Below, piece by piece: positions 1 to 56,871 of a stretch of DNA of 56,871 nt (positions within the stretch are counted from its first letter, which is position 1; each line of letters begins with the position of its first letter). A program made the position numbers and the translations under genes. This DNA comes from Ascoidea asiatica JCM 7603 (lineage: Eukaryota > Fungi > Ascomycota). The stretch spans positions 174,309 to 231,179 of the forward strand of contig BCKQ01000019.1 of the NCBI GenBank assembly GCA_001600695.1, in the 5' to 3' direction. Under the pieces are notes generated by a model. That model made no database searches. It had not been told where the DNA came from and saw only the letters and a program-made list of their open reading frames with translations.

Positions 1-117
1 AATAACAATAACAATAACAATAACAATAACAATAACAATAACAATAACAATAACAATAACAATAACAATAACAATAACAATAACAATAACAATAATAACA
101 ATAATAATAACAATAAC
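1..117 (+). repeat. (AATAAC)n coding microsatellite encoding poly-Asn
   Basis: Hexamer repeat directly visible, in frame with the downstream ORF. Confidence 0.95.
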
Positions 118-714
118 GGTGAAATAGACCAAGCAATTATTAATAATCATCTGGATGTGATTATGAAAAGTGAAAATAATAATTTGAGTATTCCATCCAA
201 TTTAACAGTACCTCAAAATCAAAACATAAGCCCAAATCAAAATCAAAATCAAAATCAAAACTTGAATCAAAATCAAAACATAAATATGAATACAAGTATG
301 AATCAAACTATGAATCCAAATATGAATCCAAATATGAATTTAAATATAAATCAAAATCCGAATGTTAACCAAAGTATAAGTCCAAATTTGAATTTGAATT
401 TGAATCAAAATATGAATCAAAATCAAAGTCAAAATATTAGTCCAACTATGAATCAAAATGATAATTCGAATCCAAATCAACCTCAAAACTTAAACCAGAA
501 TATAAATCAAAATGAAAATCAAAGTGTTAATAATAATCAAAATCTAAATATTAATCAATCACAGTTGCAATCTCAAACACAGACACCGAATTTAGTAACA
601 ACTTCTAATGATAATGATAATGATAAACTAAATAATTTAAATCTTGATTTTGATACAACCAATTTAAATGGAAATATTGATCTAACAGCTACAGATATTG
701 ATAAGCTTTTTTGA
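1..714 (+). CDS. 3' end of an Asn/Gln-rich low-complexity protein (5'-truncated by the window edge)
   Basis: Frame 1 is open from base 1 (AAT AAC repeats encode poly-Asn) through the annotated 157..714 ORF to TGA; NQ-rich with an acidic C-terminus (DLTATDIDKLF), like transcription-factor tails. Confidence 0.7.
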   Translation, partial: NNNNNNNNNNNNNNNNNNNNNNNNNNNNNNNNNNNNNNNGEIDQAIINNHLDVIMKSENNNLSIPSNLTVPQNQNISPNQNQNQNQNLNQNQNINMNTSMNQTMNPNMNPNMNLNINQNPNVNQSISPNLNLNLNQNMNQNQSQNISPTMNQNDNSNPNQPQNLNQNINQNENQSVNNNQNLNINQSQLQSQTQTPNLVTTSNDNDNDKLNNLNLDFDTTNLNGNIDLTATDIDKLF

Positions 715-808
715 TAAAAAAAAATATTATAAATATATATATATATATGAAGTATATATATTATGTATTATATATTATATATAATAAGAAGTATAATTTT
801 ATTATTAA

Positions 809-1933
809 TTATACATTAATTACTAGTTTTTCATTTGAATTTTTACCATTCATTAAATCAATAAGTAATTGATTAGCAGAATTTAAACCACCTTCATAAA
901 ATTTTATTGGAATATGATTAAATTGACCATTATAAACATAAGGTTCAATAAATTTTTTAAATTCAATTACAGTTTTTCTTAAATTAAGATCTTTTGGTAA
1001 AGTGAAACTACCAATTTTAATTTCAGTACCATTAACAGAATATAACATTGTACTTTTAATTGAAACATTTGATTTTGAAGATCTTTTTTTCATATTAAAA
1101 TTTAAAGAAATAATTTTTGAAGGTTTTTCATTTGAGGCAATTTCATAATTTGAATCTAAAGTTTGTTCAGATCCAATACAATCTAAAATATAATTAATAT
1201 TTGAATCAAATTCTTTAATTTTTGAAGTAATTTCAGAATCATGATAATCAAAAACTTTAGTTGCGCCTAATTTTAATAATAAATCTTCATTTTTTTTTGA
1301 AGCTACAACAATAATATTATCAAAAACATTTAAAATTTTTGCAACTTGGATTGCACAAAAACCTGCACTTGTTGCACCACCCCAAATTAAAATAGAACTA
1401 TTAATTTTAACATCTTTAGTTGGTACTTTATTAAAAAATTCATAAGTTAAAGCTAAACCTGCAGTTAATAAACCAACAGGAATTGAAGCCGCAGATTCAA
1501 AAGAATTTATTTCACCAGATTTTTGATTAGTTGATAGATTTTTTAAACCTTTTTCAAATTTAAAAGCTAATAATGAATCCATTATAACATATTCAGAAAA
1601 AGCACCAGAATCAGGATGAGTTGATGAACAACCTCTGACAATTGAAGAAACAGAATCACCAAATTTAAAAGTATTATTTTTTTTAACATTTGAACCTAAA
1701 CCAACAACTTCACCAGCAGCATCAACACCAACAACACAACCTTGTGGACAAATACCAAATTGAATATGTTTCCAATCAGTTGGATTACCAGCAACAGATT
1801 TAACTTTAACTAAAATTGAATCATCTGGAATATCTTTGGTTACAGGTCTTTTTTTAACTTCACAATGTTTCTCTACAACAACGAGAGCATTTTGAGTATC
1901 TGGAACAGAATCTAAAATTGAAGCTGAAGACAT
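809..1933 (-). CDS. Zinc-independent MDR enoyl-reductase-like oxidoreductase (YNL134C/YCR102C/YLR460C family)
   Basis: AGNPTDWKH, GCVVGVDAAG, GAFSEY, ILIWGGATSAG and LGATKVFDY motifs; no Zn-ligand cysteine cluster. Confidence 0.88.
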   Translation of the reverse strand: MSSASILDSVPDTQNALVVVEKHCEVKKRPVTKDIPDDSILVKVKSVAGNPTDWKHIQFGICPQGCVVGVDAAGEVVGLGSNVKKNNTFKFGDSVSSIVRGCSSTHPDSGAFSEYVIMDSLLAFKFEKGLKNLSTNQKSGEINSFESAASIPVGLLTAGLALTYEFFNKVPTKDVKINSSILIWGGATSAGFCAIQVAKILNVFDNIIVVASKKNEDLLLKLGATKVFDYHDSEITSKIKEFDSNINYILDCIGSEQTLDSNYEIASNEKPSKIISLNFNMKKRSSKSNVSIKSTMLYSVNGTEIKIGSFTLPKDLNLRKTVIEFKKFIEPYVYNGQFNHIPIKFYEGGLNSANQLLIDLMNGKNSNEKLVINV

Positions 1934-2221
1934 TTTGATTAGATTAATAAATAATAAATAATAATTATGTAATTGAAAGTTTTTAGTTAATATCAGTAAA
2001 AATATAAATTAATTGATTAGTTGATAAATTGACTGAATAATTATTTTGTTATCAATTTCTAAATATTGAATAAATTAAGATATTTAAATACTCCAGTTTA
2101 TAAAAATCATAACGAAAACTAATTGAAACAATAAAGTATTATACATTTGTTTGCTCTCGTAGTTAACTCAAATTTAAAATTGTATATAATTTTTACATTA
2201 ATTGAGTATTGATCAAATAGC

Positions 2222-2424
2222 TTACTAATTACACATGAAAGTTAATTCCAGTTGATTCCAGTCGAATCTTATTGAATCTACAGTAGTGGTTATTGAATCC
2301 AGTTAAATGGATGGCCATACAATATAAAAAAAAAATTAAATAAATAAATAAATATCAAATAAATGGGGATCAAAATTCAATGAGGATTCATATTTCTGAC
2401 TTTTTGTATGGCGCTGCTTAGTCA
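2222..2424. promoter_or_regulatory. Two Yap1-type response elements upstream of the enoyl-reductase-like gene
   Basis: TTACTAA at 2222-2228 and TTAGTCA at 2418-2424; short motifs in AT-rich DNA, so chance occurrence is possible. Confidence 0.35.
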
Positions 2425-2893
2425 GCTTGCCAGTATTTGAACCAATTCAAACTGCTAGCTGAAAAATTAATTACAGGAAATAATTTCAACGGTCAAGCTT
2501 AATTAATTACTTTAATTGATTTGATTAGTTTAATTAGCTAATTAATTAATTTAATTAATTATTTAATCAATTAACTAATTGATAAATTGATCAGATAATT
2601 GTTAATTTATCAATTATCAATTAATTGTCCATGGTTAATTAACCAGACTTGTCTTAAAAACCTGTCAAACAACGTCGAGGAGTTTTTCCGAACCAGATGA
2701 GACACTCCAACGGCAACAGCAATTAAAAATGTCTTACAAATCTCTCACCTTCAGAAGCCCTCGGAAAGAAAGCTATCAGTTTGCTTGCTTCCGCTGGCTA
2801 CAAAAAGCTTTTGAGCAGCTCCCGAACACAAAAGGAAACAAAACGAAAACCAAAGGAAAGGGTTTAGATCTTGGTGCAAAGTATAACAGTATA

Positions 2894-2968
2894 TAGGACA
2901 AACGTTTTAGGACATTTTGTTTAGGACATTTTTAGTAAATAGGACAACGTTGTATAATAATAGGGACA
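2894..2968 (+). repeat. Clustered TAGGACA motif array in the reductase/ADH divergent promoter
   Basis: TAGGACA at 2894, 2908, 2922, 2940 and TAGGGACA at 2961. Confidence 0.75.
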
Positions 2969-4171
2969 TTGATCCGGCTATCGGTTTACTTGCCCTTGTT
3001 TTAATGTCGGGTAGCTTCCGTTGTATCCGATTCTGGCTTTTTCTCTCTTTTTTCTGCTTGTGCCTGATTCACTTCTTTTTTAGTGGGTTTTCACTCAACC
3101 CCCAACAAGAATAGTAATTCTGAGCTAAAAAGCTTGGTGAAATTTGAAGAAATATTCAATTATTTTAAATACAATAATACACTTTCAATTTAAAAATCAA
3201 TATTTATCCATTTATATTTCCCATATTTAGCTCTTAAGCTCTTTAACTACATAATCATCCCAATATATTTTAACTATTTCAATTAATTTACTTACTTTAC
3301 CCACAATTTCAATATCTTATCGTATCATTATCATATCATTATGTACAACGTTATTTACCAATTTTTATCTTAAATGAGGTATTTTATTTTATTTCACTTT
3401 AATTTATCTTTTCGAGTTATTTAATTCAAATAAACCACACCACATTTTATGGCAACTTTAGTTAAAAATCTTCTTTTTCATTTATTTTCAAATAATCAAG
3501 TAACAAAATAATCAAATAATCAAATAATCAAATAATTAAATAATTAAATAATGATACAACTCAATTAATCTAGAATGAAAATTAAATCATAATTATCTTC
3601 AATTTACCATCACATTATCTATCTCAATGATATTTATCATAATCATTAATCACGAACAAACTACAGCATTGTAATTAGTTAACAAAGCTTCAAATTTAAC
3701 TTTATTTATTAATACTCTTAATACTCTTAATATTGCTTAATATTTTTTAATATTTTTTAATATTTTTTAATATTTTCAATAATTATTCAATATTTTTAAA
3801 TATTTTTAAACATTTTTGATAGATTTCTAAACTTATTTTTTATAAACTCCATCACACAACTACATACTCATCACAACATACCCTTTTTTAAAATAATAAT
3901 AAACCAGATTAGATGAGATCAAAATAAAAATCAATTTTACTTCAATATTTCAATATATTATCATAATATCTGAGATTATTATATATACAAAATTCAACTT
4001 ATATAAAACCTTTCAATTTCCTCTCATCTTATTCGAATATATTTTTTTTTTAATTTTAAAACTATCAATTATCAATTATAATTATCAATTATAATAATAA
4101 ATTATCTATTACTAATTATTAATATATTTATATATATATATCTTTTCTATTATCAATTAAATTAAACTAAA

Positions 4172-5239
4172 ATGGTTGAATATAACGAAACTTTTGTTAT
4201 TCCAGAAACTCAAAAAGCAATTGTTTTTGAAACAAATGGTGGTCCATTAGAATATAAAAGAATTCCAGTTCCAGAACCAAAACCAAGTGAAATTTTAATT
4301 CATGTTTTATATTCTGGTATTTGTCATACTGATTTACATGCTTGGAAAGGTGATTGGCCTTTAGAAACTAAATTACCTTTAGTTGGTGGTCATGAAGGTG
4401 CAGGAATTGTTGTAAAATTAGGTTCTGAAGTAAAAAATTTTAAAATTGGTGATTATGCTGGTATTAAATGGCTTAATGGTTCATGTATGGCTTGTGAATT
4501 ATGTGAAAAAGGTTTTGAATCAAATTGTTTAAAACAAGATTTATCTGGTTATACTCATGATGGTTCATTTCAAGAATATGCAACTGCAGATGCTGTACAA
4601 GCTGCAATGATTCCTAAAGGAACTGATTTAGCTGAAATTGCTCCAATATTATGTGCAGGTGTTACTGTTTATAAAGCAATTAAATCTGCTGATGTAAAAT
4701 CTGGTGATTGGTTATGTATTTCTGGTTGTGGTGGTGGTTTAGGAACTTTAGCTATTCAATATGCAAAAGCAATGGGTTTAAGAGTTGTTGGTATTGATGG
4801 TGGTGAAGCAAAAGAAGCACTTTGTAAAAAATTAGGTTGTGAAGTTTATGTTGATTTCATGAAAGTTAAAAATGTTAATAATGAAATTGTTAAAATTACT
4901 AATGGTGGTCCACATGCTGTTATTAATGTTTCAGTTTCTCAAGCTGCAATTAAATCTTCTGTACAATATGTTAGACCATGTGGTACTGTAGTTTTAGTTG
5001 GTTTACCAGCAGGTGCAATTTGTGAATCTGAAGTATTTTCACAAGTTGTTAAATCTGTTAAAATTGTTGGTTCATATGTTGGTAATAGAGCTGATACAAG
5101 AGAAGCAATTGATTTTTTTGTTAGAGGTTTAGTTAGATCTCCAATTCAAATTATTGGTTTATCTGAATTACCAAGAGTTTATGAAGAAATGGAAAGTGGT
5201 AAAATTATTGGTCGTTATGTTGCTGATACTTCTAAATAA
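4172..5239 (+). CDS. Zn-dependent alcohol dehydrogenase (ADH1/ADH2 family, no mitochondrial presequence)
   Basis: [23 protein letters not shown], structural-Zn [31 protein letters not shown]. Confidence 0.96.
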
Positions 5240-5589
5240 GAAAGTTAATCATTAACAGTTCATAAATTACGAATTATGGTTCATTTTATTTAATACATTT
5301 TTATTTTTATTTTTATAATTTTTTCAATAACCTTTTTGAACATTGTTAAATAATTAACTCAATTTATTCATTATATAGAAAAATAGAAGATTTTTTTATT
5401 ACTCTTTTAGCAAAATTTAATTAGTTAGTTTTTGTGATTTGATAATTTAAATTCGAAAGAAATTTGTTAAGTACATAAGACATACTGTATATTAAAACTA
5501 ACTACCTATATTCGTAAAAGGAATAAAATAAAAATATTATAAAAAAAAGGAGGATGAGATTGAGATTGAGATTTTTAAGATTGAGAAGA

Positions 5590-6357
5590 TTAAATTGATT
5601 TAATTAAAGTTTCAAATTTTGATTTTTTTGAATGAAATTTTGAAACTTTTTCAATAAGATATGTATAATAATTAAATTTACAAAATGGACATTCTTTATT
5701 AAAAGAATAATAATTTTTATAAGTTTTTTCATTTAAATCAAAATCAAAAGATTCATTATTATTTGCATGAATCCATTTATCTAAACAATTTTTATGAAAA
5801 AAATGTTCACAAGGTAAAATTCTAATTTTATCATTTAATAAATATTCTGAATAACAAATAGCACAAAATTCAATTTCTTGTTTTTCTATAATAAATTCTT
5901 TATTATTATTATCAATATTAAAAGTTTCATTTATTTGATTTTCATCATTTTTATTCTTTTTAATTTTTTTATTCTTATTCTTATTCGTTTTATTATTCTT
6001 TAAGTAAACTTTAAAATGTTTAACTTTTAAACCTGCTTTTGAACAAGAATTAGAAATAAATGATTTTCTTAATATTAGTTTATTTGAATAATTATTTGAA
6101 TTATTATTTGAATAATTATTTGTGGTAATTGTTGAAATTGATGGAGATTGAGATAAAGTATTATTTAAATTAAATTCAGAAAATAAATCAGAATTTGATA
6201 AAATTGTTGATTGAGAACTTAAATTAAAATTTTCAGATATTGATTGTTGTTTTATTTTATTTTTATATTTAGAACTAGGTATATATTTATTAAAAGATTT
6301 ATTAAATAATAAATTATTTTTATATTCCGAAAAAATTGAGTCTTCTTGAAATTCCAT
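5590..6357 (-). CDS. RING-H2 finger protein (putative E3 ubiquitin ligase)
   Basis: CAIC-x15-CEHFFHKNC...W...CPFC, with an unusually long insert before the last Cys pair. Confidence 0.8.
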
Positions 6358-7173
6358 TTTAATAAATTTCTTAAAATGAATTAATATAATATTGATTAGA
6401 AAATCTTTTAAGTAAATTCAAGGAAGAAAAGTGAAAAAATAAAAAAATAAAAGATTGAAATGAAATGAATTAATTTAAGTAATAATTGATTTATATGAAT
6501 ATTTAAATATAAGCTTATTTGAATAGTGATAAGAAAAAACAAACCAATATTTCATTTTAAAATAAAATATAATAATATATATTATAAAAAAATGTATATA
6601 TGATTGAAATTGAGTTCATTATAATTGCTCAAAGACATTAAAAAGAGGTTTTTAAATCACTTTAACACAATAAAGAGTTAAATAAGTTAAAAAAAAAGCT
6701 TAGAATTGTAGGTATATTTTACAAACAAGGAGCTTATCTAAAAATACAGTACTAAGATAGAAGTTTCTATTTTGAAAATCAGGGTCTTTTATTTTTTGTT
6801 TCTGCATAGTAAAATTGCTTAAGTATGGCCTTGGCGTGGGTTGAAAAACATAAGCAATCGCAATACTGCGCACAAGAGCTTTTGCGCAAGGATAAACCCA
6901 GAAAGAGGAAATTTACGGAAAGAGCGCTATTCCGGCAGTGCAAACTCCTGAATTTGCTACGTGCAGCCAAGAACACAGCCTCGCAACATTTATGATAGCC
7001 GACTTTACTTCTCGGATCAAAAAAAAGCGCAAGTCAAGCCACAACTGACTCAGGCCAATTTAAGTTGACTCAAACTGAGCTGGTGATGAGTTTCTGAATG
7101 GCTGTAATCCAAATAGTAGAACTTTTCCAAGAAGGAATCAAAAGCAGGAACTTAAACAATCAAACAGGACTCA

Positions 7174-7267
7174 TCCCCATTAGCTCAGTTGGTAGAGCGT
7201 TCGGCTTTTAGGGATTTGTTAATTTCGAGACACCGAAATGTCTAGGGTTCGAGCCCCTAATGAGGAG
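7174..7267 (+). tRNA. tRNA-Lys(UUU) with 21-nt intron (7211-7231)
   Basis: Cloverleaf with A box TAGCTCAGTTGG, anticodon TTT at 7207-7209, B box GGTTCGAGCCC, followed by a T-run terminator. Confidence 0.96.
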
Positions 7268-7768
7268 TCCTTTTTTTTCCTTCTTCTTCCTTCTTCTTTT
7301 GTCTTGTTTTTGATAATTCTTTGAATTTTACTCGTCAAGTTTTTTTTTTCCTTTTTTTTTTAGTTTTTTTTTTACTTTTATTTGGTTTTATAAAGCGTAG
7401 GTTTGGTTAATTTTAAATTAAATATTCAGAAGTGATGATTTATTTACAAGGATTCAATAATGTTTTCAAATTATTTTAATTTCTATATATGTATTATTCA
7501 AATTGAGATTTATTAAGGTTTTTTTTTTTCTTTTAATAGTCTAGTGTAATATGTAAAGTTTCTTAGAGTAATATTAAAAATAAATAATATTGTAACTATA
7601 GAAAACTTGAAAAAGTTGTACTAAGAATCAACATTAGTATTATTTGGTGGAAAGTTATAAAGTATTTCTAGAAAATTAATGAAAAAATATATCTAAAGAG
7701 AAATAATGAAAATGTTTGTACGACTGTCTGTCTGGGATATTTTGTACTTAATTCATTTCAACGTGTGC

Positions 7769-7841
7769 GGGCGTGTAGCGCAGTTGGTAGCGCGTCTGCT
7801 TTGCATGCAGAAGGTCTCCGGTTCGACTCCGGACTCGTCCA
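7769..7841 (+). tRNA. tRNA-Ala(UGC)
   Basis: GGGCGTG/CTCGTCC acceptor stem with G3:U70; TCTGC-TTTGCAT-GCAGA anticodon arm. Confidence 0.96.
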
Positions 7842-8547
7842 TCGCTTTCTTTTATTTTTTTTTCAAATTTTTTTTTTTTTCTTATTCTTTACAAGTTGTG
7901 TTTTTTTATAAACAGTATTTTTGTATTTTATTCATTTAACTTTTCGTTTAGTCTCTTTTGTATCTACCTTTTATTTCAGTTAATCTCATTATGTTTATTT
8001 GGGAAAAAAATTGAAAATGATTAATTATAAATTATAGATTAAGCTAAAAAAAAGTTTTAAGTTATCTTAATTATTGAATAGAATTTACTACAAAATGAAA
8101 CAATGTTCATGATTGATTATTAAATATTCCAATTGTTTTTTAAAAGAAATAAATTGACAAGAAAATGAAATAATTTAGTCATTTGAGATTATTAATAAAT
8201 TTAAAATATACCATGAATATTTTCCTATTATTGTTTGGTTTTAGAAATCTATTAAATTTTTCATTTATTCTTTAACTTTTTCAGATGTCTAAAATTTTTG
8301 AAAATGTTTCAACTACATTTTATTCAGATTGTAAGTTTGATTTATATAATTTTTGTTTTCCAATTCAATTTGAGAGTTTCAATTGTGTTTTTAATTTATA
8401 TATATAAAAACTTATGAATTTAATTGAGACATAGAAAACTATTACTTTTAGTTTTCTCCCCCCTGAAAGTGCAGGGGAACTGAAACTGTCTTTTTTAAAC
8501 GAAACATTACTAGAAGAAATAAAAAAAAGAGTTTTTTAAAAAAAAAA

Positions 8548-8630
8548 TGAAGGATGCGAGGTTCGAACTCGCGCGGGAATTTCCCAGTAGATCTTAAGTC
8601 TACCGCCTTAGACCACTCGGCCAACCCTCC
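8548..8630 (-). tRNA. tRNA-Leu(UAA)
   Basis: Reverse complement GGAGGGTTGGCCGAGTGGTCTAAGGCGGTAGACTTAAGATCTAC..., with a long variable arm. Confidence 0.96.
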
Positions 8631-8790
8631 AACTGTATATTTTTTAAAGAAAAAAAGAAAGATTTTTAAATATATAAAATAATAGCTGTTTAATATATAA
8701 AATAATAGCTGTTTAATATATAAAATTCGGATCAGGTAAAACAACAATATGAATGTACTTTTACCATACCAACAAAAATTATATTAATTT

Positions 8791-8863
8791 GGTCCGTTGG
8801 TCAAGTGGTTACGACGCTTCGTTTACACCGAAGAGATCGCGAGTTCGATCCTCGCATGGATCA
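8791..8863 (+). tRNA. tRNA-Val(UAC)
   Basis: GGTCCGT...CTTCG-TTTACAC-CGAAG...GTTCGATC...ATGGATCA followed by a T run. Confidence 0.95.
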
Positions 8864-9017
8864 TTTTTTATTTTAAATTGCCCAATTTCAATTGGGTCTT
8901 TTTTTTGGTTTAAATTTTATTTTGGTTTATTGGTTTCTTGATTTTTAGTTAAGTCTAATTAATGTCAGTTTCATTAAATTTTTATTTCACCAAATAATAG
9001 AACAAAAAAAAATACTA

Positions 9018-9120
9018 CGTTACAGACAGGATTCGAACCTGCGCAGGATGAACCCAATGCCTAAACTGCTTTACACTGGGAAATAGCAGGGCATCGCCTT
9101 AACTTCTCGGCCACTGTAAC
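9018..9120 (-). tRNA. tRNA-Ser(GCU) with intron and atypical D-loop
   Basis: Reverse complement GTTACAGTGGCCGAGAAGTTAAGGCGATGCC-CTGCTA-[intron]-AGGCAT...GGTTCGAATCC...CTGTAACG. Confidence 0.92.
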
Positions 9121-9427
9121 TGTTGTTGTGACTCGTTTAATGAGTGAATGCTAAGAGACTGAGATTTACTATGGATAGAAAGTAAAGTAAAATAATTAAA
9201 GCTTTTTCTACTCTTTCAAATTGGAATTATTTATTTATCTAATAAAATACATGAGCTAGCAAATCTAATTCGGGGATGTTTCCACATTCGGAAACATACC
9301 GAATTTACTTTTCCGTGACTTGAATGTGGCGTGGATAGCGCAAAAGAATCCCGATAATAAATCCACGCAAATCCAATTTATATGACATTAATGTGAACTA
9401 AGGCATCAATCCGGATAAGAGAGTTTT

Positions 9428-9503
9428 ATTTCTATTATATTTCCATTATATTTCTATTATATTTCTATTATATTTCTATTATATTTCTATTATATTTCTA
9501 TTT
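9428..9503. repeat. 11-bp tandem repeat (ATTTCTATTAT)n just 3' of THI20
   Basis: About 6-7 visible copies. Confidence 0.85.
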
Positions 9504-9533
9504 CTAATTTAAATTGAATGAAATATTCTTTTA

Positions 9534-11306
9534 TTATTCAATAAAAGCATCCCAAAATTTAATTTCCAATTCTGTTACATCTGAAAATATTTGAATTAAA
9601 TTATCTAACTTTTCCTTTTTGATAAATTTACCATTCTTAAAAAGATGAAAATTTATTAAAGATTCTCCTTCTTTACTACTTTTAAAATAATCATCAGAAG
9701 CATATCCATTTAACCATTCTTCATATAATTCCATTTTAAATTTAAATTCTTCATTACAACTTTCATAATCTATATTTTTAATTCTTTCATTATAAATCTT
9801 CATACCTATTTTTCCTGCTTTTGAATATCCATTCAAACATGGTGCTAATCCAATATTTAAAGCTAAAAATAAATCATCATCTGAGAATGTTTTATTAATT
9901 TTTAATTTAGAATAAATATTAAATAAATAATTATTATAATTTTCACAAGCTTTATTTAATTTAATTTCATTTAATTTTTTTAAATCAAGTTTAAATTTAC
10001 TAATTAATTTATTTTTATGTTTTTCAATTTCATTTAAAATTCCATTTAATAATTCATTTAATTTTACAATTTTTTCAAAATTAACTTCATTTGACAGTTC
10101 ACTTAATTCAACTAATCCAATTGATAAAGATTGAATTTTATAATAATTAAGTAAATAACAATAATCTTGTTCAATATATTCTTTAAATTTATTTAAAGGT
10201 AATTCTAATTTGCTCAATTTTAAAATAAATTTATGATTTATATAAATTTTCCAATTTTTTTTAATTTTTTCATGATTTATTAAATAATTTAAAAATTCTC
10301 CTTCTTTAAAAGGTATTTCAATAATCAGTGAATCATAAATTTTATCAAATAAAATTGAATTTTCAATTTTAATATTAAATAAATGATTTAAAGGTTTATG
10401 TCCATGACCTATTGTTGGATCTGCTTTAAGAATTCCATTATGAACATAATTTATACCATTTCCAATAGAATCAATTAAATTTAATCCTTTTGCTAAATTT
10501 GAACTAATTGATGATGATAATGTACATCCAGTTCCATGATTACTTAAACTTTTCTCAAATTTACTTTTAAATATTATAAATTTATCATCTTTACTTATAT
10601 ATAAAATATCATTTATAATTTCTTCTTTTTCATTATTTGTATTATGACCACCTTTAATTAAAACATTTGAAAATTTCTTGGAAATTATTAAACACATTTC
10701 TTTAATATCTTTGATTTCTAAATTATCTTTTTCAAAAATTTTAAATGAATCTTTATCAATTAATTTTATTAAAGATTTAGCTTCAATTAAATTTGGAGTA
10801 ATTAAAGTTGTAAATTGATTTAATTTCAATATTATTAAACTCAAATTATCTAAATTAGATAATTCATAACCTGAAGTACTAACCAAAACTGGATCAATTA
10901 TTAAAAAATTCTTATAATTATATTTTATAATAGCTTCAGATAAACATTCAATTGTATCTTTAGAAATCATTCCAGTTTTAATTGCTTTAATATCAATATC
11001 TTCAAAGTTTGCTTTTAAAATATCTTTAACAAAAGATTTAGGAGTATTTATTGAATTGTAAACTTTCTTAGTATTTTGAGCTGTCAATCCTGAAATACAT
11101 GTTAATCCATAGCATCCATGAGCTGAGATTGTTTTTAAATCAGCTTCTTGTCCAGCTCCTCCACTAGAATCACTGGAAGCAACAACCAAAACTTCAGGTA
11201 GTTTAGAACTTACTTTGGAATATTGAGAATCTGATTGTAGTTGTGACTGCAATTGTAATTCAGACTGAATTGAAACATTTCTTAAATCAATCACTTCTTC
11301 AATCAT
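9534..11306 (-). CDS. THI20: Hydroxymethylpyrimidine/phosphomethylpyrimidine kinase fused to a TenA (thiaminase II) domain
   Basis: SDSSGGAGQEADLKT, LTAQNT, IDPVLVSTSG, TPNLIEA, HGTGCTLSS; C-terminal YIEQDYCYL, APCLNGY and EIKFWD TenA motifs. Confidence 0.93.
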   Translation of the reverse strand: MIEEVIDLRNVSIQSELQLQSQLQSDSQYSKVSSKLPEVLVVASSDSSGGAGQEADLKTISAHGCYGLTCISGLTAQNTKKVYNSINTPKSFVKDILKANFEDIDIKAIKTGMISKDTIECLSEAIIKYNYKNFLIIDPVLVSTSGYELSNLDNLSLIILKLNQFTTLITPNLIEAKSLIKLIDKDSFKIFEKDNLEIKDIKEMCLIISKKFSNVLIKGGHNTNNEKEEIINDILYISKDDKFIIFKSKFEKSLSNHGTGCTLSSSISSNLAKGLNLIDSIGNGINYVHNGILKADPTIGHGHKPLNHLFNIKIENSILFDKIYDSLIIEIPFKEGEFLNYLINHEKIKKNWKIYINHKFILKLSKLELPLNKFKEYIEQDYCYLLNYYKIQSLSIGLVELSELSNEVNFEKIVKLNELLNGILNEIEKHKNKLISKFKLDLKKLNEIKLNKACENYNNYLFNIYSKLKINKTFSDDDLFLALNIGLAPCLNGYSKAGKIGMKIYNERIKNIDYESCNEEFKFKMELYEEWLNGYASDDYFKSSKEGESLINFHLFKNGKFIKKEKLDNLIQIFSDVTELEIKFWDAFIE

Positions 11307-11829
11307 TTTTTTGTCCTCTTGTCAATGATAAAGATCTTTTGAAAGATATTGTTTAATGAGCAAACGAACCAATTTTCTTTTATACTGACTGTAATTGACA
11401 AAGTTCTTATGTCTTTATAAGCATCATCTGTTATACAATTATTTTCATTTATTAGATTACTGGGAAGTTATTCTTCTTCTTCATCCTCTTTAAACCATTT
11501 TTAGTGGCTGTTTGAGTGAATTATCGCTTAATTTCAACCCTTTTTCAAACACCGCAAAACAAAGACAAAGTTATTTGGCTCGTATTTTCATGGCTTTTTT
11601 AAATTTAGGATCACTTCAAAAAGCTTGTAAATAAATGAATATAGAACAATTAATGAGTAATCGAGTACCTATATAATTGAGCGATTGAAGATTATTTAAT
11701 AAGTTCATTCTCTTTCTATGCACAATTCTAGAGATATTTGGCACTGACCTATTTAAGTGAATCAATTAATAAAGAACATAAACAAAATTATATTAAGTCT
11801 TTTTTTATATATAACTCAAAACAATCCAA

Positions 11830-13467
11830 ATGATATTTGATAAATACAGTGTAGATTACTCGTTGTATCTTGTAACTGACAATCAAATGATTCCAGATGG
11901 TCTCACTATGGTTGATCAAGTTAAAGCTGCAATTGAAAATGGGGCAACTATAATTCAATTGAGAGAAAAAAATACTGAAACTAGTGAGTTTATTCAAAGA
12001 GCAAAGGAAGTTCATGACTTAACCATAAAATCAGGAATTCCTTTAATCATTAATGATAGGGTTGATATTGCCTTAGCTGTGGATGCTGAAGGAGTTCATG
12101 TTGGTCATGATGATATGGACCCAATATTGGTTAGAACTCTTATTGGGGATAACAAGATACTTGGTGTCAGTTGCAGAGATGAAGAAGAACTTACTCAAGT
12201 ATTGAAAAATAAGAAGTTATCAAAGCTAGATTATATTGGAATTGGAGCTGTGTTTTCAACAGATACCAAAAAAGTGAAAAAACCTCCTCTTGGTACTAAT
12301 GGAGTTAAGAGTCTATTAAGAATTTTGAGAGACACAAGAGGTTCAAAACAAATTAAAACTGTGATAATTGGAGGTTTGAATCCAAGTAATATTAAAAAAG
12401 TATTATATACAAGCTCTATACCTGGAAGATCAGTAGATGGAGTAGCTGTTGTCTCTTGTATAATGGCTCAAAATGATGCTGGTGCAGCAGCTAGAGAAAC
12501 ACTTAAATCTATTAAAGGAGTTGGCCCATGGTTTAAAGTTCCTGAGTTTTCTAGTATTAAAAGTTTTTCTTTTGAACAATTAATGAGTGCTTTATTAACT
12601 TCCGTTCAAATGAATAAACCAATGGTCCATCATATAACTAATGATGTTGTAATGAATTTTTCTGCAAATGTTACAATCGCAATTGGTGGCTCTCCTATAA
12701 TGACAAAATTTGCTGATGAATTCAGCGATTTAAGTTTAATTCCATACTCTTCATTGTTATTAAATACAGGAACATTAACTTTAGATTCAATTCCAGTTTA
12801 CGATGAAGCTATAATTCAATATAATAAATCTGGAAGTCCAATAGTATTAGATCCTGTTGGATGTGGTGCAACAACTGCAAGGAAAGATTATTTGAAAAAA
12901 TTGTTGAATTCAGAAAATTATTTCAATGTAATCAAAGGAAATTGCCAAGAAATTTTATGTGCTTCAGGTATAGAAAATATTAAAATGAGAGGTGTTGATA
13001 TTTCCAATAAAAATGATGTTGATGAAAGTAGCTTAATTAAAGCTGGAATTAAATTAGCTTTAAGTCAAAGATGTGTGGTTGTAATAACTGGTGAATTTGA
13101 TATAATAATAAATGGTATCTTAAATCCTAATGAAGTAAATATATCAAAATTCAAGAAAACTAGAATAAAAGTAGCAAAGGTGGTTGGAGGTCATCCATTG
13201 ATGGGTAAAATCACTGGATCTGGTTGTTCTTTAGGAAGTGTAATTGCAACATTTATCGGTTCTAATGCCATTGATATATTTCAAGCAACTGTTTCTGCTG
13301 TTACAGTTTATAATGAAGCTGGTTATTTGGCTGCTCTTCAATCTAGTGGTCCAGGGACATTTATGCCTCAATTTCTTGATAAACTTTATAGTCTACCCAA
13401 TGAAGGAAAAAGTATCAGAGATTGGTATACAAAAGCTATTTTTTCTGAACAAGATTACCTAGAATAA
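11830..13467 (+). CDS. THI6: Bifunctional thiamine-phosphate diphosphorylase / hydroxyethylthiazole kinase
   Basis: DYSLYLVTD, QLREK, INDRVDIALA, HHITNDVVMNFSAN, LDPVGCGAT, ITGSGCSLG. Confidence 0.95.
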   Translation: MIFDKYSVDYSLYLVTDNQMIPDGLTMVDQVKAAIENGATIIQLREKNTETSEFIQRAKEVHDLTIKSGIPLIINDRVDIALAVDAEGVHVGHDDMDPILVRTLIGDNKILGVSCRDEEELTQVLKNKKLSKLDYIGIGAVFSTDTKKVKKPPLGTNGVKSLLRILRDTRGSKQIKTVIIGGLNPSNIKKVLYTSSIPGRSVDGVAVVSCIMAQNDAGAAARETLKSIKGVGPWFKVPEFSSIKSFSFEQLMSALLTSVQMNKPMVHHITNDVVMNFSANVTIAIGGSPIMTKFADEFSDLSLIPYSSLLLNTGTLTLDSIPVYDEAIIQYNKSGSPIVLDPVGCGATTARKDYLKKLLNSENYFNVIKGNCQEILCASGIENIKMRGVDISNKNDVDESSLIKAGIKLALSQRCVVVITGEFDIIINGILNPNEVNISKFKKTRIKVAKVVGGHPLMGKITGSGCSLGSVIATFIGSNAIDIFQATVSAVTVYNEAGYLAALQSSGPGTFMPQFLDKLYSLPNEGKSIRDWYTKAIFSEQDYLE

Positions 13468-13796
13468 GTTTATAAGTTTTCCGATTTTAAGTGAGTCAAA
13501 AAAAAATTAATGAGAATCTATAATATTTATTTAATTGAATGACTATAATGTTATCAGCTTTCTCGAAAATTGAAGGGAAAATTAATCACTGACTTTTTTA
13601 AGCCTTTTTTTGATTGTCCTTACGCTACCAATATACACCTTTTAGGCTTAGAAATTGGATAGACAAAACTTGTTTTTTTTTGAAAAATCACTAAAAAGAA
13701 AAATCCTGACAAAAGTTTTTATTCCTTTGATTATCATTATTAAAAATCAGAAATGATAAAGTTGGAAGTCGATTTGAAAAAAGTCAAATAAACTTA

Positions 13797-15203
13797 TCAA
13801 AAGTTCAAGGTTTTCTTTAAGGTGAATGTGACAATTATTGGTAGACTGATAATAAGAATAATATACTGGAATAAGAAACATATACCCAAACAATCCATTT
13901 GTAAATGCTCTTGATGATCATTTTTTTCATGACTTTTATTAACAGGAGTGAAGAAAGCAGTTAGATAAACTTGGATTGTAAAAATTGGAAAGCCCCAGTT
14001 TAATACAAGAATTAAAGAAAATAAAATATCATTTTCTTTTTGTTTATTAATCCAATTCATTTTATTTAATGCTTTTAGAAAAAATGTTCCGATAATTGGC
14101 ATTATGCATAGTTTCAAAATTGCCAATAATATAGCAGATTTCCAAAATCCTTTTGGGAATTTTTGAATTTTTAGCTTTGCAATGGTACTTCCTAATAATA
14201 ATAAACCAAATGGTACTTGAGCATTTGCTAAATATGAAGTAAGATCCATTAAGAAGTTCAATGGTGGTAAATTATCTGGAGCATTGGGGATTGATATAGT
14301 TGTATCAACAAATAATGCTTTTAGCCATGGAACTAATGAAATTATTATTGATATTATTAATGCAAAAGCTGGAGGCCTAAGAAAATTGTAAAAAAAAAAA
14401 TATAAAACTTTGACTAATTTTGAGCCAACTTTTTTAAAATCTTTCAATTTTTTCATTCTTTTGAAAAACTTATCAATATTGAGTCTGATATTTTTCTTTT
14501 TTTTATTCGGTTCATTTAGATATTCTATTGAAACTTCGTTTAGGTTTTCATTTAAAACATCTTTTATAGGTAAGTTCGTTGATTTTGAAATTGATATATT
14601 TATACTTTTTTCAATGACTTTATTATTATCTTCGTGTGGATTTTTTTCGATATCATTTTTAAAATCACTTTCGATTTTTTCATTAGTAAAATCTAATTGA
14701 ACCAATCTAAATAACCCAAAATTAAAACACATTAATAAATTAACACAGACAAAAATTAAATCAAAAGCAACACATTTATCTCCTTGAGATTGGGTTAATA
14801 TTGAACTATTTATTAAAGATTGAATATAAGCAATTGGTAAATCGTTATTATTATTGAAAATTGAAGCGAGTATTGAACCAAATTTCCAATTTTTTGGAAT
14901 TGGTGTTAAATAATAATTTAAAATACCAATCAAGAATCCCAAAAAATTGATAACAAAAGTCGAAAAAAATATAATTCCAATATAATTCAAATCTTTTATT
15001 GAAATATTTGTGATGATTTTATTTAGAATCATTGAAGGTAATAAAATATTCAAAATTATTGAAGACAAATTCTTAGTTGTGTTTATTGATAAAATATCCT
15101 TTTTAGATAAAATGAATCCAATGAATATAATTGAGTATATTTTGATCATTGGCTTAACAGAACACCATATTATTATTCCAATTTTTGTATTATCACCTTT
15201 CAT
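13797..15203 (-). CDS. Auxin-efflux-carrier (Mem_trans) family transporter, ECM3/YLR152C-like
   Basis: VKPMIKIY, DLPIAYIQS, APDNLPPLNFLMD, VPFGLLLLG; two hydrophobic halves separated by a hydrophilic loop. Confidence 0.88.
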   Translation of the reverse strand: MKGDNTKIGIIIWCSVKPMIKIYSIIFIGFILSKKDILSINTTKNLSSIILNILLPSMILNKIITNISIKDLNYIGIIFFSTFVINFLGFLIGILNYYLTPIPKNWKFGSILASIFNNNNDLPIAYIQSLINSSILTQSQGDKCVAFDLIFVCVNLLMCFNFGLFRLVQLDFTNEKIESDFKNDIEKNPHEDNNKVIEKSINISISKSTNLPIKDVLNENLNEVSIEYLNEPNKKKKNIRLNIDKFFKRMKKLKDFKKVGSKLVKVLYFFFYNFLRPPAFALIISIIISLVPWLKALFVDTTISIPNAPDNLPPLNFLMDLTSYLANAQVPFGLLLLGSTIAKLKIQKFPKGFWKSAILLAILKLCIMPIIGTFFLKALNKMNWINKQKENDILFSLILVLNWGFPIFTIQVYLTAFFTPVNKSHEKNDHQEHLQMDCLGICFLFQYIILIISLPIIVTFTLKKTLNF

Positions 15204-15680
15204 TATTTCTTACTATTGTCATTAATACAATTAATGTAAAGTTATAGTTACTTGATTTGATATTATCCATTTCTTCGAAAACTTTTAATAATATTGAAAA
15301 TACTGATAAAATTCGAATATATATATAAATAAGAATAGATTCAATAGATCTACTTCGATGTTATCTCTGATTTGATTTAATTCGATTTAATTTGATTTCA
15401 AGCTAATCAATATCTGAGCAATAAATATGAGATTGTGATTATTAATATCACAGTTTTATTGCCATTATGACTAATATTGGCTAAGATTCCATTATATCGA
15501 ATTTTCAAAGCGCAAATGTTTCCAATAAGGATTTCTCATACATTGAAACAAAGCAGATAAAAGATAAAAAGAGAAGATAAATGAGAAACTGTTTAGCAAA
15601 ATCTCAGAAAAATTATTTAATTTAGAGCTTTTATTGAAATAGATTATTGTTGTATTTTGAATTTGAGTTCCTTTTCTTTC

Positions 15681-15723
<43 letters not shown>

Positions 15724-16366
15724 TATTGAGTGAATGATATTTTATCCAGGTTCTATTATTTTATGCTATTTTGATTTCTCTGACTTTATGAACTTAAGAA
15801 TTTCAGTTGTATTTCCAATCCACTTTTTTGGCTAGACATTTTCAGAGTTCTCATTCTTCTATTTAACTGAAACTGATGAAACTGAAAAAACTGAAACCGA
15901 TGAAAATATTGAATTTTCTTTGTTTCAAAATAAGATCAAAATTACCGAAAATTCTTCATGGTGACAAAATATTATTGCAAAAAAATAAAGGAATATGATT
16001 GTTATTTTACATATTTGAGTTAAAAAATGTTGCTTAGTGCACTGATGGTAGTCAGTGGTGAAAGAGATTCTGATTCGCAATATTCACTTGGAAAATGGCA
16101 TTGTTGATGTTTAGAGACTGTATTGATAATTGCAGATCAAATAATATTTCAGAGAATATTAACTGGAAAACGTTGTCATTGAATATGTTCATTCAAAGTA
16201 ATAAGAATGAAAATAGACGAAAACAATCTTTTGGTATAAATACAAAGCCAGATAAGCTTAATTTCATAAACTTGAATATTTATTTAATTTTTTATTATCT
16301 AATTATATATATCTATCTACTTTGATATTTTTATACAATATATTAAATCTATCAAAAAATAAAGTA

Positions 16367-16423
<57 letters not shown>

Positions 16424-16491
16424 ATTAATATTATTTTTGATTAAAATCAGTCATTCCTTTAAATTTTTAAATTATTTTATTTCAATTAAAA

Positions 16492-17688
16492 ATGCAATTA
16501 AGTTTATCTACATTAACAGTTTTGGCAACATTTCTTGTTAAAAATTCCATGGGAGAAGAATGTGCAACAGTTTATGGTCAATGTGGTGGTGCCAATTGGA
16601 CAGGTGCAACATGTTGTGCATCAGGTTCATCTTGTGTTGAATATAATGATTATTATTCTCAATGTGTAGCAGATTCAGGATCAGATTCATCTGCTGTCGT
16701 TGGAAACATTACAGAAAGTTCAACTGAAATTGCTGGTAATTTCTCTAGTCCAGCAACAGTTGTTAATAATTCATCATCTTCTGCTTATTCTTCATCTAGT
16801 GCTTTTATTTATTCATCAGAATCTGTTGAAAATACTGAAGCTGTTGCAGCTGCAACTATTTCAACTTCTAGTTCAAAAGTTTCTTCTACTTCTAGTTCCA
16901 TTGAAACAGTTTCATCTTCAACTAAAGCAACAACTGTTGAAAGCTCTAGTAGTGCTTCTTCTGCATCATCTTTAGCAGCTTCCTCTGAATCTTCAGCAGG
17001 ATCTTCAACATCTACATCTTCTAGTTCATCTAGTTCTTCAACAGCAGAAGTTATTTCAGGTGGATCATCAGGAACCGGTACTACAACTAGATATTGGGAT
17101 TGTTGTAAACCATCATGTTCATGGTCTGGTAAAGCATCAGTTGGATCACCAGTTGATGCCTGTAGTTCAGATGGTTCAACAGTTTTAGGAGTTGATGTTC
17201 AAAGTGGATGTACTGGTGGTACTGCATACATGTGTATTGATCAACAACCATGGGAAGTTAGTGATAATTTAGCATATGGTTTTGCAGCTACTTCAATTTC
17301 AGGAGGATCAGAATCTTCAATGTGTTGTTCATGTTATTTATTAACATTTACTTCAGCTGCAATTAGTGGAAAACAAATGATTGTTCAAGCAACAAATACC
17401 GGATCAGATTTAAGCACAAATCAATTCGATATTGCATTACCAGGTGGTGGACAAGGTATTTATTCAGGTTGTACTGCACAATATGGATCAAGTTATTCAT
17501 GGGGAGAACAATACGGTGGAGTTTCTTCGGAATCAGATTGTGCTAATTTACCAACTGATTTACAAGCTGGTTGTGAATTTAGATTTGGTTGGTTTGAAGG
17601 AGCTGATAATCCAACTGTTTCTTTTGAACAAGTTGTTTGTCCAACTGAAATCACAGATAAATCTGGCTGTATCAGAGATGACCAATAG
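16492..17688 (+). CDS. Secreted GH45 endo-1,4-beta-glucanase with N-terminal CBM1 and Ser/Thr linker
   Basis: Signal peptide; CBM1 YGQCGGANWTGATCC..GSSC...NDYYSQC; catalytic TTRYWDCCKPSCSW and TNTGSDL..NQFDIALPGGG. Confidence 0.97.
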   Translation: MQLSLSTLTVLATFLVKNSMGEECATVYGQCGGANWTGATCCASGSSCVEYNDYYSQCVADSGSDSSAVVGNITESSTEIAGNFSSPATVVNNSSSSAYSSSSAFIYSSESVENTEAVAAATISTSSSKVSSTSSSIETVSSSTKATTVESSSSASSASSLAASSESSAGSSTSTSSSSSSSSTAEVISGGSSGTGTTTRYWDCCKPSCSWSGKASVGSPVDACSSDGSTVLGVDVQSGCTGGTAYMCIDQQPWEVSDNLAYGFAATSISGGSESSMCCSCYLLTFTSAAISGKQMIVQATNTGSDLSTNQFDIALPGGGQGIYSGCTAQYGSSYSWGEQYGGVSSESDCANLPTDLQAGCEFRFGWFEGADNPTVSFEQVVCPTEITDKSGCIRDDQ

Positions 17689-17897
17689 ATGACTTGAATT
17701 GTTCTTATTTAGCTTTATTTGTATATTTCTTTCATAATTTGCATAAATGTCATACTTTTTATATAATATTTTTGATTCTTGATTCTAGATTCTTGATTCT
17801 TGATTTATTTTTGTACATAAAAAAATAAGCAAAAAAAGAAAAGTGAAAAAGTACTATGAAAATGGAAAAATCGTTTTTTGCAAACATTTAACGTTTT

Positions 17898-17969
17898 GGT
17901 TGTATAGTGTAGTGGTGATCACCTTCGGTTTTGATCCGGATAACCCCGGTTCGAGTCCGGGTACGACCT
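17898..17969 (+). tRNA. tRNA-Gln(UUG)
   Basis: GGTTGTA/TACGACC acceptor stem, TTCGG-TTTTGAT-CCGGA arm, GGTTCGAGTCC. Confidence 0.95.
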
Positions 17970-18137
17970 TTCTTATTTTTATTTTATTTTTATTAATTTT
18001 TTGCTGTTTTTTTTTAATTCTGTTCCATTTATGGGAATTTGTGGCCGGTGAGTGTGATTTTTTTGAGATTAACCGTTGTGTTTTGAGGCTTGTGCATGGC
18101 AAAGTCAGCAAAAAAGGCAAAAAAACAACAAGCATGA

Positions 18138-18209
18138 TCCGTGATAGTTTAGTGGCTAGAATTGCCGCTTGTCGCGTGGCAGACCGGGGTTCAATTCCCC
18201 GTCGCGGAG
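18138..18209 (+). tRNA. tRNA-Asp(GUC)
   Basis: TCCGTGATAGTTTAGTGG...TTGTCGC...GGTTCAATTCCCCGTCGCGGAG followed by a T run. Confidence 0.96.
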
Positions 18210-19633
18210 CTTTTTTTTTTTTTTCTCTTGAACTGGTCTGTTTTTTTGGTTCGAGTTTCTTTTTGTGCTACCACAAACCTTAACGGCGGTGATTGGTGGT
18301 GCTATCGAAGTTACAAAAAATACCTTTAATAGTAAGAAAGATAATGATACTGAGGAAAAAGAGTATTTTTTTATACTTTCTTGTAAAAAGACTACACATT
18401 TTAGAAGTACAATCATTTTATTTTTTGGTTTCGATTTAATTATGACGTTTCCTTGAAACAATGGCTGATGAAACTTGTTAGTAAATATATGAATAATCAG
18501 AGTTCTTACTCTTACTCTTACTTTGTATTGGTAAATAAATTTATACGATCACATTCTATTTAAAAAACTTTTTTATTATTTATAAGAAAATATAATTATT
18601 TATCTAAGGTCAAAATGTCTTTGAAATGATAAATTTGAGAAAATTATTCAATAAAAGTAATTGAATAAAGAATAAAACATCTTAAAATGGAGTTTTTATA
18701 TTCGATATATTTTATCTTTTCATTCTCATTTCAAAATTAAATTAATAATTCATCGTACCTTGCAAGACCCAAACACGAGAAATTTAACCTTGATTTAGAA
18801 ATCATTTCAAAATCAGATGAAATTAAAAAATATTTAATAAGACCAAACCAAACAAAATCAAAATCAAATGAAATAATGAAATATAAAAAAATTAAAATAA
18901 ACGAGTCAAATTTTAATCTCATTTACTTCATTGATAGTCATAAGACTAGTAGTAAATAGTATCTCTATCATATCTTTTTTAGCTCTATTAATTAACTAGC
19001 TTAATTATACTTAATAGAATATTCTTTATCCTTTCAAAAATACTTCATTATTAATATAAATTTACTATTTGATCCTCATTTAATTTCTCTAAAGAACTTT
19101 TCTTTCTTTTTCTTTTATTCTCGATATATTATTGATTTCATATCAGCCTCATATTAACCTCATATTCATATTTATCTTATTATTAATGTTATTATCAAAC
19201 CTATTCAGAGTCTATAACTCAAAAAATAATTTTGACAATTCAATTATTCTCTAACAAATAATAAAGAATAATCTAAGATATCTGAGATTTATCTTAGATT
19301 TGTTTTATAGTTTTTTAGTCATTTCATTCAATTATTGAGGAAATTAAATAATAAAAATTATCTTGTATTCCTATTCATATTATCGAATCGTTTTTTGTTA
19401 TAAAATTGCCTTTAGACTTAATTATTATTTCGATTATTTTATATATATTATATTACATATATTAAATCTTGTAATATACAATATAAATACAATTCAATAT
19501 TCTTCTTTTTTTAAGTCAATTTTACTTTTTTTTTTACATCTGATTTTCAAAAATTTATATAGATAAATATATATATTTATAAATAAATAAAAACATAATC
19601 ATTAACATTAACTTTAAATAAAAATAATAAAAA

Positions 19634-19855
19634 ATGTACTCAGAAGAAGAAATCTCAGTTCATAATCAACCAAATGATTGTTGGGTTGCAATAAATGGTG
19701 CTGTTTATGACGTTACTCAATTTTTAAATTATCATCCAGGTGGTGAACAAATATTATTAAATCATGGAGGTTCTGATGTTTCTCAATTATTCACTCAAAT
19801 TCATACTCATGATGTTATTTCTGAGAACAAAAACTTAGTTAAAAGAGTTGCTTGA
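19634..19855 (+). CDS. Stand-alone cytochrome b5-like heme-binding protein (73 aa)
   Basis: HN..NDCWVAINGAVYDVTQFLNYHPGG...DVSQLFTQIH with both His ligands; AAAAATG start context; no membrane anchor. Confidence 0.88.
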   Translation: MYSEEEISVHNQPNDCWVAINGAVYDVTQFLNYHPGGEQILLNHGGSDVSQLFTQIHTHDVISENKNLVKRVA

Positions 19856-20209
19856 AGTTATTTTTCCTTATTTTCAAAATATTTAATTTAATTTGATCTA
19901 ATTTTAATTTAATAAAAGCTTCTTTTCACTCTACTTCTTTTTTTCCCTTTCATAGGCCTTTTTATTTATTCTTTCTTTTCTTTTTTGACAATAATATATT
20001 AACGATTTATCTGATTCTCTTCTACAATTAATTAAAAATAAATATAATTTTATAAAAATTGTTTTTTAAATATATAAATTAAATTAAATCATTCATTCAA
20101 TTGAAAAAAATTATGTCATAAAATAGCCTTTTGTTTTTTTATAAAAAAGAAAATTGATAGAAAAAAAGTACAAACAAAGAAAAATAAACAAAAAATAATG
20201 AATAAAAAA

Positions 20210-23200
20210 TCATTCAGTGATATAAACTTGAGGAATACAAGTAATACCCTTTTCTTGAACTGTATAAAATGGAGTAAAAGCATCACCTTCAGTTCTCCAA
20301 GCAGATGGAGCACACCATGGGAACTTAGGTTCAAAGAAATGAAGATGACCAAAAGTATTAAATCTATCACCTCTTAAAAGTACTTTCAAAACTTTACCTT
20401 TAGTTAAATCAACTGCAATTTCATTTGGTTTTAATCCTAAATATCCAATTTCTTTATGATCTACAAATACTTTGGCTATTGGAGATTTGAAAAAAGGAAT
20501 TCTTAAAACTGTCTTTCCTGATCCCTTTAATGATTTTCTAATTTTTTCCATACAAATATTATATGTAACATCACCACCATAAAATGGTAACCCTTGTTGA
20601 GTCCAATCACCATAATATAATTCTTTTGGATATTCTACAATCTTGGAATGAAGACCTTTAATTTCAACACCAAATTTTCCCAAAATATGTAACCATTCGA
20701 TACTTTTAAAAATTATTAAATGGAATTGAATAAATTAATTCATATTTACCAGCACTAATCTCAGGTAATTTGATTTTATTAATATCAATATCAACGTAAT
20801 ATCCAGTTTTTTCAATTTTAACATCTTTACCATCCAATGAAACAATTAAACCATCTAAAGTTTCAGTTGATAATTCAGAAAATGGAACAGAAATCTCTGA
20901 ATTAATTTTGAATTTTAAAGAAATACGATGTTCGAAAAATGATTTAATTTCTTCACTTATAGTCCATGGTTGACAATAAATCCTTTTAATGGATAATCTA
21001 ATTTAGTTCTAATAATGTTTTCAATTTTTAAAACTTCTTCTTCATCTTGCCATTCTCCATCATCCAATTTAAATTCAGCTTTATCTAATAGTAATACATT
21101 GGATTCAGCTAATTCAAATGATTCAGGTTCTGGTAAAGAAACAGTTTCTTTCATAACTGGATTTTTAACCATTGAAGCATTGAAAGATTCTTTTGTTGTA
21201 GGTTTCATTCTAAATAAGAAATGACCAATTTGTGGGAAAGTCCAATAAAATTTTGTAGTTTTCTTGGTTTGATCAACATCAACTTTATCAAATTTAGAGT
21301 GAGTACCAGCCATGGTATCATAATATTGTATATCCCAACAACCTTTTAATGTGAAGATACAATTTTCTCTTCTTTGTTTATAAGAAGTATTACAAACGAA
21401 TAAGTATCTTTCATTACCTTCTTCTCTCATATTATATAAAATGGTATCTTCAATTTGAGCATATAATAAACAATCTCTATCTTGAGGATCAACATATTGA
21501 ACATCAATTTCTTTATATGGTTTTAATTTTTCATATAATTGCATTTTTGAAAACATAATTTTTTCAGAACCTTTAATTTTTAAAGGTTTTTTTAAAAGAA
21601 TACCATCTGAGATTGTTGGATCTTCACCCATTATAATAACTTTACCACCTTTATTTGAGAATTTTTGTAATCTTTCAATAGTTGTTGGTCTTAAAGTTTT
21701 ACATGAAGGTACAATTAAAACATCATAATTCATTTTTCCAACTGGAATTGAATCACCATTAGTAATATCTTCAATTTTAGTTTCTTCTGGGAATAAAGAT
21801 TCTGAGATATAATCAAAATCTAAACAACCATAAGATAACCATTTTAATAAATTATCAAAATTTCTTTGTCTTTCTTCTCTTTCAAGTTTTGAATTTTCCC
21901 ATGGACCACAACATTACCAATAACTTTCAATTGGATGAATTACACCAATTCTTACAACTGGAGAACCTCTTGTTAAAAATACATTTAATCTTGAAAAATG
22001 ATCTTCAACATATTTGAAATCTTTATACCAAGGAGATTGATAACCAAGTTGAGCAGGAAAATCTCTTTTTGCTTCACCTTTCATTGAGACCCAAGATAAA
22101 TGTGGTACTCTGAATGTGATACCAAAAGCAGCTTGCCAATCACCTTGACTTTTATAACCTTCAAATGGGAAACCCCAATTTGTAACACCATAATCTTCAG
22201 ATAAAACACCTTCTCTACCATATTGATGAGAAACAGATTGAGCTTGTTTTGCAGTATGATATTCATGTTTATCTTGTAACATATCAATTCCTGGAATTTC
22301 AAAATATTTATAAGATCTCATAGCTTCACCTAAAGCTTGAGTTTGCATAAGAAGATCTTCTTCATTCATCATATGACCAGCTAAATTAATATTATGTTTT
22401 GCACACCATTCAGAAATTGTTTTAATAAAAGCATTATTAAATCTTGTACAAAAATGATCATGATAATGATAACGAGCTTTTGAAAGTAAATTATTTAATA
22501 AATTCCAAAATAATTCAGGAATTTTATCAATAATATTATAATTATAAGTTTTAAAAAAAGTTTTATTTAAATCTGTTGTCCATGGTAAAAAACCTTGTTC
22601 AATTGTATGAGATTTTTCAAAAGCAACTTTATGAGAAAATTGAGGTTCATCAGTGAAAATGGTTTTAACAGTATCACCAAATTGTTTACCTAAAAGTTTA
22701 AAATATTTTTCATGAGTTGATTTTAAAAATTCATTAATTGCATCTTTATTTAAAGTATCAACATAAGTTGAATCATTATAAAAAGAACTTGGAGCAGCTA
22801 ATTCTAAATATGCAAACCAAATTTTTGTTGCATTATCATTCTCAACACTTTCTCTTAAATTTTTTAAATCAATTGAAGATATATTTATTGGATAAAATTT
22901 ATAATTTAAAATTGTACCATCTTGATTTAAAGTAACTTTATAAATACCAATTAAAGAACCATTTTCTTGTCTTACTGCACCTAAACCAAAAGCATTAGAA
23001 ATTGAATCTGGAGTTTTTTTCACCATATGGAGTTATAGTAAATAATAAATTTTTTTGTCTATAATCTGGAAATTTTTTAGGTATAACACCACCACATGAA
23101 CCACTTGGCCAACGATCTTCATCATATAAATAAGTTAACATTTCATTATCATTACCAGCTTTATTACATTTTTTAACTAAACTCATAAATTCATCACCCA

Positions 23201-23408
23201 TATATTCAGTATCTAAACCAGTTCTTGAATGTATATGAAACCCACCAAAACCCATATTTTTTAAATCTTCAATTTCTTTTAATAATTGATTTTCATTTAA
23301 TTTATTATTCCATGACCATAATGGAGCACCTCTATATTCTTTTGGAGGATTATGAAAATTTTCTAAATCCAAAGGTTCATGAGAATGAGGATAAAATGGA
23401 GTAGTCAT
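20210..23408 (-). pseudogene. Disrupted ~1065-aa intracellular glycoside hydrolase, GH106 (alpha-L-rhamnosidase)-like
   Basis: Four track ORFs join into one protein (PPKEYRGAPLWSWN, GFGGFHIHSRTGL, LYDEDRWPSG, IFTDEP, PGIDML, GEAKRDFP). Breaks: extra base in the run at 23014-23020, in-frame TAA at 21914-21916 (ESYW*CCGP), and a frameshift near 20980 (restored frame ...YCQPW...). Confidence 0.82.
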
Positions 23409-23739
23409 TTTGAGATAAGTAATTATATTATTGATTATTATATTTTATACTTAAGTTATTAATTAGAAATAATTGAAAAGAATAGAAAATAAAAGAAATA
23501 TTAAATATAAAACACTTTTATTTAAACAATTATTTAATTGATTTAAATAAGAATTATATTTTTTCAATTTTAATTAATTTGTAATAAATGCTTCAATCAA
23601 TATTTAATAAATAATGAATATTTTGGGATAATTTAGGATATTTATCATGACTTAAGACATTTTGGAGAATATATTTATTCTGTCATAAAGAAATAAACTC
23701 AATAAGAGTGAAATTCGCACTAAAGAAAAGACGATTTTC

Positions 23740-23990
23740 GAAATCTGGGGAAGATTCAAGAGCAAAACATGCGGAAATTCAAAGGAAAAGCCACGGAAAT
23801 GGCAATTTCAAGGATATCATATCCTCAAATATGGTCTCAACTTGATTTTAGATCGGGGCAAAAAATAAATAAAAGTCCTAGAATTTGGCCTTTAAAACCT
23901 CACCAGAAAGATAAAAGAAGATATACCCGAAAGCTATAACCGAACATATTCTGGGAACATATATCCGGAAGGTATCTCCGCCAAATCTCT
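23740..23990. promoter_or_regulatory. CGG/CCG triplet cluster and Mig1/CreA-like CTGGGG site upstream of the hydrolase
   Basis: TCTGGGG, CGGAAAT x2, CGGGG, CCGAAAG, CCGAAC, CCGGAAG packed in about 250 bp of otherwise CG-poor DNA. Confidence 0.45.
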
Positions 23991-25719
23991 CCACAAATGG
24001 TGTTGGTTATCAGTCTATAGCCGTTGCTTTGTCTTCATTACTTCTTATTTTCCTATCTTTACCTTTTTTTTTATTAACAGCTAAATTTGAGTATTGGTTT
24101 GTTGTGTTTCTGTCCGCTTTTTCTGAGCTAATAAATCTAACGGAAACTGTTAAAATTGTTTTCATTTATTTTACTTTTTTTTTTTATGCTTTTACAGGCA
24201 ATTATTATTTCTTTATTTTTATTTCTTTTAAGTTTAATTCACATATATTTCAACTATGACACGTGATATAATTTTTTATATTGAATATTGGATGTTCAAT
24301 GTATGTGTTGCCAGTTGTTGTCAGTTGTTGTTGCTCGTTGTCACTCGTTGTCAAAAATATTTGAGCTCACTTTTTTCTTATTTTATTTTGTTTTCCTCCA
24401 GTCACTAATATTACTAAAATTACTTCAATTAAAAATGGATCCTTCACCTACTTTTTTTCAAGCAATAAATGTTAAATTTGCCTTTAATCCCTTACTGGTT
24501 GGTAGGCAATCGGAAAAAGCAATTAAGCAGAATGCATTAAGTTCAAAACGTTGGGTAAAAAGTAAAGATAACTTACCAGTTCAAAAAAAAAAGAAATTAA
24601 ATAATTTTTCTTTAACATGCTGTGAAGAGCCATATTTGTATCAAACATATGACTCAACAAAAGTGTAATTGTTTAGCAAACTATTAAGGAATAATCCAAT
24701 TGGTTTATTCTTTAAAAATTGGGTTGGCTGTTATAGAATTATAATCTGAATTATAGCTATGAATATTTACGCCGTTGCTTCAGCGGTACTAAAAATAAAA
24801 AGCGAAAATTAAGAGTAATTGACATTTAAAGTGATGAAGAAGATTAATTGTCCTATTTACACAAAACTATAGAAATATGTCTGTTTTGTCTATACTGTTT
24901 TTTAATTTACTATAGCTTTAAAATTATCGAGTTTTATGTTTACCATTTTACATATAGTAATACATAATATTTATTATTAATCTAATTAAAATATTGACAT
25001 CATTGTTCATTAACCGTGCTAATGTTTAGACTAAAACAACTTATTTATTTCATTATGTATCAAGAATCACAATAGAAACCCTACCAAAAATATTCCTTTA
25101 AAGCTATCTACATTAGTTTTTGCAATTAACAAACATAATAGAAGAATGTTAAATCCATTTATACTCAGCGCTTGGTGTGCTAAATAGAATATCCACCAAC
25201 TGCCAACACATTATTGACAGTTGGTAAAGAAAACCCGACACAACAAAAAGAGCGCCAACACAGTGGTCTCGACACAACAAAAAAGCGTTTTTCTCGGTCA
25301 CCTCCACATTTGGTTTGGCAGCGCAAGACGTCATTGGCTAGCAGTCCGAGAAGCCAGCAACTCTGGCTGTGTTCAACTCATCTTCCTCCACCCCGTCGGG
25401 GCTGGACAAGCGGACAGCCGCCCGGCTTTATGAGCGCTGACAAGCGACAGAGTGACTGGTGATTGTAGTCCGAACAAAATATCTAATTATTACTAAGAAG
25501 ATATCTATTTATTACTAAAAAGATATCTAATTCAAATCATAAACAATTGTTAACTAAAATGTAAAATATATAAAAATTATATCAGAAATATGGGAAGTAA
25601 GTGCCCTATTTATATTAGTGCAAAATAGGAGCGGGTAACCCATCTTTAGAATAAATTTGTAAATTTAGTATATGAAAGTTCACTTCCCATACTTAAAAAA
25701 AGAAATAGAATAAAGTATT

Positions 25720-25950
25720 GTTCTAGAAGACACTACGTTATTCTAAGAACAAAACACGAAGATTCCAGTACATTCGAGATGCACACAGAACCTCGAAGAA
25801 AGAATAAATAATGCAGACCCAGAACGTTCTAGTACATTTAACAGGCACACGGAAGTTCTGAGAACGCAATAGAATGTAGTCGTAGAACAATCTATGCAAT
25901 CTTACAAAGTCTAAGAATAGCCTAGAATATTCGAAGACAATTCTAATAAA
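25720..25950. repeat. Degenerate AGAA/TTCT-rich repeat tract (heat-shock-element-like or LTR-remnant-like)
   Basis: GTTCTAGAA, TTCTAAGAAC, AGAACGTTCT, GAAGTTCTGAGAAC, AGAATATTCGAA; imperfect direct repeat TTC(C/T)AGTACATT...GCACAC(A/G)GAA. Confidence 0.45.
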
Positions 25951-27620
25951 AGAATAAAATGATTAACAATCACTGGGCACGCAATTTACCTGCAGCGCGG
26001 AAATATCGGCGCGCAAAAGCTTGGCTTGTCCTGTTAGCACAGACTTGGCTTGGTGTTCCAGCAGAGGTTTATCCGAACAATGCTAGGTGCTGTCATGCAA
26101 AAAAGGGAGGGGCACTTATCTCCCCAGATTTATCCCCATGGGACACGACGCTCCTTTTCCATTCCAGAATTTTGTATTAGAAAATATCATTTATTCGTAA
26201 CGTTAGATACAAAGTAAAACACACAACTGAAAAGATAGGTATAATTATCAATATTTGAACTATTATTACTATTATTATTATTATTATTATTATTTTTATT
26301 GTTTTTATTGTTATTATTATTTAGATAATTCCGCTATTAAATTTATGAGTTGTTACCTACCAAAAGTGTCATCAAAATGCTTTAATCATGTTTCTTTTAT
26401 TCTCTTACTCAATATACTTCGACTCTAATCATTATTTAATCATTTTACTCGATAGATCAATGCTTTGAATTATCCCAAGAATCTGAACTGCCATTTGTCC
26501 TATTATCAATTGAAATTCAATAATTAAGTACCGTATGCTAAGTACATTTTTTTTTATCATCAAATGGCTGGCCATATTGTCACTTTGAAAGTGTTAAATT
26601 GACTAATTCAGTTCTCGAGGACCCTGTAATACTGGTCGATTATTTTTATGATAGGCTCACGAGGTTCATGTGATTTCAATTACACTGAGATCTGATTTTT
26701 TCGACAAAAGTCCCTTCAAATTTCGCTGTTGATGTTTTTATTATTTGGGTTGCAAAAAAGTATACTCTAAATTCTAAATTAATTTAAGAGAATTAAATGA
26801 AATTAATCTCAACAAATTAAATGAAGCTTCTCCACAAAATTCGCCTGATGAAAATCTATCTTTAATTTAATTTTATCTTTTTGAACGAATAAATATAACC
26901 CGAGGGTGCAACTCAACGTAGAAACCGCAGTTTAGCACGCTTTCACTAGTGGCTTCGATTACTCCCCAAACTGAAATGCCGATTAAACCCTTTTTAACAG
27001 GAATACACCTTTGTTTTCTGGAAAATACCCCATGTGCACCCGTGCCTACATATGCATCCCACAGCACAGTCAGGTTTAGTGGTTGCTTTTTACCGCACCG
27101 CGCAGCTTTCAGAACATTTTATTTTTTGTTTTTCAAGCAAACGTTAAAAATATATTAGAAATCTGCTGGAAAACATTTTTGGAAACAATACTAATTAAAA
27201 TATTAATTATAATACTAGTACTTATTAAAAATATTCAAAACAATATATGTGGAAATAGTCTATTCAATCACAGAAATAATTTTGAAAATTATCATACTAT
27301 TTCCTTTCAGATCTTAGAAATCTTAAAAATTTCAATTCTAGTTTTAAATCTATTATAAATATTTCTATATTTCTTTATTTCTTAAATTATCTTTACTTAT
27401 AGATTCTTTTTTTTTTTTTTTCCCTTTTTAGATTATTATCTATCTACTTTTCTTTTTTAATTATAATAAAACAATTTGATTAAAAAGAGTTTATTTTAAA
27501 TATTCAATATATATAATAAAATATATAAAAGAATTGAAAAATTATATTTATATATTTGATAATAAAATTTAAAAACAATACAATAAAGAAAAGAAAAGAA
27601 AAAAAAATTAATATTTTAAA

Positions 27621-28865
27621 ATGTCTGATACAAATAAAGAATTAGAATCAACGAAGAGTGTAATGGAACTCGAAGCAAAATTATCAAATGGTGAGTTTGT
27701 TCAAGCTGCTCCACCACCTGAAGAGAAACCTTTTAAAAAACAAAAAGTGAAGCTAAATATGCTATTCCAAAATTATTAATCATTTTCTTAGCTGCAATTG
27801 GTATAAATTTCTCAATTGCTTTTGGTCAATTCTTAGGTGCAATTGTTATTATGGGTACTTCAAAAAGTTTTACTGGTATTGATGATTCAAAATCTTATAG
27901 AGTTGCTCTTGGTACTCAATATATTTGTGTATCATTATATTTATTTTTAATGTATTTCTTACCAGAATCTCCAAATTATTATATCAATAAAGGTGATCCT
28001 GCAAAAGCTATGGAAGCAATTAAATCATTATTTAAACCAGAAAAATCTGGTTATGATGCTGAAGTTCATTTACAAATTTTATCAAAAGAAAAAGAAATTG
28101 AAGATTTAGAAAGACAAGGTGAAGATGTTTCTATTTGGTCTTATTTTGAAGTTTTAAAACCAAAATATTTCAAAAGAACTTTTATTTCAATTTTAGCTTT
28201 AACTGGTCAATTATGGGCAGGTTCTGCTTTTGTTTTAGCTTATGTTAATTATTTTTTTGAAATGGCTGGTATAACTTCATCAAATGAAAAAAACTGTAGG
28301 TGTATTTACAATTGCTGTTGGTGGTAATATTGTTTCATATTTAGTTATTAATAGAATTGGAAGAAGAGTTTTATATTTATCATGTCTTGGTTTATGTACT
28401 TTATTTAATTTAATAATTGCTTGTATGACTTTTGCTGATGGTAATGCTGCTGGTTATGCTTGTGTTGTATTTGTTTGTTTCTGGTCTTTCTTTTATCAAA
28501 TTGGTGTTGGTGCTCCAGGTTATGCAATAATGGTTGAAGTTCCAGAATCAAGATTAAGAGCAAAATCAGTTGCTGTTACTTCTAATGTAAATTCATTGAT
28601 CAGTTTTGGTTTACGTTATTTAATTCCTTATTTATATAATCCAGATGAAGCTAATTTAGGATTTAAAATTGAATTTGTTTGGTTTGGTACTGGTGTTGCA
28701 GCTTTCATTCTTGGTTTATTCTTAATTCCAGATACTCAAGGTAAAACTGGTAGTGAAATTGATCAATTATTTACAAATGATGTCCAATCTTGGAGATTCA
28801 AAGATGCCAAATTTGATACTGATGGTTATTTGATTTTAGAAAGTTGCAAAAAGACTAAAGTTTAG
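27621..28865 (+). pseudogene. Disrupted MFS sugar porter (maltose/alpha-glucoside permease-like)
   Basis: ATG at 27621; motifs LPESPNYY, FKRTFI, IGRRVLY, EVPESRLRAKS, IPYLYNPDEANLG, PDTQGKT..EIDQLF. Frameshifts at A-runs near 27735-27740 and 28287-28293; apparent loss of several N-terminal TM helices near 27800. Confidence 0.85.
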
Positions 28866-29189
28866 TTATTGCTATAATATTATATTTTTATTTTCATTTT
28901 TTATATCTTTTTTAAAAGCATTTTATTCTTTTCATTTTGTTTTTTCTTCTTCTTCAAAAAAAATTAGATGTATATATACTCTTCAGCTTTTTTTCTTTCT
29001 TCCATTTTTTTTTATAACTTATAATGCTTTTCTTTTTTTTATTTATCTATCTTAATGAATGTTTATATTTTTAATGTTTTCAAAATAATTTGAATTTTTG
29101 TAGAAAAAGTAATTAATTCATTTGAAATACTTGAATAATAAGACATTTATTGGAAAGTTATACTGTATATATTAATTTTATATAAAAAT

Positions 29190-31763
29190 TTATTCATTAC
29201 TATATTGTATGGTTAATCTACGACCTAATAAATGTACACCATTTAAATTATCTTTAGCATTTTCAGCTTCTTTATTAAGTATAAATTCAATAAATGCATA
29301 ACCTTTACTTTCATTATTAAATTTCTTTGGAACTCTAACAGATTTTAATTCACCAAATGGTTTAAATAATTCAAAAACTTCTTTTCTATTTGCTTCAAAT
29401 GGTAAATTTTTAACAATTAATTTATTACTTTTCTTTATTTTAATATCTTTATCATCTTTATTATTACTATTATTATTTGAAACTCTATTTGTAGATATTT
29501 TTAATTCTAATTTATGATCATTTAAAACTTTTCCATTAATTTTATTTATACAATTTAAAGCATCTTGTTTTGTTTTAAATTCAACAAAACCATAACCAAG
29601 ATTTAATTTTTTATCACCTTTCATTTTATATTTTATATTTGAAATTAAAAATCCAGGTAATTTTTTAAAAATTTGTTTAAATTCATTATCACTTGTTTCA
29701 AAGTTAAGATTTTTAACAAAAATTGATACAGAAGGGCCATCATTAATATCATTTTCATCATCATCATCATTATTATCAACGACTTTATTGTTTTGGTTGT
29801 TACTTTTTTCAATATTTTCAATATTTTCAATATTTTCATCTTTATTTATATTCTGTAGTTTATTTTCAGTTGATTTTTCTAAAATTATATCATTTACAGA
29901 TATTTTTGTAGTTTTAATATTTTCATTTTTAATTTCATTTTCATTTAAATCTTTCAAACCATTATTTTCAATTTCATTATTTATAATTTCATTATTTTCA
30001 ATTTTTTTAAAAGAATTAATTTCATCAGGAGTTGGATCTCTTGTGAATAAATTTTTTGGACCTTTTTCTAAAAAAAGTACAGAATTTTTAATTCTTTTAT
30101 AACTTAAATTATTAAAAGCTAATTTACCAGAATGAATATCAATAAATTCAATAATTGCTATAGTTCCAGAAGGTGGAAATAAAATTCTTTTAATTTCACC
30201 AAATTTTTGAAATAAATTAATTAAATCAATTTTATTTGTACCATATGGAAAATTTTTAATTAAAATAATTTTATCATCTTTTTCAAAATTTTTATTAAAA
30301 TTTAATAAATTTATACCTTTTAAAATAAAATATTTTTTAATATCATTAATTATAGAAACTTCAGCTAAAGCTTGTTTTATAGAAGAATTTGAATTTAATG
30401 GATTTATTAATTCATTTTTTTTTATACCAATTTGATTTGAAATACTTTCTAAGATTGAATCTGAATTCATGAATAATGAATTCCAATTAAATTTTGAAAA
30501 TAATGAATTTGAATTTTTTTTTTTAATTAATTCTCTTTGTTTTTTTAATGATAAATTTTTTAAATCAAATTCATTTAATTTATGAATTTTTTTAAAATTA
30601 CCTGGTAAAATATGTAATAATCTACCTTGAAAAATTTGTTTATCTAAAGATTTAAAAGCATTAACAGCATTAATTGGATTATTAAATTGAATATATAGGA
30701 AACCTTTTGATTTATGAGTTCTAGTATCTATGGCAATGTGAACTTCATTTAAAATACCAAATTTATTAAATAAATTTTTAAAATCATCTTCAGTTGAAGT
30801 ATATAAAATATTTCTTATGAATAATCTTCCAGTTTTTAAAATTTCAATTTCATTTTTTTTAATTTCATCTTCAATTCTTTCTTCTTTTGTTTTTCGAATT
30901 CTAGTTTGATTATTATTATTATTAATTATTATTTCACTTTCATTTGTAATCACCTTTCTAGTTTCTTTAGTTGATTCTTTAGTTGATTCTTTAGTTGATG
31001 ATTCCTTAGTAGATTCTTTATTATTTTCAATTATTCTTTTTTGATGATTTTTTAACCATTGTAAATCAGATATATTATCATCATTAGCCATTTCATTAGT
31101 TTCTTCACTAGTTTCTTCATTAGTTTCTTGTATAACTTTTTCTTTTTCTTCTTTATTAACAATATTAGTTGTGATTGGAACATTATTTATAGAATTAGAT
31201 AATGGAATTTCAGATTGATTATTTGAACCATCTAATAATTTAACATTTGAATTAAAAACTTCTAAGAATTCTCTTAAATTATTATTATTTTTAATTTTAT
31301 TTTCAATTTCATTACTTATATTTGTATTTTCATTAATATCTTGTTTAAATCTTTTATTATCATTATGATTGTCATAATTATGAGTATCAAAGTTTCTTTT
31401 ATTATTATTGATAATAATATCTTTATTTGATTTTGGTAAATTTTTATCATTAAAAGTTATAGCTTGTTGTACAGTTATTTTAGAAGTATCAATAAAAGAA
31501 TTATTAAAAAATTTTATAAAAAAAATTGAATTTTTTAAATTTTTAAAACCAATAAAACCAAATCTTCTACTTTCACCATTTTTTTTATTTTTCATAATTT
31601 TTAAATCTGTTATATCATTTAAAAAATTTTTAAATTCATTTAAATTTAATGAATTTGATAATGAATTTTTTTTAAATTCATTATTAAAAATTGTATTTAA
31701 TTTTATTTTTAATAAATTTTCATCAAGATATGTTGGAAGACCTTTAATTATAACTCTTGACAT
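29190..31763 (-). CDS. MRD1: Multiple-RRM protein for 18S rRNA processing
   Basis: MSRVIIKGLP, GESRRFGFIGF, TGRLFIRNI, FQGRLLHILPG, FNWNSLFM, GVHLLGRRL; five RRMs. Confidence 0.95.
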   Translation of the reverse strand: MSRVIIKGLPTYLDENLLKIKLNTIFNNEFKKNSLSNSLNLNEFKNFLNDITDLKIMKNKKNGESRRFGFIGFKNLKNSIFFIKFFNNSFIDTSKITVQQAITFNDKNLPKSNKDIIINNNKRNFDTHNYDNHNDNKRFKQDINENTNISNEIENKIKNNNNLREFLEVFNSNVKLLDGSNNQSEIPLSNSINNVPITTNIVNKEEKEKVIQETNEETSEETNEMANDDNISDLQWLKNHQKRIIENNKESTKESSTKESTKESTKETRKVITNESEIIINNNNNQTRIRKTKEERIEDEIKKNEIEILKTGRLFIRNILYTSTEDDFKNLFNKFGILNEVHIAIDTRTHKSKGFLYIQFNNPINAVNAFKSLDKQIFQGRLLHILPGNFKKIHKLNEFDLKNLSLKKQRELIKKKNSNSLFSKFNWNSLFMNSDSILESISNQIGIKKNELINPLNSNSSIKQALAEVSIINDIKKYFILKGINLLNFNKNFEKDDKIILIKNFPYGTNKIDLINLFQKFGEIKRILFPPSGTIAIIEFIDIHSGKLAFNNLSYKRIKNSVLFLEKGPKNLFTRDPTPDEINSFKKIENNEIINNEIENNGLKDLNENEIKNENIKTTKISVNDIILEKSTENKLQNINKDENIENIENIEKSNNQNNKVVDNNDDDDENDINDGPSVSIFVKNLNFETSDNEFKQIFKKLPGFLISNIKYKMKGDKKLNLGYGFVEFKTKQDALNCINKINGKVLNDHKLELKISTNRVSNNNSNNKDDKDIKIKKSNKLIVKNLPFEANRKEVFELFKPFGELKSVRVPKKFNNESKGYAFIEFILNKEAENAKDNLNGVHLLGRRLTIQYSNE

Positions 31764-32047
31764 TATGAATATGTTATTGAATAATATGTATATTAATAAT
31801 ATATTTTTTTGTTATTTGAATAGATTCTTTTGTTTATTTGATTGATTATTTATTAAATATTTTTAATATATATTTTTTTTGATATGAAATAAAATAAAAT
31901 TTTTTAATTAGAAATTAAATGGAAACCAAAAATGCGGGTCTTCTTAGAATATTAAAGCCCAGATATATATCGATATATCTCAGGGCTATTTAGGGCTATA
32001 AAAAACAATTAGACAGCAAGATCTGCAGTAGACTTGTTAAAAAAGAG

Positions 32048-32119
32048 TGCCATTCCCGGGAATCGAACCTGGGTTTCCTCGGCCACAACGAGGTGTACTA
32101 ACCACTATACGAGAATGGC
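32048..32119 (-). tRNA. tRNA-His(GUG)
   Basis: Reverse complement GCCATTC...CCTCG-TTGTGGC-CGAGG...GGTTCGATTCC...GAATGGCA. Confidence 0.95.
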
Positions 32120-32576
32120 TTCTGTTGTGGTTGTGGATAAAGAAAGAGAGTCAACCAGATTGAATAATAAGCAACGTATGCTCACATGACTGTATTCCAC
32201 TGCTCCGGTCAGGTGACTGTCTCCATGAGTAGGAACCGTGTCTGTGGCAGTGCACCTGCATCCACCGTGCACTCCTTCGGTGGCGTGCCTTGTTTCGTTC
32301 CTGTCTGCTCCCTCTCTCCCTCTTCCCTCTCTTCCTTGTCTCTCTCTGCTTCTTTCTTCTTTCTTCTTTCTTTTCTTTTCTTTTTCCCGTTCCAGTTCAA
32401 ATTTCACTTTCACTTTCACTTTCAATTTCTTATTTACATTGCACAGCCACGTGACTTGTTTTTTTTCTCTTATTCTCGTTACGCGTTGTTAACATCCTTC
32501 TGGAAATACAGTATATAAATAGTTTATTCATTTATCAATAAAATAATATATTATAGTCGATTGACTAGTTTTAAAG

Positions 32577-32620
<44 letters not shown>

Positions 32621-32820
32621 ATTTCTTCATTTCATCATTCATTTCTTTATTTCCTTCTTCATTTCATCATTTTATTCATCTTCTTCTAATCCATCTTAAC
32701 CTTCTTCATCACCTTCTTTATCATCTTTTTTAACATATTACCATTCCCCTTATTTCATTCACTATATCCATTATACATTATACATTATACATTATACATT
32801 ATACATTATACATAAAAATA

Positions 32821-33904
32821 ATGAATAACGATTCCAAAATGCAAAGAAATTTAAAAAGAACTCCAAGAAGTGCAAGAATGATTATTGCTTCTTTATTCAT
32901 CTTCTCTTTATTAATTATTTTATTCTATAATAATAATAATATTAATAATAATAAAGATATATTAAATAATAACAATACTAATAAAGAAACTAATAAAGAA
33001 ACTAATTCAAATACAATTCCAAATACTAATACTAATACAAATACTAATTCAAAGACTCCTCCATATCCTAATTCTAATTCCAACACTAACTCAAATTCTA
33101 ACTCAAATTCAGATCCAAAATCAGATTTATCTTCTTCTGATTCAATTAAAGCTGATAAAGATTTATCTTCAAAGAATAATAACGCCAATAGTAATTTAAA
33201 CTCAAATTCAAATTCAAATTCAATTACAAATTCTGATTTTAAAAATCCAAATTCTGATGATTTTTTACCTGATCCTCAAAATAATGATGATATTTTAAAT
33301 AATAATGATAATTTAATTACTGAAAATGTTAAAGATAATGATAAATTACCTCAAGATGAAAGTACTGAAATTCCAAAAGATAAAGATATTAAAGATACTA
33401 AAGATATCAAAGATACCAAAGATATCAAAGATACTAAGGATTCTAAAGAATCTAAATGTACAAAAGATAATCAATATGTTATAATGATTGATGCAGGTTC
33501 AACAGGTTCAAGAATTCATATTTATCAATTTAATATATGTTCATCTCCACCAATTTTAATTAATGAAGAATTTAAAATGTTAAATCCAGGTTTATCTTCA
33601 TTTGATACAAATTTAGAAAATGCAAAACATTCTTTAGATCCATTATTACAATTTTCTTTATTAAAAATTCCAAAAGATAAATATTCATGTACTCCAATAT
33701 CTTTAAAAGCAACTGCAGGTTTAAGATTATTAGGTAATGAAAAATCAAAAAAAATTTTAAATTCAATTGAAGATTATTTAATTTCTGATTGGCCTTTTGC
33801 TTTATTAGATAAAAATAGTGTAGAAATTATGAATGGTATGGATGAAGGTGTTTATGCTTGGATTACAACTAATTATCTCTTAGGTAATATTGGTGGCGGT
33901 AATG

Positions 33905-33942
<38 letters not shown>

Positions 33943-34908
33943 TTATCAATAGATGAAATTTCAAATGATTCAAAAACTGCAGCTGTTTTTGATTTAGGTG
34001 GTGGTTCAACACAAATTGTATTTCAACCTGATTTTAAAATTAATTCAATTGAAGATATTGAAACTTTTAATAAAGTTGAAAATAAATATGAAATAAATTT
34101 TGGTAATTCAAAATTTCAATTATATCAATTTTCTCATCTTGGTTATGGTTTAATGCAAGGTAGAAATAAAATTAATTCATTAATTTTAAAAAATTATTTA
34201 AATTTAAATGATAAATCTATTCAAATTCAACCAATTAATTCAAAAGATGATAAATCAACAATAACTTTAATAAGTCCATGTATACCACCAGGAATAATTG
34301 CTGAAGATATTTTAATTGAATTAGAAAATAATAATGATAATAATAATGATAATAATAATAATAATGATAATGATAATAAAGATACTAAAAAAACTTTATA
34401 TAAAGTTAATTTTAAAGGTCCTGATTCTCCAGCTTCAACACAATGTAAAACTTTAGCAGAAAATATTTTAAATAAAGAAAAAGATTGTAAAGATAAAACT
34501 TGTTCATTTAATGGAATTTATCAACCTTCATTAAATAAAAATTTTAATAAAAATTCAGATATGTTTATATTTTCATATTTTTATGATAGAACAATGCCAA
34601 TTGGTATGCCTTCAACTTTTACAATGAATGAATTATTAGATTTAACAAGAACTGTTTGTAATGGTGAAAAACATTGGCAAAATATTTTAGGTGCAATGGA
34701 TGGTGCTTTAAATGAATTAAATAATGAACCACAATGGTGTCTTGATTTAACTTTTATTTCAACACTTTTACATATTGGTTATGAAATTCCATTGGAAAGA
34801 GAATTAAAAACTGCAAAAAAAATTAATAATAATGAATTAGGTTGGTGTTTAGGTGCTTCTTTACCTTTATTAGATAAATCAAATTGGAAATGTCGTACAA
34901 TTAATTAA
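32821..34908 (+). CDS. GDA1: Golgi guanosine diphosphatase (GDA1/CD39 family, type II membrane protein)
   Basis: N-terminal TM; apyrase-conserved regions IDAGSTGSR, KATAGLRLL, DEGVYAW, DLGGGSTQ, ELGWCLGA. Confidence 0.93.
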
Positions 34909-35062
34909 TAATTAATTAATTAATTAAACTTCTATTCAACTTACTTTTTTACAATTAACTTTCTTTTTCATTTTTTCATTTATAAAATTTAATAATTTTT
35001 TTTAATCATTTAACTATGTTTTAAAATTGTAAAAAAAAAGGGTATTATTTATGAACTCTATA

Positions 35063-35087
35063 GCAGGTTCGAGACCTGCTGTTGTCA
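35063..35087 (+). pseudogene. 3' relic (T-arm plus acceptor strand) of a tRNA-Ser(AGA) gene
   Basis: GCAGGTTCGAGACCTGCTGTTGTCA then TTCTTTTTT matches the 3' end and trailer of the 40352-40432 tRNA (GCAGGTTCGAGTCCTGCTGTTGTCG then TTCTTTTTT) with 2 mismatches; the 5' part is absent. Confidence 0.85.
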
Positions 35088-35355
35088 TTCTTTTTTGTTA
35101 TTTATTATTGTTTTTTGAAAAAACAATAGAAATAATCTTATTTATTTATTTAATTATTAAAATATATGTTGTCGTCCTTGATTTGAAACTATTATTTATA
35201 ATTTTTAAATTTTAAACGAAATGCAATTTATTGATTATAAAAAATGATTATAAAAAGATAATTATATAATTGAATAAGAAAATTGAATTTAAAATTGAAT
35301 TTAAAATTGAATTTAAAATAGAATTTAAATTGAAAAGGAATTTAAATCAAACAAA

Positions 35356-36540
35356 TTAAGCAGTACAAGCAGAACCTGTTGCAGATTCAGTAACTGTAAC
35401 TGTAATAAATGACATTGGATTATTAAAATGACCAAATTTACCATATTTACTAAAATTACTACCATAACTTTCACTTGGCATTGGAATTGCAAGATATGTT
35501 GAACCTGCAGAAATTAAAGTAGTTGCAGAAGCAGTTTCAGTTTCAATAATTGATGAATCTAAAGAAGCTGAGCCATAACTTAAAGTACTTACACTCATTG
35601 TTCCAAAAACACTAGAAGAACTTTCCGAAGAAGAAACTTCTGATGAAGAAGTTGCAACTGCAGCAACTTCAACTTGTTCTGAAGTAGAAGATGATGAAAC
35701 AATTTTAGTAGTTGATGATGATGAGGCTAAAATACTTCCTGAGCTTTGAGAAACTTCTGAGGTTAAAGAACTTGAAGAACTTGATGAATTATAAACAGCA
35801 GGACCTGGAATTGTATAATTATAAAGTTTTGGATAATAAATATCTACAAAAATTCCTGGATCAGTATTTTTATAAGCACCTGGAAATTTAACACCTTCTG
35901 GAATTGCAGAACCATTACTAGAAATTTTTAAATTTGTACAAGATGGATAAAATTGTCCAGAATTTAAATGAGATGCATTATGTAAAGCTAAAATTTCATG
36001 TCTCATTAAATAATTACCAGATACAATATCTGAAGGAATAGTAACAGTCCATGAATTATTATTTGCCATTAAAACATCTGAAGCCCAATAACCTTCAACA
36101 TATTCAGTTGCATTACTAATTAAACCAGCTTCATCAATTTTAAACCATGATAATTCAGATGGTGTCATTTCTGAACAATTACCATTACAATTTGCTAAAT
36201 ATGTTATAACTGGACCTCTATGAGATGTACCCCATTGAGTCCAATAAAGTCCAACATCTTCACCTGCATTTACTGGAGCAACTAAAGTTGAAGGTTCTGC
36301 ACCTTTATTACAAACAATATCAACTAAAGAAACATCTTCAACTGGTCCATTAGTTGCATTAAAAAAAGACCAGACAACTCTTTCTGGAATTGGATTTCTT
36401 GTTGGATCAGAAAATGGATTTGAACCAGGATACCAAACATCACCAATTTTAATATCAGTTAAAAATCCATGAGATTTAACTAATGAAGGTAATGACAATG
36501 TTGAAATTAATGAAATTAAAGATTTTGTTAATAATTTCAT
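35356..36540 (-). CDS. Secreted AA9 lytic polysaccharide monooxygenase (copy 1) with Ser/Thr tail
   Basis: Signal peptide then His1 (residue 24, HGF), DIVCNKGA, SHRGPVITYLA, WFKIDEAG, GNYLMRHEILALH, QFYPSC, YTIPGP. Confidence 0.96.
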   Translation of the reverse strand: MKLLTKSLISLISTLSLPSLVKSHGFLTDIKIGDVWYPGSNPFSDPTRNPIPERVVWSFFNATNGPVEDVSLVDIVCNKGAEPSTLVAPVNAGEDVGLYWTQWGTSHRGPVITYLANCNGNCSEMTPSELSWFKIDEAGLISNATEYVEGYWASDVLMANNNSWTVTIPSDIVSGNYLMRHEILALHNASHLNSGQFYPSCTNLKISSNGSAIPEGVKFPGAYKNTDPGIFVDIYYPKLYNYTIPGPAVYNSSSSSSSLTSEVSQSSGSILASSSSTTKIVSSSSTSEQVEVAAVATSSSEVSSSESSSSVFGTMSVSTLSYGSASLDSSIIETETASATTLISAGSTYLAIPMPSESYGSNFSKYGKFGHFNNPMSFITVTVTESATGSACTA

Positions 36541-36545
36541 TTTGA

Positions 36546-36579
<34 letters not shown>

Positions 36580-37937
36580 GATTCTTTTTGGAATTAATGA
36601 AACTTTTCTAGATAATGGTAATTTGTTTATATTATTTTTTAAATTATAGAATTTAAATTAAAGAATTGAAATATTAAAGGAATGACTTGAAATGAGTGAC
36701 TTAAAAGAGTGACTAAAAAACTGAGTGTTTTTTTTTTTTATATATATATATAATATTCTATAGTTTATAATAATAATATCATTCAAAAGTAATATGATTA
36801 CAAAGACAATTTAAGGTATTTATATCATATTTGCAAATTGAAAGAAAAAAAAATTGAGACTATTAATGATTTCAATTCAATGACATTAATGATATTAATC
36901 TTTTTCTAAATAATTATTGGTAATTTTATTAAATGGATGGTATCTTTTAAGGAGAATTAATTTAAGAGGGTATGATTCGAAACACATTGAAGTGTAAATA
37001 AATATTCATTCAGGTTCATAAATGTATAAGTTTAAGTTAAAAGTATTCATTTATTTTACAATTTCAATCATTTACGTTACATTTAAAAGGTTCTAATTGA
37101 AAATGTAAATAAAGTTCAATGAAACATAATTTACTTTACCTGCTTCACTTATTTTACCTTGATTCTCATCGGTAAGATTAATATTATTGATAAGAATAGC
37201 AAATAATTATTTGAAATAAGTTCTTAAATAATATTATTTCATTATTACCACCAGCTTTTTTTGTAATCGAGTATCTTTTTTCATTAAAATATTTGTAAAT
37301 CTTTAATTTTGATAGAAAAATTTAAGTTTCAAACACAAATTCATTTGAAATTTTTATGGAGACCAAAACTTGGATCTTCTAACCGGTTTTTATAAACATT
37401 CCGTGTAAATGAAAAATATGGAAAGTATAAACAAAAATATCCATTAGACGGAAATAATTACACGTGATTTTGCGTGTGGCATAAAAATGGTTGCATACCA
37501 CGTGATCTTTTGTGCTTTTTTTTAGTTGGTTCTGAAGTTCGGAGTTGCACGGACCGGGCCATTTGCGGAGATAAGAATAATATTGTCCTCGGTTCCCCAG
37601 AGATTCGAGGACAGTTTTGGCAGTAGAGGAGCGAAATACGAGGGTATCAGCTGAGTTCCGAGCAGACTTAGCTTTTTCTTTTGTCTGCGCCACACCTGGT
37701 CTGCCTTGACGTAAGACGCAACTTTTCTCCCCGCGTAACTTTTTCAAATCTTTCGAAGAGTTCGCAGAGCTCACTTTCTTTTTGTATAAAGTAAAAGAAT
37801 CTGCCTCAATTTCTTTTATTTTTTTCTGCCTCAGTACCACAATTTTTAATAAAAAAGAAAACTAAACAAGATTTAATAATCCTCAATATTTTACACAGTA
37901 TTTTTCTTTAGTTTTTTATATCAATAATTTTTTCAAA

Positions 37938-38342
37938 ATGGCAATTTATAAAGCTCAATGTCTTTGTGGTGAAGTTAAATATCAAGTTACCGGTGAACCA
38001 TTTGTAAATGAAACTTGTTACTGTAATCATTGTACAATTCCATCATCTTCCAATGGTCCTTCTTTAGTTGGTTATGATCCAAAAGATGTTAAAAAAATAG
38101 ATCCAAAATCTTTAGAAATCAAATATACAATGTATGATACTGAATCTGGAAAACCAAAATCAAGATTTTTCTGTGGTAATTGTGGTACAATGACTAAAGT
38201 TCATTGTGATGTTAATGGTAAAGATTTCATTGCTGCTTTTCTTTTTAAGACTCCAGAAAACAATTACACTTTACCTGATAATATGAAACCAACTGTTGAG
38301 TTTTTCAAACAAGGTAAAGAAGACTTGAAATACAAATTATAA
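37938..38342 (+). CDS. GFA/CENP-V (Mss4-like) zinc-binding protein
   Basis: CLCGEVKY, CYCNHC, SGKPKSRFFCGNCGT. Confidence 0.9.
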   Translation: MAIYKAQCLCGEVKYQVTGEPFVNETCYCNHCTIPSSSNGPSLVGYDPKDVKKIDPKSLEIKYTMYDTESGKPKSRFFCGNCGTMTKVHCDVNGKDFIAAFLFKTPENNYTLPDNMKPTVEFFKQGKEDLKYKL

Positions 38343-38967
38343 TCTTTTTCAATATGACTATAGATACATATATATATAGATATAGAAATAGAAATGAAAA
38401 TAAAAATATTCTCAAATAAATTTATTTTGTATTCGTAAATAATTTTAAGCTCAAATCGAGTCCAGTTATGCGGGTCTTCTTTCTTGGACCCTCTTTTTTT
38501 TTTATTTCTGACGCCAATTATAAGGATCCACTTCAAATCATAATAATATCAACGATAATTTCAGCGATAATTTCAGCGATAATCTCATAAACAGCAAATA
38601 ATTTTTTAGTTACAATTTTATTCTCTAACATTGATATAAATTAAAAATTCTCTAATGAATCTTTCATAAAATTTGGTATACAAAACAAACCTAAATGTTA
38701 AAAATCCCTTATCTGTTTTTTGTTCAATTTTTTTATTTTCTGAAATGATTTATTTATTACGATTTTCTATTTTTGTTTTCCTTTATTCTCATTTTTATTT
38801 GTATATAAATATTCTTATTTCTTCATTATATTATTGTAATTTTAAAAATTATGAATATATTCATATAAATTATTATTAAAAAGTAATTTAATTCAATTTA
38901 ATTTAATTTAATCTAATTTAATTATAGTTTCATAAAAATTATAAATTCAGTCACTCTTTTAAAAAAA

Positions 38968-40081
38968 ATGTTTTTCAATTCAAATTTTAATTTTTCTTCA
39001 ATTTTAATTATTTTTTTATTAAATTTTTTTTTCTTAAATTCTGTTCAATCCCATGGATATTTAACTGATATTCAAATTGGTGATATTTGGTATCCTGGTT
39101 CAAATCCATATGTTGATGTTTATTTAAAACCAGAAAAAATAGTTTGGCCATTTTATGAAGCTGGTAATGGTCCAGTTGAAGATGTTTCTTTAGTTGATAT
39201 TGTTTGTAATAAAGGTGCAGAACCTTCAAATTTAGTTGCTCCTGTAAATGCAGGTGAAGAAATTAATCTTTTTTGGACTGAATGGTTAGATTCTCATAGA
39301 GGTCCAGTTATAACATATTTAGCAAATTGTAATGGTAATTGTTCAGAAATGACACCATCTAATTTATCATGGTTTAAAATTGATGAAGCTGGTTTATTAA
39401 ATGATAATGATTCTTATCCTTATGGATATTGGGCTTCTGATGCTTTGAAAGCTAATAATAATTCATGGAGTATAACTATCCCTTCAGATATAATTTCTGG
39501 TAATTATTTAATGAGACATGAAATTTTAGCTTTACATAATGCAACTTATTTAAATTCTGGACAATTTTATCCATCTTGTACAAATTTAAAAATTTCTAGT
39601 AATGGTTCTGCAACTCCAGAAGGTGTTAAATTTCCAGGTGCTTATAAAAATACTGATCCAGGAATTTTTGTAGATATTTATTATCCAAAACTTTATAATT
39701 ATACAATTCCAGGTCCTGCTGTTTATAATTCATCAAGTTCTTCAAGTTCTTTAACCTCAGAAGTTTCTCAAAGCTCAGGAAGTATTTTAGCCTCATCATC
39801 ATCATCATCATCATCATCTTTTACTATATCTTCATCAGTTACAGAACTAGTTGAAGTTGCAGCAGTTACTTCTTCTACTAAATCTTTTACTTCTTTTATT
39901 TCTTCAAGTTTAACATCTTCTTTAGCATCACCATCATCAGTTAATTTTGGAACTTTATCAACAGAATCAGTCAATTATGGTTCTTTTTCATCCAATTCTA
40001 ATGTATATTCCAACAAAACTGAACTGGAATCATTTTCAATTCCAACTCCAATGCCAAGTGATGAATTTAATAATAATACCC

Positions 40082-40122
<41 letters not shown>

Positions 40123-40215
40123 TATAAATTTAATTTTGGACCAATTGGTAATTATACATCATTAGTAACCATTACTGTTACTGAAAAAGTAACTGAATAT
40201 GCATGTACTGTTTGA
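38968..40215 (+). CDS. Secreted AA9 lytic polysaccharide monooxygenase (copy 2) with Ser/Thr tail
   Basis: Signal peptide then His1 (residue 29, HGY); same copper-brace His/His/Tyr motifs as copy 1. Confidence 0.96.
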
Positions 40216-40261
40216 AAATAATTCATTTATTGATATATAAATATATATTTTAATAAATAAG

Positions 40262-40293
<32 letters not shown>

Positions 40294-40351
40294 CCTATTT
40301 CTGTTCTCTTCATAAGAAACAAAAACATAAAAAAGTAATTGAAAAAAAGAA

Positions 40352-40432
40352 CGACAACAGCAGGACTCGAACCTGCGCGGGTAAACCCAAAAGATTTCTA
40401 ATCTTTCGCCTTAACCACTCGGCCATGTTGCC
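40352..40432 (-). tRNA. tRNA-Ser(AGA)
   Basis: Reverse complement GGCAACATGGCCGAGTGGTTAAGGCGAAAGA-TTAGAAA-TCTTT...GGTTCGAGTCC...TGTTGTCG. Confidence 0.96.
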
Positions 40433-40707
40433 CACAAACAATTTTTTTTAAAATAGATAAAAGATAGGCTACGCGTATATAATATCCCAAGTTATCGCTA
40501 AATTAACTTTTTTTAATCATTTATAAAAAATAATCATCATTTAAAGTTTAGAGACCAGAATTGTGGGTTTTATTTTCTAATTTTTAATTTTTAATTTTTT
40601 TTTCAGGTCGGTTCCGCATTTGCCGTTGACCTTATTTATTACGGGTGTTGAAAGGTCCGTGTTCCGGGGTATAAGTTAAAAATTAAATATTTATTACCTA
40701 AAATTAT

Positions 40708-41082
40708 CTAATGAGTGGTGAGTGTTATAAACCTTTGATGAATAATGGGAATATAAAATAAAATAAAAAAAACAGTTAAGATTGTAAAAATTACTCTGAA
40801 AGGAAATATTGAATCAATATTAAAAATAAAAAATAAAATATTTGAACTGATTAAAGAAAGTAATAAAATTAAACATGAAAATAAAGAAATATCAAAAAAT
40901 AAAAATGAAAATGAGAATATTAAATCATAAATAAGAATAAATAATCTTAAAGTAATTGAATTAATTTGAAATGAACGATAAACAAAATAATTAAAAGCTG
41001 TTGATGATATTAATATAAAAAAATTTATAAATAAATAATATTTAATTCTTTCATTTTCTGGAATAAAAAACCGTTTAAACAT
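40708..41082 (-). CDS. Hypothetical hydrophobic protein (possibly spurious or a gene remnant)
   Basis: 124-codon ORF, longer than expected in such AT-rich DNA, but with no recognisable motif; hydrophobicity may simply reflect T-richness. Confidence 0.2.
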   Translation of the reverse strand: MFKRFFIPENERIKYYLFINFFILISSTAFNYFVYRSFQINSITLRLFILIYDLIFSFSFLFFDISLFSCLILLLSLISSNILFFIFNIDSIFPFRVIFTILTVFFILFYIPIIHQRFITLTTH

Positions 41083-41429
41083 TATTAAAAAATTTTGGTT
41101 TTGAATTAAATTTTAAAGAAATAAATTTATTTTCAATTTCCAAATTTATTTTAATTTTTTCATATTCAATTATATTTAAAATATCATTTAAATTTAAAAT
41201 TATATAATTTTTTTGATTAATTTCTCTAATTTTTGATTTCATTTTTAATTTCATTTTTAATTTCATTTTTAATGTAATATAATATAATATAATATAATAT
41301 TATAGTAGATAAGATATGAATTGAAATATAATGAAATATAATGAAATATAAAGAAATATAGAAAGAAAGTTGAGACCATTTCAATGGATCCGAAGAATAT
41401 ACCAATTTGAAACATAATGTGAAATACAT

Positions 41430-41490
41430 GATATGATATATGATATATGATATATGATATATGATATATGATATATGATATATGATATAT
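41430..41490. repeat. (TGATATA)n heptamer tandem repeat
   Basis: About 8 visible copies just downstream of the RRM gene. Confidence 0.9.
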
Positions 41491-41516
41491 TAGAATATAA
41501 TGGAAGAGAATATTAT

Positions 41517-41909
41517 TTATAATGTAATTTTATTAATATTAATACTTTTTGAACAGAATAAATAATTATTAAAATATTCAAAACCATTAATGTTTTTTAT
41601 AGCTTCTTGAGAATCAGTGATTTCTTCAAATTCAATATCTGCATATACATTTTTTTTATTATTATTATTTTTATTATTATTATTGTTATTATTTGATAAT
41701 TTTAATGAGATTATATTACCAAAAGGTAAAAAAAGTGAATAAAGATCATTTTCAGTTATTGAAATTGGTAAATTGACTAAGATTGTTAGTAACTTGTTGT
41801 GATTAGTGGTTATTGGTTATAATACTTGTTATAATACTTGTTATAATACTTGTTATAATACTGGTTATAAGTCAGTGGAATACTTACCAACATGAACAGT
41901 TGAACTCAT
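41517..41909 (-). CDS. Spliced single-RRM protein resembling the RRM of cyclophilin E/Cyp33 (exons 41888-41909 and 41517-41776)
   Basis: ATG 41909; 5' splice site GTAAGT at 41887, branch TACTAAC at 41791-41785, TAG ending 41777. Product MSSTVHVVNLPISITENDLYSLFLPFGNII...YADIEFEEITDSQEAIKNINGFEYF...; absent from the ORF track. Confidence 0.85.
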
Positions 41910-42093
41910 TGCAATGAAGTCGATTACCTGTTCAATTGACTGCTACTCCTTTACTTCTCTTACTTCTCTTACTTCAATAACTTCTCTTCCTTCTCTTACT
42001 TGTCTTACTTCTCTTCCTTCTTCTTCTTCTTCTTCTTCTTGTTATTGTTATTGTTATTGTTATTGTTTATAAGTTGCTTTTGTGGGTTATTGA

Positions 42094-42167
42094 TCACATG
42101 ACATACAAATCAAAACTAATCACCTGACCGTATCACCTGACCATATCACATGACCATATCACATGAC
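42094..42167. promoter_or_regulatory. Array of five E-box/Cbf1-like TCAC(A/C)TGAC sites
   Basis: Sites at 42094, 42120, 42133, 42146, 42159 (13-bp period for the last four). Confidence 0.65.
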
Positions 42168-42269
42168 TGCAAACGACCACAATCCACCACCCCTTTCCCT
42201 TGTCCTGTGCTGTTCTTTCTCTGGTGTTTTTTAACCACCGCTGAGTTCTTGTGGCTCAGTGGCAAATCG

Positions 42270-42595
42270 GTGGGGTCTGAGGCTTCCTGAGTAAACCTGT
42301 TTCCAACAAAAACCGGTTCTTTTCGTTCCGGTTCGACTCTCGCAGGTGGGAAATTCGGTGAAACTTTTCCCAGTGCTGCAGCACTTACATAAACAAGGCT
42401 CGTGAGAGCGCCATTCGTCCAGGATGGAGGGGATCACTAGCAATTCCGGGGGCAGCACCTGACTGCCCCCATGGCAGATTCCCTGGGAAATTGGCCAGAG
42501 CCCCCGGACGGCCTCCGGGTCGGCTCTCAGAGCTGTTCAGTTCAATACCCAAACAGGCAATACGCACTCAATACCGATCACAGCTCCAGTCCCAC
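42270..42595 (+). ncRNA. RPR1: Nuclear RNase P RNA
   Basis: CR-I CAGGTGGGAAATTCGGTGAAAC, CR-II CTCGTGAGAG, CR-III TGGGAAA, CR-IV GTTCAGTTCAAT, CR-V ACTCAATACCGAT; terminal P1 pairing GTGGGGTCTGAGGCT/AGCTCCAGTCCCAC; T-run terminator at about 42604; ends approximate. Confidence 0.92.
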
Positions 42596-42786
42596 GGATC
42601 TTCTTTTTTTCTTCACTTCTTCACTTCTTCACTTCTTCACTTCTTCACTTCTTTCATTCATTGCAAAATTTTCTTTGTTTTCTATCGAAATATATCAAAT
42701 AAATACCAATTAAATCTATATCTATCTATATACTTATATATCTATATATACTCATATTCAATACCAACTTTTCAATAAAAAATATA

Positions 42787-45480
42787 ATGAAATCATTATT
42801 AACCAATGAATCAATAATCATTGGTTCAAATCCATTAAATCAATGTTCAGATTATAATAATTTTTTAAAATTAATTGTTTTTGGTTCTGGAAATTTAATT
42901 TCAATTTTTAATCCATTTAAAATTAAAAATGGTATTTTAAAAACTTTAAAATCTCATAAAGATAAAATTATAAATTTAAAATTTTTACCAAATTCAAATT
43001 TCTTAATCTCTACAAGTGTTGATTCATCTATTAAAATTTGGAAATATAATAAAAACTCTAATAACAATAATGATAACAATAATGATAATGATAATGATAA
43101 TGATATAAGTTGGGAATTATTTCAAACTATTGAAATTAAAGAAAGTAATAACGATAATAATAATGAAAATGATAATAAAAATTCTTCAATTTTATCTTTA
43201 TCAACTACAAATCATCAATTAAATTTAAATTCAAATCCAAATAATATTAATAATAATAATCAATTATCTTTTGTAATTTCAAATTCAAATGGTAATATAT
43301 ATATATATACATTTAATAAATTTGAAAATGAATTTAAAAATATAAAAAAATTTAAAATAACCGCTGATAATAATAATAATAATAATTTTTTATTTTATCC
43401 ATTATCTTTATTATTATTAAATTTTTTTAATAATGATTATATTTTAATAATTTCTGGTACAAATAATTTTATTTATTTTTATTCTTTTACAATTTTAAAT
43501 AATTTAAAAATTAATAATTTTAATTATAATTTTAAATTATCTGGTCATGAAGATTGGATTAAATCTTTATCAATCAAGAAATTAAATAATAACAACAATA
43601 ACAACAATAACAACAATAACTCTTTTGGTGATTATTATTTAGCTTCTGGTTCTCAAGATAAATATATAAGAATTTGGAATATAAATATTTCAAATAATTC
43701 ATCAAATAATTCATCAATAGATTCATCAACTGATTCAATAATCAATAGTAAATTATTGAATAATAAAATTTATAAAATTAAATTAATTTCAAATTTAAAT
43801 ATAATTTATAAAATTAATTTTGATTCTTTAATTATTGGTAATGATGATTGGATTTCTTCATTAACTTGGAATCCAAATTATTTAAATTTAAATTTATTAT
43901 CAACTTCAAATGATGGTAATTTAATAATTTGGAAAATTGATAATAAAACTAAAATTTGGTATTCAATTTCTATACTTGGTAATTTATTAAATAATTTTAA
44001 AGGTTCAAATTCTATCTTTGGTTCTTCAAATGATTTCTTAAATTCTTTTTGGATTAATAATAATAATAATAATAATGATTATATTTTAACAAATACAAAA
44101 AATGGTGCTTTTAAATCTTGGATTAATGATAATACAAAAAATGACTTTAATTGGAAAGAATATTATTCATTATCTGGTTCTATAAAAGAAATTACTGATT
44201 TATCTTGGTCTGAATCAAATTATTTATTATCAACTTCTTTAGATAAAACAACAAGATTATATTCAAAATTAGCCGCTGATACAAATAATAATAATAATAC
44301 AAATAACTGGTATGAATTTTCAAGACCACAAATTCATGGTTATGAAATGATATGTATAAAATCTTTAAATAATAATCAATTCATAAGCGCCGGTGATGAA
44401 AAAATTTTAAGAGTTTTTAATAAACCAAAATCAATTAAAAATTTATTAAATAATTTATCAACTTCCACTGATATTGATAATAACCAAGATAATAATAATG
44501 ATAATGATGATGATGAAATTGAAAATGTTTCTGTACCAACTTTAGGTTTATCAAATAAAATTGAAAAAATTTTAAATGAAAATGGTGAAGAAATTAATTT
44601 AAATTCAATTGAATTAAATTCTTTAATTAATCAACCTAATGAAAATCATTTAGAAAAATTTACTTTATGGATTGAAAATGAAAAATTATATGGTCATGGT
44701 TTTGAAATTATAAATTTAGATATTTCAAATAATAAAAAATTTTTAATAACTTCATGTAAATCAAATAATTTAAATCATTCAAAATTAATTTTATATCAAA
44801 TTTTAAATAATAACAAAATTTTTAAAAAAATTAATTCATTACCTGAATTAAAATTTCATAATTTAACTGTAACTTCATTAAAATTCTCAATTGATGATTT
44901 ATTCATATTAGCAGTTTCAAGAGATAGAAAATTTTCAATTTGGGAATTTAATAATAATTTTATTAATCCAAATTTTATCCTAAAAACTTTTAATGAAAAA
45001 GCTCATTCAAAAATTATTTGGGATTGTTGTTGGATTCCATCAATAAAATTTGGTTATTTTTTTATAACTTGTTCAAGAGATAAATCAATAAAATTATGGA
45101 ATTTTTTACCAAATAATATTATAAATTATAAATTAATTACTCAAATTAAAAATTTTAATTCTTCAGTAACTTCAATTGATATTTTAAAAGATTTAATAAA
45201 TTATTCAATTTCTTTAATTTCTATTGGTTTAGAAAATGGTGATATTTATATATATTCAATAAATTTAAAAAATTTAAAAAATTCAGAAAATTCAGAAAAT
45301 ATTGAATTTAAATTAATTGAAAAATTAAATTATGATTTAACTCCAGATGATAGAATTAATTCAATTAATTGGAGTTATAAATGTAAAAATGAAAATAAAT
45401 ATATGTTAGCTGTTGGAAGTTCTGATAATTCTATAAGAATTTTTAGTTTCAAACTTGAAAATCTTTTAAAAGTTTTATAA
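42787..45480 (+). CDS. ELP2: Elongator complex WD40 subunit 2
   Basis: GHEDWIKSL, LASGSQDKYIRIW, STSLDKTTRL, EFSRPQIHGYEM, VPTLGLSNK, EKLYGHGFEI. Confidence 0.95.
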   Translation: MKSLLTNESIIIGSNPLNQCSDYNNFLKLIVFGSGNLISIFNPFKIKNGILKTLKSHKDKIINLKFLPNSNFLISTSVDSSIKIWKYNKNSNNNNDNNNDNDNDNDISWELFQTIEIKESNNDNNNENDNKNSSILSLSTTNHQLNLNSNPNNINNNNQLSFVISNSNGNIYIYTFNKFENEFKNIKKFKITADNNNNNNFLFYPLSLLLLNFFNNDYILIISGTNNFIYFYSFTILNNLKINNFNYNFKLSGHEDWIKSLSIKKLNNNNNNNNNNNNSFGDYYLASGSQDKYIRIWNINISNNSSNNSSIDSSTDSIINSKLLNNKIYKIKLISNLNIIYKINFDSLIIGNDDWISSLTWNPNYLNLNLLSTSNDGNLIIWKIDNKTKIWYSISILGNLLNNFKGSNSIFGSSNDFLNSFWINNNNNNNDYILTNTKNGAFKSWINDNTKNDFNWKEYYSLSGSIKEITDLSWSESNYLLSTSLDKTTRLYSKLAADTNNNNNTNNWYEFSRPQIHGYEMICIKSLNNNQFISAGDEKILRVFNKPKSIKNLLNNLSTSTDIDNNQDNNNDNDDDEIENVSVPTLGLSNKIEKILNENGEEINLNSIELNSLINQPNENHLEKFTLWIENEKLYGHGFEIINLDISNNKKFLITSCKSNNLNHSKLILYQILNNNKIFKKINSLPELKFHNLTVTSLKFSIDDLFILAVSRDRKFSIWEFNNNFINPNFILKTFNEKAHSKIIWDCCWIPSIKFGYFFITCSRDKSIKLWNFLPNNIINYKLITQIKNFNSSVTSIDILKDLINYSISLISIGLENGDIYIYSINLKNLKNSENSENIEFKLIEKLNYDLTPDDRINSINWSYKCKNENKYMLAVGSSDNSIRIFSFKLENLLKVL

Positions 45481-45747
45481 ATAAATATTTATTAAATAAA
45501 AAGTTAAATTTTTTCAAATAAAAAATGTTTCTTCTTTTTGATTGAAAAGAAATTGAATAATATTTATGATATATTTTCAATATATAGTTATTTAATATGA
45601 ATTAAAAAAAGGTAAAATCAAAATGAAATATTGAGTTTAATAGAATAAAAATAAATTTTTAGGTTACTATAAAATAAAAAATAATGAGATAAATAAAAAA
45701 AAATAGAACTATAAAATAAAAGAATTAATAAAAGAAAAAAATGTTAA

Positions 45748-47622
45748 TTAAATTTCATAAGTAACACCTTCATATCTTTCAACAAATTTTTTAGGAATTT
45801 CAGCATACTTTGATCTTATAAAATCAGCAAAACCTTTACCTAAACCATCTAATCTACTTGATGAAGATATACCTCTACCTAAGATACCATAGACAACAAA
45901 ATGAACAGCTTTAATTAATGGCATTTCAACTCTTTCAATATAAAACCAATCTTCCCAATCTTCACCAATAAACTCTTTCATTTTATCTTTTGTTAAATAA
46001 GTTTTTAACCATTCATATTCATCATCTTCATGAACAAATAAACCAATATTAACATTACTACCTTTATCACCAGATCTTGCTAAAACAATTTTTTCTAATT
46101 CAGTCTCAATAGTTGGACCAAATGTTTTTAATTCAACTGGATTTGCAGTTTCATAATTTTCTCTAATACCAAATTCAGAAAATTTTGTAACTCTATCAGC
46201 ATCAAAAGTTTCAGTTGAATTATCTATTGGACTTAAAATTGTAACTTTTTCATCAAGATCTTTTTGACCTATTAAACATGGAAAATAAGCATTATATTTT
46301 GTTGGATGAAAAGTTCTTTGATCCATTGAAGTATGCATACCAGAATAATGTTGCATACCATATTTCATAAAACCATAAATTAAAGATGTTGCAACTTTAA
46401 AATCTTTTGTTTGAGCAAAAATTCTACAAAATGCTGTACCTCTATTTTGACCAGCTGGATTTTTATCAGATTTACCAAAAATTTGAAAATCTAAAACATC
46501 AAATTTATCATAAGTATTTTCTTCTTTTAAAGCATGAATTAATTGTTTTTTTAAGAAATTAAATTTAAATTCAGAATTTGTACCAGTTGCACAAAATGTT
46601 GTTTCACATTGATAACCACCTTGATAAAATAAAGATAATTTAGTTGTTGGAGGTGGAGGTAAACCTTTAACACCAGTTATTTTAACTCTATTTTTTGCAA
46701 CTTGTTGAACTTTAACATCATGAAGATCAGCAATAACATCACTATTAAGATATTTTGTACCTTGTAATTCATATAATAATTGACATCTAATATTATCAAC
46801 ATTTACTAAACCATTAAGAGATTCATGTTTTGTAATAATACAAGTACCATCACTTGCAACTTCAGCAATTGGATAACCTAAATCAATTAATTTTTCAATT
46901 GGTTTATATCTTTCAAAATCACAAAAATTAGCACCAGTACTATAACCAGAACATTCAATTAAATGACCTGCAATTAAAGAACCAGCTAATTTATCATAAT
47001 CATCAACTTTCCAACCATGCCACCAAGCAGATAAACCAATAATTGGGGAAGCATCAGCAATTCTACCACATATTATAATATCAGCACCATTTTCAAGACC
47101 TTTGATAATACCTCTTGCACCAAGATAAGCATTACAACTAACAATATCAACATTATCATAATCTTTTAAAAATCTAGTTGTAATATCACTATATTTAATA
47201 TCTGGATTTGCAGAATCTAAATGTTTTAAATGATATTCAGGTTTTATAAAATCTTTTGCTTTTTCAACTAAATTATCACCAGAAACATAAGCAACTTTTA
47301 AATTATAATTTTTTGCAACAACTTCTTCATGAATTCTTTCAGCTAAACCTTTTGCATTTTGAGCTCCACCATCTAAAACAACTTTAATTCTTTTTTCATT
47401 AATAACTGATAAAGTTTTTAAAATTGATAATTCTGCATTTTTTTCCCAACCTGGATGTTTACCATTTTTATAAGCTTCTGCATTACTTGCAATATTAACT
47501 TCTGCTAAATAATCACCATATAAAGCATCAACTTTTCCTTCAGTGGCTTGTCTATACATATTAATAGCTGTATCATTCATTGCACCTGCGCAATCAGCAA
47601 TAATAATTGGACGTTTACCCAT
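45748..47622 (-). CDS. AtuA / DUF1446 (acyclic terpene utilisation) family protein
   Basis: GDYLAEVN, NAYLGARGI..GL..GADIIICGRIADAS, AGHLIECSGY.TG.NF, QLLYELQG..YLNSDV, ARSGDKG..NIG, DGLGKGFADF. Confidence 0.93.
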   Translation of the reverse strand: MGKRPIIIADCAGAMNDTAINMYRQATEGKVDALYGDYLAEVNIASNAEAYKNGKHPGWEKNAELSILKTLSVINEKRIKVVLDGGAQNAKGLAERIHEEVVAKNYNLKVAYVSGDNLVEKAKDFIKPEYHLKHLDSANPDIKYSDITTRFLKDYDNVDIVSCNAYLGARGIIKGLENGADIIICGRIADASPIIGLSAWWHGWKVDDYDKLAGSLIAGHLIECSGYSTGANFCDFERYKPIEKLIDLGYPIAEVASDGTCIITKHESLNGLVNVDNIRCQLLYELQGTKYLNSDVIADLHDVKVQQVAKNRVKITGVKGLPPPPTTKLSLFYQGGYQCETTFCATGTNSEFKFNFLKKQLIHALKEENTYDKFDVLDFQIFGKSDKNPAGQNRGTAFCRIFAQTKDFKVATSLIYGFMKYGMQHYSGMHTSMDQRTFHPTKYNAYFPCLIGQKDLDEKVTILSPIDNSTETFDADRVTKFSEFGIRENYETANPVELKTFGPTIETELEKIVLARSGDKGSNVNIGLFVHEDDEYEWLKTYLTKDKMKEFIGEDWEDWFYIERVEMPLIKAVHFVVYGILGRGISSSSRLDGLGKGFADFIRSKYAEIPKKFVERYEGVTYEI

Positions 47623-47951
47623 TTTTTAAATTGAATTGTATTTGTTATTTGTGTTTGATTGTTTGTTTGATAATTGAATATATATTTGTATTCAATTGTA
47701 TTTGTATTTGTATTTGTAATTGTAATTGTAATTAAATTTATATTTGTAATTATTTAATAATTATTTCTTAATAAATAAAACTAGAAATTGAAAATATATT
47801 TATAAAAGGAGGATAAAAGATTATTTATATATTAAATAACTCATTTCTTAAAAAACAAGCTGCAAATTCATGAAATTAAGAAATTCAGTGTTAAAATTGA
47901 AATTTTGAATAAAATTACTCCAAACAAAAGCCAATCAAAACCAAAATAACA

Positions 47952-48337
47952 TTATGTCAGATATCTTATGTCAGAACTCTTACCACAGATATATTATGTC
48001 AGATATTATGTCAGATATTATGTCAGATATTATGTCAGATATTATTTAAAATATAAATAGCTTTTATTACGTAATATTTCCTCACGTAATCCACCTGAGA
48101 ACAATGAAATTTTTCTATTTCTGGGGTAACAGGATAAGGTTTTATCCTAAAATCCCGAGATTTACAGGCAGCCTAAACCTTAAATGTCGGGTGTTTAAAA
48201 ACCACACACCCATCGGCATTACGCCGTGCATTCCGGTTCCCTAGAATTCTCTCCGCAATAAAAAAGCACGTGTTGTCTTACGTGAGATGGCTGACGGGGG
48301 TTCATTACCCTCGTATTACGTGAGAATTCTTACATCA
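47952..48337. promoter_or_regulatory. Dense array of bZIP (Yap/CRE/PAR-like) sites in the AtuA / CoA-transferase divergent promoter
   Basis: TTATGTCA x6 (47952, 47966, 47994, 48006, 48018, 48030); palindrome TATTACGTAATA 48065-48076; TCACGTAA 48082; TTACGTGA 48278 and 48316; TTACATCA 48330. Confidence 0.75.
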
Positions 48338-48589
48338 GACCATTAAGGAACTGTTTGTTGTCAAAAGAATAAAAGAAATGTTGCAAGAAATTTTCAATTT
48401 CAACTTTTTATATAAATATTAATACTTTTGCTCTATGTTTTTTGGATGGGTTCTTTTGTTTGTTCAATTAAAGAATAAATAATTTTGATTGTATTTCTAC
48501 TTTCAATTATAATTCTAGTTTTTTATTAATTTTTTTGGTTTTTTTCAAAAATTCATATATTTTCACTATATAACTTCTTTTTAATTAAA

Positions 48590-50299
48590 ATGTCTTTTGA
48601 TAATTCTGAGTATACTGTTGCTAAAGAATCTAAAAGGATTCTTTCTGAAATCTTAAATGATGACAGACTTTTAGTTCCTGATTATATTAAACAATTTTCT
48701 AGTAATGTTGAATTCATTTCCCCTTCCGGTAATGAAAAACCTTTTTTACCAACTTCTTTAAAAATGAGTGAATCTTCTGCTTCTTTATGGGGGTTTTTAT
48801 CATGTTTTGCAAATGGTATTATAAAAGATAGATATAATCCAGAAAATAATCAAATTGCAACAATTGATACTGATTTATCTACATTATATTTAAATTCAAT
48901 TCCTTTTATTCAATTTAATGGAAATAATTTAGCTTCTTCAGAGTTAACAGAAAGAAATATAAGATACGATTTACATCAAAATCAATCTTCACCTTACAGA
49001 TTTCTTTCAACAAATATTTATCAAACAAAAGATAATAAATATTTTCATTTACATGGTTCAATAAATCCAACTCCAACTTTAGAAATGATAAATCTACCAC
49101 CTTTTAATGATGAACTTTCAAAAAAATCTCAAAGAGAAATTGCAAATTTTTATAATAATCATCTTAAAAAAAATTTTGATAGTGATTATTTAGATATTTA
49201 TTCAAATGAAAGATTTAAACAACCTGGTACAATTTGTTATAAATATAATGATTTTATTAAAACTGATTATGGTAAATTAATTGATAAAGAACCAATTTAT
49301 AATTTATATAAAGTTAATCCTGAATTACCTTCAATTTCATGGCCAAAAGTTACAAAAGGTACTGGAAGACCTTTAGAAGGTATTAAAGTTATTGATATTT
49401 CAAGAGTTGTTGCAGCTCCTCAAATTACAAAAATCTTAGCTTCTTTAGGTGCAACTATTATAAGAATTTCATGTTCTACAAATCCAGATTTATCTGTTTT
49501 AATGTATGATGGTAATTTAGGTAAAAGAGATATTTCTTTAAATTTAAAATCAAAAGAAGGTAAAAAAACTTTAGATAATTTAATTCAAACCGCTGATGTT
49601 TTTCTTGATGGTTATAGACCAAATGCTTTAGCTAAATTAGGATTTTCTCAAGATTATTTACAATTTATTGCTAAACAAAGAAATAAAGGTATGATAGTTG
49701 CAAGAGAAAATTGTTATGGTTATGTTGGAAGTTTAAAAAATAGAGCAGGTTGGCAACAAATTGCAGATGCTATATCTGGTGTTGCTTATGAACATGGTAA
49801 ATTTTTAGATTTAGATGAACCTATTTTACCTTTATTACCAAATGCAGATTTTCAAGTTGCTTTAATTGGGGTTGCAGGTATATTAAATGCTTTATATAAA
49901 AGATCAAAAGAAGGTGGTTCTTATAATCTTGATGTTTCATTAGTTCAATATGATTTATTTTTCTTAAAATTAGGTATTTTACCAATTGAAGAACAACTTA
50001 GATTAAAACAAGATTATAAAACAAATGAAAATTCAAGTATTTCTAATGTTTTTAATTTAAGATTTTTTGATGATATGGCAACTTTATCAACAAAAGTTAC
50101 TAAATATTTATTTTCAATGGAAAATACAAGAAAAATTATTTTAAATCCTAATAATTATTCAACTGCAGATTCAAAATGGGGTGTAGAAAATGAAAAAATA
50201 AAATTTATTAAACCTCCTTTAAGTTTTACAGATATTCAATTATCTTATGATATTGGTACTTGTCAAATGAATTCTTATGAACCTGAATGGCCCTTTTAA
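48590..50299 (+). CDS. Family III (CaiB/BaiF) CoA-transferase, long fungal type
   Basis: YFHLHGSINP, RPLEGIKVIDISRVVAAP, NLGKRDISLNL, ADVFLDGYRP, RAGWQQIADA, LPNADF (probable catalytic Asp). Confidence 0.92.
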   Translation: MSFDNSEYTVAKESKRILSEILNDDRLLVPDYIKQFSSNVEFISPSGNEKPFLPTSLKMSESSASLWGFLSCFANGIIKDRYNPENNQIATIDTDLSTLYLNSIPFIQFNGNNLASSELTERNIRYDLHQNQSSPYRFLSTNIYQTKDNKYFHLHGSINPTPTLEMINLPPFNDELSKKSQREIANFYNNHLKKNFDSDYLDIYSNERFKQPGTICYKYNDFIKTDYGKLIDKEPIYNLYKVNPELPSISWPKVTKGTGRPLEGIKVIDISRVVAAPQITKILASLGATIIRISCSTNPDLSVLMYDGNLGKRDISLNLKSKEGKKTLDNLIQTADVFLDGYRPNALAKLGFSQDYLQFIAKQRNKGMIVARENCYGYVGSLKNRAGWQQIADAISGVAYEHGKFLDLDEPILPLLPNADFQVALIGVAGILNALYKRSKEGGSYNLDVSLVQYDLFFLKLGILPIEEQLRLKQDYKTNENSSISNVFNLRFFDDMATLSTKVTKYLFSMENTRKIILNPNNYSTADSKWGVENEKIKFIKPPLSFTDIQLSYDIGTCQMNSYEPEWPF

Positions 50300-50613
50300 T
50301 GTTTAAATGATTAATTTTTTTTTTTTTTTTTTGATTTATTTTTCTTGGTTTTAAGTCTCGAAAATTTATAAAAGATAAAAAGTATTCTTAATTCATAAGT
50401 TGATTAATAATATATATATTTATCAAAAAATAATAAACATTTTTTACATATTTTGGCATATATAAGTTGTCGTAATGAAATTACATAAAAAAAAATCACT
50501 TTTAGAAGAAATTGCAAAAAAATACATAAGTTGAAAAATATTAATAACAATAACTGTATAATATTTAAAAAATCAAAAAAATGGAATTCAACTCTTTTGA
50601 AAATCATTGAAAA

Positions 50614-52449
50614 TCATTGTGTAACACTTTCAGTTAATGGATCAATAGTATTTATACTTGAAATAAATGCAAGCATATTTAATAGATTATCATTCATTTC
50701 TAATGAATTTAAAACACTTTTTTCTGAATATGAGATTAAATTTGAATTTTGAGGGAAAATATTTGGAAAATTAATAGTAAATTTTTGATGAATTTTCCAA
50801 TTATCAATATTTTGAATATTTGAATTGAATAAAATTAAATAAATTTCATTTGAATAATTTGAATATAAAATATCATTAAAATCTTTTATGAAAAAAGCTC
50901 CTTCACTAGTTTCAATTAAAATATTTTTGAATAGATTATCTAATAGATTATTTAAAAGATTATTATTAAGATAATTTGAATTATTTATTTCATTTATATT
51001 ATTTATATTATTTATATTATTTATATTATTTATATTATTTATACTATTTATATCCATAATATTAGTAGAAGATGAGAATTTCATAATAATTGAATTTCTA
51101 ATTTCAGGCCATGGAATAAAATTTATCATTGGATTATAAGCAAAAGGAATATTTAATAAATGTTTATTAATTAAATTTAATTGTAAAGCAGTTGGAATAA
51201 AATTTTTTGGTTTAATTAAATTTAAATTGGAAGTACTTGGATTAAGTAAAAATATTAAAATTGATTTAAACCACATTTTAGAATTTAAAGTTAATGAAAT
51301 AAATTTCATTATTGGAGAAACTATTTCAAATAATTCTAATTGAGTTAAAATATGTCTTTGAATGATGAAAGAATCTGAATGAAGTTGATATTTTAAAGAA
51401 TTTTTTAATTTATTAAAAAAAAATAAAAAATTTTCTGTTTGAGTTCTATTATTTTTTGAAATTAATTCATTTTCATTAATTGAATTTTTAATTTCAATAT
51501 TATATGAAGTTTTTGAAATATCATTTTTTAAAAATTTAGATTGATTTTTATTTAATTTTGATATTAAATTCAAAGGATTTTTTTCAACTTGAATTTTTGT
51601 TAAATCAGTATCATTATCATGAGATATTAAATTAGAAATAGCTAAAGGACTATTACTTGAACTATGAATATTTGTAGATAAATTTAAATTTGATTTTGAT
51701 GAAAAAGATTGATTTGAATATTTTTCTTTTGAAATTTGATTATTACCATTATTTATATCTTGAATTGATTTATTATTATTATTATTATCAATTGAAATTG
51801 GAGTTTGATTATATTTTTCAATTTCTTTTTCATTCTCTTTTTCAATTTTTTCTTTGTTCTCTTGACAAATTTCTTTTCTTATTTCATTTCTTATTTCATT
51901 TTTTATCTCATTCTTTATCTGATTTTTAATTTCATTATCATAACTATTTTTAATTTGATTTTTACTATAGTTACTTAATTTATCATTATCATCAAGATTC
52001 AATAAAGAATTTGATAAATTTTTAGAATCTTTGATTATTCTAATCAAATCATCAAAGTTATTATTTAAATCAAATAATAAATCCTTATAAGTATTATTTT
52101 CTTCAATTAATTCTAAGATTGTATTTTGATTATCATTGTTGTCATTATTATCATTATTGGAATCATTATCATTGTCATTACTATCATCACTATCATTATT
52201 TTGCTTTTTAAATGAGTTTTCAATGCTTGTATTATTATTTAAAAGTGATTTCCCATGAGTTGATTTCATTAAAATCTCTATCTTTTTTTCAAGTTGTTTT
52301 ATCTTTATTGATTTCTTTTCTCTGTATTTTTTTTGTGATATTCTATTTTGTTTCCTTTTTTTCTCAAGAGCAGATAAGGATTGACTATTACTACTCTTGT
52401 TAAGATTATTATTGTCATTACTATTACTATTACTTTTGTCTAACTCCAT
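50614..52449 (-). CDS. bZIP transcription factor with a C-terminal DUF3425-like region
   Basis: Basic region EKKRKQNRISQKKYREKK plus zipper IKQLEKKIEIL; C-terminal PTALQL...INFIPWPEIRNSII...NWKI..F...FP. Confidence 0.85.
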   Translation of the reverse strand: MELDKSNSNSNDNNNLNKSSNSQSLSALEKKRKQNRISQKKYREKKSIKIKQLEKKIEILMKSTHGKSLLNNNTSIENSFKKQNNDSDDSNDNDNDSNNDNNDNNDNQNTILELIEENNTYKDLLFDLNNNFDDLIRIIKDSKNLSNSLLNLDDNDKLSNYSKNQIKNSYDNEIKNQIKNEIKNEIRNEIRKEICQENKEKIEKENEKEIEKYNQTPISIDNNNNNKSIQDINNGNNQISKEKYSNQSFSSKSNLNLSTNIHSSSNSPLAISNLISHDNDTDLTKIQVEKNPLNLISKLNKNQSKFLKNDISKTSYNIEIKNSINENELISKNNRTQTENFLFFFNKLKNSLKYQLHSDSFIIQRHILTQLELFEIVSPIMKFISLTLNSKMWFKSILIFLLNPSTSNLNLIKPKNFIPTALQLNLINKHLLNIPFAYNPMINFIPWPEIRNSIIMKFSSSTNIMDINSINNINNINNINNINNINEINNSNYLNNNLLNNLLDNLFKNILIETSEGAFFIKDFNDILYSNYSNEIYLILFNSNIQNIDNWKIHQKFTINFPNIFPQNSNLISYSEKSVLNSLEMNDNLLNMLAFISSINTIDPLTESVTQ

Positions 52450-52959
52450 GATTCTACTGCAATTGATTGGATTGATGAATATTTTGTTTTTTTAATCTTT
52501 GATATATTCATCAATGCTCAAATAATAATTATTTTCAGTTAGTTCAAAATATTCTTCAATTTCACAAAAAGACAATTTTGGCAAAAATGAAATGGGAAGA
52601 AACGAAATGTTAGGACATGCAGGCTTAGCGGTTAATACGCACAAGCAAGCACGCGTGTCTAAAAGCGCAATAAATGTGCTGCGCTGTTTATTTATGCACT
52701 CATCTGAAGTGTACATTTACCAACGTGCTTATGCATGATCCGTTTAAGTGGTAATTACCAATTGTGTGGGTGCATTTATTTAAAAATAATTTAGGACATA
52801 CTAATAGGACACCTAAGAACTATCTAATTCCTCTAATTCAATTTTATATATTCAACAGTTTTAAAGAAGATACTTGGAATTAAATAAAAGTAATATAGAA
52901 ATCTCTGACAGTGGTGGATTGATTTATTATATGTATATATATATATATATATATATTTA

Positions 52960-54458
52960 CTAAATATTACCAAAGTCATCATGGCTTGTAGCAACAATAT
53001 TTATAGGTAATTTACATGAAAATACATTACCATTTAATATTTCTCTTCCAAGATATAATTTACCTTTTTTATCTTCATATATTTTTTCATATAAAACTTT
53101 ATCTACATTGACTTCACTAATGTCATTATTGCCATTTTCTTTCATTATTTCTTGATCTTGAGTATCATTTTCAGTTTCATTATTATCATTATAATTTTCA
53201 TCCTCATCTTCATCGTCGTAATAATCTTCAGGATCTAATTTATTTTCAATAATTATAAATTTCAAATTTAAAAAATATTGAATTTTAAAAAAATTACTCT
53301 TAAATTGTGGTGATAAATGAAAAGGTATATTGAAATTTAATTGTAATTTATCATAATTTAAAACTGAAACTCTTTTACAACTTATATTACAAGAAAATTC
53401 ATTATAATAATCTTCATCATTAATCATTAATTTTTCAATTTTTATCATTTCTTCTTTTTCTTTTTCAAGTTTTTCAAGTTTTTCTTTTTTTTTTTGATTT
53501 TTTTTTTCAATATCACTTTTAATAATATTTTCATTATTAATAATGGATGATGAATTTCCTATCAAATTATCATCTTCTTTATTATCATTTGTACTTTTAT
53601 TTTGATCTTTTAAAATATTTTTCTTCTCAGTTTTACTTTTATTATTATCTTCATTATTATCTTCATTCTGGTCATTATGGTCATTATGGTCATTATCATT
53701 ATCATTATCAGTATCAATATCACTATCATCACTATCACTGTCATTATTATTATTATTGAATTCAACTAAATATTTGTAATTATAATTTTCAAAAATATCA
53801 AATTCTAAAATTATTCCACTAACTTTATAAAAATTTTTATTAATTGAATTATTTAAATTATTGAAATTAAAAATTAAATTAACTTGATCACCAATTTCAT
53901 AATATGGTTTTGAATACATTAAATGACAAATAAATTTTTTATTATATTTAATTAAAAATTGATTTTGAAATGGAAATTTAACAATACTTTCATAATTTAT
54001 ATTATCTTTACTTTCTTTATTAGTATTTGTATTATTAATATTACTTTTATTTAATAATTTATTTCTTTCCTCTGTATTTTCAATATCATCTTTAATCTCA
54101 TCTTTTATATCATTTTCAATATCATTTTCAATATCATTTTTATTATAATTATTGATTTTTTCACTTGTCATTATTAAACTTTTATCTTTAATTAACATTT
54201 CCATTTTTTTAATAAAATTTTTTTTTAAATTTAAATTTGAATTATTTTCAAAATTATTATTTTTTGTTAAAATTTTATTATTTAATAATTTAAATTTATT
54301 TTGTTGTAATAAATAATTTGAAATTGATTTAAAATTTGATCTTAAATTAAATTTATAATTTTGTTTATCATTTAAATCTAAAATTAAATAATTATTTTTA
54401 TTTAATTTTTTTAAATTATTAAAAAATTCTAATTTAAAATTTATTATTGGTTTAATTA

Positions 54459-54502
<44 letters not shown>

Positions 54503-54810
54503 GGAAAAATTTTTAATGGAAAAAATAAATTTAATTTTATTGGTTTTTTAATTGTTGAATTAATTAATAATTTTTCAACATTTAAAATTAAATTATAATT
54601 AATTTTTATAAAATTACCTTTATAATTACAAGGTAATGAATTTGGAATTTTAAATTTAAAATAATATTGTTTTATATCCCCAGGTTTTAAATTTATTTCA
54701 ATAAATAATAAACATTGTTCAGTTGTGAAAAAGGGAATGATATTATTAATATTCAGTAAAATTTTATTTGATTCAGTATTTGAGTTATTATTATTAATAA
54801 AATTTGGATC

Positions 54811-54856
<46 letters not shown>

Positions 54857-55532
54857 GTATTGATGTTATTGATATTATTATTATTATTATTATAATTATA
54901 ATTATTATTTATAAATTGATTAGAATTATTATTAGTTTGAAATTCAGCAATATCACCAACATTAGTATCTAAAAAATTTGAAATATTTGTTGTTAAATTA
55001 TTTAAAAAAGAAGATTGATTAATTAAATTTATATTTGATAAATCAAGTGATTGAATTGCAGCAAATTTTCCAGCAATTATTGAATTTTTTTTAATTTTAA
55101 TAAATTTTGAATCATCTATAACATTATTATCAATAATTGCATAACCAAATAATTGTATATTACCAATTAATAAAGTTTCTCCATTATCTATTATATCATT
55201 ACTATTATTATTATTATTATTATTATTATTGTTATTATTATTGGAATTATTATTAGAATTACTATTAGTAATATCATTATCATTATCTTTAAGTTGATCC
55301 AGAAATAAAGATCTTGTTGAATTTGATAATTGTTGAGATAATTTTCTACCAAAACCAGTCCATGAATTTGGATCTAAGAAAGAATTAGAAGAAACTGAGG
55401 AAGTATGAGATTGAGATTGAGATTGAGATTGAGATTGAGATTGAGAATCAGATTGTGATTGAAGACTAACAGTTGATCTTATTGAAGATACAGAATTAGA
55501 ATGATTTCTATTAAGTGCAGGAGTATTAAGCA

Positions 55533-55563
<31 letters not shown>

Positions 55564-55716
55564 ACTTGTTTTTTTTTTGATTAATTTTTTACCTAAATGA
55601 CGAAATCTTATAATTGCAGAAACATCTTCACCAGCATAAAATGGATTTGATTCATAAACTATTTCAACTCGTACATTTGGAGTTAATAATTGGTTACATA
55701 TAAAATGAGTAATCAT
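52960..55716 (-). CDS. RGP1: Rgp1 subunit of the Ric1-Rgp1 Ypt6 exchange factor
   Basis: VRVEIVYESNPFYAGE..SAIIRFRHLG, PFFTTEQCLLF, LPCNYKG, SKPYYEIGD, PQFKSNFF, FSCKLPI. Confidence 0.85.
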
Positions 55717-56095
55717 TTTATGAATTGATTAATATTGATTGATATTATTATATTACAAAAGTTATATTAATTTTGAATATGTTTCTCATATCTATTATCA
55801 ATTGACTAGATATTCTTGAGTAAAGTTTTTGTTAGCTAATTGGTGATGAATTCTTTCTTTATTAATGAGAAACTATTTAATTCAGGTCTTTTAATGAGTG
55901 GATTGTATTAGATTATTAGATCATTAGATATCATCTCATTGAATTGAATTGAATATAAATAAATCTGAGATAGACCTTGTTTTTGTTTTCTGATTTCGTT
56001 AGCGCCGATGAAAGCGTTTCTTGTCATCTTCAGAAAGAAAAGGCCAGCACACACACACGCCACCACCCAGATCAAAGACATTCAAACAGGACTCA

Positions 56096-56189
56096 TCCCC
56101 ATTAGCTCAGTTGGTAGAGCGTTCGGCTTTTAGGGATTTGTTAATTTCGAGACACCGAAATGTCTAGGGTTCGAGCCCCTAATGAGGAG
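56096..56189 (+). tRNA. tRNA-Lys(UUU) with intron (copy 2)
   Basis: Identical by eye to 7174-7267, including the intron. Confidence 0.96.
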
Positions 56190-56299
56190 TCCTTTTTTAT
56201 TTTATTTATTTTTGTATATTTCATTTTAATTTTCTTACTTTTGGTGATTGACACTAATACGCTTGAAATCCACAGTTGAATTTTTAATTTTATAAACTT

Positions 56300-56372
56300 G
56301 GGCGTGTAGCGCAGTTGGTAGCGTGTCTGCTTTGCATGCAGAAGGTCTCCGGTTCGAATCCGGACTCGTCCA
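56300..56372 (+). tRNA. tRNA-Ala(UGC) (copy 2)
   Basis: Two substitutions relative to 7769-7841. Confidence 0.95.
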
Positions 56373-56787
56373 TTTTGTATTGTACTTAATTTTCAAAAAT
56401 TATTGTTTTTTTTTATTATTATTACAATAGTATTTTGAACTAGTTTATTTTTTAAAATTATTGAAGATAATACATTATATATATCATAAAATATTGATTA
56501 AGAAAAAATAAGAATTTGTATAAGATTATAGTCAGACTCAAATTCATGTGTATAAGCAAAAAATTGAGAAATTAAAAATAGTGAATATGTTAAATATTCA
56601 ATATTATAAACTATTAATTAAAATAAAATTATGAATATTTCTCTTATTCTGGGATTATTGAAATTGTCGTTTTTGTTCATTTCTCTTCAATAGCCATCTT
56701 AATTTATGGTTTATTTGTTTTTTTTACAGAAATAAAAATATTACAAACGTGTAAAATTAAACAAAATTGAAAAAACAAAAAAGAAAA

Positions 56788-56870
56788 TGAAGGATGCGAG
56801 GTTCGAACTCGCGCGGGAATTTCCCAGTAGATCTTAAGTCTACCGCCTTAGACCACTCGGCCAACCCTCC
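56788..56870 (-). tRNA. tRNA-Leu(UAA) (copy 2)
   Basis: Identical by eye to 8548-8630. Confidence 0.96.
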
Positions 56871-56871
56871 A

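Follow-up and report, generated by a model that had tools for sequence, protein, structure and literature searches.

An AtuA/DUF1446 protein with predicted CmlAB-type lyase folds and its partner, a long family III CoA-transferase, in Ascoidea asiatica: a probable module for the breakdown of branched plant acids beside a bZIP-DUF3425 gene

The window considered here is a stretch of 56,871 nucleotides from Ascoidea asiatica JCM 7603 (contig BCKQ01000019.1). The original prediction placed in it two enzyme genes, divergently transcribed around a spacer of about 970 bp and followed by a bZIP-DUF3425-like gene, the trio lying between ELP2 and RGP1. The open reading frames, the length of the spacer and the matches of both flanking genes agree with this layout:

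42787..45480, (+) strand: ELP2, flanking gene outside the module (match E 4e-152)
45748..47622, (-) strand: AtuA/DUF1446 protein, 624 aa (Pfam), predicted single-chain fusion of both CmlAB-type nucleotide-binding lyase subunits, single copy
47623..48589, no strand: divergent promoter region, 967 bp
48590..50299, (+) strand: long family III CoA-transferase, 569 aa (Pfam; Frc/YfdE alignment)
50614..52449, (-) strand: bZIP-DUF3425 transcription factor, 611 aa, Asn-rich
52960..55716, (-) strand: RGP1, flanking gene outside the module (PF08737)

The bZIP and transferase genes converge, a detail absent from the prediction, and the former possesses its own upstream region of 510 bp, facing RGP1. All three genes are real, intact and single-copy, the AtuA, transferase and DUF3425 families giving one match each in the 20.3-Mb genome. 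None of the three open reading frames contains a CTG codon, so the question of the CUG code is irrelevant to them. No transporter gene is part of the cluster in the window. The adjacency of an AA9 gene, here and in Neurospora, was treated as coincidence; just one other locus, that of Neurospora, shows it.

The AtuA protein matches the full models of PF07287 (E 6e-149, 497 bits against a curated cut-off of 22.8) and PF23544 (69 bits against 27), and more than 4,000 homologues are found at E<1e-20. Sequence searches of the PDB with the protein, or with a profile of fungal AtuAs, returned nothing, and matches were obtained by fold search alone. The structure model (pLDDT 94) has a sole strong PDB fold match, citramalate lyase (Foldseek E 6e-20), represented by the recently solved entries 9ERQ and 9EVF, which are CmlAB with ADP/pyruvate or AMPPNP/citramalate. 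Two parts are predicted in the chain:

46210..47619, (-) strand: CmlA-like part, residues 2-471 (Z 26.8, 419 residues aligned; motifs common with CmlA)
45796..46110, (-) strand: CmlB/DUF4387-like C-terminal domain, residues 505-609 (Z 8.3; Foldseek rank 1, E 4e-3)

The first superposes on CmlA (9EVF_A/9ERQ_A) with an rmsd of 4.1, and the second covers 100 of its 105 residues on CmlB (9EVF_B/9ERQ_B), the runner-up match having a Z of 4.9; a profile-to-single-sequence comparison alone did not detect the CmlB-like domain. Because the predicted structure matches both subunits of CmlAB, we read the protein as a CmlA+CmlB fusion. Identity to CmlA/B is 13-15%, and to actinobacterial AtuAs 30-34%. The two systems are both PF07287 members and have in common the motifs GR-x-x-D, G-[HK]-x-x-EC and YE and an R-[S]-based C-terminal motif; the invariant residues are G186 R187 D190, G219 H220 E223 C224 and Y284 E285 in the CmlA-like part and R516 S517 D519 K520 in the C-terminal domain. 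They differ in that the two subunits are separate in the enterobacterial enzyme and fused in the eukaryotic one, and in their partners, which are glutamate mutase, methylaspartate lyase and mesaconase for Cml and a family III CoA-transferase in the window. The acidic, Arg and His residues do not vary across 113 homologues, as would be expected of an enzyme. On the basis of the model, AtuA is probably an acetate-releasing C-C lyase. We assign to it CmlAB-type lyase folds and do not file it as a citramalate lyase; likeness of fold does not fix the reaction.

The transferase belongs to family III by its PF02515 match (E 3e-35, 122 bits against a cut-off of 23.3) and by the putative catalytic Asp420 (codon 49847-49849), which aligns with the Asp of Frc/YfdE. 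The named NCBIfam equivalogs (Frc, CaiB, SUGCT-type, Mct) scored 43-79 bits, far below cut-offs of 413-750, and every PDB sequence match is weak (E 1e-19 to 1e-17), the matched enzymes differing in specificity, human succinate-hydroxymethylglutarate CoA-transferase being among the top ones. The catalytic half with its conserved Asp is thus as in Frc, YfdE, CaiB and SUGCT, from which the protein differs by an additional N-terminal 250 aa. This extension has no library match; a weak internal match sets E61 onto D420, both invariant across the 57 rows of the alignment, and the extension may be a degenerate second copy.

The enzyme pair is a conserved, co-inherited unit, as the original prediction would require. 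It recurs in other yeasts, in Neurospora (where AtuA is NCU07901), in many filamentous fungi and in Pseudonocardiaceae. Among deduplicated fungal metagenome loci with enough flank, 15 of 23 from the AtuA clade of the window show the linkage, against 1 of 11 for more distant paralogues, and of the 11 assembly look-ups 6 show the genes linked. Certain AtuAs of this clade, and certain transferases, occur unpaired (Tortispora, Adineta, A. rubescens). Concerning the closest bacterial AtuAs (30-34% identity), some lie in operons with carboxylase, hydratase and acyl-CoA dehydrogenase genes, where the annotation shows no HMG-CoA lyase up to 9 kb away, and others immediately precede a long CoA-transferase (6 of 9 loci). 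The yeast branches of the AtuA tree, a quick tree, and of the transferase tree largely agree; for relatives with introns each exon was searched separately and the pieces were concatenated, so that those rows are approximate. Recent horizontal transfer was rejected, both enzymes branching with other Saccharomycotina.

Reactions of related proteins have been described in two systems. The DUF1446 protein of an enterobacterial methylaspartate operon is a citramalate lyase, converting citramalate to pyruvate and acetate (bioRxiv 10.64898/2026.01.16.699985). In anaerobic naphthalene degradation the AtuA-like ThnQS cleaves a CoA ester of the tertiary-hydroxy glutaryl type, with a 3-oxoacyl-CoA as product, and adjoins a CoA-transferase, ThnP (PMC12016498, partly on its unpublished results). 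The chemistry of AtuA is better defined than the original prediction had assumed. The likeness to ThnP/ThnQS, drawn by description only, lies in an AtuA-like lyase with an adjoining CoA-transferase; ThnQS has two subunits within a 20-gene operon, and ThnP is annotated as an acetyl-CoA-hydrolase-type transferase with intramolecular transfer.

The two-gene module is old and probably serves to degrade a branched plant acid, from which it would split off acetate. In the specific form that we prefer, to which we give a probability of about 50%, the transferase activates a tertiary-hydroxy diacid, with 3-hydroxy-3-methylglutarate as prototype, and AtuA cleaves the ester to acetate and a 3-oxoacyl-CoA. 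The substrate would be a preformed, branched dicarboxylic acid carrying a tertiary beta-hydroxyl (of the 3-hydroxy-3-alkylglutarate type, e.g. 3-hydroxy-3-methylglutarate, or a cyclic analogue). The transferase, via Asp420, would move CoA from succinyl- or acetyl-CoA to one carboxyl of the diacid; AtuA, judging from its homologues, would bind ATP and activate the carboxyl left free, the acyl phosphate being the probable intermediate, and a retro-aldol cleavage beside the tertiary hydroxyl would then yield the two products. The thiolases of the genome would complete the breakdown, and the purpose of the module would be to lift the block on beta-oxidation imposed by the tertiary alcohol. That the transferase activates an acid and AtuA acts on the CoA ester, as first proposed, is in line with the fold and the literature. 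Six-frame profile searches of the one assembly found neither HMG-CoA lyase nor SCOT, and two thiolases are present, in keeping with a route whose end product is a 3-oxoacyl-CoA and not a free oxo-acid. A PTS1-like C-terminal tripeptide, present in 45 of 120 homologues and strict in 12, fits peroxisomal acyl-CoA metabolism; AtuA of the window has none itself. Unless confined to a compartment, cleavage of HMG-CoA would be in competition with the synthesis of sterols.

The order of the two steps could also be reversed: like Cml, AtuA would split a tertiary hydroxy acid in its free form, and the transferase would activate the oxo-acid product or recycle CoA; citramalate, alkyl- or benzylmalate, a citrate-type acid or free HMG would be candidates. 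The only solved homologue indeed acts on free citramalate with no CoA, which speaks against a CoA-ester substrate, and with no SCOT found, a product such as acetoacetate would require another transferase. However, AtuA of the window resembles CmlA (13-20% identity) far less than it does the actinobacterial AtuAs of acyl-CoA operons (31-35%), and ThnQS uses a CoA ester, so that we regard the free-acid order as unlikely.

The original prediction also suggested use of acyclic terpenes (citronellol, geraniol), and in the Pseudomonas sense this part was not supported. The Atu/Liu and actinobacterial AtuA-carboxylase operons encode the same Pfam domains as AtuA of the window, and the family name itself points to the terpene route; moreover, in certain filamentous fungi and in Myxozyma the neighbours include genes for a Baeyer-Villiger-type monooxygenase, an esterase, an SDR and an aldehyde dehydrogenase, and in one case a linalool dehydratase-like gene, so that an upstream terpenoid-derived diacid is possible in those fungi. 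However, the genome search found no geranyl- or methylcrotonyl-CoA carboxylase (ACC1 alone represents the carboxyltransferase family), no citronellyl-CoA or other acyl-CoA dehydrogenase and no isohexenylglutaconyl- or methylglutaconyl-CoA-type hydratase. With HMG-CoA lyase and SCOT not found either, the Pseudomonas-type route is very improbable, and the carboxyl and hydroxyl groups of the branch must be in place before it reaches the module. An AtuA knockout of Verticillium, possibly of a different subfamily, behaved like the wild type in a tolerance test on citronellol-supplemented medium (PMC13399572).

The same study reports that VdAtuA3 binds the 24-kDa subunit of complex I and affects respiration and virulence (PMC13399572). 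The module might then serve no carbon use at all, but the detoxification or repair of an internal metabolite (e.g. HMG or citramalate in excess), or a mitochondrial role without catalysis like that of VdAtuA3, and the cluster without a transporter would agree with this. Patchy retention and a CoA-transferase pairing that extends from bacteria to yeasts look catabolic instead, transporter, esterase and oxidoreductase genes are neighbours in other species, and the invariant residues described above also argue against such a role, which seems to us rather improbable. Siderophore breakdown, an idea prompted by TRI12-like transporters, was unsupported.

The third gene was confirmed as bZIP-DUF3425 although its Pfam scores are borderline (DUF3425 at 27.0 or 28 bits, with the cut-off at 27.1; bZIP_1 E 5e-5, under its cut-off), since Atlas matches at 0.92 and a full-length homologue (E 3e-21, on a 3-kb contig without context) agree. 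The factor has the N-x7-R basic region (N35-x7-R43), a zipper and the C-terminal DUF3425. A search with its C-terminal region was blank, which does not bear on shorter or longer kin. The spacer contains two groups of repeated elements:

47952..48045, (+) strand: 12-bp minisatellite with six TTATGTCA octamers
48067..48323, no strand: four TTACGT(A/G)A sites, at 48067, 48082, 48278 and 48316, a Yap/PAP1-like element common genome-wide

The four TTACGT(A/G)A sites compare with 0.05 in shuffles, and ten bZIP-like sites in the spacer are above chance. Similar sites are found genome-wide, with 19 close pairs against 2 in the control, and the TTACGTAA sites were rejected as cluster-specific evidence because pairs of them precede many housekeeping genes. 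The spacers of relatives lack these sites and show no common motif (an apparent CGG richness yielded no common dyad), and the factor's own upstream region contains none of the sites.

A DUF3425 gene lies beside the pair in 3 of about 12 other lineages (Sordariaceae, Myxozyma and the lineage L059), for which the chance is roughly 3e-5 to 6e-3, assuming 10-60 copies per genome. In Neurospora crassa the same three families are adjacent, NCU07900 (bZIP-DUF3425) lying between the enzyme genes, NCU07901 and a transferase that is presumably NCU07899 (number inferred). The linked factors have differing basic-region types and are not clear orthologues: NCU07900 is of another type, its match to the factor of the window being confined to the zipper, and the nearest is, weakly, that of Myxozyma. 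As to the self-regulation first proposed, DUF3425 factors do recur beside the pair, but most pair loci are without one and the promoter sites are non-specific. We lean towards the view that the neighbouring factor was recruited as an activator of the promoter shared by the two enzyme genes and that it responds to a ligand. That it is a chance neighbour, with the promoter under a general factor that binds TTACGTAA or under a regulator encoded elsewhere, is somewhat less probable and would be compatible with the lyase model: about 12 other bZIP matches exist in the genome, and no DUF3425 gene was found close to the enzyme genes in Babjeviella, Saccharomycopsis, two other yeast contigs and most filamentous loci, but the only DUF3425 gene of the genome sits precisely here.

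More tentatively, the locus may represent a eukaryotic catabolic pathway for 3-hydroxy-3-methylglutarate or related branched plant diacids, where HMG-CoA lyase and SCOT are replaced by one acetate lyase that uses ATP and consists of a single chain, with ligand-sensing bZIP-DUF3425 regulators recruited more than once. In the literature searched, whose coverage is incomplete, we found no description of the fungal pair, and none of the papers characterised the NCU07900/NCU07901 locus. Fungal DUF1446 proteins are widespread and without an assigned reaction, and one, with no known enzyme activity, has been newly proposed as an antifungal target (PMC13399572). The structural tie to CmlAB and the genetic tie to one transferase subfamily narrow the function of fungal DUF1446 proteins to a few assays. 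With FGSC 11446, a Neurospora strain in which the linked factor NCU07900 is knocked out is already available. The ties would also provide a first concrete role for DUF3425 and for the long transferases of family III.

The AtuA/DUF1446 gene, the long family III CoA-transferase gene and the adjoining bZIP-DUF3425 gene lie where the original prediction placed them, all three intact, and the trio is flanked, as had been claimed, by ELP2 and RGP1:

45748-47622, minus strand: AtuA, intact ORF
967 bp: spacer between AtuA and the transferase
48590-50299, plus strand: family III CoA-transferase, 569 aa, intact ORF
50614-52449, minus strand: bZIP-DUF3425 gene, 611 aa, intact ORF, convergent with the transferase

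The family assignments of AtuA and the CoA-transferase are strong. The Pfam scores of the factor are borderline because of Asn-rich inserts, and its family is supported by Atlas clusters and a full-length homologue. Each of the three families has one match in the genome.

The two enzyme genes form a conserved pair, which is head-to-head in Babjeviella, Saccharomycopsis crataegensis and two yeast-like contigs, tail-to-tail in Myxozyma, and placed on either side of a bZIP-DUF3425 gene in Neurospora crassa (NCU07900, NCU07901). Among deduplicated metagenome loci with enough flank, linkage was found in 15/23 for this AtuA clade versus 1/11 for more distant paralogues, counts that are descriptive since the loci are not independent. 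A long CoA-transferase directly follows AtuA in 6 of 9 Pseudonocardiaceae loci. In the flanks that were read, no transferase adjoins the AtuA of Tortispora or Adineta, and no AtuA adjoins the transferase of A. rubescens, Lophium and one other yeast. The enzyme pair recurs in yeasts, filamentous fungi and Pseudonocardiaceae; the bZIP-DUF3425 gene is missing at most pair loci. The fungal module of AtuA and CoA-transferase is real and old, and apparently so far undescribed.

Spliced relatives were searched one exon at a time, and exon pieces were joined only for two gene trees. Both group the window's genes with other Saccharomycotina, indicating that the genes were probably inherited vertically and often lost. 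The transferase branches with that of Ascoidea rubescens, which suggests an Ascoidea-like yeast as host. The Mantel correlation between AtuA and transferase is 0.62, partly reflecting shared species history. AtuA copies of the bdelloid rotifer Adineta (P0002, P0005; L139) fall inside a yeast-rich clade at 56-57% identity and may have been acquired from a yeast-like fungus.

Some loci show further peculiarities. In Babjeviella (L003:6179-15730) the transferase and its downstream neighbour are duplicated, with copies on either side of AtuA. The A. rubescens transferase (L004:1-11755) is long-branched, with AtuA missing up to 10 kb away; close to it is a group of Zn-cluster, thiolase, CoA-transferase and hydrolase genes reminiscent of those for 3-oxoadipate. 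A casein kinase II beta gene adjoins the pair in Saccharomycopsis-like yeasts, together with GET1, and in one filamentous-type contig (L005, L010, L050, L053), hinting at an old chromosomal position.

The predicted AtuA model is confident (pLDDT 94) and strongly matches the structure of just one enzyme, citramalate lyase (9EVF, 9ERQ; E 6e-20, Z 26.8), solved with ADP and pyruvate or with AMPPNP and citramalate; the matched subunit is the DUF1446 product of the enterobacterial methylaspartate operon. Modelled alone, the C-terminal domain matches the B subunit (Z 8.3; next match 4.9), so that the yeast protein, as modelled, is a CmlA+CmlB fusion. Motifs invariant in 113 homologues, around G186-R187-D190, G219-H220-E223-C224, Y284-E285 and R516-S517, have counterparts in CmlAB. 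The AtuA-like ThnQS, whose gene adjoins a CoA-transferase gene, converts a tertiary-hydroxy diacid CoA ester to a 3-oxoacyl-CoA, as reported partly from unpublished results (PMC12016498). By analogy, the theme common to these lyases is a retro-aldol cleavage that takes a carboxymethyl arm off a tertiary alcohol; judging from the ligands in the PDB titles, ATP would turn the leaving carboxyl into an acyl phosphate. The module offers a specific, testable mechanism for a known kind of enzyme. The reading of the module as a whole is opposed by one paper on a Verticillium AtuA, of a possibly different subfamily, which describes a mitochondrial role and no citronellol phenotype (PMC13399572).

The catalytic Asp420 is conserved in the C-terminal half of the transferase, which can be aligned with Frc, YfdE and SUGCT; the protein scores far under every named-family cut-off. 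A weak internal match of the N-terminal 250 residues (E 0.007) places the invariant Glu61 on Asp420, suggesting, as a lead, a single-chain pseudo-dimer.

Profile searches of the genome found ACC1 as the sole carboxyltransferase-family match, two thiolases, and no acyl-CoA dehydrogenase, methylglutaconyl-CoA-type hydratase, HMG-CoA lyase or SCOT-type transferase. The carboxylate-hydrate-cleave route that surrounds AtuA at bacterial loci cannot be assembled here, and the substrate therefore probably reaches the cell already as a hydroxylated diacid. A C-C cut leaving a 3-oxoacyl-CoA would feed thiolase directly. Plants ester-link 3-hydroxy-3-methylglutarate to lignans, flavonoids and saponins, and this acid is the simplest candidate substrate. 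In other fungi the genes are accompanied by esterases, Baeyer-Villiger-type monooxygenases, SDR, aldehyde dehydrogenase and transporters, companions that would release or synthesize diacids.

Excluding the window, three of some 12 lineages have a DUF3425 gene close to the pair, namely Sordariaceae, Myxozyma and another fungus, with a chance probability of roughly 3e-5 to 6e-3 for an assumed copy number. Since most pair loci lack it and clear orthology among the linked factors is missing, recruitment on more than one occasion is likelier than descent from a single ancestral trio. In the spacer, 10 TTAYGTVA octamers, a pattern picked by eye, stand against 0.5 in shuffles; six of the 10 lie inside a 12-bp minisatellite. 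The factor's basic region carries the Gln and aromatic residue of Yap/PAP1-type proteins, which read TTACGTAA. Close TTACGTAA pairs, however, number 19 across the genome versus 2 for the control, mostly upstream of housekeeping genes. About 12 other bZIPs are possible readers, and the octamers are absent from relatives' spacers. Control of the enzyme genes by the neighbouring factor, as read from sequence, is plausible, the balance tilting modestly towards it. Genome-wide, TTACGTAA and TTAYGTAA octamers are found paired at short distance or in runs, with a spacing that is often 12-13 bp, ahead of many housekeeping genes (e.g. L034-L049), and so resemble a promoter element in general use in this yeast.

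The window also carries two genes for AA9 lytic polysaccharide monooxygenases, which are unusual in a budding yeast:

35356-36540, minus strand: AA9 gene 1
38968-40215, plus strand: AA9 gene 2

Both are about 50% identical, in pieces, to a Neurospora AA9 adjoining the Neurospora AtuA/transferase locus. By eye, 16492-17688 (+) encodes a secreted CBM1 and GH45 endoglucanase-like protein, and four successive ORFs at 20210-23408 (-) look like fragments of a single large glycoside hydrolase of bacterial type, broken or frameshifted, that resembles a GH106 rhamnosidase.
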